From contig RDXM01000083.1 in NCBI GenBank assembly GCA_004292595.1, positions 79,215 through 143,214 of the forward strand: a stretch of DNA of 64,000 nucleotides. Reading direction: 5' to 3'. Below the pieces are notes generated by a model. That model was not told the DNA's origin. It saw nothing but the letters and a program-made list of their open reading frames with translations, and made no database searches. Shown piece by piece: positions 1 to 64,000 of this stretch (the first letter of the stretch is position 1; the number at the start of each line of letters is the position of its first letter). Source of the DNA: Candidatus Kapaibacterium sp. Its GTDB lineage: Bacteria; Bacteroidota; Ignavibacteria; Kapaibacteriales; UBA4661. The translations under genes were made by a program, and so were the position numbers.

Positions 1-717
1 TTAGAGCATCTAATTCCTCGCGAGCATTCTCCCAAAAATCAACGGGAATGAAGCCCGCAACATCGCACCGATAGCCGTCAATATCCGCCTCGCGCACCCA
101 GTATTTGAGCGCATCGGTCATATATTTGCGCAATTCAGGTTTATTGTAATCAAAATCAATAATGTCATCCCAATCATACCAAGGAGTAGGCTGGAAGTGC
201 CCTTCGGCGGATTTGCTGTACCAGTCGGGATGCTGCTCCACAAGCGCGTTATCCCACGCCGAGTGATTCGCAACCCAGTCCAACACGACATACATTCCCA
301 TTCCATGAATTTTTTTTACCAATGCTTTGAATTCTTCCATCGTTCCAAATTCAGGATTCACAGCAAGATAATCCTTTACAGCATAATAACTTCCCTTTGC
401 TCCTTTGCGTTTTTTTTCGCCAATCGGGTGAATTGGCATGAGCCACAAAATATCTACACCCATTGCCTTCAAGCGTGGTAAATGCTGCTCAAACGCCTTA
501 AACGTCCCTTCTTTCGTGTATTGGCGGATGTTTACTTCGTAAATAGTCGCATTTTTGCTCCATTCAGGATGCTTGATTTCAACGTAATTTTTCGGCGTGT
601 ATCGCGCTTCATCACTTGCAGATTGAGTATTCATACGGCTTGTAGAAGATTGCCCACACGCTGTTATGAGCAATAATGTGGTCATTACAACCAAGTGAAT
701 TGGTATGAAAAATTTCA
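1..717 (-). CDS. Alpha-amylase family (GH13) lipoprotein. The C-terminus is truncated by the window edge and the ORF runs off position 1.
   Basis: Reverse-strand translation starts MKFFIPIHLVVMTTLLLITAC, a lipoprotein signal with a Cys. It continues through DILWLMPIHPIGEKKRKG and ends at GYRCDVAGFIP, which matches GH13 conserved region II (GFRxDAA). Confidence 0.75.
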
Positions 718-865
718 TGCGGGGGAAAGGAATGGTGAAAAAAAATCTGACAAAACAATAGAGCGAATGGCAAAGTACAATAATTCCACATATTTGAAAA
801 AGCTCAAAAAAAGTATACTAAAAATGGGTAAAAATTGCATATCGAAAAGTAAAGGAGTTGAGATG

Positions 866-970
866 TAATACCGTTTCTACTGTATTTTGAATACTTTGAT
901 TGTATCAAGGCAGCATGCTGCCTTGTTTCGGAGAATTGAAAGTATTCATTTTACAATCGAAACGGTATTA
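866..970. repeat. Copy 1 of a roughly 105 bp triply nested palindromic intergenic element (core caaggcagcatgctgccttg at 906..925).
   Basis: Three nested inverted repeats: aataccgtttc/gaaacggtatt, tgaatacttt/aaagtattca, and the core caaggcagc-atg-ctgccttg. It is about 90% identical to the reverse complement of 38320..38420. Confidence 0.6.
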
Positions 971-1180
971 TCTGGGAAGGCGCATATCATCATCATTAGT
1001 ACTACTGGCTGCGCTGGCACGATACGACTACAAGCGAACTGCTTCCGACAGGACGAGAACTTGCTCGCAAACAGTTCAAATGTGCAAAAGAAGAGCAAGA
1101 TCGCGCCGAACCGCCTTGCCGAACACCTGAAAGCATTGGAAGTAAATCCCGACGAAGTATAAAAACGTGAAGGTAACAAT

Positions 1181-1243
1181 AGAAAATGCACAACGCCTGT
1201 AATGCTCATCATTACAGGCGTTGTGCATTTTCTCCCAACACGC
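1181..1243. terminator. Long perfect hairpin (24 bp stem, 5 nt loop) downstream of the minus-strand peroxidase gene.
   Basis: agaaaatgcacaacgcctgtaatg-ctcat-cattacaggcgttgtgcattttct, located 3' of the gene that ends at 1268. Confidence 0.55.
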
Positions 1244-1267
1244 TTGCGTGCGAATGTGCGAAGAATT

Positions 1268-2518
1268 TTACCGAAATGGATCGCTATATTTCGGGTCGGT
1301 TATCATTTGATTATCCGTCAATGTGCGTAGAAATGCGAGTAAATCTGCTTTTTGTTGGGCGGAAAGATTGAATTTGAGTGGCTTCCCGTTGGGCATATTG
1401 CCTTCTTTGAGCGCAATTCCTAAATTCGGGTGATTCTTTACGCCGCTATTGTAATGCTCAATTACTTCTTCCAGCGTTGCAAAGCGTCCGTCGTGCATAT
1501 ACGGTGCGGTCAGAGCAATATTTTTCAGCGAAGGAACTTTGAATGTACCAATAAAACGGTCGAAGTTGATTGCTTCGGCAACGCCTTTATCGGTCGTGCT
1601 GACCGAATCAATGCCGTTGGATGTTGTGCCAGGAACGGGATTGATAAACGCCTCGCTCGCATGGCAGCCGATACAGCCCAATCCGCCCTGCGGCTGCGGC
1701 AAAAAGAACAAGCGTTTGCCACTATTTTCGCTGGCGGTGAAATTCGCAAAATCACGAACAGGCTGCGGAACTGCCACTCGCCCACTATCGTATTTGCTTG
1801 ATACACTCACCATTGAGCGAATAAACTGCGCCAGAGCGCGTGAAATCTTGTCGGATGTAATTTCATTTGAACCAAAGGCATTCGTGAAAAGCTGCTTGTA
1901 ATAGTCCTGCCCTTGCACACGCTCCACAACTTGCGCCAGCGTCATGCCCATTTCCGTTTTGTCCTGAAATGGCATCAGTACTTGCTCTTCGAGCGTTGCA
2001 GCGCGTTCATCCCAGAAAAAACGACCGCGCTTGTAAAAGCGAGCATTCGCAAGGCTCATGGAGTGCCGCCGCGTGAGTCCGCCCATAAAACCTTTACTGA
2101 GGCGTTCTTTATCAGAAAAACCTTCCTTTTGCTTGTGGCACGAACCGCAAGAAACAGTGCTATTTGCACTCAAGTTTTTATCGTAAAACAACACTCGCCC
2201 AAGCGTCGCACTGTTATCGGTAATGGAATTACTGGCGGGCGTGTTGTCGCTGCCAAGCGCGGAGGCTTGGTCAATGCCACCCAGTGCATTTGTGGTCAAG
2301 TGCGCTGGGAGCGCAATATTTGCGTAGTTGTAGGGCGTTGCTGGCAGCGTTGGTACTTTTGCGCTTGCTGGCGGATTGGCAACGGGATTGCTCACATTCG
2401 GTGTATTCGTGCAAGCACCGGTAGCAATCACCAGAAACAGACCAAGCCCAAAAGCACGTATTTGTGCGGCATTTATGCTATTTTCCCAAAACGTTTTCAT
2501 AGAGGTTGTAAGGAACAT
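1268..2518 (-). CDS. Di-heme cytochrome c peroxidase (CCP/MauG family).
   Basis: Two CxxCH heme motifs (CGSCHKQ and CIGCHAS), an N-terminal signal peptide, and a length of 416 aa typical for bacterial CCP. Confidence 0.85.
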   Translation of the reverse strand: MFLTTSMKTFWENSINAAQIRAFGLGLFLVIATGACTNTPNVSNPVANPPASAKVPTLPATPYNYANIALPAHLTTNALGGIDQASALGSDNTPASNSITDNSATLGRVLFYDKNLSANSTVSCGSCHKQKEGFSDKERLSKGFMGGLTRRHSMSLANARFYKRGRFFWDERAATLEEQVLMPFQDKTEMGMTLAQVVERVQGQDYYKQLFTNAFGSNEITSDKISRALAQFIRSMVSVSSKYDSGRVAVPQPVRDFANFTASENSGKRLFFLPQPQGGLGCIGCHASEAFINPVPGTTSNGIDSVSTTDKGVAEAINFDRFIGTFKVPSLKNIALTAPYMHDGRFATLEEVIEHYNSGVKNHPNLGIALKEGNMPNGKPLKFNLSAQQKADLLAFLRTLTDNQMITDPKYSDPFR

Positions 2519-2689
2519 TGTGTGAAGAAATGTTTGTGATTTTCATAAACAACACTATTATAGCAGAAAAGTTACACAAATACCGTCTATTTTTCTGTGC
2601 AAATTTCTCGCCCTACCAAAAAAAACATCCTCTTTGTTTCTAAAAAACTATTTGAGGATTTCTGCAAACATGATACATTAGAGTTTATC

Positions 2690-2770
2690 TCGAATAAGGT
2701 TTTTGGGGTTTTGGAGCAAGGCAGCATGCTGCCTTGTTTCGTAAAAAAGTCTATTCGGAATAAAGTCTAT
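2690..2770. repeat. Copy 2 (divergent) of the palindromic core repeat (core gagcaaggcagcatgctgccttgtttcg at 2717..2736).
   Basis: Shares the 28 bp core with the elements at 866..970 and 38320..38420, but the flanks differ (tcgaataag...ctattcggaata). Confidence 0.45.
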
Positions 2771-2848
2771 TGAAAAAATATCGAACACGCACAACACAAC
2801 CAACGCCCACACTCAGACACAACCACATCATATTGAATATATTGAATT

Positions 2849-3322
2849 ATGAACACCGCATCACCTCTTGCTTCTGTCAAAGACCGCTTTGCAACCTTGG
2901 CGCATGAATTTAGCAATTTTTACGACAGTAAACACACATCCTACAAAGAGTTAAATGAATTTGAAACGCGCAAATATTTCATTGATAAATTTTGGGAAAT
3001 CCTTGGGTGGAACACCGATAACAGATTTATTTTCGCAAAAGCTATTCGCACAATGCATTTTGATTCACCAGTAACAAACCGAATTCCCTATCCGAAACTC
3101 AATCTGTTGCAACACTCTGATAAACAAGAACATGACAAAATTGTTCAACTCGTCCAAAAAATGCTGGAAACGCAGGCCAAGCGCAAAACAGCGCGGACAG
3201 ACTTCGAGCGCGAGCAGTTGGAGCAGAGCGCGAGCCGCATAGACAGGGAGATAGACGCGGTGGTCTATCGGTTATACGGTTTGACGGCAGAAGAAATTGC
3301 GCTTGTGGAGCGCGGCGCGTAA
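2849..3322 (+). pseudogene. Probable remnant of a Type IIG/Eco57I-like restriction-modification gene, with N- and C-termini joined and the catalytic core deleted.
   Basis: The N-terminus ETRKYFIDKFWEILGWN resembles the HsdR/Type IIG N-terminal motif (ETR..FI...L.aLGW). The C-terminus KIVQLVQKMLETQAK...IDREIDAVVYRLYGLTAEEIALVE is the canonical C-terminal tail of Eco57I/PglX-type N6-methyltransferase-endonucleases. Only 157 aa lie between them. Confidence 0.45.
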
Positions 3323-3462
3323 TTGGCTGCATCACGACCCAATTTTACAAATTGTTCTCAATATTCTCATTGAAAAATTCCCCGCTTCTACCACGAAATT
3401 CGGGAAGAAGTCGAAGGTAGTGGTATTCAGAAAGCAAATTTTCTGAACAGCAAAAAAAGCCC

Positions 3463-3497
3463 GCAACGCTTGACCGTTACGGGCTTTTCTACTTTTT
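3463..3497. terminator. Bidirectional rho-independent-type hairpin between two convergent genes.
   Basis: aaaaaagcccgcaacgcttgaccgttacgggcttttctactttt; the stem is gcccg(c)aacg/cgttacgggc with flanking A and T tracts. Confidence 0.5.
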
Positions 3498-3544
3498 AGG
3501 CTTGAGGTTTCATCCCTCATCCCTCAAATTTCAAACGTCATCCT

Positions 3545-5473
3545 TCAAAAGTGCCAGCGCACAAAACCCTCAATCGCCTCGTATTCGGCGAGACCGAGTT
3601 TGTTGTACATATCTGCTGTGCCTTTGTTGCGGTCTTCGGCGCGTTGCCAGAACTCGCGTGGGTCGCTGCCCGGAAACACGGCGGAATCTTTTTGCGATTG
3701 GTGCTTGAAAATAGCTTTGCGTTTGCGCATAAGTTCGCCAGGGCTGATAGGGACTGCCATTTCGATTTGGTCCACGCCCCACTCCTGCCATGCGCCCCGG
3801 TAGAGCCACACCCAACAATCGTTCATCCATTCCGCGCCGCTCGCATTGATGCGCTTCACCGCTTCCATAATCGCTGCCAAGCAGACGCGGTGTGTTCCGT
3901 GTGGGTCGGAGAGGTCGCCAGCCGCGTAGATTTGATGCGGCTTTATGTCGTTCAAGAAATCCACAATAATCTGAATATCATCCTCGCCAAGCGGCTTCTT
4001 TTTCACCGTTCCCGTTTGGTAGAATGGCATATTGAGGAAGTGCGCATTTTCATCCGAAACGCCCGATGCGCGGCAGCCCGCCTTTGCTTCGCCCTGACGA
4101 ATCAAGCCTTTAATTGCCTGCACTTCGGGAGAATCAATTTCACCTGGATTTTTATTGCGTAGGAACTCCGACACTTTTGTATAAAATTTCTCCGATTCTT
4201 CGGAATTAAAACCTAAGTGTTTATTCATGTCCGTCACAAAGTCTGCAAAGCGAATCGCGTCGTCGTCAAAAACCGCAATATTTCCTGATGTTTGGTACGC
4301 AACGTGGACTTCATGCCCTTGGTCGGCAAGGCGAATAAACGTGCCGCCCATCGAAATTACGTCGTCGTCGGGATGCGGACTGAACAACACCACGCGCTTT
4401 GGAAACGGTGCTTTGCGCTCGGGACGGTGGCTGTCGTCGGCGTTTGGTTTGCCGCCGGGCCAGCCTGTGATGGTGCGTTGAAGCTGGTTGAACACGTCAA
4501 TATTGATGTCGTAGCAGCGTCCGCCACGCACGGTGAGGAGGTCGCCCATGCCGTGTTCGTTGTAATCGGCATCGGAGAGCTTCAGAATTGGCTTGTTTAC
4601 TTGCTGGCAAAGCCAGACCACCGCAGAACGGACGCGCTGCGTTGTCCACTCGCATTCACCAATAAGCCATGGCGTTTTGATGCGCGTCAGTTCCGCGCCT
4701 GCCGCTTCATCCAGCACAAAAAGTGCGTTAAAATGGCGTTGCAAGAAGGTTGCGGGAACGGAATCGGTCGGCTCGCCTTCGACTGTTTTTTGGATAATTT
4801 TCGCTTTGCCTTCGCCCCACGCCATCAGCACGATGCGGCGTGCCGCCAAAATCGTTCCTACGCCCATCGTAATTGCACGGCGCGGCACATTGCCATCGCC
4901 AAAGAAATCGCTGGCAGCATCAAGGCGCGTCATGCGGTCGAGCGTAATCATGCGGGTCTTGGAATCAGCACCAGAGCCAGGTTCGTTGAAACCGATGTGT
5001 CCTGTGCGCCCGATACCCAAAATTTGAATATCAATCCCACCAACACGCTGAATTTCTTTTTCGTAATGCTCACAAAAAGCCGGAGCTTGGTCCATTGTCA
5101 AGCGTCCATCAGGGATGTGGACGTTTTCGCGCTTAATATCAACGTGGTCGAAGAGATGCTCGTTCATAAAACGCACGTAGCTTTGCAACTCCGACGGGTC
5201 CATCGGATAGTATTCATCAAGGTTGAAGGTAATGACGTTGCGAAAGCTCAGACCTTCTTCTTTGTGAAGGCGCACAAGTTCTTCATACACGCGAATCGGC
5301 GAGGAGCCAGTTGCCAAGCCGAGTACAGCGTTTTTACCTTGGCTAGCACGTTCACGAATTACGCCCGCAATCTCGGCGGCAACAGCTTTCGAGGCATCGG
5401 CAGAGTTCGCAAACACTTTCGTAGGGACGCGCTCTTTGCGGCGCAAATCCGAGGAATCGGGTTGTAATTGCAT
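3545..5473 (-). CDS. nagB: Glucosamine-6-phosphate deaminase, long form (NagB-II): an N-terminal NagB domain plus a C-terminal LmbE/PIG-L deacetylase-like domain.
   Basis: The N-terminus VLGLATGSSPIRVYEELV...FNLDEYYPM is a NagB signature. The C-terminus VLFSPHPDDDVISMGGT...HVAYQTSGN is an LmbE/PIG-L motif. The 642 aa length matches Bacteroidetes-type NagB-II. Confidence 0.9.
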   Translation of the reverse strand: MQLQPDSSDLRRKERVPTKVFANSADASKAVAAEIAGVIRERASQGKNAVLGLATGSSPIRVYEELVRLHKEEGLSFRNVITFNLDEYYPMDPSELQSYVRFMNEHLFDHVDIKRENVHIPDGRLTMDQAPAFCEHYEKEIQRVGGIDIQILGIGRTGHIGFNEPGSGADSKTRMITLDRMTRLDAASDFFGDGNVPRRAITMGVGTILAARRIVLMAWGEGKAKIIQKTVEGEPTDSVPATFLQRHFNALFVLDEAAGAELTRIKTPWLIGECEWTTQRVRSAVVWLCQQVNKPILKLSDADYNEHGMGDLLTVRGGRCYDINIDVFNQLQRTITGWPGGKPNADDSHRPERKAPFPKRVVLFSPHPDDDVISMGGTFIRLADQGHEVHVAYQTSGNIAVFDDDAIRFADFVTDMNKHLGFNSEESEKFYTKVSEFLRNKNPGEIDSPEVQAIKGLIRQGEAKAGCRASGVSDENAHFLNMPFYQTGTVKKKPLGEDDIQIIVDFLNDIKPHQIYAAGDLSDPHGTHRVCLAAIMEAVKRINASGAEWMNDCWVWLYRGAWQEWGVDQIEMAVPISPGELMRKRKAIFKHQSQKDSAVFPGSDPREFWQRAEDRNKGTADMYNKLGLAEYEAIEGFVRWHF

Positions 5474-5562
5474 AGAGAAAAACGTTTGGGTGAAATGTGA
5501 GAATGATGTGAGTTATGCGATATCTATCGTTGCATGGCTGCCATTTGCACGAGAAGACGGCA

Positions 5563-7431
5563 CTATTGGGTCAATCTTGACGGTCTATTCTGATTGTTGG
5601 TTGTGCGAAAGCGTTGTACAATCTCTCGAAGCATCTGCGCGTGGCTTGCTAATTCTTCCGATGCGGCTGCTGATTCCTCTGCGCTTGCGCTGGTGGTTTG
5701 GACAACCTGTGAAATATGCTCTACGCCTTTGCTAATTTGCGAAATACCACTTGATTGGTCTTTTGCGGCAATCACGATTTCGTTCATTACCGTTTGCACA
5801 TTGGCAGAACGCTCTTGAATACTCTGCAACGCCTTGGCTGTCTCACCCGTCAGCTGCTCACTAATGACGATTTGGTTCAACGCAGCATCAATCATAATTG
5901 CTGTTTCTCGGGCAGCTTTCGCGCTTCTGTTAGCGAGATTACGGACTTCTTCTGCTACGACCGCAAAGCCTTTGCCGTGCCGTCCAGCGCGAGCGGCTTC
6001 TACGGCGGCATTCAGAGCGAGAAGATTTGTTTGAAAAGCAATTTCATCAATTACTTTAATTACCTTACTAATTTCGCGGCTGGAGCGGCTTAATTCCTGA
6101 ATCGAACTGACAAGATTATTCATCTGCGCAACGCCGTCGAATGCGGCTTTGGCAGTATTTTTTGTGAGCGTTTCCGCTTCGGTCGCTTGCATTGAACTTT
6201 GCCGCGCTTGCCCACTAATTTCGTTCAATGATGCACTAATTTCTTCCAACGACGCAGCTTGTTCGGTTGCACCAGAAGAGAGCGAGTGGCTGGTGTCGGC
6301 AAGGTAGGTTGAGCTTTCGCTCACATCCGATGCCGCCGCCGCTACTTGTTGAATAATTTCATTCATGGTGCGCACGGTTTCGTTCAAGGTATCGCTCATC
6401 CGAGCAAATTCACCAGAATACTGTCCATTCATGCCAACGGTTAAATTTCCATCGGCAACATCCGTCAGCACAAGCGAAGCCTCTTGCAGGGGCTTAACAA
6501 CTGCTTCCATAAGTTCATTCACGCCAACAACAACCGTGCGGAACTCACCCTGATATTCGGCAGCATTGGTGCGGATGCTTAAATTGCCTACGCGGGCAGC
6601 ATTGCTCAGATTTTTCAGGTCTGCGACCAAGCGTTTAATCGTTTGCTGCATCAGTGCCATAGAGCGAAGTAACTCGCCAAGTTCGTCGTTGCGCAGCACA
6701 TCAATTTCTGTATTCATATCGCCAGCAGCAATTTTCCCCACCGTTTGGACGCTTTCCGCCAGTGGTTTGGTGATACTGCGCGTGAGAAAGACCGCCGCAC
6801 CGATGGCAATAACCATACCGATAATACCAGCAAGAATGAGAAAATTCCGTGTTTGCTCGGCATTGACTTGGGCAGCATCACCAGTTTTCGTTGCTAATTG
6901 TTGTTGCCAATTTGCAAGCTCTTGGCAGGCACGCAGATACTCTGTCCGCGCGGGTGCAAATTCTTGTGTGTATTGTGCTTTAATTTGCGTGTCAAATGTC
7001 GCCGTTCTTCTCGCTGCTGCAAGTATAGCATTTAATTTTTTCAAATATGCTTCGCGTGCTTCGATGAGCTTTTGAAAGCGTATTTTACCACCTTCGGTTG
7101 TAATTTTTGCTTTCAAGAGCTGGATATGTTCAGTAATCTCCATTCGTCGCCGTTCTACATTCGCAATTTCCTGTTCAATTTGCTGCTTTTCAACGGGATT
7201 CGTTCCATCAAGAACCCCAACAAGCAATACTGATTCTGCGTTGGACTGCGCCAACTGCATAATCTGCATGGCAGCATTGATTTTCGGCATTTTATCATCA
7301 ACAACATTCGTTACGTCGTTGGCAACATTCGTTACCGCATTTACACCCAAAAGAATGCAAAAAGACAATAAAACCAAAACTGTTCCAAAGCCAAGCATGA
7401 GGCGCGTCGAAATTTTTATCGAATTCAACAT
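5563..7431 (-). CDS. Methyl-accepting chemotaxis protein (TM - HAMP - MA domain).
   Basis: The conserved MCP signalling core [35 protein letters not shown] is present, along with an N-terminal TM helix. The likely start is the internal Met (MLNSIKISTRL) rather than the track start at 7509, which adds a poly-Thr extension. Confidence 0.85.
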   Translation of the reverse strand: MLNSIKISTRLMLGFGTVLVLLSFCILLGVNAVTNVANDVTNVVDDKMPKINAAMQIMQLAQSNAESVLLVGVLDGTNPVEKQQIEQEIANVERRRMEITEHIQLLKAKITTEGGKIRFQKLIEAREAYLKKLNAILAAARRTATFDTQIKAQYTQEFAPARTEYLRACQELANWQQQLATKTGDAAQVNAEQTRNFLILAGIIGMVIAIGAAVFLTRSITKPLAESVQTVGKIAAGDMNTEIDVLRNDELGELLRSMALMQQTIKRLVADLKNLSNAARVGNLSIRTNAAEYQGEFRTVVVGVNELMEAVVKPLQEASLVLTDVADGNLTVGMNGQYSGEFARMSDTLNETVRTMNEIIQQVAAAASDVSESSTYLADTSHSLSSGATEQAASLEEISASLNEISGQARQSSMQATEAETLTKNTAKAAFDGVAQMNNLVSSIQELSRSSREISKVIKVIDEIAFQTNLLALNAAVEAARAGRHGKGFAVVAEEVRNLANRSAKAARETAIMIDAALNQIVISEQLTGETAKALQSIQERSANVQTVMNEIVIAAKDQSSGISQISKGVEHISQVVQTTSASAEESAAASEELASHAQMLREIVQRFRTTNNQNRPSRLTQ

Positions 7432-7532
7432 AGTGGTATGTATGATAGTGAATGTGGTGGTGGTGATCGTGGTGGTTATCCGAAAAAATTGCAGTCTTTC
7501 CGTGCGCAACTCCTAAACATTGAGTAAGTACT

Positions 7533-7563
7533 GTACGCTGCTATACGCTGCTATACGCTGCAA
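7533..7563. repeat. Tandem repeat of the 10 bp unit tacgctgcta, 3 copies, in the MCP upstream region.
   Basis: tacgctgctatacgctgctatacgctgcaata, read directly. Confidence 0.5.
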
Positions 7564-7578
7564 TATAAAACTAGAGCA

Positions 7579-8361
7579 TTATTCTTCAACAGTTTTTTTT
7601 GAGAAAACAAGCTCACCAAATCGCTTCGGCACGTGGAATTTATTCAAACCAGTCGGTGACCACGCAATAAATTCTCGCTCTGGAAAACGCTCTAGGCGAT
7701 ACAAATTCATGCGCCACATTTCGCCGTCTTCGGGAGAGACACGCCCCGCCCGCACAATATCGCGCAAGGGAATCGCCATTTCGACTGTCCAGCTTGTGTC
7801 GGTGTCGGCTTCATTATTGAGCGTACCGCGAATCTGCACCGCCGAGCGAATATCAAGATTGACAATATGATGCGGCAATGAAACAGGCGCAGGAAAGCCA
7901 TTAACATCGCGGGCGTAGCGCACGAACAAGTCCAAAAGCGTATTTGCAGGACTAATTTCAATTTCTGTGTAGCCGTGCAGTGTGGGGTCGTCGGGACATA
8001 AAAACATCTCAACGGCTTCCTCTTCCCATAAGTTTGCATCGCGCTTAGTCATGCGCCCGATGACGTTTTTATCGGCACATTCAAACGCAACGTAGAGATT
8101 GGTGCTGTCCCAGAGCAGCTTTGCCGTTGTGGTGTTTTTCGGCAATGCGCTATCGTTTGCCAAGCGGAATGCCCCTGTGGAAGCGGCTTTCAACCATGCC
8201 GTTTCGCGTAAGTGTCCGTCAAGATTGATAGATTCTCGCGTTTGCAGAACGGTATAGCGTGGAGGCAGCTTCATTTCTTGCTGTTGAGCGTGGGGCGCAA
8301 AAGCAAGAAATGAAACCGACACTCCAAGAACGAGAATAAGTATGATAAAGGAAGATTTCAC
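7579..8361 (-). CDS. Secreted CBM9-like (DOMON-type) carbohydrate-binding domain protein.
   Basis: Signal peptide, and the pattern INLDGHLRETAWLKA...LWDSTNLYVAFEC...WEEEAVEMFL resembles the CBM family 9 fold. Confidence 0.5.
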   Translation of the reverse strand: MKSSFIILILVLGVSVSFLAFAPHAQQQEMKLPPRYTVLQTRESINLDGHLRETAWLKAASTGAFRLANDSALPKNTTTAKLLWDSTNLYVAFECADKNVIGRMTKRDANLWEEEAVEMFLCPDDPTLHGYTEIEISPANTLLDLFVRYARDVNGFPAPVSLPHHIVNLDIRSAVQIRGTLNNEADTDTSWTVEMAIPLRDIVRAGRVSPEDGEMWRMNLYRLERFPEREFIAWSPTGLNKFHVPKRFGELVFSKKTVEE

Positions 8362-8413
8362 AAACGTAGTGGACAGTCAAATGAACGATTCAAATGGATA
8401 ATCAAATGGACAA

Positions 8414-8977
8414 TCAATGCTCGTAATGAATGGGAATAAGTGTCCAGCACGGTAAGGCTTTACCTTGTTTTTGTGCAGGAACAAAGGTTACGTTTTGCAA
8501 GGCAGCAATCGCCGACTGTTCCAATGCTTCGATTTCATCCACAGACAACTCCGCATCCCATTTCTTTTTCTTTGGGTCGAATGCTTTAATGCATTCGAGC
8601 GTGTGTTTGTCGTATTTACCTTTGTCGTCAATCAATACCATCATGGACACCCATGCTTCTTTTTTATTGGTTTTGATGCTTGTCGGATAGGCTATTTTTC
8701 CCATCAAGACTTTCGGGTCAATATGCGGCTCGGCTTCAATGCCCATGCTATTTCCGGGGCATGGCACTTTACTAGAAATAACATTTTGTGAAAAATCTCC
8801 CGCCGCTCCTTCTTGCACACATGGCGAAACCTTGGTGTGCGCCTTACTGTGCGCTTCGACGTGCAGCGCGTGAGCTTTCTCGGCAACTTGCGCGTGGGAC
8901 TTCTGCGCAAAAGCATTCATATTGTGGAGCAATAACCCCGTTACAAACGGGGCAACGATGCGGCATACAGACTTCAT
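8414..8977 (-). CDS. Secreted protein with a TonB C-terminal-like domain.
   Basis: Signal peptide. The C-terminal block KIAYPTSIK...AWVSMMVLIDDKGKYDK...AALQNVTFVPAQKQGKALPCWTLIPIHY fits the TonB_C topology. The match is weak. Confidence 0.35.
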   Translation of the reverse strand: MKSVCRIVAPFVTGLLLHNMNAFAQKSHAQVAEKAHALHVEAHSKAHTKVSPCVQEGAAGDFSQNVISSKVPCPGNSMGIEAEPHIDPKVLMGKIAYPTSIKTNKKEAWVSMMVLIDDKGKYDKHTLECIKAFDPKKKKWDAELSVDEIEALEQSAIAALQNVTFVPAQKQGKALPCWTLIPIHYEH

Positions 8978-9034
8978 ATACTCTCTCCTAAGAAGTATGA
9001 TTAAATAAAAGTGATAGTCTTGAATTCAACAGTG

Positions 9035-10150
9035 TCAGATTTTGATAAAGATTTTTTTCTTGTACAATACCCACGCAACCGCAAAAATAAGCAGGTTGTA
9101 GGTGATAGCAAAGGCAAGAGACGAATTATATGTGCTAGCAAAAAATGGATAAAAAGCGACGTTGTAGAGGATGTTTTTCATTGCCAATTCTTTCCCGTCG
9201 GGTTGGGTCACAGTCCAGAACAGCAACACTTTCATAAGCAAAATCGAAAGAACGTAGGTAGCAAGGGCGTTCATGCCATAAATGGTGAAAAACTTCGCCC
9301 AGCGTTGCCAGCCTTGAACGTCCATCATCCAGTAAAATGCACCAAGAAAAAGCAAGCCCCATCCTGCCATGAACACCGAATATGAGCTTGTCCAGAGGCT
9401 TTTGTTAATCGGCATTCCCCAATCCCAGACCCCGCCCACAAGCAAACACGCAAAACCAGCAAAGAGCATCCATGCAGCTTTTTCGTCGCGTGATTTTTCG
9501 GTTTTGAGCAAATATCCCGTCAGCGAGCCGAAAAGTGCCGTTGCAATAGCGGGAAGAGTGCTTAAAACTCCTTCGGGATCCCACGTTTTGGATTGCACCC
9601 ACATATGCCCTGTAAGCAGCATCGAATCTACATATGCAGCAAGATTTTTCCCAGGATCCATGAAGCCCGCACCAAGATTTGGTACAGGCACAAGGTACAT
9701 AATTGCATTGTAGAAAACAAGCAGTCCTGCCGTCCAAAGTGCTTGCGCTCGCACAGAAAAGTTCAGCATAATCAGTGCCGAGAGCGCGTAGCAAATGGCA
9801 ATACGCTGAAGAACACCAGGAATCCTAACAGTCGCAAAATTGAATTTTGGGATTAAATTAAGTAGGAATCCTAATAAAAAAATAATTGCAGCACGTTTTG
9901 CTACCTGCATGAACAAATCGGTCTTGCTGTCGCCACGCGCTACGCGGTGCGCCATTGAGTACGTCATGGAAACACCACCGATATAGATAAAGAATGGAAA
10001 AATCCAATCGGTAGGAGTCCAACCATTCCAATGCGCATGAAGAAGCTGCGGGTATGCTTGCGTCCACGAGCCAGGATTATTGACTAAAATCATGCCCGCA
10101 ACGGTGAATCCGCGAAAGGCATCTAAGGAAGCCAAACGTTCTGTTTTCAT
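9035..10150 (-). CDS. DUF1624/DUF5009 (HGSNAT-like) polytopic membrane acyltransferase, NagX-like.
   Basis: The N-terminus RLASLDAFRGFTVAGMILVNNPGSW is typical of the heparan-alpha-glucosaminide N-acetyltransferase/NagX family. There are about 11 TM segments, and the gene is a neighbour of nagB. Confidence 0.6.
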   Translation of the reverse strand: MKTERLASLDAFRGFTVAGMILVNNPGSWTQAYPQLLHAHWNGWTPTDWIFPFFIYIGGVSMTYSMAHRVARGDSKTDLFMQVAKRAAIIFLLGFLLNLIPKFNFATVRIPGVLQRIAICYALSALIMLNFSVRAQALWTAGLLVFYNAIMYLVPVPNLGAGFMDPGKNLAAYVDSMLLTGHMWVQSKTWDPEGVLSTLPAIATALFGSLTGYLLKTEKSRDEKAAWMLFAGFACLLVGGVWDWGMPINKSLWTSSYSVFMAGWGLLFLGAFYWMMDVQGWQRWAKFFTIYGMNALATYVLSILLMKVLLFWTVTQPDGKELAMKNILYNVAFYPFFASTYNSSLAFAITYNLLIFAVAWVLYKKKIFIKI

Positions 10151-10260
10151 AGTGTTTCCGTTATGTTATGAGATTGTCTCCGCGTTGATGAAAAATTGCC
10201 TTGCCATGAAGAACAGGCAAACGTGCCTGTTGTATCGAAGCCAGTATCCTCTACGATGCG

Positions 10261-12783
10261 TTACTTCCCTGCCTTACTTAAACTAATATTCGCAATATCC
10301 CGCAACACAGCATCATGCACTGCCGGACGCACCGCACGAATCTTGATGTTTTCCGAGGTTGGATGCACACGATTGGTGAGAAAAACAACGCACAGTTCTT
10401 TCGTCGGGTCGCACCAAACGCTTGTTCCCGTGTAGCCAGTATGTCCGAAAGAAACAGCAGCAAAACCGTCTCCACACGAGCCTTTGCCCTCGCCTTTTGT
10501 GTCCCAGCCTATGGCTCGCGTATTCGATTTTTCCTGCCGTGTGGTAAAAAGTTTCACCGTTTCGGGTCGAATAAACGGCGTTTTCCCGCTTTCAGGGAAA
10601 TAGATCGCTTTCAAAAGCTGGCAAACATCGCCCACACTACCAAACAACCCCGCATGACCAGCCACCCCACCCAACAAGGCAGCACGGGGGTCATGGACAA
10701 GAGGGCGCGTAAATGCTTGCTTCCAGAGCTTATCTTCTTCGGTAGGCACACAGCGCGAAAGAATATCACCTTTCGGAATAAAACCTAACGACGGAATACC
10801 AATCGGGCGAGCAATGTTTTCTGCAAAATACACATCCAGCGTTTTTCCCGTGATGCGCCGAACAATCTCACCAAGGGTGATAAAACCTAAATCGCTGTAC
10901 ACCATAGAATCACCCGTTTTATAGACGAGCTTTTCGTTATACAGAGCTTGCATTGCGGCATCTGCCCCTTGCACCTGCTGGTCGTAGGGACGAAATGCTG
11001 CCAAACCAGAATTATGCAGCAAAAGGTTAGAAATCCTAACATTTTTTTTTCCATTCGCTGCAAATTCTGGAATATACTTCGCTACGCTATCCTCTAACTT
11101 GATTTTTCCTTCATCGTATAACTTCAAAAAACACGTTGTTGTGGCAAGAACTTTTGTTAAGGATGCCATATCGTACACGGATTCTGTTGTTGTTTTTGCT
11201 GCGGTATGTGCGTAGGTCATTGTTCCGAATGCTTCTTGCGCTACAATTTTTCCTTTCCAAATCACGCCCAAACACGCCGAAGGAAAGGCAGAATCATAGA
11301 TGGAGCGCAGAATAACTTTTCGTGCGCTTTCAAAATCAAGGTCTTGCTGCACAGCAGTATTGATGTCGTTCTGCACACTGTTTTTATCGCTTGTGTTGTC
11401 TAGTGCGCCTCGTTTTTTCGCTTCATCGGCTTGTTTTTGCAAAAATTCTTTTGTGTAAATCAAGTATTTTTGTCGCTTTTTCTCAAACTCACGCACTTCG
11501 GCTTGTAAAGATTTTTCAATATCTTCGGGCGTTTTTCCTGCTTTTATCATCGCAATAACTTTGCGCGAACCCAAACTGCGTCCTGCGCGGTCGAGTTCTT
11601 TACTGCGAATCGAATCGGGCAGCATTGTGTATAATTCCTGAGCCACCGTTAGTGTTGTGAACAACGGCTTGATAACAGCGCGATTCGTTATTTTCAAGGA
11701 GAAACCATAACACTGTTTCCCCGCTAGTTTTGAGCTTTCGGGATTGAATACCATTGCGGAACATTCTAGTCCAGGCAATTTTTTTGCATCAATACGCCGA
11801 CCAAATTGCAACCCATTCGCAAAGTTCATACCAGGAATACTTACGCCATATGTTGTAAAGGGCGAATCGGTACCGCGCCCAACGCTCCACGTTATATCTT
11901 CCAGCGAACCCAACAAATGATAACCAATCACTGCATCCATTGAGCGAATGTTCGGACTAGGATTGCGCCAAGGAAAAGCAGGCTCTTGCTCGTCATAGAA
12001 TTTATTCGCCTGATAGCCTTGCATCGTAATCACCGTAAGTTTTGCATTGATGCCAAATTCTGTATTGTAGAATTGCGCAAGTTCGCCAATGGTCATACCA
12101 TGTGCAATCGGAATAGGATAATAACTGGCAAATCCGCCTTGAAACTCTTTTTCCAAAATTGGACCATATACGCCAAGCGGTGCTGCCATATTTGGGCGGT
12201 CGAGCACAAAAAAGGGTATTCCTGCTTGAGCGGCGGCTTTCATACAATACGCCATCGTCGTTGCATATGTGTAATATCGTACTCCGATTTCTTGAATATC
12301 GAACACTAAAGCATCCACGCCTTGCAATTCTTCTGGCGACGGCTCTTTTTTCTTTTCCTGATACAAGGAATAAATCGGCAATCCCGTTGCAGAGTCCGTT
12401 TCGTTTTTGTTCAGCAATTCATCTTTTGTGCCACGAATGCCATGCTCTGGCGCGAAGAGCTTTGTTACCAAGCCCTGTTTGTGGAAAATATCAACGGCAT
12501 GGTCGCCCGAGCGTGTAACAGCAGAATGATTGACAATCAAACCAATCTTTTTCCCGCGAAGTGGCGCAAAATCTTGGCTTTGCAATACTTCCAGCCCTAC
12601 CTTGAAAGGAAGAAGTGTGGCATTTTTGGGAGGATTCTGTGCGCACACACTCAATGCCGTGGCAGTGATTATCACCAATGCAAACAGATATGCGGCTTGA
12701 TAACGAAAAGAAGTATTCATAATACATTCAAAAAAAATAGAGGAAGTTCCAAAAAGAATTTCGTGCCAAACCGCACACAACAA
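10261..12783 (-). CDS. Fusion protein: an N-terminal DUF1343/NamZ-like (exo-beta-N-acetylmuramidase family) domain plus a C-terminal beta-lactamase-fold serine hydrolase.
   Basis: 840 aa with a signal peptide. The N-terminal half is DUF1343-like. The C-terminal half carries an SxxK motif (DMASLTKVLATT) and a later YSDLG, typical of class C/PBP4-type serine hydrolases. Confidence 0.7.
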   Translation of the reverse strand: MLCAVWHEILFGTSSIFFECIMNTSFRYQAAYLFALVIITATALSVCAQNPPKNATLLPFKVGLEVLQSQDFAPLRGKKIGLIVNHSAVTRSGDHAVDIFHKQGLVTKLFAPEHGIRGTKDELLNKNETDSATGLPIYSLYQEKKKEPSPEELQGVDALVFDIQEIGVRYYTYATTMAYCMKAAAQAGIPFFVLDRPNMAAPLGVYGPILEKEFQGGFASYYPIPIAHGMTIGELAQFYNTEFGINAKLTVITMQGYQANKFYDEQEPAFPWRNPSPNIRSMDAVIGYHLLGSLEDITWSVGRGTDSPFTTYGVSIPGMNFANGLQFGRRIDAKKLPGLECSAMVFNPESSKLAGKQCYGFSLKITNRAVIKPLFTTLTVAQELYTMLPDSIRSKELDRAGRSLGSRKVIAMIKAGKTPEDIEKSLQAEVREFEKKRQKYLIYTKEFLQKQADEAKKRGALDNTSDKNSVQNDINTAVQQDLDFESARKVILRSIYDSAFPSACLGVIWKGKIVAQEAFGTMTYAHTAAKTTTESVYDMASLTKVLATTTCFLKLYDEGKIKLEDSVAKYIPEFAANGKKNVRISNLLLHNSGLAAFRPYDQQVQGADAAMQALYNEKLVYKTGDSMVYSDLGFITLGEIVRRITGKTLDVYFAENIARPIGIPSLGFIPKGDILSRCVPTEEDKLWKQAFTRPLVHDPRAALLGGVAGHAGLFGSVGDVCQLLKAIYFPESGKTPFIRPETVKLFTTRQEKSNTRAIGWDTKGEGKGSCGDGFAAVSFGHTGYTGTSVWCDPTKELCVVFLTNRVHPTSENIKIRAVRPAVHDAVLRDIANISLSKAGK

Positions 12784-12919
12784 CGCACAAAAACAATACC
12801 ACTCAACGGCTTTTCAAGACTACGCAAAAAGCACACGGAGAACAAGCGTCGCGTGTGCTTTTATCGAAGAACAGCTATACCAGAAGCGGGTAAGAATTGC
12901 CTATCAAGAAACAAAGGAA

Positions 12920-13112
12920 TGAGATGTAGTCCACCTCTTAGAGGTCTAGTCTATGCACACATTTTTTGTCTGCTTGCTGCAAACGCAGGTTTTATGCGGG
13001 TGAAATGTAGTCCACCTTAAAGGTGGACTACATTTGCGGCAGCCACAACACACGTATTGATGGGCTTTTCAGACTTGTGTGCATAGACTAGCTTAGAGGC
13101 AGACCACATCTT
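12920..13112. repeat. Nested inverted-repeat structure with a perfect central palindrome (atgtagtccaccttaaaggtggactacat).
   Basis: The outer arms are ttagaggtctagtctatgcacaca (about 12938..12961) and tgtgtgcatagactagcttagagg (about 13075..13100). The motif atgtagtccacct occurs three times. The structure lies between two minus-strand genes. Confidence 0.5.
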
Positions 13113-13125
13113 ACCTTCGTTCACA

Positions 13126-13521
13126 TTAGGAAATCATACCCAGACCTTGCAACGTGCTAATGACTTTTTCTCGGTCAATCGGTTTAATCAAGTACGCCTC
13201 GCATTGATGCTTGAATGCTGCTTTTACATTGGCGAAGTCGCCCAGAGCGGTTGTCATAACAACCTTTGCTCCAGAAAGCGAGAAAACGCCATGTTGTTGC
13301 TCTAATTCACGAATATTTTTTAGCACATCCTGTCCCGTCATTTCGGGAACCATAATATCTAAGAAAACAACATCAAATTTATTTGGTGTTTGTAATGCAG
13401 CCTGAAATTTTTCTAGTGCCTCACGCCCATTTTCCGCCGTAACAACCTCACCGTAAGGCGCGAGAATTTCCGTCATGACACTGCGGCTTACGAACTCATC
13501 TTCCATTACGAGCATTTTCAT
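13126..13521 (-). CDS. Single-domain response regulator (CheY-like receiver).
   Basis: The pattern MKMLVMEDE...DVVFLDIMVPEMTG...IKP contains the D-D-K receiver residues. It is a paralog of the REC domain of the Hpt-REC protein at 16350..17657. Confidence 0.85.
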   Translation of the reverse strand: MKMLVMEDEFVSRSVMTEILAPYGEVVTAENGREALEKFQAALQTPNKFDVVFLDIMVPEMTGQDVLKNIRELEQQHGVFSLSGAKVVMTTALGDFANVKAAFKHQCEAYLIKPIDREKVISTLQGLGMIS

Positions 13522-13646
13522 ACCATATCCTTGAATTCTTGTAAAATTTTGATTTTTAAAGACTAACTAGTATTATTTTTATAGTTGCTGGATATTCCCA
13601 CTTTGATAGCAAACAACCAAAAGCTACGTGCGATTTCCCAGCTATA

Positions 13647-16148
13647 TCATGATAAAAACTGCTTCCACGCACCAAAACGAAAGAAAGAATCTAACTGAGA
13701 AATTTCTTCTTGCAGCATACCAAATAACGATGGTGCTTCATGCAGCATACCATTTTTACCAATTTTCTCCAACTGAGCGCATAAATCCAAACATCGTTCT
13801 GCACCAAAATTCCCGACCGCCGATTTGAGTTTGTGGGCGCAGGCGTGCAAATTCACTGCATTATTTTCTTGCACAGCCAATTCAATCGCCGCCAAATCCA
13901 CAGAGTAATTCTGTAAGAAATACGTGATGAGTTTTTCAACAATGTCTTTTTTGCCATTGACCGCCTGCAAAAGGCGAGAAATGTCTGCTGGAGGCGTACC
14001 AGTCCAGATGGGCTGCATCTGTTTTTCATTATCTATTGTACTTCTACCATTTGCATCAAATCCGTTCTGTGCTTGCAGAGTTGCTTCATCGGATGTAGCA
14101 TTTTTCGCTTGCAACAGCCGCCAGATTGCATCGTATAATTTAGCAAAATCCAAAGGCTTTGTGACAACATCATCCATTCCTGCGCGGCGGCACATATCGG
14201 CATCTTGCGGAGTTGCATGGGCAGTAATACCAATAATGGGCAAATGCCGACGTGTGATTTTTTCATGCGCCCGAATAGCGGCGGTTGCTGTTAAGCCATC
14301 CATTTCTGGCATTTGGACATCCATCAAAATAATATCAACATCGAAGTTGGTGCGTTCTAATTCATCCAATGCTTCTTGACCATTGCCCACCATCAGGAGT
14401 TCCCAGCCATTGATACCGAGCGTTTCGCGCAATACAGCTTGATTTATCGGACTATCCTCTGCAACCAAAACGCGGAGCTGTCTGCTACTCGGAATTGCCT
14501 TAGGTGCATCTCCCGATGATGTGCGGACGAATGTTGCATTTTGCGCTTCTTCCTGAAGCTGCGTAATCGGCAAACGTACGGTAAAACCGAAGGTGGAACC
14601 GCGCCCTGCCTCGCTTTTGCACCACACGCCACCGCCCATCATTTCTGCAAGTTGTTTCGCAATGGCAAGCCCTAAGCCAGTTCCGCCGTATTTTCGCGTA
14701 AAGGAAGGGTCGATTTGACTAAAACTTTTGAACAATTTGTCCATTTTATCCTGCGCAATACCAATCCCAGAGTCTTGCACGACGCACTCGACAAGTGCAG
14801 AATTATCTTTTGCTTCGAGCAATCGAGCCGAAACCCGCACCGTGCCTTTGTCGGTGAATTTCATTGCATTGGCAATAAAATTATTCAAAATTTGCTTAAA
14901 ACGAATAGCATCGCCAACTAAGCGAGCCGGAATCGCCTCATCAACATTCATTTGTAGCTCTAACCCTTTATTCTGAGCTTGTGTGCGGAAAATCTCACAC
15001 ACATCAGCAATAAGCGTTTTAATATCAATCGGAATATTTTCAAATTCTAGTTTCTGCGCTTCAATTTTGGAAATATCCAAAATATCATTGATAATGTACA
15101 GCAGCGAATCTGCCGAAACCCGCACCATACGCAAGTATTCATGTTGCTTTGTCGTTAGATTATCCCCACTGACAAGCAGACTACTCATGCCAATAATCCC
15201 ATTGAGCGGTGTGCGTAGTTCGTGGCTCATATTTGCCAAGAACGTGCTTTTTGCGTCATTGGCAGCTTCAGCAATTTCTTTTGCCCGCACAATTTCTACT
15301 GTCCGCTCCGCAACGCGACGTTCCAGTTCTTCATTAATGCTCTTCATTGTTTCTTCTGCAGTTTTGCGCTCGGTAATATCTATACTTGCAAATACCGCCG
15401 CTTCGCCGTGATGATATTTTCGCCCAATTACAAAAAAGGTTTTGAGTCCGAGTGGCGTTTGTGTCTCAAGCTCAAACTCTGTTGTATCATTAGGGCTTTC
15501 AAAAAATTGTTGAATCAATTCCTTAAATCTCATTGTTCCGAACTGCTGGATAAACCCAACTTCTTTCCCCGCATACTCACTTGCTGGAACCCCCATGACG
15601 CTTTCAATGTGGTTGTTCACGCCAAGATATTTCAAATCTCTGCTAATCCACGAAATAGTGCCAGGAACAGAATTCAACACCGCCTCAAGCTGCTCTTTTG
15701 TTTCTTGCACTACTTTTCGCTGCTCGGCAAGCTGCTTCTCTACCAGCAACGTATTGACGGCGCGTTCTATCGCAACATACAGTTTTTCTTGCTTTACAGG
15801 CTTAATGATGTATTGGTCAATACCAATTTCAATCGCATTTAAGAGAAAATCTGTGCGGTCATATGCAGTGGTCAGAATAATTGGAATGCGGCTATTGTGC
15901 ATACGAATACGACGCGACATCTCCATGCCGTCCATTATCGGCATCGCAACATCAGCAACAATCACATCTGGCTGATATTTTTCAAACATCGCTAAACCTT
16001 CCTGTCCATCTTGTGCCAAGACAACTTTTTCGACGCGCTTTTCGAGCAGCATCTTTGTTAAAAGACGAATAGCGGGGTCGTCCTCCACATACAGAATGAC
16101 GACGGGCAGTTTGTCGAGGGATTGCGTTTGCTGGGTTACTTGGCTCAT
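13647..16148 (-). CDS. Hybrid sensor histidine kinase: REC - PAS - HisKA - HATPase - REC - Hpt.
   Basis: The H-box [14 protein letters not shown], the G-boxes DSGIGI and [11 protein letters not shown], two receiver domains (VVILYVEDD and LRVLVAEDS) and a C-terminal Hpt ([18 protein letters not shown]). Confidence 0.9.
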
Positions 16149-16349
16149 AAAGAATCGGAATGATGAGTCGAAAGGTCGGAATGATGAGTCAGAATGACGT
16201 TAGAAAATATCGTCAAAAACCATGAAAAATATAAAAAGCATGATACGACAACACTTTACGGCAAGGAAGACGGTGCAACAACAAGTACGAACAGACATCG
16301 TAAATTAAACTCTCTTGTACGCTCCAAAGCCGAACAAAGCTCTGGCTGG

Positions 16350-17657
16350 CTATTCTTCCAATAAATGGAGTTTTCGTAATTGATTGAGAACTTTTGCCCG
16401 CGAAATTGGCTTCGTAATATACGCATCGCATTGCAAACGAAATGCCTTGAAGATTTGGTCCATGCTATCAAGTGCAGTAGTCATCACAATTTTTGAGCGT
16501 TGTTGAATCGGGAGGTGCTTTTTGTCCTCCATCTCTCGAATGCCCTTCAAGGCTTGTGTTCCGTCCATCATCGGCATCATAATATCCAAACAGATGAGGT
16601 CGTATCCACCGCCATCATTGAGCGTTTGCTCATATGCCAATAGGGCTTCGCGCCCGTCGGCAGCAAGGTCGCACACTCCAAAGGGTGATAAAATTTCGTG
16701 AATAACGGTGCGACTGACAAAATCATCCTCTGCAATCAGAATATTCATCTTTTTGATAGAACGAACCTCTTTTTGCGCAGGCGCAGCCTGCACGGAGGCG
16801 GTTTGCACGGGCGCGTTCGCGGAAGAACTTCCAGAAACACGACCTGCTGAGGCTTGCGAGGCATTTCCTTGAACAACTGGTGCTTCTGGACTTGAAGAAG
16901 ACGCGCTGCTCGCTTTGCTGAGTACTTTCTCGACATCCACAGGCTTCACTGGGTCGAAAATATGCATTTCTAATTCATCCAGTTCAAAGGTTGTGGCTAT
17001 CACAAGACGCATCACCGATTCGGCTTCTGTGCGTGGTAAGTTCTTGTATTCGGGATAGGTGGCGATATGGATTCCCACATCCCGAATATCGTCGTAGATA
17101 GGCAAGGTTTCATAGCTATCTTGCGAAAGATGCTGCGGATTGATAATTTTTTCTATCTGGTACACATTGAACTTTTCCCGCACCATTCCCGCCAGTAACC
17201 CGCGCTGGCGCTCACTCAGTGGAAATTGTAGGTCAATAAAATTCTTTCCCTTTGCACTCCTTCCGCCCCTGCGTTGCTGGGCTTCCTCGTGAATCTGCTC
17301 TAATTCACGTTGCAAGACAACAAGCTCCGCATGATGCTCTGTCGGAAGAAAAACATTGAACCGCATCGCATCTACCGCCATAAGGGATTTGTGAACAAGA
17401 AGTTGCGTCGGCTCGGCAAGTCCATTGCGCACTAAATCAAAGTTTGATTCTACTGCGTGAATAAGCTGCGACGAAGCATCGCGCTGGGCAAGCCCAAGTG
17501 TGCTTTTGAGGTTGTGTGCGATACGAAAGATTTGGTGAACACTCTCGGTCTTATCACTTTGTGTGTCCAGCATTTCCTCAAAGTTGAGAAGCAACTGCTC
17601 TAAACGTTCTATGAGGTCGATAATATCGCTCAGTTGGGATTCTTGGTCGTCCATCAT
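16350..17657 (-). CDS. Hpt domain - unknown linker (about 200 aa) - receiver domain protein.
   Basis: The N-terminal Hpt-like HQIFRIAHNLKSTLGLA matches FRxaHtlKG. The C-terminal REC is MNILIAEDDFVSRTV...ICLDIMMPMMDG. The middle region is Ala/Ser/Gln-rich. Confidence 0.7.
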   Translation of the reverse strand: MMDDQESQLSDIIDLIERLEQLLLNFEEMLDTQSDKTESVHQIFRIAHNLKSTLGLAQRDASSQLIHAVESNFDLVRNGLAEPTQLLVHKSLMAVDAMRFNVFLPTEHHAELVVLQRELEQIHEEAQQRRGGRSAKGKNFIDLQFPLSERQRGLLAGMVREKFNVYQIEKIINPQHLSQDSYETLPIYDDIRDVGIHIATYPEYKNLPRTEAESVMRLVIATTFELDELEMHIFDPVKPVDVEKVLSKASSASSSSPEAPVVQGNASQASAGRVSGSSSANAPVQTASVQAAPAQKEVRSIKKMNILIAEDDFVSRTVIHEILSPFGVCDLAADGREALLAYEQTLNDGGGYDLICLDIMMPMMDGTQALKGIREMEDKKHLPIQQRSKIVMTTALDSMDQIFKAFRLQCDAYITKPISRAKVLNQLRKLHLLEE

Positions 17658-17734
17658 GAGATTGCGTCCGAATGGTCTAAGATATGAAAAAATCGGGAAA
17701 ATGGTACATTCATTCCACTACTTGTTTGTATGAA

Positions 17735-18106
17735 CTATAACAAACCAACCGCTTTCAAGGCAGTTTTCATGCGGTCGCCAGAGAAAGGCTTTACTAAATA
17801 ATGGTTTGCACCAAGCTGTTGCAATTTTGCTTGCATTTCGGGGCTATCCAGCGTCGAAAGCATAACAACGGGGGTTTTTCCAGCAGTCGCGTGCTTGCGC
17901 ACTCGTTTCAAAAATTCCATTCCGTTCATGTTTGGCATTTCAATATCAGAAAAAATGACATCGAAGGTTTTGGAATCTAATACTTTTAAGCCTTGAATGC
18001 CATCCTCGGCTAAATCAACCTTAAAGCCAGACATTGCAAGAAAGGTGCGCGTTGCCGAGCGATGAATCTCGGTATCATCAACGACTAAAGCAGTCTTGAA
18101 AGCCAT
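17735..18106 (-). CDS. cheY: CheY-like single-domain response regulator.
   Basis: 123 aa with LVVDDTEIHR...DVIFSDIEMPNMNG...LVKPF. Confidence 0.85.
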   Translation of the reverse strand: MAFKTALVVDDTEIHRSATRTFLAMSGFKVDLAEDGIQGLKVLDSKTFDVIFSDIEMPNMNGMEFLKRVRKHATAGKTPVVMLSTLDSPEMQAKLQQLGANHYLVKPFSGDRMKTALKAVGLL

Positions 18107-18193
18107 CGGAATACTCCTTTAAAAAAGAAAGAAGAGTAAAAATGAAGAGTAATTGTTTGCAAAAGGAAGACCACTTCTGCGCATGAGAGAAGC

Positions 18194-19300
18194 CTACACA
18201 ATCCACGGTTTCTTTTCTGGCGACGAAATATGAACCGCTTTCGAGCCAACCTGAATAAAGACCGTTCTGCTGAACGATTGCCCCGTATCTTCAGAAGCGA
18301 TGGTGATGCCGAGTGCTTGAAGGAGTTGCTTGATAGCAGCAATATTTTTCTCGCCAATTTTGAAATAATTTCCAGCATCTGCGCCCGTTTGCGCACCACC
18401 AGCGAGCTTTGCCGTTAGCTGCGACATCGGCTTGCGGAAGCCCTTGGCTCGCATTTCGTTGATGAGAGCGGGAATGGCAGTATCGGCGAAATATCCAGGC
18501 AAACTCTTCGCTTTTTCGGGCGATGTTTGCGAGCTTGCCAAGGCAACGTGCGCCATACCAACGACATCCTGCGTCGGGCTAAACAAACACACCGCCACAC
18601 ACGAACCAAGCGCGAAGGTTTTCACAATTTTCCCATACTCATACGCCACGCCAAATTCTCCAACACCCAAAATCAGCTGCGGAATGCGCTCTTCGTAGTT
18701 TGGTATAGTTGCTTGCGAAGAAGTCTGCGTTGTACTTGGGCGCACAGGCGACGGAGCAAGACTTGATGAAGCAAGATTTGATGAGGCTTGCGGAGAAATT
18801 TGCGTGGGCAGTTTTGCGGGCAGTGCTGGTGGCGGCGAACCGCCTTGCGCACCAATCATACCGCGCTGACGCGCCGAGCGCACCTCGCTGCCGCTTACCC
18901 GATATGCTGCCCGAATTTTTACCACTAAACGCGCAAGTGTTTCTTGAAAACCTTGCGGATTCAAGGCAGAAGGTTTGGGAATAAAATCTACTGCACCCGC
19001 TTCTAATGCCTGTAAGGTAATACTTTTGTCGTTTTGCGCCCACGAACTGAGAACAATGATGGGCAGAGCATCACGCATCATCGCCGCTTTGATAAAATCC
19101 AAGCCGTTCATCACGGGCATTTCCATATCGGTTACGACGACATCCACAGCAAGTATTTGGAGCTTGTCCAAAGCATCCTGACCATGCACCGCCACGCCAA
19201 CAATTTCTAGCTCATGCTCTGGCGCACTCAAGGACTTCGTGAGCATATCTCGAACAAGTGGCGAATCATCCACTAATAAAACACGTATTTTTTCAGCCAT
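18194..19300 (-). CDS. cheD: Fusion of a CheB-type receiver domain to the CheD chemoreceptor glutamine deamidase.
   Basis: The N-terminal REC (MAEKIRVLLVDDSPLVRDML...) is about 60% identical to the REC of the adjacent CheB. The C-terminal half aligns with B. subtilis CheD (FALGSCVAVCLF..VGMAHVALASS; YFADTAIPALINEMRAKG; AKLAGGAQ; GITIASEDTGQSFSRTVFIQVGSKAVHIS). The start was chosen at the internal Met because the track start at 19429 overlaps cheB. Confidence 0.8.
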   Translation of the reverse strand: MAEKIRVLLVDDSPLVRDMLTKSLSAPEHELEIVGVAVHGQDALDKLQILAVDVVVTDMEMPVMNGLDFIKAAMMRDALPIIVLSSWAQNDKSITLQALEAGAVDFIPKPSALNPQGFQETLARLVVKIRAAYRVSGSEVRSARQRGMIGAQGGSPPPALPAKLPTQISPQASSNLASSSLAPSPVRPSTTQTSSQATIPNYEERIPQLILGVGEFGVAYEYGKIVKTFALGSCVAVCLFSPTQDVVGMAHVALASSQTSPEKAKSLPGYFADTAIPALINEMRAKGFRKPMSQLTAKLAGGAQTGADAGNYFKIGEKNIAAIKQLLQALGITIASEDTGQSFSRTVFIQVGSKAVHISSPEKKPWIV

Positions 19301-19361
19301 ATAAAACGATGGTCGTATATTCAAGTATTCTGGTTGTTCAGGCAGCACATTAGATAACAGA

Positions 19362-20501
19362 TTACACGCCAACTGCCTGCAAAATCGCCGCACCAATTTT
19401 GGGGAGCGGTAACACAGTTTGTACCGCACCGACTTCCTGCGCTACTTTGGGCATTCCAAAGACAACGGAGGTCGCTTCATCCTGCCCAATCGTTTTTGCA
19501 CCTGCATCGCGCATAGCTTTCAAGCCTTGTGCGCCGTCATTGCCCATACCAGTTAAAATCACACCACACGCATTCGCGCCAACGTATTCAGCAACGGACT
19601 TCATCATCACATCCACCGACGGACGATGCCCATTTACTTTATCTTCTTGCGACAACACAATTTCATATCGCCCACCAGAACGCACTACTTTCAAGTGCAT
19701 ATCGCCCGGAGCAACGAGAATACGCCCTGTTACAACGCGGTCGCCGTTGGCAGCTTCTTTTACCTCCATAGCACATTCTTCATTCAAGCGGTCAGCAAAG
19801 GTTTTCGTAAAACCTTGCGGCATATGCTGAACAACAACCACGCCAGGGGTCGTTGCGGGAAACTCACGCACCAAGCGGCGAATAGCCTCCGTACCGCCAG
19901 TGCTTGCACCAATGGCAATCACCTTGTCCGTGGATTCTGCCAGTGCTTTGGCTTTCAGTGGAGTAGTTGTTGCTCCGCCAAGACCAGCACCTGCGCCCGA
20001 AGAAGAAGCCGCTCCAGCACTTGCGCCCGTAATCGCTCCAGCACCTGCCCGCACGGAGTTGAACAGTTCTTCGCGTTTTGATTTCCAGTGCGATACATTT
20101 GCCGTCGAAGCAATTTTTACTTTTGTACGCAATTCCATCATCATCCCTTGCAAGCCCTGTGCCACATTGGAAGTCGGCTTGGCAACAAAATCCACCGCAC
20201 CTGCTTCCAATGCCTGCATGGTAATTTCCTTCCCGCGTTGCGTCAGCGAACTGACCATCACAACCGGAAGAGGAAATTGCGGCATTAAACGGCGCAAAAA
20301 CTCAACGCCATCCATACGTGGCATTTCGACATCCAGCGTGAGAACATCGGGACGCAATTCCACAATTTTATCCCGTGCAACAAACGGGTCTGGCGCAACG
20401 CCAACGACTTCGATATTTGGGTCTGCGCCCAAACCTTGCGAAAGAATATCCCGCACCAAAGCGGAATCATCAACGATAAGAACACGAATTTTTTTGCTCA
20501 T
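19362..20501 (-). CDS. cheB: Protein-glutamate methylesterase CheB (REC plus methylesterase).
   Basis: REC MSKKIRVLIVDDSALVRD and a methylesterase core AIGASTGGTEAI...VVVQHMPQGFT...GRILVAPGDMHL. Confidence 0.9.
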   Translation of the reverse strand: MSKKIRVLIVDDSALVRDILSQGLGADPNIEVVGVAPDPFVARDKIVELRPDVLTLDVEMPRMDGVEFLRRLMPQFPLPVVMVSSLTQRGKEITMQALEAGAVDFVAKPTSNVAQGLQGMMMELRTKVKIASTANVSHWKSKREELFNSVRAGAGAITGASAGAASSSGAGAGLGGATTTPLKAKALAESTDKVIAIGASTGGTEAIRRLVREFPATTPGVVVVQHMPQGFTKTFADRLNEECAMEVKEAANGDRVVTGRILVAPGDMHLKVVRSGGRYEIVLSQEDKVNGHRPSVDVMMKSVAEYVGANACGVILTGMGNDGAQGLKAMRDAGAKTIGQDEATSVVFGMPKVAQEVGAVQTVLPLPKIGAAILQAVGV

Positions 20502-20595
20502 TGCGCTTACAATCTAATAGAAGGTGAAGAATAGACAAGAATATACAAGATTATACGATAAATACAATAATGTGATGACCAAACGTTGAGCGTTT

Positions 20596-21453
20596 TTACG
20601 GCTTTTGGTACAATGCTGGACTAATATAACGAAAGGATGATGAATCACGTGAAATAGTCTCTGAATGCCCAATAAATAAGAAACCGCCCGGCTCAAGCGC
20701 GTTGTAGAAGCGTTCGACAAGTGCATCGCGGGTGGGTTTATCAAAATAAATCATGACATTTCGGCAAAAAATGGCGTGGAATGGGCGTTTGAAAGGAAAG
20801 TGCGTATTCATCAAATTAAATTTTCGATAGACAACATCTTTCTGCACCTGCGGTAAAATCTGGATTTCACCTGTGGGAAGCTGTTTGGTGTATTTACGTC
20901 TGTAATTATCGGGCAATAGCTCAATGCGTTCAAGCGGATAGACTCCTGCCTCGGCAACACCCAGCGCACGTTCGGAAATATCCGTCGCCAACACGCCTGC
21001 TTTCCACTTGGGATATTCTGCGCCAAAGTAATCCATAAGAAGCATTTGCAGCATATACGACTCTTCGCCCGAAGAGCAGCCAGCACACCAAATACGCAGG
21101 TCAAATTCACGCTTTGCGCTGAGTGTCGCCGAAATGCTCGGTAAAAACTGCCGCGTAAAAAACTCAAAGTGGTCTTTTTCGCGCCAGAAAAACGTATGAT
21201 TTGTGGTAATGTGATTGGCAAATTCAATCAGTGCTTCGGAATTGCCGCCAGCACGTGTCAAATACTCGTGATACTCATGGAAACTCGTCATTCCCATCTT
21301 CCGAAGCACTTTTTGTAAGCGCACCGTTACCATCGTCCGCTTTTCGGGAGGCAAGAAAATACCAAAACGGTCATACACAAGACGGCTCAAGCTGTCAAAT
21401 TCATCAACTGAAAGCTGAACCGAAACAATATCTTCAATCGCTGGAACCTGCAT
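20596..21453 (-). CDS. cheR: Chemotaxis protein methyltransferase CheR.
   Basis: The CheR N-terminal domain plus a SAM-dependent methyltransferase fold: TNHTFFWRE...RIWCAGCSSGEESYMLQM...FCRNVMIYFD. Confidence 0.9.
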   Translation of the reverse strand: MQVPAIEDIVSVQLSVDEFDSLSRLVYDRFGIFLPPEKRTMVTVRLQKVLRKMGMTSFHEYHEYLTRAGGNSEALIEFANHITTNHTFFWREKDHFEFFTRQFLPSISATLSAKREFDLRIWCAGCSSGEESYMLQMLLMDYFGAEYPKWKAGVLATDISERALGVAEAGVYPLERIELLPDNYRRKYTKQLPTGEIQILPQVQKDVVYRKFNLMNTHFPFKRPFHAIFCRNVMIYFDKPTRDALVERFYNALEPGGFLFIGHSETISRDSSSFRYISPALYQKP

Positions 21454-21473
21454 ATATCCTCATCATTTTGTGG

Positions 21474-23630
21474 TTAATAGCGACCAAACTCGCTGTCATC
21501 AAGGCGAATGGTGTCGTGTGCGGCGAGCATTTTTTGCGACGGTGCCGCAAGGTGCGCATCTTCTTTTTCTAACGATGCTTTTCTTGCATTGCCACTAGCA
21601 ACGCCGCTTTGCTGATACGCTTGCCCGCTATAATTCTTGTGCTTTGAAGGCATTTCATGTTTCAGTTTTGGGGAAGAACCATGATGCAATGACCCCGCTC
21701 CAAACGAGGAGTCTTGGCGCAACTGAAAGCGCGAGCTGACAACATTATTCAGTTCAACCGCTTGTTTAGAAAGCTCTTCGGCGGCGGCGGCGCACTCTTC
21801 GGCGGCGGCGGTGTTTTGCTGCGTTACGCGGTCAATCTGCGCAAGCCCAATATTAACTTGCGAAATACCTTGCGCTTGCTCATTCGAGGCAGAAGCAATT
21901 TCACCAACAATATCACGGACTTTCACACTAGCAAGCATGATTTCTTCGAGTGCCTGCGCGGTACGAGCAGCAATTTGTGTGCCTCTATCTGCGGTTTCGA
22001 CCGCAGATTCAATCAAATCTGCTGTTTCTTTCGCCGCTTTCGCGCTGCGTGCTGCCAAGCTCCGCACCTCTTCTGCGACCACCGCAAAACCCTTTCCATG
22101 CCGCCCTGCACGCGCCGCTTCCACAGCCGCATTCAGCGCAAGCAAATTCGTTTGGAAAGCAATTTCGTCAATGACTTTGATAATTTTTGAAATATTTCTG
22201 CTGGATTCGTTAATTGCCGACATTGCACTGCCAAGCTGCTCCATTTCTGCATTTCCACGTTGAGCAATGCTATTTGCATCCAAAGCAACAATATTTGCCT
22301 GATTTGCATTCTCAGCATTGATGCGGGTTTGCGAGGCAAGTTCGTGCATGGAGCCAGTAATTTCTTCCAATGCTGCTGCCTGCTCCGACGCACCATGCGA
22401 GAGCGACGTGCTTGCGTCGGCTACTTGCGACGCGCCACGCGTTACTTGCCCAATAATTTCCATTACATTTTGCAGAACATCAGCAATCGCGCTAATCGTG
22501 GAGTTGATATTTGACTTCAATGCCGCGTGGTCGCCTTTGTAATTGCCTTGCATTGGCTGGCGCAAATCACCCTCAGCCATATGCTTCAGCACCGATACCG
22601 CTTCTTGAATGGGATAAATCGTGGCATCCAACGTAGAATTTACGCCCGCAATAATGTCGCGGTACGCACCGTGAAAATGCTTTTCGTTGCCGCGTGTTTT
22701 CAGGTCGCCGCTTGTGGCAGCCTTTGTCAGCCCGTTGGTTTCTTCGGCAAGGTCTTGAATTGTCTGAACAATTTGCTTCTTCATCCTAGCGAGGTCGCCC
22801 ATTTCATCGAGGTTTGAAATGCTAAAGGAAATATTTTTCAAGTCGCCCACAGCAACCTTCGCATTCACTTCTTGGAGAAGTTTGATGGGCTTGACAAGGA
22901 ATCCGGCAATCAGGAAAATAGCAAGAATAATGCCCGCCGATGACAACCCAACAATCGAAGCAATCACCAAGGATTTTTCCGCCGTTGTTGCCTGTACCTC
23001 GTTCAAGCTCATGCTTACTTCAAATGCTCCATGCACTTCGCCTACTTTCCAGTTTTCCATTTTCGCGCCCGTTATGTCCTTGCCCTCAGAGTTTCCCCAC
23101 AATGCTGCTGATTCTGCTGGGTCGCCATGACATTGCATACATTCTTGCGTCAATTTTATCGGGCGGAAGTAGTGCAGTTGATTGGTGGCAGCATCTATTT
23201 CTTGATATTCGGTCAGCGTACCATCTTCAAGTTTTCTCAGAACAGCAAGCTCATTTGCATTTGGCTCATTGTCGGGATTGCGCGGTTGAATTTTCGGAAC
23301 TTTTATCGTAAAGCCTAGTTCCCGTGCCTTTTTCCGCGCTACTTCCATTGCCGAAAAAATCGGAATAGTATGCAAAATCTGCTCGGTGGTAAAGTTCGAT
23401 GAGCGCACATCTTTGAATACGCCTTGTTTTATCTGGTCGGCGGCATATTCGCGGGCGGACTCTGCCGCATAGACCAGTGTTCGCGCCTTATTCACGAGCG
23501 CATCAGTCGCGGCTTCGCGGTAAATTTTTGAAAAATACCAGTATGAAACAGCACCGCTCGCAAGAGAAATAATGACAATCGGCAAAATAAGTTTCCAGCG
23601 AATAGGCAAAGAAAGCCACCAGTTTTTCAT
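21474..23630 (-). CDS. Methyl-accepting chemotaxis protein with a periplasmic CxxCH (c-type heme) sensor domain (DUF3365/Tll0287-like).
   Basis: TM1, then a periplasmic domain ending [47 protein letters not shown], then TM2, HAMP repeats and the MA core [35 protein letters not shown]. The likely start is the internal Met [10 protein letters not shown]. Confidence 0.8.
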
Positions 23631-23794
23631 GGTATAGTCTCCAAAAATATAGTACAATCGTGTAATACAGTCGTATTGTACAATCAAACACGAAAAAAAT
23701 TTATTGATTTATTGGCACAAAAAGCTCTCTGTTCTTGCTTTCACACCCATTGCGTACCTTGCCCAGAATCTTTCTTGCTCTGAATTATTGCTCT

Positions 23795-23933
23795 CCTCTG
23801 TACACGACAAAACCTCTGAAAGGTGCATAAAATCAGGCTTCAGTGGCTTGAGGCTTCTTGCCTGTGTTTGTCGTCTGAAACCCGCACCAGAATGTCTGTG
23901 CCACTATGAAAGGAGTTTTGTCGTATACAGAGG
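23795..23933. repeat. MITE-like element of about 139 bp with 19 bp terminal inverted repeats (cctctgtacacgacaaaac / gttttgtcgtatacagagg). Copy A.
   Basis: The core taaaatcaggcttcagtggcttgaggcttcttgcctgtgtttgtcgtctgaaacccgca recurs, inverted, at about 31442..31566. The TIRs were read directly. Confidence 0.55.
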
Positions 23934-23954
23934 TTGCTCTCGTTATTGCTCTCA

Positions 23955-26477
23955 TTATTGCTCCAGCATTTCCAATACTTCCAGCGCACCCTCATTCAAC
24001 GATAAAACAGCATCAACATCAGTAATCAAGCCAATTTCACCGTTGCTGAGTATCATGCAGCCTGTTACGCCTTTCACGCTGCCCACATAGTCCGAAAGCC
24101 CCTTGACAACGATTTGCTGCTGCCCGATAATTTCATCCACAAACAAGCACGCACGTCGCTCGCGGGCTTCGACCACCACCAAAATTCCTTTCTGCAAATT
24201 TGTTGTTTGTGGTACAATGTCATAGACTTCATGCAAACGAATGACCGAAAACAAATCCTCTCTCACGCGCACCACTTCTTGCCCATCCATCGTAATCGTG
24301 ATAGCTTCGGGCTGCGGGCGAAACGATTCTCGAATAGAAAGTATCGGCAGGGCGTACACTGCTTGACCAACACGAATCAACATTCCTTCCATAATCGCTA
24401 AGGTCAAGGGAATACGCAGCGTGAAGCGTGTTCCCAAGCCCTCTTTGCTGTCCACCGTAATGCTGCCTTGCAACTTTTCGATATTCCGCTTCACAACGTC
24501 CATTCCCACGCCACGTCCCGAAATATCCGAGATTTTATCAGCAGTAGAAAAGCCCGGCTCGAAAATAATTTGAAAAACTTCGCGGTCGGTTACTTTGTCG
24601 GGAGCGGTTTTGATAATTCCTTTAGAAACAGCTTTATCCAAAATTTTCTGCCGATTCAATCCGCCACCGTCATCTTCAATAATAATCAAAATTTCATTTC
24701 CTTCGTACCGAGCTTGTAGTTTCACAACGCCTGTTTCGCTCTTTCCTGCTGCAATGCGCCGTTCACGGCTTTCTACGCCGTGGTCTATCGCATTGCGAAG
24801 AATGTGCATGAGCGGGTCGGAGATTTCTTCAATAACGTTTTTATCCATTTCCGTTTCCGCGCCAGAAATCACCAAGCTAATTTTCTTGTCGAAGCGCATG
24901 GACACGTCGCGCACGAGGCGTTTCATTTTATTGAACAAGCCTTCAACAGGTGTCATACGAATTGACATCGTTACTTCCTGCAATTCGCGGGTAATTTTAT
25001 TCAGCATTCCTGCTGCCCGCGTGAAGCTCTGCAATTCCAACGCAACCACTTCAGGATTGCTTGTTACCATTGTTTCAATGGTAATCAACTCGCCAACCAA
25101 ATCAAAAAGTTTATCCAATTTTTCGGTATCCACACGAATATCTTTGCGCTGGGCAAGCCCAGATGCCGCTTGCGGAGCGGCGGCTTGCGTGGCAGACGAT
25201 TGCATCGCCACTGGCGAAGGAGCTTGCTCAATGTTTGCCGACACTGCTTCTGGCAATACGTCCGAAGAAGCGAATTTTGGTATGTCGTTATGCAGCGCAG
25301 CAGCAGCCTGTATGCTGTGTGCAGGAATATCCTGTATATGTACGGATGCGGGTTGTGCAGAAGATACCTGCGCTGGCGAAGCCGAAAGGGTCGCAGTTTG
25401 GACATTCTTTGCTTTAGCAGCCTCCTTAGGAGCATCCTGCTGCTGCGAACTCACGCTCGGTGCATTGGTCATAAGTGCTTGCACGGCAGTTTTGATGATG
25501 TCGATATTGGTCAAAATCATCGAAATCAAGCCTGGATAAACCTCAATCGCCTTTGAGCGCACGGCATCAAGGATATTTTCCAAATCCATACTCATATCTT
25601 CAATTTCTGCAAAGCCCATAAAACCTGAGTTTCCCTTAATGCTATGCACTGCACCAAAGACATCGGCGACAATGCCCATATTGTGGGGGTCTTGCTCCAA
25701 AATCAAGCACCCATCTTCGACACGAGCAATCAGGTCGAGTGCTTCGGCAACATAGCGTGCAAGCATTTCACCTGTGGCGGCGGCGAGTCCTGCTCTATCG
25801 GGGAAGTCCGACTCAGAAGCTACTGGTGCAGCAACTGGAGGTGGTGGTGGTGTTTCTTCGCTGCTCAGAAGCGCGAGTTGGTCGTCATTAAAGAAAAAAT
25901 CGGTATCGGAGAAGATAGATTGAGATTGAAATTGCGTAGCAGCGTGTGTATGAGCTTCTGGATTGGCGGAAGAAGAAAACGACGGAGCAAACATTGGCTC
26001 TTCGCTCGGCACAAAAACTTCTTGAGATGGTGCGTGAGATGCTGGTGGCTTGGAAGCACTCTCAAGCCTTCCTCCGCCAGACTTCAGCAGTGTAATTGCT
26101 TGCTGCAAGCGTCCGATAAGATTTTTGACAGAGACTTCCTGTCCAGTATCTTTCAGCGAATCACTCACGGTATTGAGCAGGGTGCGAATAACGTCAAATG
26201 CCTCGTAAATAATACCGATGATGTCTTCATTGGGAATCCCAGTCATATTGCGCAGAATGTCCAGCATTGTTTCGGACTCATGCGTTACGGTATTGATGGT
26301 GTTAAAATTCAAAAAGCCCGACAGTCCCTTAATCGTGTGGAAAACGCGAAAAATGGAATGAATACTCTCTCGATTCGAGCCATCGGCAATATCCTGAATA
26401 CGACCTTCCTGCTCATCAAGTGAGTCTAATGATTCGGCAACAAATGCGCGGACTATCTCCAGCGTTTCACGATCCAT
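23955..26477 (-). CDS. cheA: Chemotaxis histidine kinase CheA with two tandem Hpt (P1) domains.
   Basis: P1 domains HSIFRVFHTIKGLSGFL and VFGAVHSIKGNSGFMGF, a dimerisation domain, an HATPase domain (IIIEDDGGGL...GRGVGMDVV) and a C-terminal CheW-like P5. Confidence 0.9.
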   Translation of the reverse strand: MDRETLEIVRAFVAESLDSLDEQEGRIQDIADGSNRESIHSIFRVFHTIKGLSGFLNFNTINTVTHESETMLDILRNMTGIPNEDIIGIIYEAFDVIRTLLNTVSDSLKDTGQEVSVKNLIGRLQQAITLLKSGGGRLESASKPPASHAPSQEVFVPSEEPMFAPSFSSSANPEAHTHAATQFQSQSIFSDTDFFFNDDQLALLSSEETPPPPPVAAPVASESDFPDRAGLAAATGEMLARYVAEALDLIARVEDGCLILEQDPHNMGIVADVFGAVHSIKGNSGFMGFAEIEDMSMDLENILDAVRSKAIEVYPGLISMILTNIDIIKTAVQALMTNAPSVSSQQQDAPKEAAKAKNVQTATLSASPAQVSSAQPASVHIQDIPAHSIQAAAALHNDIPKFASSDVLPEAVSANIEQAPSPVAMQSSATQAAAPQAASGLAQRKDIRVDTEKLDKLFDLVGELITIETMVTSNPEVVALELQSFTRAAGMLNKITRELQEVTMSIRMTPVEGLFNKMKRLVRDVSMRFDKKISLVISGAETEMDKNVIEEISDPLMHILRNAIDHGVESRERRIAAGKSETGVVKLQARYEGNEILIIIEDDGGGLNRQKILDKAVSKGIIKTAPDKVTDREVFQIIFEPGFSTADKISDISGRGVGMDVVKRNIEKLQGSITVDSKEGLGTRFTLRIPLTLAIMEGMLIRVGQAVYALPILSIRESFRPQPEAITITMDGQEVVRVREDLFSVIRLHEVYDIVPQTTNLQKGILVVVEARERRACLFVDEIIGQQQIVVKGLSDYVGSVKGVTGCMILSNGEIGLITDVDAVLSLNEGALEVLEMLEQ

Positions 26478-26731
26478 GATACTTTAATAGAATTGAGTAA
26501 AGGAAATAACACAAACCACGACAAGAAACCAAGAGCAAAACACGGCAGCAGCCTCTTTACTTTACTTGCAATGAAGAAATATGCCATTTTGCAGCCGAGA
26601 ATATACGAAAAAAAAGTTTGTTTCGTCAAAAGAATAGATGAATTGAGAATTGTTTAATCCGATTGATTTGATAAATTACGCCGCCTTGATATATTGCACA
26701 ATATATTGCACACAAGTACAACACATTTTTT

Positions 26732-27901
26732 ATGCACACATTAGAATCGGTATCACACGTGACAAAAGCACACCACATCTACGTTCCCTCGCTTTTCCCC
26801 GCACTTTCTATTCCAACAAGAATGCGCTCGGAATCCCACTATTCGGGTAAAGGCATCTGTATCGCAATGATTGATTCAGGTTTCGTGCCGCATCCCGACC
26901 TCACAAAACCCGAAAATCGCATCCTTCGCTACTTCGATGCTGTCAAAAAAGAAGAGGCAGACCTTCCACCAACCAAGCCTGAAGTATATTCATGGCACGG
27001 CACCATGACCGCGTGCACCGCCGCTGGAAACGGCTTTCTCTCTCGAAAACTCTACTCTTCGCTTGCTTACAATGCCAACGTCGTGCTGGTGCGAACCATG
27101 GACGACAAAGGCTCTATCCCCACAAAGCGCATCGCAGAGGCGTTGGAGTGGTGCTTGCAGAACGCGAAAAAATATGGCATCAACATCATCAATTTGTCTG
27201 TCTATGCCGATGAAATGGACACATCGCTCGAACATCCCGTTACAAAGCTCGTTGAAGAGGCTTCGCGGCGTGGTATTGTCGTTGTTGCGGCATCGGGCAA
27301 TAATCCTCGTGTTCCTCTCTACCCACCTGCCTGTGCGCCTTCGGCGATTACCGTCGGTGGCTTGGACGATAAAAACAATCTTCTTGAGGACGACGGCTTG
27401 TATCATTCCAGTTTCGGACGCACGATTGAAGGCTTGACAAAACCAGAAGTTATCGCACCTGCAATCTGGCTTCCCGCACCAATTCTGCCCGGAACGCCCA
27501 CACACACCGAAGCCTCCGCGCTTTCGGCACTCGACAATATGCTCGACGATATGCTGATGACCACGCTGCCTTTGCTTTTGCCCAAAACTGGCTTACCGCT
27601 TGAACTCTTGCGCAATAGCAATGTGGATGAAATTCGTACAAAAATCAATGAGCGTTTGCAGGGAGAAAAAATTATTTCGCCTAACTACAAACACGTGGAC
27701 GGTACGTCATTTGCCGCGCCGATTGTCTGCTCGGTTATCGCGCAAATGCTCGAAGCAAACGACCGCCTCACGCCTGCAAAAATTAAGGAAATCCTCACCC
27801 AAACCGCACGAACACTGCCCAATTATCCATCCGAACCACAAGGACACGGCATGGTACAAGCAACAGCAGCAGTAGAAGCGGCAGCAGTGGCAACGTTGTA
27901 G
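26732..27901 (+). CDS. Subtilisin-like serine peptidase (S8 family).
   Basis: The catalytic triad context ICIAMIDSG (Asp), WHGT (His) and GTSFAAP (Ser). No obvious signal peptide from this start; the true start is uncertain. Confidence 0.8.
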   Translation: MHTLESVSHVTKAHHIYVPSLFPALSIPTRMRSESHYSGKGICIAMIDSGFVPHPDLTKPENRILRYFDAVKKEEADLPPTKPEVYSWHGTMTACTAAGNGFLSRKLYSSLAYNANVVLVRTMDDKGSIPTKRIAEALEWCLQNAKKYGINIINLSVYADEMDTSLEHPVTKLVEEASRRGIVVVAASGNNPRVPLYPPACAPSAITVGGLDDKNNLLEDDGLYHSSFGRTIEGLTKPEVIAPAIWLPAPILPGTPTHTEASALSALDNMLDDMLMTTLPLLLPKTGLPLELLRNSNVDEIRTKINERLQGEKIISPNYKHVDGTSFAAPIVCSVIAQMLEANDRLTPAKIKEILTQTARTLPNYPSEPQGHGMVQATAAVEAAAVATL

Positions 27902-27977
27902 TGCCTCCGCTCTCTGGCTGGCTGCTCCAACTTCAAGAATATCGAAGAGTATCGAATATTTCACCACCAACGCGCAC

Positions 27978-29219
27978 TTGATGAACACTACTTTGATGAA
28001 CACCATTATACCGTTTGATATACCAACAATGCTTGTAGTAGCGGCTTTGGCAGCATGGAGTATTTTTTTTGTGATTGTTGCTATCAATGGACTTTCCGTG
28101 CAGCTTCTCCGCGATGTGCCATTACTCGTAGCAAAAGAGCAATTACCGAGTTTAAGCGTCATTGCAGCCGCCTGTAATGAAGCAGAAACAATCGAAAAAG
28201 CTCTGTATTCCTTGCTTTCCACCGAATATCCGCGCGTAGAATTTCTCATCGTGAACGACCGCTCTTCCGATGAAACAGGTGCAATTATTGACCGCATTGC
28301 AGCAATAGACAATCGTATCAAGCCCATCCATATCACAACACTTCCCGACGGCTGGCTTGGAAAAGTACACGCCCTTCATGTCGCTTCACAGCAGGCTTCT
28401 GGCGATTTTTTGCTCTTTACCGATGCCGATATACACTTTGCTCCCAACGCACTTACTCTCGCTCTTGGGTACGCCGAGCATCATCGTCTCGACCATTTTG
28501 TCGTGCTGCCAGAAACCCGTAAGCCCTCGCTGTCTAGTGCCGTGCAGCAATGGCTTGTTTCCATAGCAATCGCAGGATTTACCTCGTTGTTCCTTTTTAG
28601 CTTACGTTTATACAGCCTACGGAAGCCGCAATCAGAAGCATTTATCGGGGTTGGAGCGTTTAATCTCGTTCGTAAAAGTGCATTTTTGAAAACACCCGGC
28701 TTTGAATGGCTCAAAATGGAAGTCATTGACGACCTCGGCTTGGGAATGATGATGAAACGCTCTGGAGCGCGGTGCGATGCCGTTAATGGTGTTGGCTTAG
28801 TACATTTAGAGTGGTATGCGACGCTCGGTGCTGTGGCACAGGGATTCGAGAAAAACTTTTTTGCAGGATTTGGGCAATACAGCACACCTGTTATGCTCTG
28901 GCGTATCACGCAAATTGCTGCTATGGTCTATTCTCCCTATTTCGCTGCTCTGTGGGCGTGGTTTGTACAGGGAGAAATGTCCCTTGCGTATGCTATTCTC
29001 TGTGTCCATTTCATTCTACCCGTTATTGCAGCATTCATTCTGCAGAAACGCTTACCATTTCATCCTTTTTTCTTTGGAACGCTCCCTGTATCGTTTTTCC
29101 TCGTTATTGGAATGATGCTGCGTTCAGCATGGAAAACCGTCCGCAACGGCGGTATTCTCTGGCGCGGTACATTTTATCCTCTCGAAACCTTGCGCCGCGA
29201 ACAGCGAATGAAATTGTGA
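27978..29219 (+). CDS. Family 2 glycosyltransferase (GT2/GT21, ceramide-glucosyltransferase-like), polytopic membrane protein.
   Basis: LSVIAAACNEAETI...FLIVNDRSSDET...LLFTDADI (DxD-type) followed by multiple C-terminal TM helices. Confidence 0.7.
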   Translation: MMNTTLMNTIIPFDIPTMLVVAALAAWSIFFVIVAINGLSVQLLRDVPLLVAKEQLPSLSVIAAACNEAETIEKALYSLLSTEYPRVEFLIVNDRSSDETGAIIDRIAAIDNRIKPIHITTLPDGWLGKVHALHVASQQASGDFLLFTDADIHFAPNALTLALGYAEHHRLDHFVVLPETRKPSLSSAVQQWLVSIAIAGFTSLFLFSLRLYSLRKPQSEAFIGVGAFNLVRKSAFLKTPGFEWLKMEVIDDLGLGMMMKRSGARCDAVNGVGLVHLEWYATLGAVAQGFEKNFFAGFGQYSTPVMLWRITQIAAMVYSPYFAALWAWFVQGEMSLAYAILCVHFILPVIAAFILQKRLPFHPFFFGTLPVSFFLVIGMMLRSAWKTVRNGGILWRGTFYPLETLRREQRMKL

Positions 29220-29268
29220 AAATATCGTGGTGAAAATATCGTCGTGAAAATATCGTCGTGAAAAACAT
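29215..29268. repeat. Tandem repeat of the 14 bp unit gtgaaaatatcgtc, about 3.5 copies.
   Basis: tgtgaaaatatcgtggtgaaaatatcgtcgtgaaaatatcgtcgtgaaaaac, immediately after the GT2 stop codon. Confidence 0.5.
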
Positions 29269-29280
29269 CAGACTAAAAAA

Positions 29281-29340
29281 ACAAACAAAGCCCGAAGAGC
29301 AAGATTTTGTGCGCTCTTCGGGCTTTGTTTATGTGTGTGT
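29281..29340. terminator. Bidirectional terminator hairpin between convergent genes.
   Basis: caaagcccgaagagc ... gctcttcgggctttg, a 15 bp stem with A and T tracts on both sides. Confidence 0.6.
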
Positions 29341-29372
29341 TTGCTTGATGACAATCGTCTTTTTTCGCAGAA

Positions 29373-30686
29373 TTATTTTGCCTTGTGTCCACTGAAGGCG
29401 TACCACCCAATGTACGCATAGCACAACAACGGAATAAAGAAGGAATGATGCAAGCCAATCGTATCGGCTAGTTTTCCTTGCAAAAGCGGTACGAGCGCAC
29501 CACCTAAAATCATCATCACAAGCAAGCTCGATCCGTGATTTGTCTGTTTTCCAAGACCATTGATAGCTAAAGTGAAAATATTGGGCCACATCACAGAATT
29601 GAAAAAATTTACCAGCACCAACGCCCACAGCGCAAGCCATCCCGCTCCCAGCCATCCCGCCATCACCAGCACCGATGCACACACGGCAGCAATGAGAAGC
29701 AGATGCTGCGATTTCACGCGCTGCGTAATTGCCGCTCCCAGAAAACGACCAATCATTGCGCTGCCCCAATAATACGACGCATATTTTGCTGCGTCAGACT
29801 CGCGCAAGCCAGCAATTTCAGGCAGTCCCGCAAAATTGATGAGAAATGAACCCACCGCAACCTCCGCGCCAACGTAGGCAAAAATGCCAATCACACCAAA
29901 GCGCAACTGGCGGAATTGCAGTGCATCCAGCAGTTTTCCTTGATTTTCTTTATGCCGATGCGTGTAGGAATCATCACCAATTTCGTGGAGAGCGGGCAAT
30001 TTCAATATGGCAAAAAAAACCGCCAGCGCAAACAACGACGCGGCAAGCAGCATATACGGCACTTTCACCGATGCGGCTTCTGCCATGCGGTGTGCGGTCT
30101 GCTCGGCAAACGGCAATGCCGCAAGCTGGTCTTTCGTCAGCGCGACCGTAGCAAGAATGAACATCCCACCAACAAACGGACCGAGCGACGCACCGAGCGA
30201 ATTGAAGCCGCCCGCAAGATTCAAGCGGCTTGCAGCAGTTTCGGGCTTGCCCAGCACAGAAACATATGGATTCACCGCCACTTGCAGCACCGTAAAGCCC
30301 GAGGCAAGCGTAAACAAGCCAAGAAGAAAAACGTTGTAGGAAAGCATTGATGCCGCAGGAACAAACAATATCGCTCCCAGAGCCGAGATACACAGACCAA
30401 TGACAATGCTATACTTGTAACCAAAGCGAGCAACAACAAGCCCTCCCGGAATTGCCATCACAAAATATGCCGTGAAAAAAGCGAACTGCACCAAAGCAGC
30501 TTGTACATAATTCAAATCAAAAACGCCCTTCAAATGCGGCACGAGAATGTCGTTTAAGTTTGTAACGAAGCCCCACATAAAAAAAAGCGAGGTAAGCGCG
30601 GCAAAGGAAAAAGTATAGTTTTGCGGTGGATCTTGAGAAAACGACCGTACAGAAGATTCAGAAGAAGAAAGAGGAGCAGATGCCAT
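29373..30686 (-). CDS. MFS sugar transporter of the FucP/GluP (NagP-like) family.
   Basis: 12 TM helices. The N-terminal motif FFMWGFVTNLNDILVPHLK is typical of the glucose/galactose and N-acetylglucosamine permease family. Confidence 0.8.
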   Translation of the reverse strand: MASAPLSSSESSVRSFSQDPPQNYTFSFAALTSLFFMWGFVTNLNDILVPHLKGVFDLNYVQAALVQFAFFTAYFVMAIPGGLVVARFGYKYSIVIGLCISALGAILFVPAASMLSYNVFLLGLFTLASGFTVLQVAVNPYVSVLGKPETAASRLNLAGGFNSLGASLGPFVGGMFILATVALTKDQLAALPFAEQTAHRMAEAASVKVPYMLLAASLFALAVFFAILKLPALHEIGDDSYTHRHKENQGKLLDALQFRQLRFGVIGIFAYVGAEVAVGSFLINFAGLPEIAGLRESDAAKYASYYWGSAMIGRFLGAAITQRVKSQHLLLIAAVCASVLVMAGWLGAGWLALWALVLVNFFNSVMWPNIFTLAINGLGKQTNHGSSLLVMMILGGALVPLLQGKLADTIGLHHSFFIPLLCYAYIGWYAFSGHKAK

Positions 30687-30759
30687 AAAAACCTCACGAA
30701 CAACACAAATGGAAAAAGATGTGAATTACTCGAAATAATCAGCCTTGAAGCTACGAAAG

Positions 30760-30777
30760 TGCAGACAATTCTGCACG
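30760..30777. promoter_or_regulatory. Perfect 7 bp inverted repeat (gtgcaga-caat-tctgcac) in the divergent promoter region. Candidate operator.
   Basis: Read directly. It lies in the AT-rich gap between the divergent transporter and GNAT genes. Confidence 0.25.
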
Positions 30778-30888
30778 AAAAATATTTTTTTGAAAAAGCA
30801 AAAAATGTATTTGCATTTATGTAAATACTTACGCAATTTTATACGCAATAATAAACGCAAATTATTACCAAAAAAAATAACAAAATCT

Positions 30889-31425
30889 ATGACTTTTCGC
30901 ATCCGCCCCGCAAGCGAAGCAGACAAGCCGCAAATGCAAGCACTCATCATAGAATCCGTGCGCGAACTGAGCAAAGCCGAATACACGGAGGAGCAAATTC
31001 AAGCCGCGCTGAATACCGTTTTTGGTGTTGATTCTGAACTTATTAAAGATGGAACGTATTTTGCCGTTGAAGAAGAAAATACAATCGTTGCCTGTGGCGG
31101 CTGGAGTAGGCGTAAAACCTTGTTTGGCGGCGACCAGTTTGCTGCACGGGAATCAGAACTTCTCGACCCCACGCGCGATGCCGCGAAAATACGCGCTTTC
31201 TTTGTGCATCCAGCGTGGTCGCGGCGCGGAATTGGTTCGTTGCTCTTGCATCATTGCGAAGAAGCGGCACAGGCGCAAGGATTCACGCGCTTGGAGCTTA
31301 TGGGAACGCTTCCGGGCGTAAAACTCTACCGCGAACATGGCTTCGTTGCTGGTGAAACCATTCAGCATGATGCAGGAAATGGCGTACTTATTCCCTTCGT
31401 ACCGATGTCGAAAACTCTTGAGTAA
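30889..31425 (+). CDS. GNAT family N-acetyltransferase.
   Basis: The start MTFRIRPASEADK, then the acetyl-CoA binding motif RRGIGSLLL. It runs about 178 aa from the internal Met of the track ORF. Confidence 0.8.
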   Translation: MTFRIRPASEADKPQMQALIIESVRELSKAEYTEEQIQAALNTVFGVDSELIKDGTYFAVEEENTIVACGGWSRRKTLFGGDQFAARESELLDPTRDAAKIRAFFVHPAWSRRGIGSLLLHHCEEAAQAQGFTRLELMGTLPGVKLYREHGFVAGETIQHDAGNGVLIPFVPMSKTLE

Positions 31426-31441
31426 AATAAAACACATCTTC

Positions 31442-31566
31442 AATAGTGGCACAGACATTTTTGTCTGTAAGTGTTGATGCGGGTTTCAAGCGACAAACAC
31501 AGGCAAGAAGCCTCAAGCCACTGAAGACTGATTTTACTTGTCTCACAGAGTTTTTGTCGTGTACAA
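31442..31566. repeat. Partial, inverted copy B of the MITE-like element at 23795..23933.
   Basis: The reverse complement matches copy A across gtacacgacaaaa...taaaatcag(t)cttcagtggcttgaggcttcttgcctgtgtttgtcg...aatgtctgtgccactat. The TIR at the GNAT-proximal end is missing. Confidence 0.5.
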
Positions 31567-31613
31567 AGGTCTCCGCTACCGAAGCCAGTTTTTTTCACCT
31601 TTCTTTTTTTGTT

Positions 31614-32591
31614 ATGGACTTCTTTCAACGCGCTGGAAAACTCGCCTTTGGTAGCTATTTACGCCGCTTGGGTGAGCAGATGTATCAATGGTCGTCGGAG
31701 GTGTATTCGTTGTACGAATTACAGCTTGATGTCCGCTATTTTCCTGTGTTTCAGTCAATTTCATGGCTGGAAAAACCGACTGTAACCGCGATTGCACACT
31801 ACGTCGGGCAGACACACGCTGGCGTAAGCCAAATTCTCAAAGAACTCGCCGCGCAAGGCTACATCACGCTTGCAAAGAATAGCAACGACAAACGCCAAAC
31901 AACGATCACCCTCACCAGCAAAGGCAAACGCGAGCAAACCCGCTTGAATACACTTATGCAGGACTTAGAAGGCGTGATAACAAATGTTTTTGCTGAGTGC
32001 GCCACGAGTCCCCTTGCGGCATTGCAGGATTTTGAACGCGCAATGCAACAACGAAATTTGGTGGAACGAGTAGAAGAGCGGCGCAAGCAGACGATGACCG
32101 ACAGCATCAGCATTTTCCCGCTTGCGCGACGTGGCTCGAAGCGTCGCACAGAGCAGCTTGCAGGCTTTCGTGCGCTCAATTATGCGTGGATTCAGGAGTA
32201 CTTCAGCGTGGAAGAATCCGACAAAAAAGCTCTCGACCATGCGGAAGAGTATATCATCAAGCGCGGCGGAACGATACTTTGTGCCGAGCGACAAACCGCC
32301 GAAGGCAGAGAAATACTCGGCTGTGTGGCACTTGTCCCGCACGACGAACAAACAGTGGAATTAGCAAAAATGGCGGTTTCTAAAGCATTGCGTGGGCAGA
32401 ATGTCGGCTTTTTGCTTGGCGAAGCAGCATTGCAGAAAGCCCGTGAAATGGGCGCTCATCGGGTGTATTTGGAAAGCAATACTGCACTGAAGCCAGCAAT
32501 AAATCTGTATTACAAGCTCGGTTTTAAGCGGCTTGCGAACTTTACGTCGCCCTACGAGCGAGCGAATATTGCGATGGAAATATGGTTGTAA
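31614..32591 (+). CDS. MarR-family HTH regulator fused to a C-terminal GNAT acetyltransferase domain.
   Basis: The N-terminus SWLEKPTVTAIAHYVGQTHAGVSQILKELAAQGYITL is a MarR-type winged HTH. The C-terminus LRGQNVGFLLGEAALQKAREMGAHRVYLESN is GNAT-like. The start is approximate (internal Met MDFFQRAG), and the track's upstream extension overlaps a repeat. Confidence 0.65.
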   Translation: MDFFQRAGKLAFGSYLRRLGEQMYQWSSEVYSLYELQLDVRYFPVFQSISWLEKPTVTAIAHYVGQTHAGVSQILKELAAQGYITLAKNSNDKRQTTITLTSKGKREQTRLNTLMQDLEGVITNVFAECATSPLAALQDFERAMQQRNLVERVEERRKQTMTDSISIFPLARRGSKRRTEQLAGFRALNYAWIQEYFSVEESDKKALDHAEEYIIKRGGTILCAERQTAEGREILGCVALVPHDEQTVELAKMAVSKALRGQNVGFLLGEAALQKAREMGAHRVYLESNTALKPAINLYYKLGFKRLANFTSPYERANIAMEIWL

Positions 32592-32595
32592 TTTT

Positions 32596-33600
32596 TTATC
32601 GCACTTTTTCACTCGAATTTTTCCCAAGCAAAAACATCAACGGTATCTCAAACCGCTTACTCCATGCGCGTTCCGAGTGGTCTTCGCCAATGAACTCGCG
32701 CGTTTGCCACTGCTTTTTCGTGTAGCCTTTTTTGCGCATAATCTTATCCACTTTGATTTGATGCGGTTTGTAGAGACTGTCCAGCGTCGCCGTTCCGTAA
32801 TCGAAGTAGATTATACGCGCTATTCCGCCCTGTTTTGGCGTTGGAAATTTTTTTATCATGTAGCGTTGGAAAGCGCGAGAACACGCCTCAGCATGAGCCA
32901 AATTTCGGCTGCCCACCCAATGCGTCGAAATACACGCCGCGCCACCAAAGACGCTTGGATACTCGCTTACAGCGTACATCGAAATTAAACCGCCCATGCT
33001 CGAACCAGCAACAAAGGTATTGTTCACATCAGGCAACGTGGCAAAGGAAGAATCCACAAACGGCTTTACTTCTTGCGTGAGGAATTTTAAGTATGCGTCG
33101 GAGTGAATATTTTTTGTTGGTGAAGCATTCAGCATACTGTCTTGAATCGGCTGCGGAAGGCTTCGGAAGGGCGTTTCGGGGAAATACTCAAAGGCGCGCA
33201 TTCGCCCATTATTCCAAACGCCGACTATGATACATTCCCGTATTTTTCCTTCGCGCTGCAAACGAGAAAGGGTCTCATCGGCGCACCATTCCTGCTTGTT
33301 CCACGTTATTGCTGAATCGAAGAGCATTTGCCCGTCGTGCATATACAGCACAGGATACCGCTTGCGAGGCGCATTTGTGCTGGAAGTATTCGCGCTGGAA
33401 ACATTCGCACTCGAATCGTAGCCTTCGGGCAGCCAAATGTCCACTGGACGCGACTGCACGTACTTCGACGGGAAGGAATCAATATGGCGAATGGAGCCGA
33501 AACGTGGCGTAGGAATGCGGTTTGTAGCGGTGGTGGATTGCGCGAAAAGTGGGCAATCGGCGAGAGAAAATATTAGAAGAACAATGCAAAGAAAACGCAT
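32596..33600 (-). CDS. Secreted esterase of the alpha/beta-hydrolase fold (putative esterase, PF00756-like, CE1).
   Basis: Signal peptide MRFLCIVLLIFSLA, then YPVLYMHDGQMLFD and GSSMGG (GxSxG nucleophile elbow). Confidence 0.65.
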   Translation of the reverse strand: MRFLCIVLLIFSLADCPLFAQSTTATNRIPTPRFGSIRHIDSFPSKYVQSRPVDIWLPEGYDSSANVSSANTSSTNAPRKRYPVLYMHDGQMLFDSAITWNKQEWCADETLSRLQREGKIRECIIVGVWNNGRMRAFEYFPETPFRSLPQPIQDSMLNASPTKNIHSDAYLKFLTQEVKPFVDSSFATLPDVNNTFVAGSSMGGLISMYAVSEYPSVFGGAACISTHWVGSRNLAHAEACSRAFQRYMIKKFPTPKQGGIARIIYFDYGTATLDSLYKPHQIKVDKIMRKKGYTKKQWQTREFIGEDHSERAWSKRFEIPLMFLLGKNSSEKVR

Positions 33601-33756
33601 ATTGTTGAAGGAAAATGAAATCAAGAAAGCGAGTAAAAATGCGGCGTACAGGCGACAATATAGCATGAATTTTCAGATTATCGGAATGCAAAAAAGCGAA
33701 ACAGTGCAAAGGCACCATTTCGCTCGAAAAATCCTCTACAACAGAGCAAATCTTGT

Positions 33757-34593
33757 TTAATACACCGCTCTCAAAGCCTGCTCGCGCCCAGCTTCAAGGT
33801 CTTGCTGAACACTTTCCAGCTTTGCACCGATTGTTGCTAATGCCACCTTTCCAAGTGGCACACGAAGCGGCGCAACACCAGTATTCACGCTTTGTTCAAC
33901 GACTTCGAGAATCACCGTTGCTGCTTTTTCGGGGCTTCCTTCTTGATTGCCATGCACAACTTCTTTCATGCGTTTGCGGAACGCGCCGGCAGTAGTGTCG
34001 TACATATCCAGTGTTTGTGCGGCTTCCAGAAGAGAGTTTCCAGCAAAATTTGTGCGAAAAGGTCCTGGTTCAATAATGCTGAGTTTCACGCCAAAGGGCG
34101 CGATTTCTTGCGCCAACGCCTCGCTAAAGCCTTCGAGCGCGAATTTACTAGCATTGTACACACCAAAGCCAGCAAATGCCTTGATTCCGCCGTGCGAAGA
34201 GATTTGTAGAATATGTCCTTTGCCTTGTTTGCGAAGCATCGGCAGAGCAAGTTTTGTCAGAAGCATTGTTCCAAAAACATTGATGTCAAAAACCCTGCGC
34301 ATCTCATCAATACTAGCTTCTTCCACTGCGCCAACAAATCCTGCCCCAGCATTATTGACAAGAACATCTATCAAGCCAATTTTTTGTTCAATTTCTGCCC
34401 ATGCCGCCTGTATTTGTGCGGGATTGGCAATATCCATCGTTACTGCGAATGCCTTTCCTTGATGTTGTTCGTTAAACGCAAGCGTTTGTGCGGGATTGCG
34501 AAACGTTCCAACGAGAAAATCTCCTTTTTGGAGAAGAGCCTCAGCAAGAGCTTTGCCTAAACCGCTTGAAATTCCTGTAATGAGCCAGACCAT
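33757..34593 (-). CDS. Short-chain dehydrogenase/reductase (SDR).
   Basis: The N-terminus MVWLITGISSGLGKA is the TGxxxGxG Rossmann motif. NNAG and the YNASK catalytic Tyr/Lys are present. Confidence 0.85.
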   Translation of the reverse strand: MVWLITGISSGLGKALAEALLQKGDFLVGTFRNPAQTLAFNEQHQGKAFAVTMDIANPAQIQAAWAEIEQKIGLIDVLVNNAGAGFVGAVEEASIDEMRRVFDINVFGTMLLTKLALPMLRKQGKGHILQISSHGGIKAFAGFGVYNASKFALEGFSEALAQEIAPFGVKLSIIEPGPFRTNFAGNSLLEAAQTLDMYDTTAGAFRKRMKEVVHGNQEGSPEKAATVILEVVEQSVNTGVAPLRVPLGKVALATIGAKLESVQQDLEAGREQALRAVY

Positions 34594-34744
34594 AGTGGTA
34601 TTCCTGAAAAAAGTGAAAAAAATGGAGAAGAGAAATAATTCTCTCTTTCGCAAACCAAAGTATTGACGTACCATTGACGCACCTTTGCAGCGAACTTCTC
34701 CTACAAAAATACAGGACTTCCCCTACGCGAAGTGAGAACGTATT

Positions 34745-35671
34745 CTACAATTTTCGGTATTTTTCGGACATTTGCTTTTTGAACTCTAACGGAGAAAGCC
34801 CCTCTTCCAAACGAAAGAGCTTGGCAAAGTACGACGAATCAAAGAAACCCAGCATTGATGCGACTTCTGTTACGGACAAGTCCGAAAAGGTCAAATACCG
34901 TTTTGCTTCCAAAAGACTCCGCGAGCGGATTACTTCGGTTGTCGTCGCACCAGAAAGCCGCTTCACAACAAGGTTTAAGTGGTGCTGCGTGATATGGAGC
35001 GCGTCGGCGTAATCTCCCGAAGTCCAGCCGTCCAGAAAATGCTCGTCCAGAAGCCGCTTAAAATGCTTGAAAAGAACGAGGTATTTTTTGGAAATGCTCT
35101 CCTCCGCACGAGCATCCACGCAGCGTTGTATCTGGGCTACAAGCACGTGCAAGAGCGATTGCAAAATCACATCCGAAGCATCGTCGCGCCGTTGTTCAGT
35201 AAAGAGCAGGTCTATGGTGTGGCGAATGTCGGTAAAATCTCGCTTGGAAAGCTCTAGGCAGGGATTGGCGTAGAAATTATCAAGGAAACTGAGTTCAAAC
35301 AGCGTATCGCTTTTTTGCTGACGCAGCAAGAAAAAATCTTCCGTAAACAGCAACGAACCGCCGCGTAAACGATGCCATTCCTCGAAATAATGAATCTGTC
35401 CGGGCGAGATAAAGAAGAGTGAACGCGGCGTAAGAACGTATTCTTTGTAATCAATCGAATGGTTGCTGCGCCCCGCATCCGTCCATAGAATTTCGTAAAA
35501 TAAATGCTTGTGAACGTCCTCAATATCTGGCTCGTGCATTGTTTCAAACGAGGTAATTTCAAACTGCGTACGGCTTTCGGGCTGATTCATAAACTGCCCG
35601 ATGGAATACGATGGAACAAGGTTTTTCATGCACTTTTTTCTTTCGGTATTATTTGAATATTTTGCCTTCAA
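34745..35671 (-). CDS. AraC/XylS family transcriptional regulator (N-terminal cupin-type sensor).
   Basis: The C-terminal double HTH: ADALHITQHHLNLVVKRLSGATTTEVIRSRSLLEAKRYL...VTEVASMLGFFDSSYFAKLFR. Confidence 0.8.
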   Translation of the reverse strand: MKAKYSNNTERKKCMKNLVPSYSIGQFMNQPESRTQFEITSFETMHEPDIEDVHKHLFYEILWTDAGRSNHSIDYKEYVLTPRSLFFISPGQIHYFEEWHRLRGGSLLFTEDFFLLRQQKSDTLFELSFLDNFYANPCLELSKRDFTDIRHTIDLLFTEQRRDDASDVILQSLLHVLVAQIQRCVDARAEESISKKYLVLFKHFKRLLDEHFLDGWTSGDYADALHITQHHLNLVVKRLSGATTTEVIRSRSLLEAKRYLTFSDLSVTEVASMLGFFDSSYFAKLFRLEEGLSPLEFKKQMSEKYRKL

Positions 35672-35802
35672 TTACTGATGAATACTCTCTTCTGCAAATG
35701 TAATTATTCTTATTCTGCCTTCAAACATCTTGTTGTATTGGACGAAGAGCTTGACTTTCTGCAAAAAATCCAATACATTCCTGCTCAGACAATCATTTCC
35801 AC

Positions 35803-36564
35803 TTGTTTCCTTTCCCGCCAATGCTGATACAATCAGACTTCCACGACTATTACGATGCCGCTTTAGGCGTTGGCGGCATTGATACGGATATTGTTTTTCG
35901 CCGCTTCACGCGGACGCTTCCAGACCACGATTTGCCCGAAGGCTGGACGGATTCTCTCGGCGGAGCGGGACGTTTTTTTGGGTATTATTATCGCGCTCCC
36001 TTGTGGCAGCATGACCAGCACACAAAAACCCCTGCACACCGCATAGAACGGGAATACTTGATTGGTTTTTGTGGGCAGATTTTTTATGGAGTTGAAGTTC
36101 GTTCTGTCGTGGAAACCAATAAACGATTGTTTCTTTTTGATGATGAGATTGGCGCGTTTATCAGCGAGTACATTTCCATTCTCGAAAAACCGCATCGCTA
36201 CCCTGCTTTTAGCAATGATTCCTACGCATTATGGTTGGATGTGCGCGACCGCGTGAGCCGCTATCGCAGTACGGATGCGGCTTTGCGCCTACATCAAACG
36301 TACAACACGCCTATTTTTCTCTACCCGATGAGCGGCGGACTCGTCATCAATCCATGTTTGCGGGAATATGGTTTTATGCGGGTGAAAGACACTTTTACGG
36401 CGTTTCAGGAAGTGCAGATGTACGTGAGCGGCGTACTTCCTCAAGCCGAACATCCGCTTGTGGAAATATCTGAGCGCGATAAACTCTTGCAGCACGGCTT
36501 TGATGAGAAATGGTCGTTTCGCAATCCCGACCCGCCGACACGGAAGCAAAAAAAGAAACAGTAA
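35803..36564 (+). CDS. Hypothetical protein with no recognisable domain.
   Basis: A 253 aa ORF, divergent from the AraC regulator, with a Lys-rich C-terminus (RKQKKKQ) and no signal peptide. Confidence 0.4.
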   Translation: MFPFPPMLIQSDFHDYYDAALGVGGIDTDIVFRRFTRTLPDHDLPEGWTDSLGGAGRFFGYYYRAPLWQHDQHTKTPAHRIEREYLIGFCGQIFYGVEVRSVVETNKRLFLFDDEIGAFISEYISILEKPHRYPAFSNDSYALWLDVRDRVSRYRSTDAALRLHQTYNTPIFLYPMSGGLVINPCLREYGFMRVKDTFTAFQEVQMYVSGVLPQAEHPLVEISERDKLLQHGFDEKWSFRNPDPPTRKQKKKQ

Positions 36565-36699
36565 TTTTTCCTCACTTTCCTTGTAAAATATACGATTTAC
36601 CGTATATTTGCTAATTATGTTCATCACAAAATGTGTTTTTTTTGCAACATTGATAAAAACACTGTAGAATTGTAGGACAACTGTTCAGGATGAGATAAC

Positions 36700-38205
36700 G
36701 TGAATACCAACAACGAGATACAAAAGTTTTTAGAAACGATTGACGAATTAAAAAATATCGGATTGTTTGAGTATCGGAGCGATAGAGAATTTATGTATCT
36801 TTCGCCGAATTGCCGTGCCATACTGAATCTTTCTGCCAGTGCGAATATCTCCGCCAGTGCGCTCTTTTCCATGCTGAATGAAGAGCATCGGCGGCTCTTT
36901 TCACCGTCATCTCCTCATCCTCAGGATATTCTTCAGCCGATGCAGCCAGTAGAATGTAGCATAACAACCTTGAGCGGTGCAAAGAAATGGATTCGTATTT
37001 ATCGCAAGCGGTTTCTTGAGAATGGCGTGGTGATTAGCCAGGGCGTGATAGAAGATATTGCGCTTGAAATGATGAAACGCCTTGCAACAGAGCAGTTTCA
37101 AGACTTGTACGAAAATGCTCCCTACGGCTATCACACAACGTTTTTGGATGGTCGTATTTCGGATATGAACCACACAATGCTGAATTATCTCGGCTATTCC
37201 CTGAATGAGGCAAGAAATAGTCTGCATCTGCAAGATATTCTTAGCCCCAAGAGTTATCAAGTGCGTGTCCACTATCAGGAAAAAATTTTCAAAGAGGGCA
37301 TTCTTCGTGATTTTGAAGCAGAATTTATTCGTAAAGATGGCTCAATTTTTTATGGCTTGGTAACGATTACGTTGGTGCGTAATAATGCGGGAGAGCCGAT
37401 TGCAACACGCTCGGCAACGATTGACCTGACCGAGCGAAAAAAACTCGAAGAAACCGAGCGCAAAGCCCAAATAGCCAAAGAAGCGCAGCGCGTTCAAGCA
37501 GAATTTATGAATATGCTTTCGCATGAATTTCGCACACCGCTTGGAATAATTCTCGGTGCTGCCGACGCGCTCAAGTCCTTTGTTGCTGCCGATGGTTTGC
37601 CATTTATCACGATGGTTGAAGCGGGCGGAAACAGGCTTCTTACCTTGCTCAATAATGTATTAGAGCTTGCACAAACCGAGTCGGAAGCATCACTGGCGAC
37701 GTTCCACCGCACCGATATTCGTAGTTTCTTTCGGCATATTCACGAGCAATGGGCAACGCAGATGGAATTGCGCGGCATCGAATACGTTTTGGAATTGTCA
37801 GACACACTCCCCCAAGCCATGCTCATTGACATACCACGCTTGGAGCGCATTATGGTCTGTGTGCTAGAAAATGCGTTCAAGTTCACAGAAAATGGCTTTG
37901 TGAGTTTGGTGGTCACGGCAACATATCAGGAACAAAATTCTCAGCAAGGAATATCTCAGCAAGGCATACTCCACGTGCGTCTCTCTGACACAGGGATTGG
38001 TATTCCCGAACACCAGTTACCACGAGTCTTTGAGGCATTTTTTCAGGCATATAGCGGCACAACACGGCAGTTCGATGGGGCAGGAATTGGGCTGACGGTT
38101 GTGCGCAATCTCGTGCAGCAACTCGGCGGCTCAGTCCAGATTTCCAGCCGTCTTGGTGCTGGCACGACGGTTTCTTTAGCGATTCCTTTTCGCAAAACAC
38201 ACTGA
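36700..38205 (+). CDS. PAS-domain sensor histidine kinase.
   Basis: PAS regions, then the H-box MNMLSHEFRTPLGII and HATPase motifs DTGIGIPE and GAGIGLTVV. Confidence 0.85.
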   Translation: MNTNNEIQKFLETIDELKNIGLFEYRSDREFMYLSPNCRAILNLSASANISASALFSMLNEEHRRLFSPSSPHPQDILQPMQPVECSITTLSGAKKWIRIYRKRFLENGVVISQGVIEDIALEMMKRLATEQFQDLYENAPYGYHTTFLDGRISDMNHTMLNYLGYSLNEARNSLHLQDILSPKSYQVRVHYQEKIFKEGILRDFEAEFIRKDGSIFYGLVTITLVRNNAGEPIATRSATIDLTERKKLEETERKAQIAKEAQRVQAEFMNMLSHEFRTPLGIILGAADALKSFVAADGLPFITMVEAGGNRLLTLLNNVLELAQTESEASLATFHRTDIRSFFRHIHEQWATQMELRGIEYVLELSDTLPQAMLIDIPRLERIMVCVLENAFKFTENGFVSLVVTATYQEQNSQQGISQQGILHVRLSDTGIGIPEHQLPRVFEAFFQAYSGTTRQFDGAGIGLTVVRNLVQQLGGSVQISSRLGAGTTVSLAIPFRKTH

Positions 38206-38319
38206 CAAAACATCAATCACTGCCCGCACGAGGAAAAATCCCTGCAACCAAGATTACATCACGCATACAGGCTCACGGACTTCAAAGTGCAAAAATCAAA
38301 AAACAGCCTTCAACACCTG

Positions 38320-38420
38320 ATACCATTTCGATTGTAAAATGAATAGTTTCAATTCTCCGAAACAAGGCAGCATGCTGCCTTGCTCAAATCAAAGTATTCA
38401 AAATACAGTCAAAACGGTAT
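38320..38420. repeat. Copy 3 of the roughly 105 bp triply nested palindromic element (core at 38363..38382).
   Basis: The reverse complement is about 90% identical to 866..970 over the full length, including all three stem pairs. Confidence 0.6.
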
Positions 38421-38454
38421 GATAAGAGGCTCTTTAAAACGAATTTGCATTGCA

Positions 38455-38499
38455 AAAAGCCCTCAAAACAGCATATTTGCTTGTTTTGAGGGCTTTTTC
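38455..38499. terminator. Bidirectional terminator hairpin.
   Basis: aaaaagccctcaaaacagcatatttgcttgttttgagggcttttt: an 11 bp stem with A and T tracts, between convergent genes. Confidence 0.55.
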
Positions 38500-38596
38500 T
38501 GTGAAGTTTTGCAGTACCGAACTTTCTGCAATTTTGGAATCGCACACGACATCGTAGCGGAAATCATTTGCAGTGTGTATAAAAGTAAATGTTCTC

Positions 38597-40993
38597 TCAT
38601 CTACCGTGCCGAAGCTGCACTGACCTAGCATTTGTCAATGCTTGTCGGGAAAACGCTCCGCGAGCCGCACCAGAGCCGACATCAAATCCGCTCACCAATT
38701 CCTGCAAAACCTCTGTCAGAGCGCGGAGATTCTCGGTTGCACGGGCGATTTCGCTCAGGCTCGCCGTTGTTTCATTGACCGACGAAGAAACGTGTTCGAC
38801 GTTTTTTGCAATCTGCGCGGCGGTCGAAGATTGCTGTTGCATAGCGTCGGCAGAGCGTTTGACCTTCGTTTCCACCTCCTGCGAACCCGCCAGAATGCCC
38901 GCTAATGCTTCGCCAGCCTGTTTTGCAAGATTCAAGCCTTCGCGCACCTCGTTGTTGCCGCGTTTCATGCCAATCACAGCATCGTTGGTATCGCGCTGAA
39001 TATGCTGAATCGTCCTGCTAATTTGCTTGGTGGCTTCGGCAGTGCGCTCGGCAAGTTTACGGACTTCATCGGCAACAACGGCAAAGCCGCGCCCTTGCTC
39101 ACCAGCTCTTGCCGCTTCTATTGCGGCGTTCAAGGCAAGAAGATTGGTTTGGTCGGCAATTTCTTCAATTACCTGCACGATTTCGCCAATTTCCGCGCTT
39201 GAATTACCCAATTTTTCAACGACTGCGGCGGCTCCGCTCACAACCTTTGCTATTTCTTCAATCTTCGTTACCGCCGCGCCCACTACTCGTGCGCCCTCTG
39301 TGGCATTCGAGCCGTTTTGCTGCGTAATTCGACTGACATCCGATGCGTGATGTGCATTTTCACTCACCGATTCCGCCATTTCTTCGACCGAAGAGGCGAT
39401 TTCCGTTACTTGCGCCGCTTGTTCCTCGCTTGTGGCTGCCATTTCACCAGAGGCAGAACTGATATGCGCTGCAATCGTGCTGGTCTCTTCGACATTCTGA
39501 ATCACTTGCCGCACCAAGCTGCGCACCGCAACAACACTCTGATTGAAGCCCGTCATAATTTTGTTTATATCATCGTCGTTGCCATTGGACTGCACCTCTA
39601 CGGTCAAATCTCCCAAAGAAAATCGCTGCATTGCCTCAAGAATGCGCTTGGTGCTTGCTTCGAGGTATGCTTGCTGCCCTTGAACGGCACGAAGGTTTTC
39701 CATGTCCTTCTCGTGCATGGCTTCTTGCTCGCGGCGCAATTCGGCTCTGGCTTCTTCTACTTTGCGTTCGACGGAGGCTTTTTCCTCTTCTATCTGCCGC
39801 ATCAAACCTTGCTGTTCAGCTAAACGAACCTTTGCTCTTCTGGAAAGAACTATCAAAAAACCAATAATCACCAACAAGGCGAATCCACCTGCGAGTGCAT
39901 TGCGCATGGTGCTTCGTTTCTGCTCTTCTTCTTGGCGCAGCATTTCTTGAACTTCCTGCCGTTTTAATTCGGCAGCTTGGCGCGTGGCATCAAGTTTTTT
40001 GTTATTTTCTTCATTGAAAAGTTCTTCGCTGACTTGATTTAATCGCTGCTGGAAGGTATATGCTTCCTGAAATTTCTGCTGGGCAGCGGCACTTTTTGAC
40101 AAAATTTCCAACGACTCTCGTTGGCGGAGCTTAAATCCCGAACTGCTATCAATCGCTAATGCTTCAAGCCCGTATTTGTAGGATTGTACAAAATCTTTTT
40201 TGTCAAGCATCAATCGCGCCAATCCCGCCAAAATCTCTGAGCGAGAATACAGGTCTCCACCTCGCACCAATGCTTGATTGTAATAATACTGTGCGCTGTC
40301 GAATTGGCGAAGTCGGCGGTAGGTTTCGGCTATATTTGCAAGGTCTTCTGCCATGCCAAGTGTGTCTTTGAAGGCTGTTTCTATTGCCAATGTTTGAAAA
40401 AAGTATGGCAGTGCTGCGGAATTATTCCCCAAGCTACGATAGGTTTCGCCCAAATTATTAGTCGGAGCAGCCATACCGCTCGAATCGCTCATGCTCTGAA
40501 AGAGGCGTAAAGACTCGTTCAAGGCTTTTATTGCTTCGTCGTATTGCTTTTGGTTTTTGTAAATAGTGCCAATCCGATTCAGCGTTTGCGCAATTTTTTT
40601 GACATCGCCTAATTTCTCATACAAACCCTGCGCTTTGATAGCAAACTCAAGTGCTGGAACATAATTTCCCAAACGATATTGCGCATTAGCAATGCTATAC
40701 ACGGCAAGTGCTTCCCCGCGCCGAAACTCCAGTTTTTGAGCCAGTTCCAGCGCTTTCATCCCGTACTCAAGACTTTTCTGTGGTGAAACTCTGGCAAGAT
40801 TATTCGATACCGTCGTCAGCATTTCTACCTTTGTCGTATCATCTTGGCGTTGTTGAATTTGCGTCAATAACGAATCGGTAGAATTTGCAACGACGATAGG
40901 AGGCAATAGCCCCAGAACCAGCGCACATCCTAACAATTTCGCAAAGTTCAATAAAGATGGGAAAAAATTCAGAAGAACAGACAAAAATTTCAT
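38597..40993 (-). CDS. Methyl-accepting chemotaxis protein with a large periplasmic TPR-repeat sensor region.
   Basis: Signal/TM segment, then about 330 aa of TPR-like repeats ([23 protein letters not shown]...), then a TM helix, a long coiled coil, and the MA core [36 protein letters not shown]. Confidence 0.85.
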
Positions 40994-41147
40994 GTGATGG
41001 ATTCTCCCTCAAAAACGTGAAATAGAACACATAGCTGCACAATAGCTGCACAATACCGCATTGCACCGATATTGTACGGCACATTCAATTTACAGATTTT
41101 CCCGTAAAATCTATTGGTTCTCAATTTTTAGCAAAAAGCAACGTGCT

Positions 41148-41750
41148 TCACTCCTCAAACCGATGAGAAATTTTCAAATCCTCATACAACCGCTTAAAAT
41201 CTATCTTCCCATAATGCTCTTTCAAATGCGCAACGACCGTAAGCGCACGTTCTATGCGGCGTTCAGAGTTTTTCACCGAAGAAACCACGTAAATCAACGT
41301 GCGCTGTTTTCCTTTGGTGAGCGCGTGAAAAAGGCGGCTTCCGTCCTCGTCTTGATTCATCAACTCGGCAAGCTCTTCAGGCATTTCTAAACCGTACTCG
41401 CTCTCGTCTGCACGCAAGCGCACCAGTAGCCTGCTTCCCTCACCAATACTCAGTTTTGTGCGAATTTTCTTGTTAATCATAATGCCCGTATTTCCTTCGC
41501 CAACAGGTAGCAAGCCGCATTGATACTCGTGTTCAGCTTTGTTGGAAACTAAACATGCTACAACCCGCTTCACACCTTCGTTCTTAAATGCTTCAGCAAC
41601 GTCATTCGGAACATGAACAAGCGTGAGGTAATTGTTACTCGTCGACGAGAGCAGCACCGTTTCGTACTCACGTATTTCTTGTGCGCTTAGGCTAGATTTG
41701 ACGGTATTTGTCGGGCTTTTCTGCGTGATGTTTGTGGTATTTTTTTTCAT
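41148..41750 (-). CDS. DUF1905 / YdeI-OmpD-associated family protein.
   Basis: Pattern similarity only (LSIGEGSRLLVRLRADE ... bacteriocin-protection YdeI-like C-terminus). The start is taken at the internal Met MKKNTTN. Confidence 0.45.
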   Translation of the reverse strand: MKKNTTNITQKSPTNTVKSSLSAQEIREYETVLLSSTSNNYLTLVHVPNDVAEAFKNEGVKRVVACLVSNKAEHEYQCGLLPVGEGNTGIMINKKIRTKLSIGEGSRLLVRLRADESEYGLEMPEELAELMNQDEDGSRLFHALTKGKQRTLIYVVSSVKNSERRIERALTVVAHLKEHYGKIDFKRLYEDLKISHRFEE

Positions 41751-41763
41751 ACATTTCACCTCG

Positions 41764-42195
41764 TTATTTCTCGGAAAAACGTTCTGCTGATTTGGCAATA
41801 ATGGTCTCCAAGACTCTTGTATCCACGTCTGCAAGAGAATTGATGTACAAGCAGCCTTTTCCCGTCGTGTGTTTACCGAGTTTTGCGAGCAATTCATCCA
41901 GATTTTCACAATGCTCACTCGACAAACCCAGATACAGCGTTATGTTTTTCGAGCGCGGCGAAAAGCTCACACTCGGCATATCGCCTTCTCTCCCGGATTT
42001 ATATTTGTAATGATACGACCCAAAGCCCACAATACTCGCACCCCACATCTTGGGTGAAAAGCCCGTTGCTTTTTCCATCAATTTGACTAAAGCAATAGAA
42101 TCATCGCGCTGCTGCCCGTCGGTGGAAGCCTGCAAGAAGGCATCAACACTAATTTCTGTGGCTTTCGTTTTATTTTCTGCTTTTTTTGTTGCCAT
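41764..42195 (-). CDS. DUF1801 (YdhG-like) domain protein.
   Basis: 143 aa with a pattern match to the DUF1801 family; this family frequently sits next to DUF1905. Confidence 0.5.
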   Translation of the reverse strand: MATKKAENKTKATEISVDAFLQASTDGQQRDDSIALVKLMEKATGFSPKMWGASIVGFGSYHYKYKSGREGDMPSVSFSPRSKNITLYLGLSSEHCENLDELLAKLGKHTTGKGCLYINSLADVDTRVLETIIAKSAERFSEK

Positions 42196-42231
42196 AATGT
42201 TTCCCTTTGGTTGAAATTCTTGTAGAAGAAA

Positions 42232-42693
42232 TTATGCCCCAAACTGCCGTAAATGGTGGTCGAGATGCTTTGCATGAAACAAGTCCCATTCCTGCGGAGT
42301 CATTGCTCCAAAAAGCGGATGCGGGTCGGTGGGAAATGCCGCCAAGCCGCCTTCGGCAAAGCGCTTGACGAGGCTCAGAAGCTGCTCGCGCTCCACATCA
42401 AACGAGCGGTCATCGTTCACAACAAGCTCTGGAGCGGTCGGCATATTACGACTAAAGCCTGCATCGCCCAAAATTCTTCGTTTTAAAAATCCTCCCACCA
42501 GATAGCTCAAGATATTCCGTTTGGGCATTTTTTTCGCCAATGAGAGCTTCAAAGGGCGTTGGCAGTGCGTCAGCATCTGCGCCACGTTCATTCTGCCCCA
42601 TTCGGCTTTTGACACAGGAGTAAGCGTGTTGATGCGGCGCAGGAGTGCCTCGTTGCCTTCTTTGGTTGCAATACTCAGTATTGATGCGCTGTT
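42232..42693 (-). CDS. DUF1569/DinB-like four-helix-bundle protein.
   Basis: LTPVSKAEWGRMNVAQMLTHC...WDLFHAKHLDHHLRQFG (DinB_2-like His motifs). The start is taken at MNSASIL, because the track's upstream extension is hydrophobic junk. Confidence 0.45.
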   Translation of the reverse strand, partial: NSASILSIATKEGNEALLRRINTLTPVSKAEWGRMNVAQMLTHCQRPLKLSLAKKMPKRNILSYLVGGFLKRRILGDAGFSRNMPTAPELVVNDDRSFDVEREQLLSLVKRFAEGGLAAFPTDPHPLFGAMTPQEWDLFHAKHLDHHLRQFGA

Positions 42694-42926
42694 CATAAGA
42701 ATTGTACAAAGTAAAAAAATGGAATAGCTGAAATTCACACTGCAAATATACAACACGGCTGCTGACAACAGTATGTCAGGAGATGTTTTCTGCATTTTTT
42801 GTCTTTTTTCCATCGACCCACTCGGCTCGAAAGCGCGTACAATCAAGCAAGAAGAATCTTTGATTTTTCTCGAAAAAAGCTCTATATTCGGCAGACCTCC
42901 CTCGACCACTTTTCAAAGGAAACATC

Positions 42927-43727
42927 ATGGAAACCGTGATTGCAAATACTCTTCAAAATACCGACCTTCTGAACTCTAACTACGACGAGGACGGCACGTA
43001 TTACCCTGAATCCGATGGACAACATATGGCAAATAGTTCCGTACATTTTGAACGCATCGCAACAACGAAATACGGCTTAGAATCGCTCTTTGCTGACCGC
43101 GATGATGTGTTTGTGGCAGGTGATTTATTTTGGTATCCCGTTAAAGGAGAAACGCGCCTTGCTGTCGCACCAGATGTAATGGTAGTGTTTGGTCGTCCGA
43201 ACAATGAGCGAAAATCCTATAAGCAGTGGAATGAAGAGAACATCCCGCCGCAGGTCGTGTTTGAGTTTCTCTCGGAAAGCAATACCGCAGCAGACGTGAT
43301 AAACAAAGCTATCTTTTTCGAGCGTCATGGGGTACAGGAATACTACATTTACGACCTCAGAACAAAGGAACTAAGCGGTTTTATCCGCTACACCGAAAAA
43401 GACAAGCAACTCGAAGAACTAGCGGATATGAACGATTGGAAAAGCCCACGCTTAGGCATTCGCTTCGATATGTCCTCAGGCGAACTGGTGCTGCGCAAGC
43501 CAGATGGAGAGCCGTTCTTGAGCTATGCTGAGGTTGAGCAAGAACTGCAAGAACGCACACGGCAACTGGAGCAAACAGAGGTAAAACTTGAGCAAACAGA
43601 GGTAAAACTTGAGCAAACAGAGGTAAAACTTGAGCAAACACAAATACAACTTTCGGCAAGTGAATCTCGCGCAGCAGCATTGGCAGAAAAACTCCGTGAA
43701 CTCGGCATCAACCCTGATGCACTATAA
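42927..43727 (+). CDS. Uma2 family (DUF820) PD-(D/E)xK endonuclease. Copy 1, with an in-frame 21 bp x3 tandem repeat near the C-terminus.
   Basis: YPESDGQHMANS...DLFWYPVKG...PDVMVVFG...PQVVFEFLSESN is typical Uma2. The peptide repeat QTEVKLE x3 is encoded by gagcaaacagaggtaaaactt x3 at about 43567..43630. Confidence 0.8.
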   Translation: METVIANTLQNTDLLNSNYDEDGTYYPESDGQHMANSSVHFERIATTKYGLESLFADRDDVFVAGDLFWYPVKGETRLAVAPDVMVVFGRPNNERKSYKQWNEENIPPQVVFEFLSESNTAADVINKAIFFERHGVQEYYIYDLRTKELSGFIRYTEKDKQLEELADMNDWKSPRLGIRFDMSSGELVLRKPDGEPFLSYAEVEQELQERTRQLEQTEVKLEQTEVKLEQTEVKLEQTQIQLSASESRAAALAEKLRELGINPDAL

Positions 43728-43763
43728 AATTTTCACACGCACAATCTATTATTTTTTCTCATC

Positions 43764-44750
43764 TTGTCTCCAAACTTCATGTCCTTTCTTGATTCCCTTT
43801 TCGCCAAAGCCCGCGCAACAAAGCGCACCGTTGCTTTCCCCGATGCAACCGACGAACGCACCCTCCACGCCGCACGGAAGCTCGTTGATGGCGGTATTGT
43901 CCACCCAGTGCTTGTTGGCGAGAAAGCAGCAATTACGACACTTGCGCAGAAACTCGGCGTTTTGCTCGAAGGAATTGAATTGCACGAACCAGCTACAAGC
44001 GAGCATCTGAGCGGCTTTGCGGCAACCTTCCACGAAATGCGCAAGGCAAAAGGCATGACGGCAGAAAAGGCATTAGAAACCGTGCAGCACCCGCTCTATT
44101 TTGCAGCAATGCTCTTGCGTGAGGGCAAGGTAGATGCGTGCGTTGGCGGCTCGCTCTCCTCAACGGGCGACCTTCTTCGCGCTGCCATTCAAGGCGTTGG
44201 CACGGCTCCAGGGATTGCAACCGTGAGCAGCTTCTTTCTCATGCTCTTTCCCGATAAAATCTTTGCTTTTGGCGATTGCGCCGTCGTTCCTGCACCAAGC
44301 GCACCACAACTTGCTGATATTGCCCTCGCCACCGCCGCAAATTTCACTCGATTAACAGGCGAAGAGCCACGTGTAGCAATGCTTTCTTTTTCCACCAAAG
44401 GCAGCGCAGAACACGAGTACGTGAGCAAAGTGCGCGAAGCATTGGCAATTGTGAAAGAGAAAAATCCCGCACTGAATGTCGATGGTGAATTGCAATTTGA
44501 TGCAGCATTTGTGCCGAGTGTAGGCGCGCGAAAAGCTCCTGACTCTCCCGTTGCAGGCAAAGCAAATGTGTATATTTTCCCCGATTTGAACGCAGGCAAT
44601 ATCGGCTACAAAATCACAGAACGTCTGGGAGGCGCACAGGCAGTGGGTCCGGTGGTGCAAGGTCTTGCCAAGCCCTATCTGGACTTATCGCGTGGCTGTT
44701 CGGTAGATGATATTGTTGCAACGGCGGCGATTGCTGCTTTGATGGCGTGA
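43764..44750 (+). CDS. pta: Phosphate acetyltransferase (short-form Pta).
   Basis: [19 protein letters not shown]...[16 protein letters not shown]...[11 protein letters not shown]...[19 protein letters not shown] matches the PTA_PTB family. Confidence 0.85.
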
Positions 44751-44785
44751 ATCACATTCATTCATTCGTATTAAACTTCTACGTT

Positions 44786-46780
44786 ATGAACCTAAAATAT
44801 ACATTTCTTGCAATCAATTTTCTTTTTAGTGCCTTGATTATACTATGTAGTTTACCTTTACCCACACTTGCCCAAAAGAAAAAATCAGTTCCGTCTGTTA
44901 CTGCGCAAGTACCCAATATTCCTGAATATTTGACGATAAATCTTGATGTTCCAATTTTCGAGAATCAAGATTACCGATACGTGCAGACCGTGCGAACACA
45001 AGCACTTCCAGATAATGGCTTTGCTATGAGCTATTTGGGGCAGGACAAAAAAACTCGCTTTATATTTTTGAACAAAAATGACATTCAGAATTCCAGCAAA
45101 CAACCATTAACGACTGCTAAATCCACTATCACCATTGATAGCGCGGTTGTACATTCCTTTGTCATTCACGACAAATATTTGGTATATCTCTACTCACCCA
45201 TCAAGGAGAAATCCCAAACGAAACTGGGTTATCTCATGGAACCCAGCCTTTTTATTTGTAAAATGACCCTTTCAGGAAAACAAATTTTCGCAAAACCACT
45301 CGTCAATGACAGCACCATGAAAATGCTCTGGAATAGAGAATTTTGTCGAATGAATTTCAGCAACACTGGCTCGGACGGCACACAAATAGTGTGGACAGGA
45401 AAATTTTACTCCGTCATATTTCCACATTTCACTCACTGCCAAGATAATGTAAATCACCAAATGGATAGTTGGTACATAATTGATACCGTTGGGACAATTA
45501 AAAATTTAGGTGGGATGCAGGGTTATGCAAATGGCTGGGCATGGCTTACAAGCCACTCTTTTGGGCAGCGATTGGTTTATAGTCCCTATCAATCTGGTAA
45601 TCTGATTGCGGTGAGTGCAAACGATGGCTACCCAGTCCGAGCAATCAACGTACACACGCTCAATACAGAAAAAATTTTGCTTGCAGTTACCACCAGTACA
45701 GCCGACAAGGTAGTGCAAGCCTTTACTGGAAGCAAAGACCAAGCACCTATCATAAAAGTCATAACTCCATTCGACGGTTTAGGAGAGTCGCTTGGTCAGT
45801 TATTCAAAAATGTTCGCCTAGATAAAATTTTTCAAGACATAGGAACTGCCTTTGCAAAACCTCCGCAAGAAGCAGGAGTATTTACCAATAGCACCGAACA
45901 AGATGTTGATAAGGCGTTAGCAAACTCATCTACACAAGCAACAGTGAAAGTACAAAAAAATACGTCAAACCAGCCGACGACATCGGCGAAGCCCTCTAAA
46001 AATCAGACCAAACAATCTGCACCCATCAAAAAAGTAGATACGCTGCAAGCTGCGCTGCAAGTCAAGCAATCACAACAATTAGCAGCCAAAGCAGCAGCAG
46101 ATAGTCTAAAGATTCGACAACAACAAATTCAGGAACAACAGATTCAGGAACAAAATGAACAACGCAAAGCAGATAGCCTGATGTGGGAATACTCCTTCAA
46201 TAATGCAAGCAAAGATTTATTGCTAGGCAATAGTTTGTTTCCGATTCGTGGTGCTTCAGGTGATAATTACATTGCCAATACACAGTTAGGTGATATTATC
46301 CCCACTCCCACAGGAGCCGTTTTTACATTTTGTTCGGCTGAAAAAAGAGATACCGTCAAAAATTTTGCACAAGATGTATGCTGGATGAAAATCAATACAA
46401 AGGGTCGCCTAGAGTCCGCACGGTGGCTTACGTTTACGCCCCAACTAGCAGAACAAAATGTTCATACATCAAGAATCGGTAACCTCAATCTTTTTATCGT
46501 CATTTGGGATGTGTTTCTTCCCGCCACCAGTGGAGAATTTTGGCGATGTGAACAAGAGTCTATTTTTTCGCATTCGGAGTACGTCATCGTTGACGAAGAC
46601 GGACAAGTCATTCGTTCTGAAAAAATATTTGATGAAAGCTATAAAGGTCAATCACTTGAGATAACACATCGCAGAACGCGAAGCTATAATTGCATCCAAC
46701 TCACCAATAAAGATGTTGTTATGCTACGAACAACAAAAGACCCTAAAGAATTGGATTTATTAAGGTTTACATTAAAGTAA
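44786..46780 (+). CDS. Large secreted hypothetical protein with an internal Gln-rich coiled-coil segment.
   Basis: Signal peptide MNLKYTFLAINFLFSALIILCSLPLPTLA, no recognisable catalytic motif, and a low-complexity QQLAAKAAADSLKIRQQQIQEQQIQEQNEQ segment. Confidence 0.45.
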   Translation: MNLKYTFLAINFLFSALIILCSLPLPTLAQKKKSVPSVTAQVPNIPEYLTINLDVPIFENQDYRYVQTVRTQALPDNGFAMSYLGQDKKTRFIFLNKNDIQNSSKQPLTTAKSTITIDSAVVHSFVIHDKYLVYLYSPIKEKSQTKLGYLMEPSLFICKMTLSGKQIFAKPLVNDSTMKMLWNREFCRMNFSNTGSDGTQIVWTGKFYSVIFPHFTHCQDNVNHQMDSWYIIDTVGTIKNLGGMQGYANGWAWLTSHSFGQRLVYSPYQSGNLIAVSANDGYPVRAINVHTLNTEKILLAVTTSTADKVVQAFTGSKDQAPIIKVITPFDGLGESLGQLFKNVRLDKIFQDIGTAFAKPPQEAGVFTNSTEQDVDKALANSSTQATVKVQKNTSNQPTTSAKPSKNQTKQSAPIKKVDTLQAALQVKQSQQLAAKAAADSLKIRQQQIQEQQIQEQNEQRKADSLMWEYSFNNASKDLLLGNSLFPIRGASGDNYIANTQLGDIIPTPTGAVFTFCSAEKRDTVKNFAQDVCWMKINTKGRLESARWLTFTPQLAEQNVHTSRIGNLNLFIVIWDVFLPATSGEFWRCEQESIFSHSEYVIVDEDGQVIRSEKIFDESYKGQSLEITHRRTRSYNCIQLTNKDVVMLRTTKDPKELDLLRFTLK

Positions 46781-46810
46781 AATTTTTCTCATTATTGATG
46801 GAAAAATCAT

Positions 46811-47044
46811 ATGGAACGCATTATCACTGTTTCGAGGGAGATACAAAGCGGTATTCCCGTTTTCACAGGCACACGCGTCCCTGTGCAGAACCTCTTTGAC
46901 TATTTGAAGGGCGGCGACACGATTGATGAATTTCTGAATGATTTTCCATCGGTCAAGAAGCAGCAAGTTTTGAGCCTGCTTAATGTTCTCGAACACAAAT
47001 TACCCAACGAATTGCTGCAAAAAGATGAAGAATATTTTACTTGA
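46811..47044 (+). CDS. DUF433 family protein (antitoxin-like, HTH).
   Basis: GIPVFTGTRVPVQNLFDYLKGGDTIDEFLNDFPSV matches the DUF433 consensus (G.P.i.GTRipV..il..l..G.s.eeil.dyP.l). Confidence 0.65.
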   Translation: MERIITVSREIQSGIPVFTGTRVPVQNLFDYLKGGDTIDEFLNDFPSVKKQQVLSLLNVLEHKLPNELLQKDEEYFT

Positions 47045-47069
47045 TGAAAACCTTCGATTTGACCCATAA
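47025..47069 (+). pseudogene. Truncated stub (14 codons) of a DUF5615 (PIN-like toxin) partner gene.
   Basis: It overlaps the DUF433 3' end in another frame and encodes MKNILLDENLRFDP, the canonical DUF5615 N-terminus (MKiLLDENlp), followed by a stop. The next gene starts 6 bp later. Confidence 0.4.
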
Positions 47070-47074
47070 CGAAC

Positions 47075-47974
47075 ATGACCAGTTCCAATAGCCACCACGC
47101 CTCGCGCGATGAACTCGTCGCAATGAATCTTTCGTTGCTGACAAGCCTTGTGATGCTGGTGCTGAAGTGGTCGGCGTATTGGGTAACGCAATCAGCAGCC
47201 GCTTTTTCCGACGCGCTAGAAACGATTGTTCACCTTGCGGCTGTTGGCTTTGCAGCGTACAGTCTGCGCGTGGTCTATCGTCCGCCCGACAGCGACCATC
47301 ATTTTGGGCATGATAAAATCGCGTATTTTTCTTCGGGAATTGAAGGCGTTCTTGTTGTGGGCGCAGGAATTATCATCATTTTCGAGGCTATTGAAAAATG
47401 GTTGCGCGGTATTCATCTGCAAGAATTGGGCGTAGGAATACTCCTGCTTTCCGTTGCAGCCCTCATCAATACTATCTTGGGGACGTATCTTCTGCGCAAA
47501 GGACGCAAAAAATCCTCGCTCATTCTTGAAGCAAACGGAAAGCACATTTTAAGCGATGTGTGGACGAGCGTTGGCGTGGTTGCTGGGCTGGGGCTGGCAT
47601 GGTGGACAGGAATCACCGCTTTCGACCCCATTATTGCGATTCTTTTCGCACTGTACATCATCAAAGAAGGCGGCGAAATGGTGCATAAAGCCTCGCGCGG
47701 ACTTATGGATGCAAGCAATCCCGACCTCGAACACCGCGCCCGCACTGTCTTGGAGCAGTTTTGCACCTTTGAACATCTCACCTTTCATCGCTTTCGCCTC
47801 CGAGAAAGCGGCACCTGCGTCTATATTGATGTTCACCTGCAATTTCCCGCAGAGATGAGTATTGATGAGGCGCACAAGATAGCCAGCCGTGCAGAGCGCG
47901 TCATTGCTGAGGCATTAAAGCAAAATGCTGATATTACCACGCATCTTGAACCAGAAAATGATGAAGAAGAATAG
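47075..47974 (+). CDS. Cation diffusion facilitator (CDF) family metal efflux transporter.
   Basis: Six TM helices, HxxxD-type motifs (SDALETIVHL, HFGHDK), and the C-terminal cytoplasmic domain typical of CzcD/FieF. Confidence 0.85.
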   Translation: MTSSNSHHASRDELVAMNLSLLTSLVMLVLKWSAYWVTQSAAAFSDALETIVHLAAVGFAAYSLRVVYRPPDSDHHFGHDKIAYFSSGIEGVLVVGAGIIIIFEAIEKWLRGIHLQELGVGILLLSVAALINTILGTYLLRKGRKKSSLILEANGKHILSDVWTSVGVVAGLGLAWWTGITAFDPIIAILFALYIIKEGGEMVHKASRGLMDASNPDLEHRARTVLEQFCTFEHLTFHRFRLRESGTCVYIDVHLQFPAEMSIDEAHKIASRAERVIAEALKQNADITTHLEPENDEEE

Positions 47975-47984
47975 CTGCTGTTTC

Positions 47985-48686
47985 TCACAAAGCATCAGGA
48001 TTCATGCCGAGTTCACGGAGTTTTGCCGCAAGTGTAGCGGTATATGTTTTGGTAGCGTCCAGTTCAGCACGGGTATCATCCAATTCCGCATTAATTTCTG
48101 CATAGCTTAGAAATGGCTCTCCATCAGGCTTTCTGAGGACAAGCTCACCTGACGACATATCAAACATAATCCCCAAGCGCGGACTTTTCCAATCGTTCAT
48201 ATCAGGAATTTCTTCCAGTGCCTCATCGTTTTCAGTGAATCGAATAAGACCGCTTAATTGCTTGTGTTCAAGGTCGTAAACGTAATATTCCTGCACACCG
48301 TATCGCTCAAAAAATGCGGCTTTTCGCATCATTTCTGACTGCGTATTGGAATCAGACAAAAACTCAAACACCACCTGCGGCGGCGTATTTTCTTCGTTCC
48401 ACTGGCGATACGATTTTCGCGCTCCCTTGGGACGACCCAATGCCACCATCACATCAGGCGCGACCGCAATCTTCGTCTTGCCTTTGACGGGATACCAAAA
48501 TAAATCCCCTGCAACAAATACATCATCACGGTTAGCAAAGACAGATTCTATGCCGTGTTTCGTTGTGGTGATGCGCTCAAAGTGTTCAGAACTGTTTGCC
48601 ATGGGTTGTCCATCGGAATCAGGGTAAAAAATATCGCCTTCCCACGACGAGAGATTTGGCAAAGCCTGTAAAGTTGCGGTTTCCAT
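47985..48686 (-). CDS. Uma2 family endonuclease. Copy 2, an inverted paralog of 42927..43727 that lacks the tandem repeat.
   Basis: About 75% amino-acid identity to copy 1 along the whole length (YPDSDGQPMANS...DLFWYPVKG...). The start is taken at METATLQ. Confidence 0.8.
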   Translation of the reverse strand: METATLQALPNLSSWEGDIFYPDSDGQPMANSSEHFERITTTKHGIESVFANRDDVFVAGDLFWYPVKGKTKIAVAPDVMVALGRPKGARKSYRQWNEENTPPQVVFEFLSDSNTQSEMMRKAAFFERYGVQEYYVYDLEHKQLSGLIRFTENDEALEEIPDMNDWKSPRLGIMFDMSSGELVLRKPDGEPFLSYAEINAELDDTRAELDATKTYTATLAAKLRELGMNPDAL

Positions 48687-48803
48687 AGCATTTTTCCTGC
48701 AAAAGTGGGCGAATTGTCTCCACCGAAATATAGAGTTTTTTGGGGCAAAAGTCAAGAGCGATAATGCTCTACATTCAACAAACAAGCCGCATAGAGAGCT
48801 TTA

Positions 48804-49502
48804 TCACGGCAATTTCTTCACAAACTCTTGCACTTTCCGTCCATCCAGAAGCGGCGCACCATGCCCAAAGCAGATAATTTCTGGCTTTAATGCCGCTATT
48901 TTGCGAATGGAATCACGATTTTGTGGGACGTTTGCGGTGAATGCCGTTGGCGGCTCACTCACGCCCGGAAGCCCTGTTATGAGGTTCATTCCATTCAAGA
49001 CATCGCCCAGAATCAAGCATTTATCAGCTTCTCGCCAAAATGCAATATGCCCTGCCGTGTGTCCAGGCGTTTCGAGAACGCGAAAGCCAGCAACCATGTC
49101 ACCTTCGACCAAACTCCGCGCCACAGAATACGCCTCACCCGCCCAGACGCGCCCGATAAGACCAAGCAAACCTTGATTTTGAGGATTATTTTTCAACCCC
49201 CGCTCCATATCATACTTGTCAAGCGCACCGCACCACAACGGCACATTATACGCCTCGCAAACAGCCTTACTTGCGCCTTGATGGTCAGGATGGACGTGGG
49301 TAAGCGCGTGCGCTACAAGGCGTATGGACACTCGTTCTGGCTGCACAAAAAAGCTCTGAAGTGTGCGCAGTAAACGCCGCTCCATGAAGCGCGTTCCAGC
49401 ATCAATCAGCACGGCATCGTTTCCGTCTGCGATAAGATAGGTATTGATAATGTTGTTTGGAAAACCTGATATTTTCCAGAGGTTGGGGGCTACAAGGCGC
49501 AT
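48804..49502 (-). CDS. MBL-fold metallo-hydrolase.
   Basis: HALTHVHPDHQG (HxHxDH), with downstream His and Asp ligands (TPGHTAGH). Confidence 0.8.
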   Translation of the reverse strand: MRLVAPNLWKISGFPNNIINTYLIADGNDAVLIDAGTRFMERRLLRTLQSFFVQPERVSIRLVAHALTHVHPDHQGASKAVCEAYNVPLWCGALDKYDMERGLKNNPQNQGLLGLIGRVWAGEAYSVARSLVEGDMVAGFRVLETPGHTAGHIAFWREADKCLILGDVLNGMNLITGLPGVSEPPTAFTANVPQNRDSIRKIAALKPEIICFGHGAPLLDGRKVQEFVKKLP

Positions 49503-49528
49503 AATTACTTGCTTTTTATGGTTAAAAA

Positions 49529-51700
49529 TTATTTTCTCGAAACAGCTTTCACTAAATCTTCAACGGCTGGCATAATCATAATATCCGTAAAAGCGCGTGG
49601 TTGCTTGGCTCGCTGGATAAGAAGCATGGTAATTTCTTTCCATTGCGGCGTGGCGGGAATATTGTTCTCCAGCATAGAAAGCGCGTCCAGACTGACTTGC
49701 GAGAGCATTGAGAGCAAGAGCGAATGCTCTTCGATGTCGCGCAAACGCGGCGCAGTTTCTATGAGACGGACAAACGGCGTATGATTGTCTTTCCACAGCT
49801 GAAGATGCCTGATAAGCACTGCTTTATCTGCGTCTGTAGCCTCTGCAAGCGTAGAATTGGTGCGGCTTTGCAGGTATCGTTTCATTGTTGCACGAAAATG
49901 TCTGGCTGTGCGAGAATCGGGGCGAACAACATCAGGAATACTCGTAAGCGGCAAAAACGTCGAATAATTCGGCTGCCCCAAAAGCTGGCCGCGCTTGTAT
50001 TCTTTCACCGTTTCCAGCACTTCTATCAGGTTCTGAAGCGGCTTTACGTCGTTTTCTTGAGGAAAAGGAATCTGCGGCGACTGCACCAAACGCCGGAGCA
50101 AGACAGGCACATTTCGCTCGTGCGTCGAGCCTTTTTCTTCCAAAAGCGTGGAAATGGCATCCAGTCTGCGGTACATATCCGCTACATTATTTTGCCCAGA
50201 TTTCGACCACAACCGCTCCGCAATCGCCGCCGTGCGAGGCCAGATGCGGGAATCAAGAATATCTTTGTCCACCCACTCGCTCCACATCGTTGCCTCGCCG
50301 CCAGCAATGAGCTTTGCCTCTGCGGGACTCAGTTTTACGCTGTCTGGCAAGGGTTCGTTCAGATAATGAAACTCAGTGCTTTGGTTCAAATCAATGTAGT
50401 ACCCGTGCGAGAGGAGCGCGGTGTAGCCTTGCCGTGCCGCTTTATACATTGCTTCTTTGCCTTGCCACGACTGAATCATAATGGACTTAGGAACGCCCTC
50501 CACAAAAATCTCATCCCAGCCCATCATTTTTTTATTATTTTTTGTTAGGATTCCTAATAAGCGTTTATTGAAGTAATTTTGTAATGCTTCTTTCGTGGGG
50601 AGATTATTCGCTTTCATAAAGGCTTGAATATCAGGATTTGCCGCCCATTGCTTGCCGTTGTTTTCATCGCCGCCGATGTGAAAATACTCATCGGGAAATA
50701 ACTCGCACATTTCCTTGAAAAAACCATCCAAAAACGTATAGGTTTCCTCTTTGGTAGGATTCATAACTGGGCTATTACGCCCAAAGCGGCGGTCTATTTT
50801 ATACGGACCACCAAAGGTTGCCGTGCTACCGCTTGAAAATTCAGGATAACCAATGTACCATGCGGTACTGTGTCCAGGCAAATCAAACTCAGGAATGATG
50901 CGGATTCCACGCTCATCAGCATAGCGGATAATACCGCGCATTTCTTCTTGGGTGAAGTATTGCCCATCTGAACCCATTTCATGGAGCTTTGGAAATAGTT
51001 TGGACTCCAAACGAAATCCTTGGTCATCGCTTAAATGCAAATGCAGCACGTTCATCTTCACTGCTTCTAATAAATCAAGCTGGCGTTTGACCACATCCAC
51101 CGAAAAGAAATGCCGTGCTACGTCCAGCATCAGCCCTCGCCAAGGAAAGCGAGGTTTGTCGTTCACAGCAAGCGCAGGAATGTAGTAGCCATCGGCATCG
51201 GAAGCGACAAGCTGCGCAAGCGTGGAAAGCCCGCGTATTGCGCCAATATCCGTCTCTGCTTGAATAGTAATTGTCTCTGGCGTTACCGTGAGCGTATAGC
51301 CTTCATTTTCGCCAAACTCGACTTTTCCTGCTCGCTTGCAATGCACAACAATACTTGGAAGCAGCACCGTATCTTGTGGCGTAAGGTAGCCTTGCCCAAA
51401 ATGAATACCCGTGCGATTGCCAACGCTCCGCAAAAAGCGACTCGCCGCGCTGTACAAGCGTTGATGCGGGTTGCCCTGTATCTGTATCGCACTGCTCGTT
51501 GCAAGACGGAATTTCCCTTCTTTCACGGATATTTCCGACGGAAACGGCATGAGTGCAAGCGTTTGAGCCGTTGATTGAAGTCTGGATTGATTGTCCAATA
51601 ACGATATTTTTGAATTTTTGCTTTGTGCAATAACGTCAAGCACAGAAGTAAGCAAGCAACATCCACAAAGAATGGCGAGTTTGGGACGTGAAAAAAACAT
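49529..51700 (-). CDS. Beta-N-acetylhexosaminidase (GH20) with a signal peptide.
   Basis: The GH20 catalytic region RGLMLDVARHFF...HLHLSDDQGFR...IPEFDLPGHSTAW. The start is taken at MFFSRPKLAIL (a signal peptide); the track ORF is extended upstream. Confidence 0.85.
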   Translation of the reverse strand: MFFSRPKLAILCGCCLLTSVLDVIAQSKNSKISLLDNQSRLQSTAQTLALMPFPSEISVKEGKFRLATSSAIQIQGNPHQRLYSAASRFLRSVGNRTGIHFGQGYLTPQDTVLLPSIVVHCKRAGKVEFGENEGYTLTVTPETITIQAETDIGAIRGLSTLAQLVASDADGYYIPALAVNDKPRFPWRGLMLDVARHFFSVDVVKRQLDLLEAVKMNVLHLHLSDDQGFRLESKLFPKLHEMGSDGQYFTQEEMRGIIRYADERGIRIIPEFDLPGHSTAWYIGYPEFSSGSTATFGGPYKIDRRFGRNSPVMNPTKEETYTFLDGFFKEMCELFPDEYFHIGGDENNGKQWAANPDIQAFMKANNLPTKEALQNYFNKRLLGILTKNNKKMMGWDEIFVEGVPKSIMIQSWQGKEAMYKAARQGYTALLSHGYYIDLNQSTEFHYLNEPLPDSVKLSPAEAKLIAGGEATMWSEWVDKDILDSRIWPRTAAIAERLWSKSGQNNVADMYRRLDAISTLLEEKGSTHERNVPVLLRRLVQSPQIPFPQENDVKPLQNLIEVLETVKEYKRGQLLGQPNYSTFLPLTSIPDVVRPDSRTARHFRATMKRYLQSRTNSTLAEATDADKAVLIRHLQLWKDNHTPFVRLIETAPRLRDIEEHSLLLSMLSQVSLDALSMLENNIPATPQWKEITMLLIQRAKQPRAFTDIMIMPAVEDLVKAVSRK

Positions 51701-51783
51701 ACAATTTTGCGTGAAGAGGTGATAAAATCTTGTTTTCTTGGGATTTTTCTTCGTGCGCCCAAGATAATGAATACAAGACAACA

Positions 51784-51826
51784 AAAAAAATGCCACGAAA
51801 GATTCTCCTTTCGTGGCATTTTTTCT
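51784..51826. terminator. Terminator hairpin downstream of the minus-strand gene at 51864..52757.
   Basis: aaaaaaaatgccacgaaagattctcctttcgtggcattttttct: an 11 bp stem flanked by A and T tracts. Confidence 0.5.
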
Positions 51827-51863
51827 GATAAACTCTTTGTGGCAAATTCCTTGGGCAAAGCCT

Positions 51864-52757
51864 TTACTGCTTGGTGAACTTCGTAATTGTGCGTTCTTTG
51901 CCATTCGACGCAACAATAGAATATACGCCGCTTGGCAAGCTCTTTACATCAACAAAGCGCGAGCCTTGTTTCAGTGGCACATCGCCAAGCACTTCTTCGC
52001 CGAGCGCATTCACAAATGATACCGTACAATCTTTGCTAGTTTGGACGAGTAAACGTCCATTTTGTGCGGCAGGTGCGGCGGAAAGGCTGATTTTTTCAGG
52101 TGCTTCCAGTGCCGCTGTGACTGAACCCGTTGTTGAACGCGCCCAGAGATTATACCGCGCATAGCCAATAACTTCAGCCTCTGCGCCTGTTCTGGGGCGA
52201 TAAATGATTGCATCGCTCCACTGCAAGAAATCAAATGGATACGGTCCGACGGTATGTCCATGCGTAACCAAGAGCGTGTTTGTCCCTGCTGGCGGAAGTG
52301 CATTGACGCGAGTGCGCAGTTCGGGCAAGCGTTGGTCGTTGGTGTACACAGTAAAAGTCAGTGCGGTGGAAATTACCATGTTCAGCCCAGTATTCATTAA
52401 TACGCCTGTTTCGTAGCAACGGCAAAACTCGCTCACCGTCAGGCTTGAAATCGGGATGCGCAAACGCCGAATAGCACGACCGATGTTTGCTGCCTCCGTG
52501 CGTCCGACAATATCGAGCTGCCGCGCAGAGTTCACATCGCACGACTTCCACCATTGAGATTCGACAGAGCCAAAAGGCACTGGGTCGCTGCTTCCATTCG
52601 GAAACGTTCCAAAGGGCGCAGTAGAATGGCGAAAAATGATAACGTAGCCGCCTTGACGAAGGAAGGTCAAATCAGAAAGTTCTGCTACTGGCACTTGCGC
52701 AAATGCCTCAAGGCTTGCAACAGCACATAAAATGAGTACACTGAGAAAATATTTCAT
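51864..52757 (-). CDS. Secreted histidine-phosphatase-superfamily-like protein with a T9SS C-terminal sorting domain.
   Basis: Signal peptide. The N-terminal motif IIFRHSTAP (RH of the His-phosphatase fold) and a later THG motif. The C-terminal roughly 70 aa (CTVSFVNALGEEV...LPSGVYSIVASNGKERTITKFTKQ) fits the Por-secretion tail pattern. Confidence 0.5.
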   Translation of the reverse strand: MKYFLSVLILCAVASLEAFAQVPVAELSDLTFLRQGGYVIIFRHSTAPFGTFPNGSSDPVPFGSVESQWWKSCDVNSARQLDIVGRTEAANIGRAIRRLRIPISSLTVSEFCRCYETGVLMNTGLNMVISTALTFTVYTNDQRLPELRTRVNALPPAGTNTLLVTHGHTVGPYPFDFLQWSDAIIYRPRTGAEAEVIGYARYNLWARSTTGSVTAALEAPEKISLSAAPAAQNGRLLVQTSKDCTVSFVNALGEEVLGDVPLKQGSRFVDVKSLPSGVYSIVASNGKERTITKFTKQ

Positions 52758-52826
52758 AGTTCTTACAGAAAATATTTCAAGGTTGAAAAGAAAATTGGGT
52801 AAAGGAACATCAGAACAATAACGCTG

Positions 52827-53717
52827 CTAGAATTTCACAAACTTCGTTGAAACCCGCTTCGTTGCTGTGCCAGCAGTGATGATGTATGTGCCAGCAGCCC
52901 ACGCAGACACGTTCAGATTGCGCGTACCTTGAACATCCGCCTCGCTGTACACTTCTTGCCCAAGCACATTAACAATCGAAATATCACATTTTTTGCCCGC
53001 TTGGAGGAGAATCTGCTCTGCGCTGGGATTGGGAGAAACCGAAACGCTGAGGTCGCTCGCTTGTGTAGTGGCAGCATTTGCAACCGAAGTACCCGTTGTT
53101 GCTTGCGCCCACGTTGGGTAGCGGATTACTCCCACGCGGCTCGCTGTTGCATTGGTAGAATTATACCGATAGACAACGGCATCGCTCCAACCAACGATAA
53201 AATCAAATTCTCCTTGCGACGTGCCATGCGTCCAAACGACCGTGTTTGTGCCAGCAACAGGGGCTTGGTTTACAATATCACGCAAGCCAAGAACGCGCTC
53301 TGCATCGGGATAGACGACCATACTCGCGGCACTGGAAAGCTGAATGGTTGTGTTCATATTCATCAGCACAGCAGATTCATATGCACGGCAATACTCGCTG
53401 GAAATCAAGCGTCCGACACGGTAATTCTGACGGCGCATCACATTACCAATCGTCATAGCTTCTACACGCCCAGTGGTGCTGAGTTGCCGCGCTGTTGCAG
53501 GGTCGCAAGATTTCCACCATTGCGAGTCCAAACTACCGCTAATATCAGTACCCGTGCCGCCTTGTATAAAATTTCCGCCTGGGGCAGACGCATGGCGGAA
53601 AAATAAAATATAGCCGCCTTGTCGCAAAATATTCAGGTCGGTAATATCTTGAGCAAAGCTCGGAAGAGCGCATAGAATCAAGCACAATGCACTCACAAAG
53701 AAACAATTTTTTTTCAT
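52827..53717 (-). CDS. Tandem paralog of the preceding gene, with the same T9SS C-terminal domain.
   Basis: LRQGGYILFFRHASAP...WWKSCD...VVWTHG...CDISIVNVLGQEV...GTYIITAGTATKRVSTKFVKF, roughly 45% identical to 51864..52757. Confidence 0.5.
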   Translation of the reverse strand: MKKNCFFVSALCLILCALPSFAQDITDLNILRQGGYILFFRHASAPGGNFIQGGTGTDISGSLDSQWWKSCDPATARQLSTTGRVEAMTIGNVMRRQNYRVGRLISSEYCRAYESAVLMNMNTTIQLSSAASMVVYPDAERVLGLRDIVNQAPVAGTNTVVWTHGTSQGEFDFIVGWSDAVVYRYNSTNATASRVGVIRYPTWAQATTGTSVANAATTQASDLSVSVSPNPSAEQILLQAGKKCDISIVNVLGQEVYSEADVQGTRNLNVSAWAAGTYIITAGTATKRVSTKFVKF

Positions 53718-53781
53718 AAAAAAGTGGTTGGATGAAACAGAAGCAAAAAAAAGAAATTTTCAAAAAAATTTCACGGCAAAA

Positions 53782-54363
53782 CTACAAAGAAATTTCGCCC
53801 AACGTGAGGGAAAAATTTGGTAACACATCTTCACCAAATAGAACACTGTCCGCACCTTGCACAAGAGTAACAGAGCTATCTGCACGGTAAATATGTACCT
53901 CCAAAGTATCGGCATTGATAAGCCACGCCAAGCGGCAACCGTTCTTTATCCATTCCTGCATTTTTGCTTGTAGATTCGGCAAATGGTCGCTCTGGGACAT
54001 GAGTTCAATCACGAAATCAGGGCAGATTGGCGCGAAGCGTTTTTGCTCGCTCTCGGAAAGGGCATTCCAGCGTTCATATGTGATGAAAGCGGCATCGGGA
54101 GAGCGCACGGCTGTATTCGGAAGTTTGAAACCTGTGGAAGAATCAAAAATTCGTCCGCTTTTGTATTTCAAATTCCATATTCCTAAATAAATGATAATGT
54201 TTGCATTGCGTGTTCCTGTTTCACTTCCAGTTAAGCCCATGATAAAAATTTCTCCTTCGGCAGAGCGTTCAAATTTTAATTGTTTATTTGCTTGGCAAAA
54301 TGCGAAAAACTGCTCATCGCTGAGTCCACCAAGTGTATCGAATTTTATTTCTTGGACTTCCAT
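53782..54363 (-). CDS. Uma2 family endonuclease. Copy 3, short form.
   Basis: 193 aa with FERSAEGEIFIM...PDAAFITYERW...PDFVIELMSQSD, matching the PD-(D/E)xK Uma2 core. Confidence 0.7.
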   Translation of the reverse strand: MEVQEIKFDTLGGLSDEQFFAFCQANKQLKFERSAEGEIFIMGLTGSETGTRNANIIIYLGIWNLKYKSGRIFDSSTGFKLPNTAVRSPDAAFITYERWNALSESEQKRFAPICPDFVIELMSQSDHLPNLQAKMQEWIKNGCRLAWLINADTLEVHIYRADSSVTLVQGADSVLFGEDVLPNFSLTLGEISL

Positions 54364-54466
54364 AGCTGAAGATTGGTAGGATTTGAAACAAAAATGAGAC
54401 CCTCAAGGAGAATTGAGAGTCTCACAATGGACTATGAGCTACTGTGAGCTATATTTGCACAACACT

Positions 54467-57400
54467 CTAAAACTTTCCAAACGCCGCATCAGTCAAGGCT
54501 TCTTGCTCCAAGTTGTGGACGGCATTAAAGCCCGTTGCTGGGCTTGCCGATGCCTTGCGACCAGCATAACGAAGGCGTTGGCTGATAAGAAGCAGTTCCG
54601 CAAAAAGCGGCGCGACAAACGTCCACGCACCCGCATTTTTCGGCTCTTCTTGCACCCAAACCACATCTTGTGCGCGTTCATATTTTTGCAAAATGGCGCG
54701 TACTTTTGCTTCGTGGAAGGGATAAATTTGCTCAAGACGCACAATCGCAACGTCGTCTGCGCCAAGTTTGGTGCGCTTTGCAAGCAAATCGTAATAGACC
54801 TTGCCCGTTGAAAACAGAACACGGCGCACGTTTTCTGGCTTCACGCTTGCATCGTCAATCACTTCTTGGAACGCGCCTTCGGTGAAATCCTTCACGTGCG
54901 AGACGGCTTGCGGGTTGCGCAGCATACTTTTGGGCGACATGACCACAAGAGGCTTCCTAAAATCACGCTTTACCTGACGGCGCAGCGCGTGGAAGATTTG
55001 CGCGGGCGTAGTGAAATTGCCAATAATCATGTTGTCGTCGGCGCAGAGCTGCAAGAACCGCTCCAGACGTGCGCTGGAGTGTTCGGGACCTTGTCCTTCG
55101 TAGCCGTGCGGCAAAAGCAGCACCAAACCTGAGGTTTGCGCCCATTTCGCCTCGCCAGAGGCAAGAAATTGGTCAATAATTGTTTGTGCGCCGTTGGCAA
55201 AATCGCCGAACTGCCCTTCCCAAATCGTGAGTCCTTTCGGGCGCGTCACGCTGTAACCGTACTCATAGCCCATGACGGCAAATTCCGAAAGCGCGGAATC
55301 ATACACTGAGAACTGCGCTTGGTCTGGGCGCAAACGATTCAGCAAAATAAGGTCGCGCTCGTTGTTGTAATCCGTCAAAACCGAATGGCGGTGGCTGAAC
55401 GTCCCGCGAGCGGAATCTTCACCCGTAATGCGCACAGGAAAGCCTTCCATGACAAGGGACGCAAAAGCAAGTGCTTCGCCCATGCCCCAATCCATGCCTT
55501 TGTCGTGCAGCACCATTTCACCACGCTTTTTGAGCAAATCGCTCAGTTTCGGGTGCGGAGTAAAGTTTGCGGGAACGGCACTCAGTTTTTCGCCAATTTC
55601 ATTCACCATCGCCGTATCAATACTGGTTGTGACGGGTGCGAACATATCAATCACACGCGGTGGCGGCACTTCTTTCAGCTTTGTTTCTTTGCTTGCCGCG
55701 AAAGCATCATCCCATCGCTGCTGAATTTCCGCATAAATCGCGGCGGCTTCTTCTTTGGTAATAACTTTTGATTCTACCAAATAATCGCGGTACGGCTCGG
55801 ATGCCGACGGCAATGCTTTGATTTTTTTGTACAGCAAAGGCTGTGTGTATGCGGGTTCGTCGCCTTCGTTATGTCCGTATTTGCGATAGCAAAGAAGGTC
55901 AATCACCACATCCTCGCCAAAGGCTTGGCGGTATTCAATCGCAAAAGCGGCTGCGGTCAGGACTTCTTCGGGTTCGCCGCCGTTTACGTGGAGAATCGGC
56001 ACTTGCAGCATTTTTGCAATATCGGTACAATAAATCGTCGAGCGGGCATCTTCGGGGACAGTGGTGAAACCGATTTGATTGTTAATCACAATATGAATCG
56101 TGCCGCCTGTCTTGTAGGCGCGTAGCCGTGCGAGGTTCAGGGTTTCTTGCACAATTCCCAAGCCCGCCATTGCCGAATCGCCGTGAATCAAAATCGGCAG
56201 AACTTTTGAATAGGTGTCGTCCTTAATTTCGTCAATCCGCGCCCGCGCCATGCCCTCTACGACTGGATTGACCGCTTCCAAGTGGCTCGGATTCGGTGCA
56301 AGATTGATGTTGATTTGCTTGCCGTTCGGGTGCGTGTATTTGCCTTCCGCGCCCAAGTGATATTTCACATCGCCCGAGCTTTGAAACTGCGTTGGGTCGA
56401 GTTCATTCGTAAATTTTTTGAACATCGCCGCCGCCGATTTTCCCATGATATTGATGAGCGTATTCAAGCGACCACGATGCGCCATGCCCATATACACATC
56501 AGTAACGCCGCGCTCTGCAGCCAATTCCATAATTTTGTCAATCGCGGGAACGAAGGATTCGCCGCCCTCAACGGAAAACCGCTTCGAGCCGACAAATTTT
56601 GTGTGGATATACTTTTCAAACGATTCTGCTTCAACGAGCTTGCGCAGCACCCGCACTTTGGCTTCTTTGCTGTATTTTGCGTTGTTGTAAACGGTTTCAA
56701 ATCTATCCTTCACCCACGCCTTTTTGTCAAGCTCTTGAATGTGCATAAACTCAACGCCGATGCGCCCGCAATAGGTGTCGCGGAGCATCGTTAAAATATC
56801 ACGGAGCGGAGCGCGTTTGATGCCACCCAAGCCGCCCGTATCGAAATCTCGACTCAAGTCCCAAATTGTCAAGCCATAATAGGATATATCCAATTCGGGA
56901 TAGTAATATGCCTGCAAACCAAGCGGATTCATGTCCGCATACAAGTGTCCACGCACACGATAGGCATTGATAAGCTGTACAACTTTTGTTTCCTGTTCTA
57001 GCACTTCGGCGGTATCGCCACTGTAAAACGGGTTGTTGTTCAAATCAACAACCCACTTAAACGGCTCAAAAGGAATGCCTAAGCTGGCATAAATTTGGTC
57101 GTAAAAATTATCGTCGCCCTTGAGCAAATTTTCGATGTATTGCAAGAACTCACCCGACTCCGCGCCTTGAATAATACGGTGGTCGTAGGTATTGGTAATC
57201 GTCATTACTTTGCTCACAGCCATTGTTGCCAGCATTTGCGGTGCGAAGGCTTTCATTTCTGCGGGATAATCAATCGAACCCGCCGCAACAATCAAGCCCA
57301 TACCTTCCATGAGGCGCGGCACCGAAGCGTTTGTGCCAATCATGCCCGGATTCGTGAGCGATGCGGTTGTGCCAGAAAGGTCGTTCACATCGAGCTTATT

Positions 57401-58171
57401 CACCCGCGATTTTGCAATGAGTTTGTCGTATTCAGCAATAAACTGAGAAAACATCATATCTTGCGAATTTTTCACACTCGGCACGACGAGTCCACGCGAA
57501 CCGTCCTTGCGCACAGCATCCACCGCAAGACCAAAATTCACCGAGCCACGCTTGACGCGATGCGGCTTTCCGTCAATTCTCGCAAAAGCATCGTTCATGC
57601 CTGGATATTTCACCAATGCACGGACAATCGCCCAACCGATGATATGCGTAAAGCTGATTTTCTTTTTGCGATTTCGCGCTAAATGGTTGTTAATCACGAT
57701 GCGATTTTCTTCGAGTGCTTTAATTGGCATCGTGCGAATGGTCGTTGCTACTGGCACGTTCAGGCTTGATTCCATGTTATCGACAACACGCTCTGCCACG
57801 CCTGAAATTGGCACAAGAGAATCTTTTTCGCCCAAGAATACTTTCATGCTCGGCTTTGCGGCGGGCGCAGGTGCTGGTGCGGCGGCGGCAACTGGCGCAG
57901 AAACCGCTTGCACGGCGGGCTGCGGAGCTGCTTGCACGGCGGGAGCCGAAGCGGTATGACCGTTTGCGTGTCCGCTCGCAGACGCACCATTGCTTGCTCC
58001 GTTGGAGTAGCCGTTAGAAGGCACACCATTACTTGCTCCTACACCAAATTCGGCAGCAAGTTCGGCTTTATTTGTCTCGAAGTAGGCTTGCCAATCGCTT
58101 GCGATTGAGCTTGGATTGCGGAGATACTCAAAATAGAGGTCTTCCACAAAGGCAGAATTCATGCTAATCAT
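54467..58171 (-). CDS. sucA: 2-oxoglutarate dehydrogenase E1 component of the OdhA/Kgd type, with an N-terminal E2 (acyltransferase) catalytic domain fused to E1o.
   Basis: 1234 aa. After the standard E1o N-terminus and an Ala/Pro/Ser/Gly-rich linker, residues around 120-350 contain the 2-oxoacid dehydrogenase acyltransferase catalytic signature TYDHRIIQGAESGEF. The remaining roughly 880 aa are canonical E1o (thiamine-diphosphate binding, GQFGDFANGAQ). Confidence 0.9.
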   Translation of the reverse strand: MISMNSAFVEDLYFEYLRNPSSIASDWQAYFETNKAELAAEFGVGASNGVPSNGYSNGASNGASASGHANGHTASAPAVQAAPQPAVQAVSAPVAAAAPAPAPAAKPSMKVFLGEKDSLVPISGVAERVVDNMESSLNVPVATTIRTMPIKALEENRIVINNHLARNRKKKISFTHIIGWAIVRALVKYPGMNDAFARIDGKPHRVKRGSVNFGLAVDAVRKDGSRGLVVPSVKNSQDMMFSQFIAEYDKLIAKSRVNKLDVNDLSGTTASLTNPGMIGTNASVPRLMEGMGLIVAAGSIDYPAEMKAFAPQMLATMAVSKVMTITNTYDHRIIQGAESGEFLQYIENLLKGDDNFYDQIYASLGIPFEPFKWVVDLNNNPFYSGDTAEVLEQETKVVQLINAYRVRGHLYADMNPLGLQAYYYPELDISYYGLTIWDLSRDFDTGGLGGIKRAPLRDILTMLRDTYCGRIGVEFMHIQELDKKAWVKDRFETVYNNAKYSKEAKVRVLRKLVEAESFEKYIHTKFVGSKRFSVEGGESFVPAIDKIMELAAERGVTDVYMGMAHRGRLNTLINIMGKSAAAMFKKFTNELDPTQFQSSGDVKYHLGAEGKYTHPNGKQININLAPNPSHLEAVNPVVEGMARARIDEIKDDTYSKVLPILIHGDSAMAGLGIVQETLNLARLRAYKTGGTIHIVINNQIGFTTVPEDARSTIYCTDIAKMLQVPILHVNGGEPEEVLTAAAFAIEYRQAFGEDVVIDLLCYRKYGHNEGDEPAYTQPLLYKKIKALPSASEPYRDYLVESKVITKEEAAAIYAEIQQRWDDAFAASKETKLKEVPPPRVIDMFAPVTTSIDTAMVNEIGEKLSAVPANFTPHPKLSDLLKKRGEMVLHDKGMDWGMGEALAFASLVMEGFPVRITGEDSARGTFSHRHSVLTDYNNERDLILLNRLRPDQAQFSVYDSALSEFAVMGYEYGYSVTRPKGLTIWEGQFGDFANGAQTIIDQFLASGEAKWAQTSGLVLLLPHGYEGQGPEHSSARLERFLQLCADDNMIIGNFTTPAQIFHALRRQVKRDFRKPLVVMSPKSMLRNPQAVSHVKDFTEGAFQEVIDDASVKPENVRRVLFSTGKVYYDLLAKRTKLGADDVAIVRLEQIYPFHEAKVRAILQKYERAQDVVWVQEEPKNAGAWTFVAPLFAELLLISQRLRYAGRKASASPATGFNAVHNLEQEALTDAAFGKF

Positions 58172-58454
58172 ATCGGAGAAACCTTGAAAAATGAAGTGAT
58201 AATGAGTTGAAGTTCAGAAGAAATTCAGAAGAAATTCAGAATTGGGAAATATGTTTCAATACAAGCAATTACGCTGCATTGACGGGCGTTTTATAACATC
58301 CACACACAACTTTTCAACTTAGGAAAAGTTTTGCACATTTGCCACAAAAACCTTGCCAATCAAGATTTTTTCGTTCCACGTCATTAAAATTTCGGAACAT
58401 CGTCTTTCATTCCGTCATTTTTTCCTAACTTGGCAGAGAATTTCTCATGGATTT

Positions 58455-58650
58455 CCCGTAACTGGTCAGGTCATAATTTTTTTGGACGCAGATGAAGATG
58501 ATGGAATGGATGAAGATGATAAAAAAGCAAAAAATATCACAGATGGGATGAGGTATGTATTCATTCCTTTATTCTCTCATCTTCATCCATCCAATCATCT
58601 TCATCTGCGTCCCCATCTTCATTGCTGAGACCTGACCAGTTACGATTTTC
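58455..58650. repeat. Long imperfect inverted repeat (about 65 bp arms, about 55 bp spacer) in the sucA upstream region.
   Basis: The arms are ccgtaactggtcaggtcat...gacgcagatgaagatgatggaatggatgaagatgat and atcatcttcatccatccaatcatcttcatctgcgtc...gacctgaccagttacg. The spurious track ORF 58353..58628 covers this region. Confidence 0.5.
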
Positions 58651-58722
58651 CATAGATTTTCCACAAAAACATCATTTCTTTTCTTCATTTTTTCCCTCAC
58701 TACTACATTTTAGAGAATTGCT

Positions 58723-59661
58723 ATGAATACCACATCAATTTTTTCTCGTTTTTTGCTCATACTTGCGTGTTTTTGTTGCCTCGAAGGCGCATCAAGAGCC
58801 AGTTTAATGGCACAACCAGCCCCAGAAGCACAATGGCAAACGGGGAATCGAATTATGGTCAGAGGCGGCGTTGCGCTGCCGCTCTTTGGCTATGGTGCCT
58901 TGCCGATTACCATCGCAGACTTTACCCCACAAGAAGGACGCACACCAGTAGGCGCAGCAATGCTTGGTGGCACATTCGGCATTGGCACAATGTATCGCTT
59001 GCATCCGAGCGTCGCGGTTATCGGCGGCATTGATGTCAATTACAATCCATACAATACCGTCGAAGCAGAGAAAAACCTCCGCACCAGCATTGGTGCTATC
59101 AACCTTCTGGGATTAAACGTCAATTTGCTCTCGTCAGCACTGGCAAGTATTTTGCAATCGTCCGCAGCATTTTCCGCAGAACCGCATATCAACGGCACAG
59201 CACTCGCGGGCTTGCGCTACGATGTGCAGATTGTGCCAGCCGTTTTAAGTGCCTACGTTTCTGGCGAGCTTGGCGCAATGTTTGGCGTTTTTCCTAAAAC
59301 ACAATCCAAAGTAAACATCACCATTCCGCTTTTCAACATCAACACGGATATTATCAATTCTATCAATCAAACAAGCGGATTCGGCTTTGCATGGGCTGTC
59401 GGTGGCGGACTTCTGGTGAGCGAGCGCGTGAATATCGGTGTGCGGTATTTGGCTGCTTCGCCCACGTACACAAGCCAAATTGCGAATACTGTCGAAACAC
59501 GCGGCGGAGCGACTGGCACAATCAATATCCCGATTCCGGGCATTGGGCGACTCAGCTCGCAAGATATTATTGCTTCTATCTTAGGCGCGTTCCCTGCCCG
59601 CGAAGCACCATTTACCTTGCCAACAACCATGCTGCAATGCACTATCAGCTATGCTTTTTGA
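58723..59661 (+). CDS. Putative outer-membrane beta-barrel protein.
   Basis: Signal peptide, alternating hydrophobic beta-strand patterns, and a C-terminal aromatic residue (..TISYAF). Confidence 0.45.
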   Translation: MNTTSIFSRFLLILACFCCLEGASRASLMAQPAPEAQWQTGNRIMVRGGVALPLFGYGALPITIADFTPQEGRTPVGAAMLGGTFGIGTMYRLHPSVAVIGGIDVNYNPYNTVEAEKNLRTSIGAINLLGLNVNLLSSALASILQSSAAFSAEPHINGTALAGLRYDVQIVPAVLSAYVSGELGAMFGVFPKTQSKVNITIPLFNINTDIINSINQTSGFGFAWAVGGGLLVSERVNIGVRYLAASPTYTSQIANTVETRGGATGTINIPIPGIGRLSSQDIIASILGAFPAREAPFTLPTTMLQCTISYAF

Positions 59662-59756
59662 TGCTGTTTGATGCCGCTCGCCACACGTGCTTTTTACACC
59701 TACAACGGTAGATTCTTCCAACGATACCGCTTCTTCCCACACTTCAGAATTACTCT

Positions 59757-60524
59757 ATGCAATTACTCATAAAGGTACGTATCGGACTTGCACTCTTCTG
59801 CTTTTCAGCATTTGCATATGCTCTGGCACCATCATTTCTCAGGGCGTTATCTCCGAGTTCGTTATCTCCAAGTTCGTTATCTCCTCACATTGACTATTCC
59901 GCCTCGATTGCGATTGATAGCAAAAATACGCACACCTATACGGTGAAGTTTGCTCAAAGCGGCGACACCACACGCCGCGTAACATCCTATTTTGATAATA
60001 CCAAACGCCTTGTTCGGCAAGAAACAACACACTTTCAAGCCAAACAATTAAAACTGTACTTGAATAAAATTGAAGATTTTCGTACAGGCGAATATCTTTT
60101 TCAAACATCTACGTCCAATGGCTTTGCTGCTCAACACCGCGAACGGAAAGGCGCGGAACTTGAAGAGCGGAGCATCAAAGCAGAGCACGCCATCCCAACA
60201 ACGCTTGTAAGCGAGCGGGTTGCACAAAGTATTGAGGCAGTTGATAGAGGCGAGAATGTAACATTTTTCGTTGCACTACCGCTTCACGGAATTGTTGCGG
60301 AAATGAGCATTACCAAAGCAAGTAATGAAGTAGTGAACGGTGTTCCATGCGTTACTATTCGCTTTGAACCATCAAATTTTTTATTCAAAATTCTCATGGG
60401 CGACCCATCATTTTTCACCTTTGAACGCGCAAAACCAAATAGATTCATGCAATACAACGGTGTTTTGGGATTAACCACAGCAGAAGGCAAGCGGCAGAAC
60501 GGATTTGTTGTTATCAAATATTAG
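59757..60524 (+). CDS. Hypothetical secreted/lipoprotein with an N-terminal SPSSL tandem repeat.
   Basis: Signal peptide. SPSSLSPSSLSP is encoded by a 15 bp x3 DNA tandem repeat at about 59850..59890. No known domain. Confidence 0.4.
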   Translation: MQLLIKVRIGLALFCFSAFAYALAPSFLRALSPSSLSPSSLSPHIDYSASIAIDSKNTHTYTVKFAQSGDTTRRVTSYFDNTKRLVRQETTHFQAKQLKLYLNKIEDFRTGEYLFQTSTSNGFAAQHRERKGAELEERSIKAEHAIPTTLVSERVAQSIEAVDRGENVTFFVALPLHGIVAEMSITKASNEVVNGVPCVTIRFEPSNFLFKILMGDPSFFTFERAKPNRFMQYNGVLGLTTAEGKRQNGFVVIKY

Positions 60525-60540
60525 AAAAATATGAGAAAAA

Positions 60541-60618
60541 AGAGGACGCACAAAAAAAGCATTTGCGGAAATTGGATGCCAAGCAAATGTGCCTCTTTTT
60601 TTGTGCGTCCTCAACAAT
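60541..60618. terminator. Nested bidirectional terminator hairpin between convergent genes.
   Basis: gaggacgcacaaaaaaag ... ctttttttgtgcgtcctc (an 18 bp perfect stem) enclosing an inner hairpin gcatttgc...gcaaatgtgc. Confidence 0.6.
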
Positions 60619-60802
60619 CTACGTTTGCTCATCAGAGATCTGAAAAGCTCATGAAAAGCGCATAAATACTAATTAGGACTTTCGCAAAACGTGCTTTTGA
60701 AGCTCACAGACAGGAATGTCTGTGCCACCAAAGCCAGTATTTATCAGTTTTGTAGTGGCACAGGCATTCTTGCCTGTGAGGTTTGCGAAAGTCCTACTAA
60801 TG

Positions 60803-62377
60803 TTATTCCATTGCCACGCTCACGCTTTCTGCTACGCAGACTGGTTTGTCGCTTCCGTCGCGCTCGACAACGAGGTCGAGATAGACTCTATGCCCGCCAG
60901 GACCGCTTTCCACTTCGCGCAGCACCGCACTCATACGCAAGCGGCTTCCCGACGGGACGGGCGAGATAAAACGGACTTTATTGTAGCCATAATTGAGCAT
61001 CATTTTCACGGAGTCAATCGTCATCAAACCATAGAGAAATTGCGGTGTGAGCGCGAGCGACAGTAAACCGTGTGCAATGGTTGTGCCGAAAGGCGATTGC
61101 GTTTTGGCACGCTCTACGTCCACATGAATCCATTGCTGGTCGAGTGTTCCGTCGGCGAAAGTTTGAATCATATCCTGCGAAACGTCTTGCCACGCCGAGG
61201 TGCCGAGCTTTTTGCCGATAAACGTTTTCATTGCTGCAACGTCGCGGAAACGCACACCGTATTCACTCACGGTAACACCGTCAGGCAAGGCTTGCTCGGA
61301 AGACGTATCGGAAGCCGCATCGGTGCTTGGCTTTGGAGCATCTTCTTTAACTGCTGCTTTTGGCGGACGTGCTGCGGGCGCGTCTTCGCTGGGATTGTAG
61401 GCATCAGTTACCACCACCGCTTTGCCAATAACATCGCGCTTCATCAACGCATCAAGAGCTTGCGGCGCGTCGGAGAGCGCATAGACCTTATACACGTGCG
61501 GCTTGAGTTTGCCTTGCATGAAAAAATTTGCGAGTTCAACGGTATTTTGAAAGGCTTTCGTGGATTCGCGTTGTACAAAACTTCCCCAGAACACGCCCAA
61601 AATCGCGCATCCCTTCAAGAGTGCGAGATTGAGCGGTATTTTAGGAATATCGCCTGCGGCATAGCCAACGGTCAGATACCGCCCTTTCCATGCCATGGAG
61701 CGGATTGCAGGCTCGGCGTACTTGTCGCCAATGGGGTCGTACACGACATCCACGCCTTTTTCGCCGACAAGAGTTTTCAATGCTTCGCGCAAATCCTCTT
61801 CGGCGTAGTTGATGACGTGTTCGGCGCCTTTTTCCTTGCAAATAGCCAGTTTTTCTGCCGATGACGCAGCCGCAATCACGGTTGCGCCCATGAGTTTCCC
61901 TAATTCCACCGCAGCCAAGCCCACACCGCCACCGGCACCCAAGACAAGAAGCGTCTCGCCCGCTTTGAGTTCGGCACGGTCTTTCAGTGCGTGATACGAA
62001 GTTGCATGATTGTAGAAAAATGCTGCACCACTGACAAAATCTATCATCGGCGGGATAGGAACGCAGCGCGTGGCTTCGACCGATACTTCATCTGCCATGC
62101 CGCCCCAGCCCGTGAGCGCAAACACGCGGTCGCCCACTTTGAAGCCCTTTACGCCCTCGCCTACTTCTTTCACAACGCCCGTTACTTCGCCGCCGGGCGA
62201 GAACGGAAGCGGTGGCTTGAACTGATATTTATTTTGAATCATCAAGGTATCTGGAAAATTTACTCCGCAGGCTTTCACACTGAGAATAAGATGACCAGGT
62301 TGTAGTGTTGGTGCGGGTGCGTCGGTAAGGGTCAGCGTGTCGGGCAAGCCAAAAGCGGTACAAAGAAGAGCTTTCAT
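60803..62377 (-). CDS. Fusion of an MDR-family NADPH:quinone oxidoreductase (Qor-like) with a C-terminal MaoC-like (hot-dog) dehydratase domain.
   Basis: The N-terminus MKALLCTAFG...GVNFPDTLMIQNKY...LVLGAGGGVGLAAVELGK has the zinc-free MDR Rossmann motif. The C-terminus has the hot-dog fold pattern VSEYGVRFRDVAAMKTFIGKKLGTSAW...TIAHGLLSLAL. Confidence 0.75.
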   Translation of the reverse strand: MKALLCTAFGLPDTLTLTDAPAPTLQPGHLILSVKACGVNFPDTLMIQNKYQFKPPLPFSPGGEVTGVVKEVGEGVKGFKVGDRVFALTGWGGMADEVSVEATRCVPIPPMIDFVSGAAFFYNHATSYHALKDRAELKAGETLLVLGAGGGVGLAAVELGKLMGATVIAAASSAEKLAICKEKGAEHVINYAEEDLREALKTLVGEKGVDVVYDPIGDKYAEPAIRSMAWKGRYLTVGYAAGDIPKIPLNLALLKGCAILGVFWGSFVQRESTKAFQNTVELANFFMQGKLKPHVYKVYALSDAPQALDALMKRDVIGKAVVVTDAYNPSEDAPAARPPKAAVKEDAPKPSTDAASDTSSEQALPDGVTVSEYGVRFRDVAAMKTFIGKKLGTSAWQDVSQDMIQTFADGTLDQQWIHVDVERAKTQSPFGTTIAHGLLSLALTPQFLYGLMTIDSVKMMLNYGYNKVRFISPVPSGSRLRMSAVLREVESGPGGHRVYLDLVVERDGSDKPVCVAESVSVAME

Positions 62378-62771
62378 TTAGTATTGGGAATGAGGTAAAA
62401 CAACGTGGATTAAGCAAAGGTGAAGGACAGAAAGAGAGCTTGCCTACGGCAAAGAACACACGTCAAATATAAGAAAAATTAGCGTCTTGGAACGATCTGC
62501 ATAACAAAATAAACGGAGAAAAAAGTAGAAAAACAACGGTGTGTGTGCGAGCAATTCCCACACAAGGCGCACTTTGCACAATGCGCATGAAACAAAAAAA
62601 AATTCCTTCATGATAATTTCACGAGGAGTTTTGTGCAAAGGTTTTGTATATTCGCCTCGTTTGCGTGTGTTTAATGCGCTTCAGTTCTTCTTTTTCACCT
62701 TTGCGCTCGATTTCTACGCTCGACTTCCCCAATTCTTTTTCTTTTTACACCCTCACATTCAGGAGTATTCC

Positions 62772-63053
62772 ATGGATATCGAAAAATCATTTTCGACTGG
62801 CACACCCGCCGACAAAATGAAGCAAATTATGATTGATAATGTGCTTTCGCGCGATGATGTTAAAATGTTTTTTGGCGAAACATCGTGGGAAGGTAATACG
62901 CTGAAGTTCTCATCGGGACTGGTTTCCTCTGGCACATTCGACATCGTTGATAACGAAGTAAAAGTGAATGTAGATTTGTCAATGTTTGGCAAAATGGCAA
63001 AAGGGCAAATCGAAGGCACACTCGACAAAACCTTCTCGAAACTTCCGGGATAA
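62772..63053 (+). CDS. Small protein resembling the polyhydroxyalkanoic-acid-system family (PF09650-like).
   Basis: 93 aa. An RBS aggagt precedes the ATG. SWEGNTLKFSSGLVSSGTFDIVDNEVKVNVDLSMFGKMAKGQIEGTLDKTFSKL fits the W..n.l.F.....sGt..v....v.v.v.L.....k.....Ie..l pattern. Confidence 0.4.
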   Translation: MDIEKSFSTGTPADKMKQIMIDNVLSRDDVKMFFGETSWEGNTLKFSSGLVSSGTFDIVDNEVKVNVDLSMFGKMAKGQIEGTLDKTFSKLPG

Positions 63054-63241
63054 TCGGTATCGGGATAGTGTCGAAAAAATGTAGGCAGACGTTATCAGCA
63101 AACAGACAAGAGCGTTTGCTCTGCCGAAGCGAGAATTTCAGAAGCGAGAATCTCATCGGTAGCGCAGACGCTCTTCTCTTTGTAGTAATGCAAAAAAAGC
63201 ATTGACCAGAAGTACCATTTTCCCTTTACTTTTCCCCTATA

Positions 63242-63697
63242 ATGCAAGCAGTAACGCAAATATTCTATCGCCTGAGCAATCAAGGGCGGATGACGCTTGC
63301 GATTGCTCTCTTGGCGGGCGCACCGCTTCTCTTCTATGGTTTAGTGCAGCTTTGGAACGTCAAGACCGACATGGACAGCAGTATGTTCACACGAGGACGT
63401 GTTATCAAAACGGTGCAGATTGAAGGTGGATTTTTTCCTATGGTGCGTTTGGAAACAACACAAGGACCAGTGCGCTTTACCGACCGCTCTGGTTCGCAGC
63501 AACAAGAGTTCCGCGATGGCGAGGATATTGATGTCGTGTTTCCTCAATACGAACCCCAGAAAGGGCGCATTTACTCATGGAAACGGGTGTGGCTCATTCC
63601 AACACTCACCATGCTCGGAGGCGCATTACCGCTTGTGTTGGGCTTGCTCACCGTCGTGCTGACCGAGCGCAAGCGGAATTTGTACAAGGTCGAATGA
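63242..63697 (+). CDS. DUF3592-like membrane protein (TM - soluble domain - TM).
   Basis: The N-terminal TM LAIALLAGAPLLFYGLV and the C-terminal TM LIPTLTMLGGALPLVLGLLTVVL bracket a roughly 80 aa soluble domain. Confidence 0.4.
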   Translation: MQAVTQIFYRLSNQGRMTLAIALLAGAPLLFYGLVQLWNVKTDMDSSMFTRGRVIKTVQIEGGFFPMVRLETTQGPVRFTDRSGSQQQEFRDGEDIDVVFPQYEPQKGRIYSWKRVWLIPTLTMLGGALPLVLGLLTVVLTERKRNLYKVE

Positions 63698-63722
63698 AAG
63701 GACGAACTTCGAGGACATGAAC

Positions 63723-64000
63723 TATGAAACGTACACATCTGCTCTTCGAGCGCACGACCCCGCCACTGCTTTTGCTGGTGATGATAGTATTTATTCTGCC
63801 AATCACACTGCTTGCTCTCTCGCTCCAAAAAAAAACTCCTCGCACAGCATCAGCAAACAAAAAAGCTGCTTCTCTGGCAATTTCAAAAAAAAATCAAGCG
63901 GAGAAGCCACCTGCGGCATCGAAGTTGCGGACACTACAACGTGATATTGAGCGTGACCGCGCCAAACTCCGCGCTGTCAAGCGACAAGAACGCGCCGCAG
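63723..64000 (+). CDS. Partial hypothetical protein with an N-terminal TM anchor plus a basic coiled-coil region. It runs off the window end.
   Basis: MKRTHLLFERTTPPLLLLVMIVFILPITLLALS..., then Lys/Ala-rich sequence. The ORF is open at the window edge and so is absent from the track. It competes with the short track ORF 63717..63944 in another frame. Confidence 0.3.

Follow-up and report, generated by a model that had tools for sequence, protein, structure and literature searches.

Terminal inverted repeats (TIRs) combined with flanking duplications of fixed length are the hallmarks of MITEs, which are moved by a staggered-cut transposase, typically of the DDE type. No target duplication is expected from Y1/HUH transposition of the IS200/IS605 type. 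Cis-acting roles have been shown for some REPs of E. coli. Di Nocera et al. (2013, PMC3733652) described the GTAG-tagged REPs, including dimers with the tags outside or inside, and reported that the verrucomicrobium Opitutus terrae has a family, GTAG-20, headed by GTGG. In such REPs and in REPINs (PMC3733652; Bertels and Rainey 2011, PMC3116915), the unit comprises a GT[A/G]G tag, a stem of 6-13 bp and a short loop, and the stem shows compensatory variants. The units form outward or inward dimers 20-100 bp apart, are sited 3' of ORFs, and also decorate RayT genes. The TIRYT elements, or 'TIRtrons' (PMC3733652), are small repeats of REP-holding genomes with long, sometimes partly self-complementary inverted repeats; their TIRs flank Y1 transposase genes and carry a GGGGWSAS motif, and no target duplications are reported for them.

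The window, that is, the whole 64-kb stretch of DNA that was analysed, contains three REP dimers, referred to as copy A, copy B and element C (Table 1). They resemble GTAG-tagged REPs and REPINs in tag, stem, loop, stem variants, spacing and position 3' of ORFs, with the tags directed outward in A and B and inward in C. Judged by its sequence, the core belongs, as a REPIN-like unit, to the GTAG/GTGG-tagged REP superfamily. This likeness is one of description, the published consensus sequences being given only in figures, and no REP consensus for this hairpin is present in the supplementary files of PMC3733652. Unlike REPs and REPINs as described, the dimer is here enclosed in an additional inverted-repeat shell with direct repeats. 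It is fairly probable, in our view, that A and B represent a single non-coding mobile element of about 140-150 bp, in two old and decayed copies, and that in this element a REP-dimer core lies within a MITE-like shell. Each layer by itself is selfish DNA of a known kind; only the way in which they are nested is unusual.

Table 1. Positions of copies A and B, of element C and of neighbouring genes in the 64-kb window.
Feature	Position	Strand	Remarks
MCP gene	21474-23633	-	
Copy A, left flanking direct repeat ATTGCTCTC	23787..23795	.	8/9 vs right flank
Copy A, complete but decayed composite (inverted-repeat shell and REP-dimer core)	23795..23933	+	nhmmer E 3.9e-15
Copy A, left terminal inverted repeat CCTCTGTACACGACAAAAC	23795..23813	+	
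Copy A, REP1, decayed, GTGGCTTGAGGCTTCTTGCCTGTG	23843..23866	+	left stem arm CACAGGCA changed to CTTGAGGC
Copy A, REP2 remnant GTGGCACAGACATTCTGGTGCGGG	23881..23904	-	3' stem arm gone via 14-nt deletion
Copy A, right terminal inverted repeat, minus-strand reading CCTCTGTATACGACAAAAC	23915..23933	-	18/19 vs left repeat
Copy A, right flanking direct repeat GTTGCTCTC	23933..23941	.	8/9 vs left flank
CheA gene	23955-26477	-	
GNAT gene	30745-31425	+	
Copy B, inverted homologue of copy A	~31436..31569	-	one shell end intact, other degenerate or lost; nhmmer E 3.8e-24
Copy B, REP2, nearly intact, GTGGCACAGACATTTTTGTCTGTA	31446..31469	+	
Copy B, REP1, GTGGCTTGAGGCTTCTTGCCTGTG	31498..31521	-	decayed as in copy A
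Copy B, sole surviving shell inverted repeat CCTTTGTACACGACAAAAA	31551..31569	-	with the next 5 nt, 24 nt identical with L040
Element C, left 5-bp direct repeat CTAAT	60669..60673	.	
Element C, intact REP dimer, tags inward, different shell (inverted repeat TAGGACTTTCGCAAA)	60674..60796	+	folding z -9.9
Element C, REP hairpin GTGGCACAGACATTCCTGTCTGTG	60705..60728	-	
Element C, REP hairpin GTGGCACAGGCATTCTTGCCTGTG	60755..60778	+	exact cross-phylum 24-mer
Element C, right 5-bp direct repeat CTAAT	60797..60801	.	

Copy A had been proposed in the initial annotation as a 139-bp element with 19-bp inverted ends, and it is real: when one of its ends, CCTCTGTACACGACAAAAC, is compared with the reverse complement of the other, GTTTTGTCGTATACAGAGG, 18 of 19 positions agree. 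It lies in the cheA-mcp spacer, as had also been proposed, and the identities of both neighbours, which are on the minus strand, were confirmed as CheA and MCP. The inverted second copy announced at 31442..31566 is indeed homologous to A, with a span that had been drawn too narrowly, and the loss of one of its inverted ends is borne out. The arms 23795-23889 of copy A and 31475-31569 of copy B align over 95 nt at 86% identity, and 43 nt more align at 74% beyond a 14-nt indel; the longest identical run is 36 nt. Copy B is also 88% identical over 127 nt to a copy at locus L040 of the Ignavibacteria MAG bin62. An nhmmer profile built solely from the copies of other genomes recovered B (E = 3.8e-24), A (3.9e-15) and C (about 2e-7) from the window, and the same profile found no further family members there. 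Element C, a third member of the family, had been absent from the initial annotation.

The possibility that A and B are alike only through a short operator-like sequence, or by chance, was already raised there as a shared regulatory motif. It draws on the presence of palindromes and nothing more, and we give it practically no credence, given that the similarity is longer than 125 nt, that the two copies have non-functional changes in common, that the profile E-values for A and B range from 1e-15 to 1e-24, and that homologues are located at unrelated loci of other genomes.

The hairpin unit consists of a GTGG tag (GT[G/A]G across copies), an 8-bp stem and a TTCY loop, and the family consensus reads GTGG, CACAGRCA, TTCY and TGYCTGTG in succession. 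This hairpin is intact in element C, where a repeat search returned the two inverted hairpins CACAGACAggaaTGTCTGTGCCAC and GTGGCACAGGCAttctTGCCTGTG, nearly intact in REP2 of copy B, and decayed in both units of copy A and in REP1 of copy B. In the core of A and B, the two inverted hairpins have their tags outward and are 28 nt apart, a spacer length that is constant in the A-type dimers of bin62, of locus L239 and of the window.

A scan of species-representative GTDB genomes with GTGGCNNNNGNNTTCTTGCCTGTG gave at least 112 loci, nearly all of which carry the exact 24-mer GTGGCACAGGCATTCTTGCCTGTG. Among the matches listed, at least five phyla are represented (Acidobacteriota, Planctomycetota, the Ignavibacteria/Chlorobi group, Verrucomicrobiota and Hydrogenedentota), including Bryobacteraceae, Solibacteraceae, Gemmataceae, the Ignavibacteria MAG bin62 (JAAFIV01) and Chlorobi OLB5. 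An Opitutaceae MAG (L063) is also found among the hairpin matches. The one-pair stem variant GACA/TGTC occurs at 120 metagenome loci or more, with a GC content of 0.38-0.69 among the matches listed. Stem pairing is preserved when the stem changes: in 200 distinct sequences with up to six substitutions from the consensus, 99 of 109 double stem-pair changes are compensatory, and the change from GGCA/TGCC to GACA/TGTC is present in 58 distinct sequences. Within about 1.6 Mb of fetched loci, which were chosen by the presence of the motif, there are 560 hairpin instances, and locus L083 of bin62 reaches five units per 4.2 kb. REP units of other lineages have conserved lineage-specific flanks too. 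The searchable literature contained no relevant match to the 24-mer and its variants, only unrelated primers. An all-against-all BLAST of the ORFs within 1.5 kb of the hairpins gave no specific partner gene, only abundant paralogues such as ABC permeases and TonB-type receptors.

The connection of these hairpins with RayT surfaced only through a targeted phmmer search, in which the E. coli RayT and then its matches served as queries. In this search, Y1_Tnp ORFs adjoin the hairpins at 8-9 of the 235 fetched loci. At locus L047, a hairpin lies 18 nt 5' of the Y1_Tnp start codon, and at locus L182 alternating REP arrays are present on both sides of the Y1_Tnp gene, with the closest hairpins at distances of 9 and 12 nt. 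In the converse search, begun from the protein, four homologues of the L047 protein with long contigs were fetched, and the exact hairpin was found at all four, in 10 of 10 places. It is situated 17-25 nt 5' of the start, or overlaps the called start in the three P0230 places, and an inverted partner hairpin is located 97-217 nt upstream. Many homologues of the L047 protein bear the JGI name 'REP element-mobilizing transposase RayT'. The hairpin-associated Y1 proteins have REP_Tyr_transpos as their top NCBIfam match, have kept the HUH and Y motifs, and exhibit the motifs NHVH, WQ and YIxWNP.

These proteins resemble TnpA_REP subclass 2.4 (Quentin et al. 2018, PMC6006769; Bertels group 4), a likeness of motifs rather than a placement in a tree. 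The three motifs, the GT[AG]G REP flanks, the presence of some in-gene REPs and the patchy distribution among phyla are shared with that subclass (PMC6006769). An in-frame REP is indeed found within some of the RayT-type genes (L047, L243-L245), but it is N-terminal of HUH here and not between HUH and Y, and the Acidobacteria loci have their REPs mostly upstream rather than on both sides. The RayT link was seen in other phyla; in the Kapabacteria and Ignavibacteria, no RayT was found among the fetched loci. The window copies also differ from GTAG-tagged REPs and REPINs as described in that they are decayed and that the cognate enzymes of their lineage are as yet unseen. The core would be a single-stranded DNA hairpin of the type recognised by RayT-type Y1 (HUH) transposases, which would spread without target duplication.

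The outer layer has different properties. The A-type shell consists of terminal inverted repeats of 17-19 nt (CYTTGTACACGACAAAA) and flanking direct repeats of 9 bp. The end CTTTGTACACGACAAAA was found only in copy A (both ends), in copy B (one end) and in the L040 element of bin62. The latter, at positions 4440-4590 of its locus, is intact, with CTTTGTACACGACAA at either end, and is flanked by the exact 9-bp direct repeat AAACAGAAC (9/9). The same right flank was found at a second copy, which makes the L040 duplication doubtful. In copy A, the flanks can be read as a 9-bp target-site duplication if the element is taken as CTCTG...CAGAG (23796-23932). The target-site duplications on which the initial annotation had made its proposal depend are thus present at 9/9 in L040 and at 8/9 in A, that of A lying within a short local tandem array of GAGAGCAATAA units. 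It is weaker evidence than that of L040, since the array could account for part of the match. Ends of the CTTTGT type with a 9-bp duplication are, we presume, reminiscent of the IS903 group of IS5.

Element C has an unrelated shell, whose inverted repeats match at 15 of 15 positions. Elements with the end TAGGACTTTCGCAAA have exact 5-bp repeats on either side whose sequences are unrelated between elements, namely CTAAT in C, AGATT in L067 and GAAAA in L239. The C-type shells enclose either the present REP dimer or quite unlike hairpin pairs, as in L157 and L239, where the pairs are unrelated to it. Conversely, five of the six other head-outward dimers, from bin62 and L239, have no shell at all. 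Core and shell are therefore separable, because most other dimers lack a shell and the C-type shells carry differing cargo. The 9-bp repeats of A and L040 and the 5-bp repeats of C depart from the absence of duplications that is characteristic of REPs, a departure that concerns the shell and not necessarily naked dimers. Both shells behave as TIR/TSD MITEs do, and the A-type shell would have been moved by a staggered-cut transposase, typically of the DDE type. As a tentative generalisation, which we regard as possible rather than probable, REP dimers would be cargo within TIR/TSD MITE shells of at least two unrelated kinds, one with 9-bp and the other with 5-bp duplications.

Like bacterial MITEs such as Correia elements, Nezha and IS-derived MITEs, the elements are shorter than 200 bp (123-151 bp), lack an ORF of their own (the ORFs that cross them are only over-extended calls of neighbouring genes), have TIRs of 15-19 nt with direct repeats of fixed length (9 bp in the A type, 5 bp in the C type), are intergenic and can fold into a long hairpin. 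Unlike those MITEs, they have been seen in few copies, and what they enclose is a REP dimer whose family spreads outside such shells, too. The A-type shell has two copies in the window and one across five bin62 loci, and A, B and L040 are the only shell-bearing A-type copies known. A sequence scan of metagenomes for the A-type shell end gave zero matches, and the intact L040 element had no blastn match in a plasmid collection. Within the fetched loci, no long element bounded by A- or C-type ends was found, and we know of no parent IS with the same ends as these shells. The non-autonomous TIR repeat family proposed initially thus stands as far as the non-coding nature, the homologue L040 and the duplications are concerned; the core, as a RayT-linked REP dimer, belongs to a different class from a TIR/TSD MITE.

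In a rival view, the whole element, outer arms included, is a single long REP-doublet palindrome copied by a RayT-type Y1 transposase alone, the arms are lineage-specific extensions, and the flanking repeats arise by chance or from target preference. The core is after all a bona fide REP dimer, RayT genes bear this very REP, conserved lineage-specific flanks accompany REP units elsewhere, and the C-type end TAGGACTTTCGCAAA stays at a fixed 8-15 nt from the REP hairpins in several copies. In addition, TIR families linked to Y1 transposases have been described (PMC3733652), namely the TIRYT elements, which resemble ours in being small repeats with long inverted repeats in REP-holding genomes. 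Unlike them, however, both shells reported here are devoid of GGGGWSAS, and neither was seen beside a Y1 gene. The exact 9-bp repeat of L040 and the exact, mutually unrelated 5-bp repeats of three C-type elements are difficult to reconcile with Y1/HUH transposition, for which none is expected. Moreover, outer arms are missing from most dimers of the genomes concerned, the C-type ends also enclose hairpins foreign to this REP (L157, L239), and the copying of A and B postdates the destruction of REP1. We therefore hold transposition by RayT alone to be rather unlikely.

The order of events can be read in part from the copies themselves. The REP2 hairpin of copy B (31446-31469), which had initially been taken for a short palindromic insertion, is retained in all outgroup copies and is thus ancestral; since all of these carry the hairpin of B, the 14-nt indel arose by deletion from A. 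Copies A and B also agree in their first hairpin, with GTGGCTTGAGGC... in place of the GTGGCACAGGCA... of all other copies. Because A and B share this destroyed REP1 arm, one was copied from the other, or both from the same parent, when REP1 had already decayed; this suggests that the shell or recombination, and not RayT, was responsible for the last copying step. According to the nested-element reading that we favour, a REP dimer would have ended up inside a small MITE, the composite would then have moved as one unit, and A and B would have been copied once the REP1 hairpin had decayed.

In relatives, whose comparison for presence or absence had been advised in the initial annotation, A and B are both missing at the orthologous gene junctions. 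In relatives with a 71-73% identical CheA, the order S8 peptidase-cheA-mcp-cheR-cheB is retained. The cheA-mcp spacer of one of them measures 60 nt and is free of the element; in another, cheA-mcp lacks an A-type element, and the same REP dimers are present in the mcp-cheR and cheR-cheB spacers. Likewise, the spacer between GNAT and MarR-GNAT is 188 nt here and 36 nt in relatives with a 70% identical MarR-GNAT, where no element is found. Alignments to the closest relatives gave no clean empty site at base level; with a protein identity of 70-73% for the nearest relatives, it is spacer length and absence of the element that can be read. Exact-protein look-ups of CheA and MCP returned no strain variants on record.

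Copy B is placed in the spacer from the GNAT stop (31425) to the MarR-GNAT ATG (31614), between the two GNAT genes as had been reported, and the identities of both, GNAT and MarR-GNAT, were confirmed. The overlap with the 5' region of the MarR-GNAT gene that had been reported as well is an annotation artefact. The ORF that runs over copy B has 381 aa in the ORF list and 345 aa in the NCBI record, and its homologues mostly have 314-327 aa. As the ATG at 31614 is kept in relatives, the deposited 345-aa protein, whose start codon is called within copy B, is probably over-extended, by 20 residues. One 5-kb Logan contig, obtained in an esterase look-up, terminates within copy B.

All three elements are positioned shortly after stop codons, between co-directional or convergent genes; element C lies between convergent genes, 6 nt off the stop codon at 60803. 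PMC3733652 gives this as the usual location of REPs, and one could accordingly regard the elements as domesticated, acting in cis on the flanking operons as a stabiliser of mRNA 3' ends, an attenuator, an RNase target or a protein-binding site. Copies A and B share their orientation relative to transcription, which for two copies is expected by chance in 50% of cases. The predicted folds are very stable, with -52.3 and -54.3 kcal/mol for the two strands of copy A (z -4.8 and -5.5), values that none of 200 shuffles equalled. Nevertheless, the hairpins of A and B have decayed through non-compensated changes and a deletion, relatives have no elements at the same junctions, and the only Rfam matches are generic hairpin matches below threshold. 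A domesticated function is therefore improbable in our opinion.

Other known classes of sequence were also considered. No Rfam family reached the gathering score in the window, and the matches below threshold were to eukaryotic microRNA precursors, as any long hairpin gives, so that a known structured RNA family was rejected. A CRISPR repeat was rejected as well, since CRISPR-DR24 scored 17 bits, well short of its threshold of 35 (E = 1.3), in permissive scans of A, C and L040, and since there is no array of regularly spaced repeats. In both spacers, no sigma-70 promoter or terminator rose above the shuffle background, with consensus patterns that may not suit this lineage.

A cognate transposase, which the initial annotation had advised looking for elsewhere in the genome, was not encountered in the window, either by Pfam in 38 of the 46 largest ORFs or, for Y1 transposases, by phmmer in the full set of ORFs with 60 aa or more. 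Copies A and B do not look mobile: half of REP2 is missing from A, one shell end is missing from B, and no transposase turned up among the window ORFs scanned. They are probably fossils, that is, inert relics. Their remaining effect would be very stable predicted hairpins in the DNA and RNA of the cheA-mcp and GNAT-marR/GNAT intercistronic regions, and a strong predicted hairpin inside two operons is likely the only consequence of the window copies.

The new points are modest: REP dimers are nested in MITE-like shells, the hairpin is exactly conserved across phyla, and it occurs in Kapabacteria. For annotation, it is relevant that such hairpins break short-read assemblies and mislead start-codon calls. 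The REP family and its RayT partners are hereby documented far outside the Proteobacteria, in which they have mostly been studied. If the nesting is general, selfish DNA of two classes would be engaged in mutual exploitation. If REP dimers are indeed carried as cargo, RayT-dependent REPs would be able to spread, and to persist after their decay, by hitch-hiking on cut-and-paste transposases, and such cross-talk may help to explain how a hairpin of 24 nt recurs unchanged in at least five phyla.

Element C, the third relative of copies A (cheA-mcp spacer) and B (GNAT to MarR-GNAT spacer), possesses a shell formed by the inverted repeat TAGGACTTTCGCAAA, unlike the shell of the other two, and is bordered by a 5-bp flanking repeat, CTAAT. 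The positions of this element and of the other features are listed in the table.

Repeats and genes, in window positions; loci with an L number are from other genomes or assemblies, in their own coordinates
Feature	Position	Strand	Remarks
Palindromic family, ~103 bp	866-970; 38320-38420 (inverted); 2711-2746 (partial)		Unrelated to A, B and C
Palindrome GTACAAT-16 nt-ATTGTAC	23648-23685		Immediately upstream of mcp start
Tandem units, ~11 nt, several	23774-23795; 23933-23965		GAGAGCAATAA on coding strand; both sides of copy A
Uma2-family paralogue 1	42927-43727	+	
21-nt tandem repeat AACTTGAGCAAACAGAGGTAA, 5 copies	43543-43668		3' part of first Uma2 gene
Uma2-family paralogue 2	47985-48785	-	
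Uma2-family paralogue 3	53782-54363	-	
41-nt inverted repeat, GATGAAGATGA-type units	58484-58524; 58572-58612		Spacer ahead of ORF at 58723
Element C, intact REP dimer, tags inward	60674-60796		Between convergent genes, stop codon 6 nt away
REP hairpin variant GTGGCACAGCCATTCCTGGCTGTG	L047 4350-4373; L243-L245 2111-2134		Within RayT gene, in frame
RayT-like gene, second type	L075 131-706; L047 5049-5480		

The two full copies of the ~103-bp palindromic family are 93% alike. The family has a hairpin, CAAGGCAGCATGCTGCCTTG, at its centre, enclosed by inverted arms of 32 nt, TAATACCGTTTCTACTGTATTTTGAATACTTT, and showed no clear flanking duplication. The arms of the 41-nt inverted repeat are 90% complementary and separated by 47 nt. 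The Uma2-family paralogues are putative restriction endonucleases. The first two are arranged as an inverted repeat of 552 nt, with 76% similarity and 4.5 kb between them. The 21-nt tandem units in the first gene give a 7-residue repeat in the protein. Uma2 gene clusters also adjoin the che operon in relatives (L238, L241).

With regard to copy B, the start of the deposited MarR-GNAT protein (345 aa) falls within it (31554-31613). As homologues are mostly 314-327 aa long and the ATG at 31614 is kept in relatives, the annotation probably places the start 20 codons too far upstream. The sole other assembly of the organism (L001, a Logan SRR7244341 contig) ends at window position ~31497, exactly within a 36-nt stretch common to copies A and B, as expected for a repeat exceeding the assembler's word size.

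In Acidobacteria, the neighbourhood of RayT is fixed, in the order N6/N4 methylase, DpnI-like endonuclease and RayT (L243-L251; L047 3121-3888), which suggests a single-copy, vertically inherited gene adjoining a restriction-modification system. The in-gene REP variant codes for ...TARNGCATK... close to the RayT N-terminus. The second-type RayT-like gene is followed at both loci by a different, conserved GTAG-tagged palindrome, GTAGCGCCGGGCTTTGCCCCGGTTT... (L047 5480-5620; L075 650-760), which is probably its own REP.

The ~11-nt tandem array around copy A begins at the cheA stop codon, its first unit being the cheA 3' end, GAGCAATAA. The palindrome preceding mcp is operator-like. It contains the heptamer GTCGTAT, which occurs too in the right end of copy A and may be common to both by chance. 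The cheA-mcp spacer of a relative (L239, 6440-6560) exhibits other GTAG-tagged palindromes, e.g. GTAGAACGGGTTT...AAACCCGTTCTAC, at the place of copy A. Hairpin repeats have been gathered repeatedly by the spacers of the che operon.
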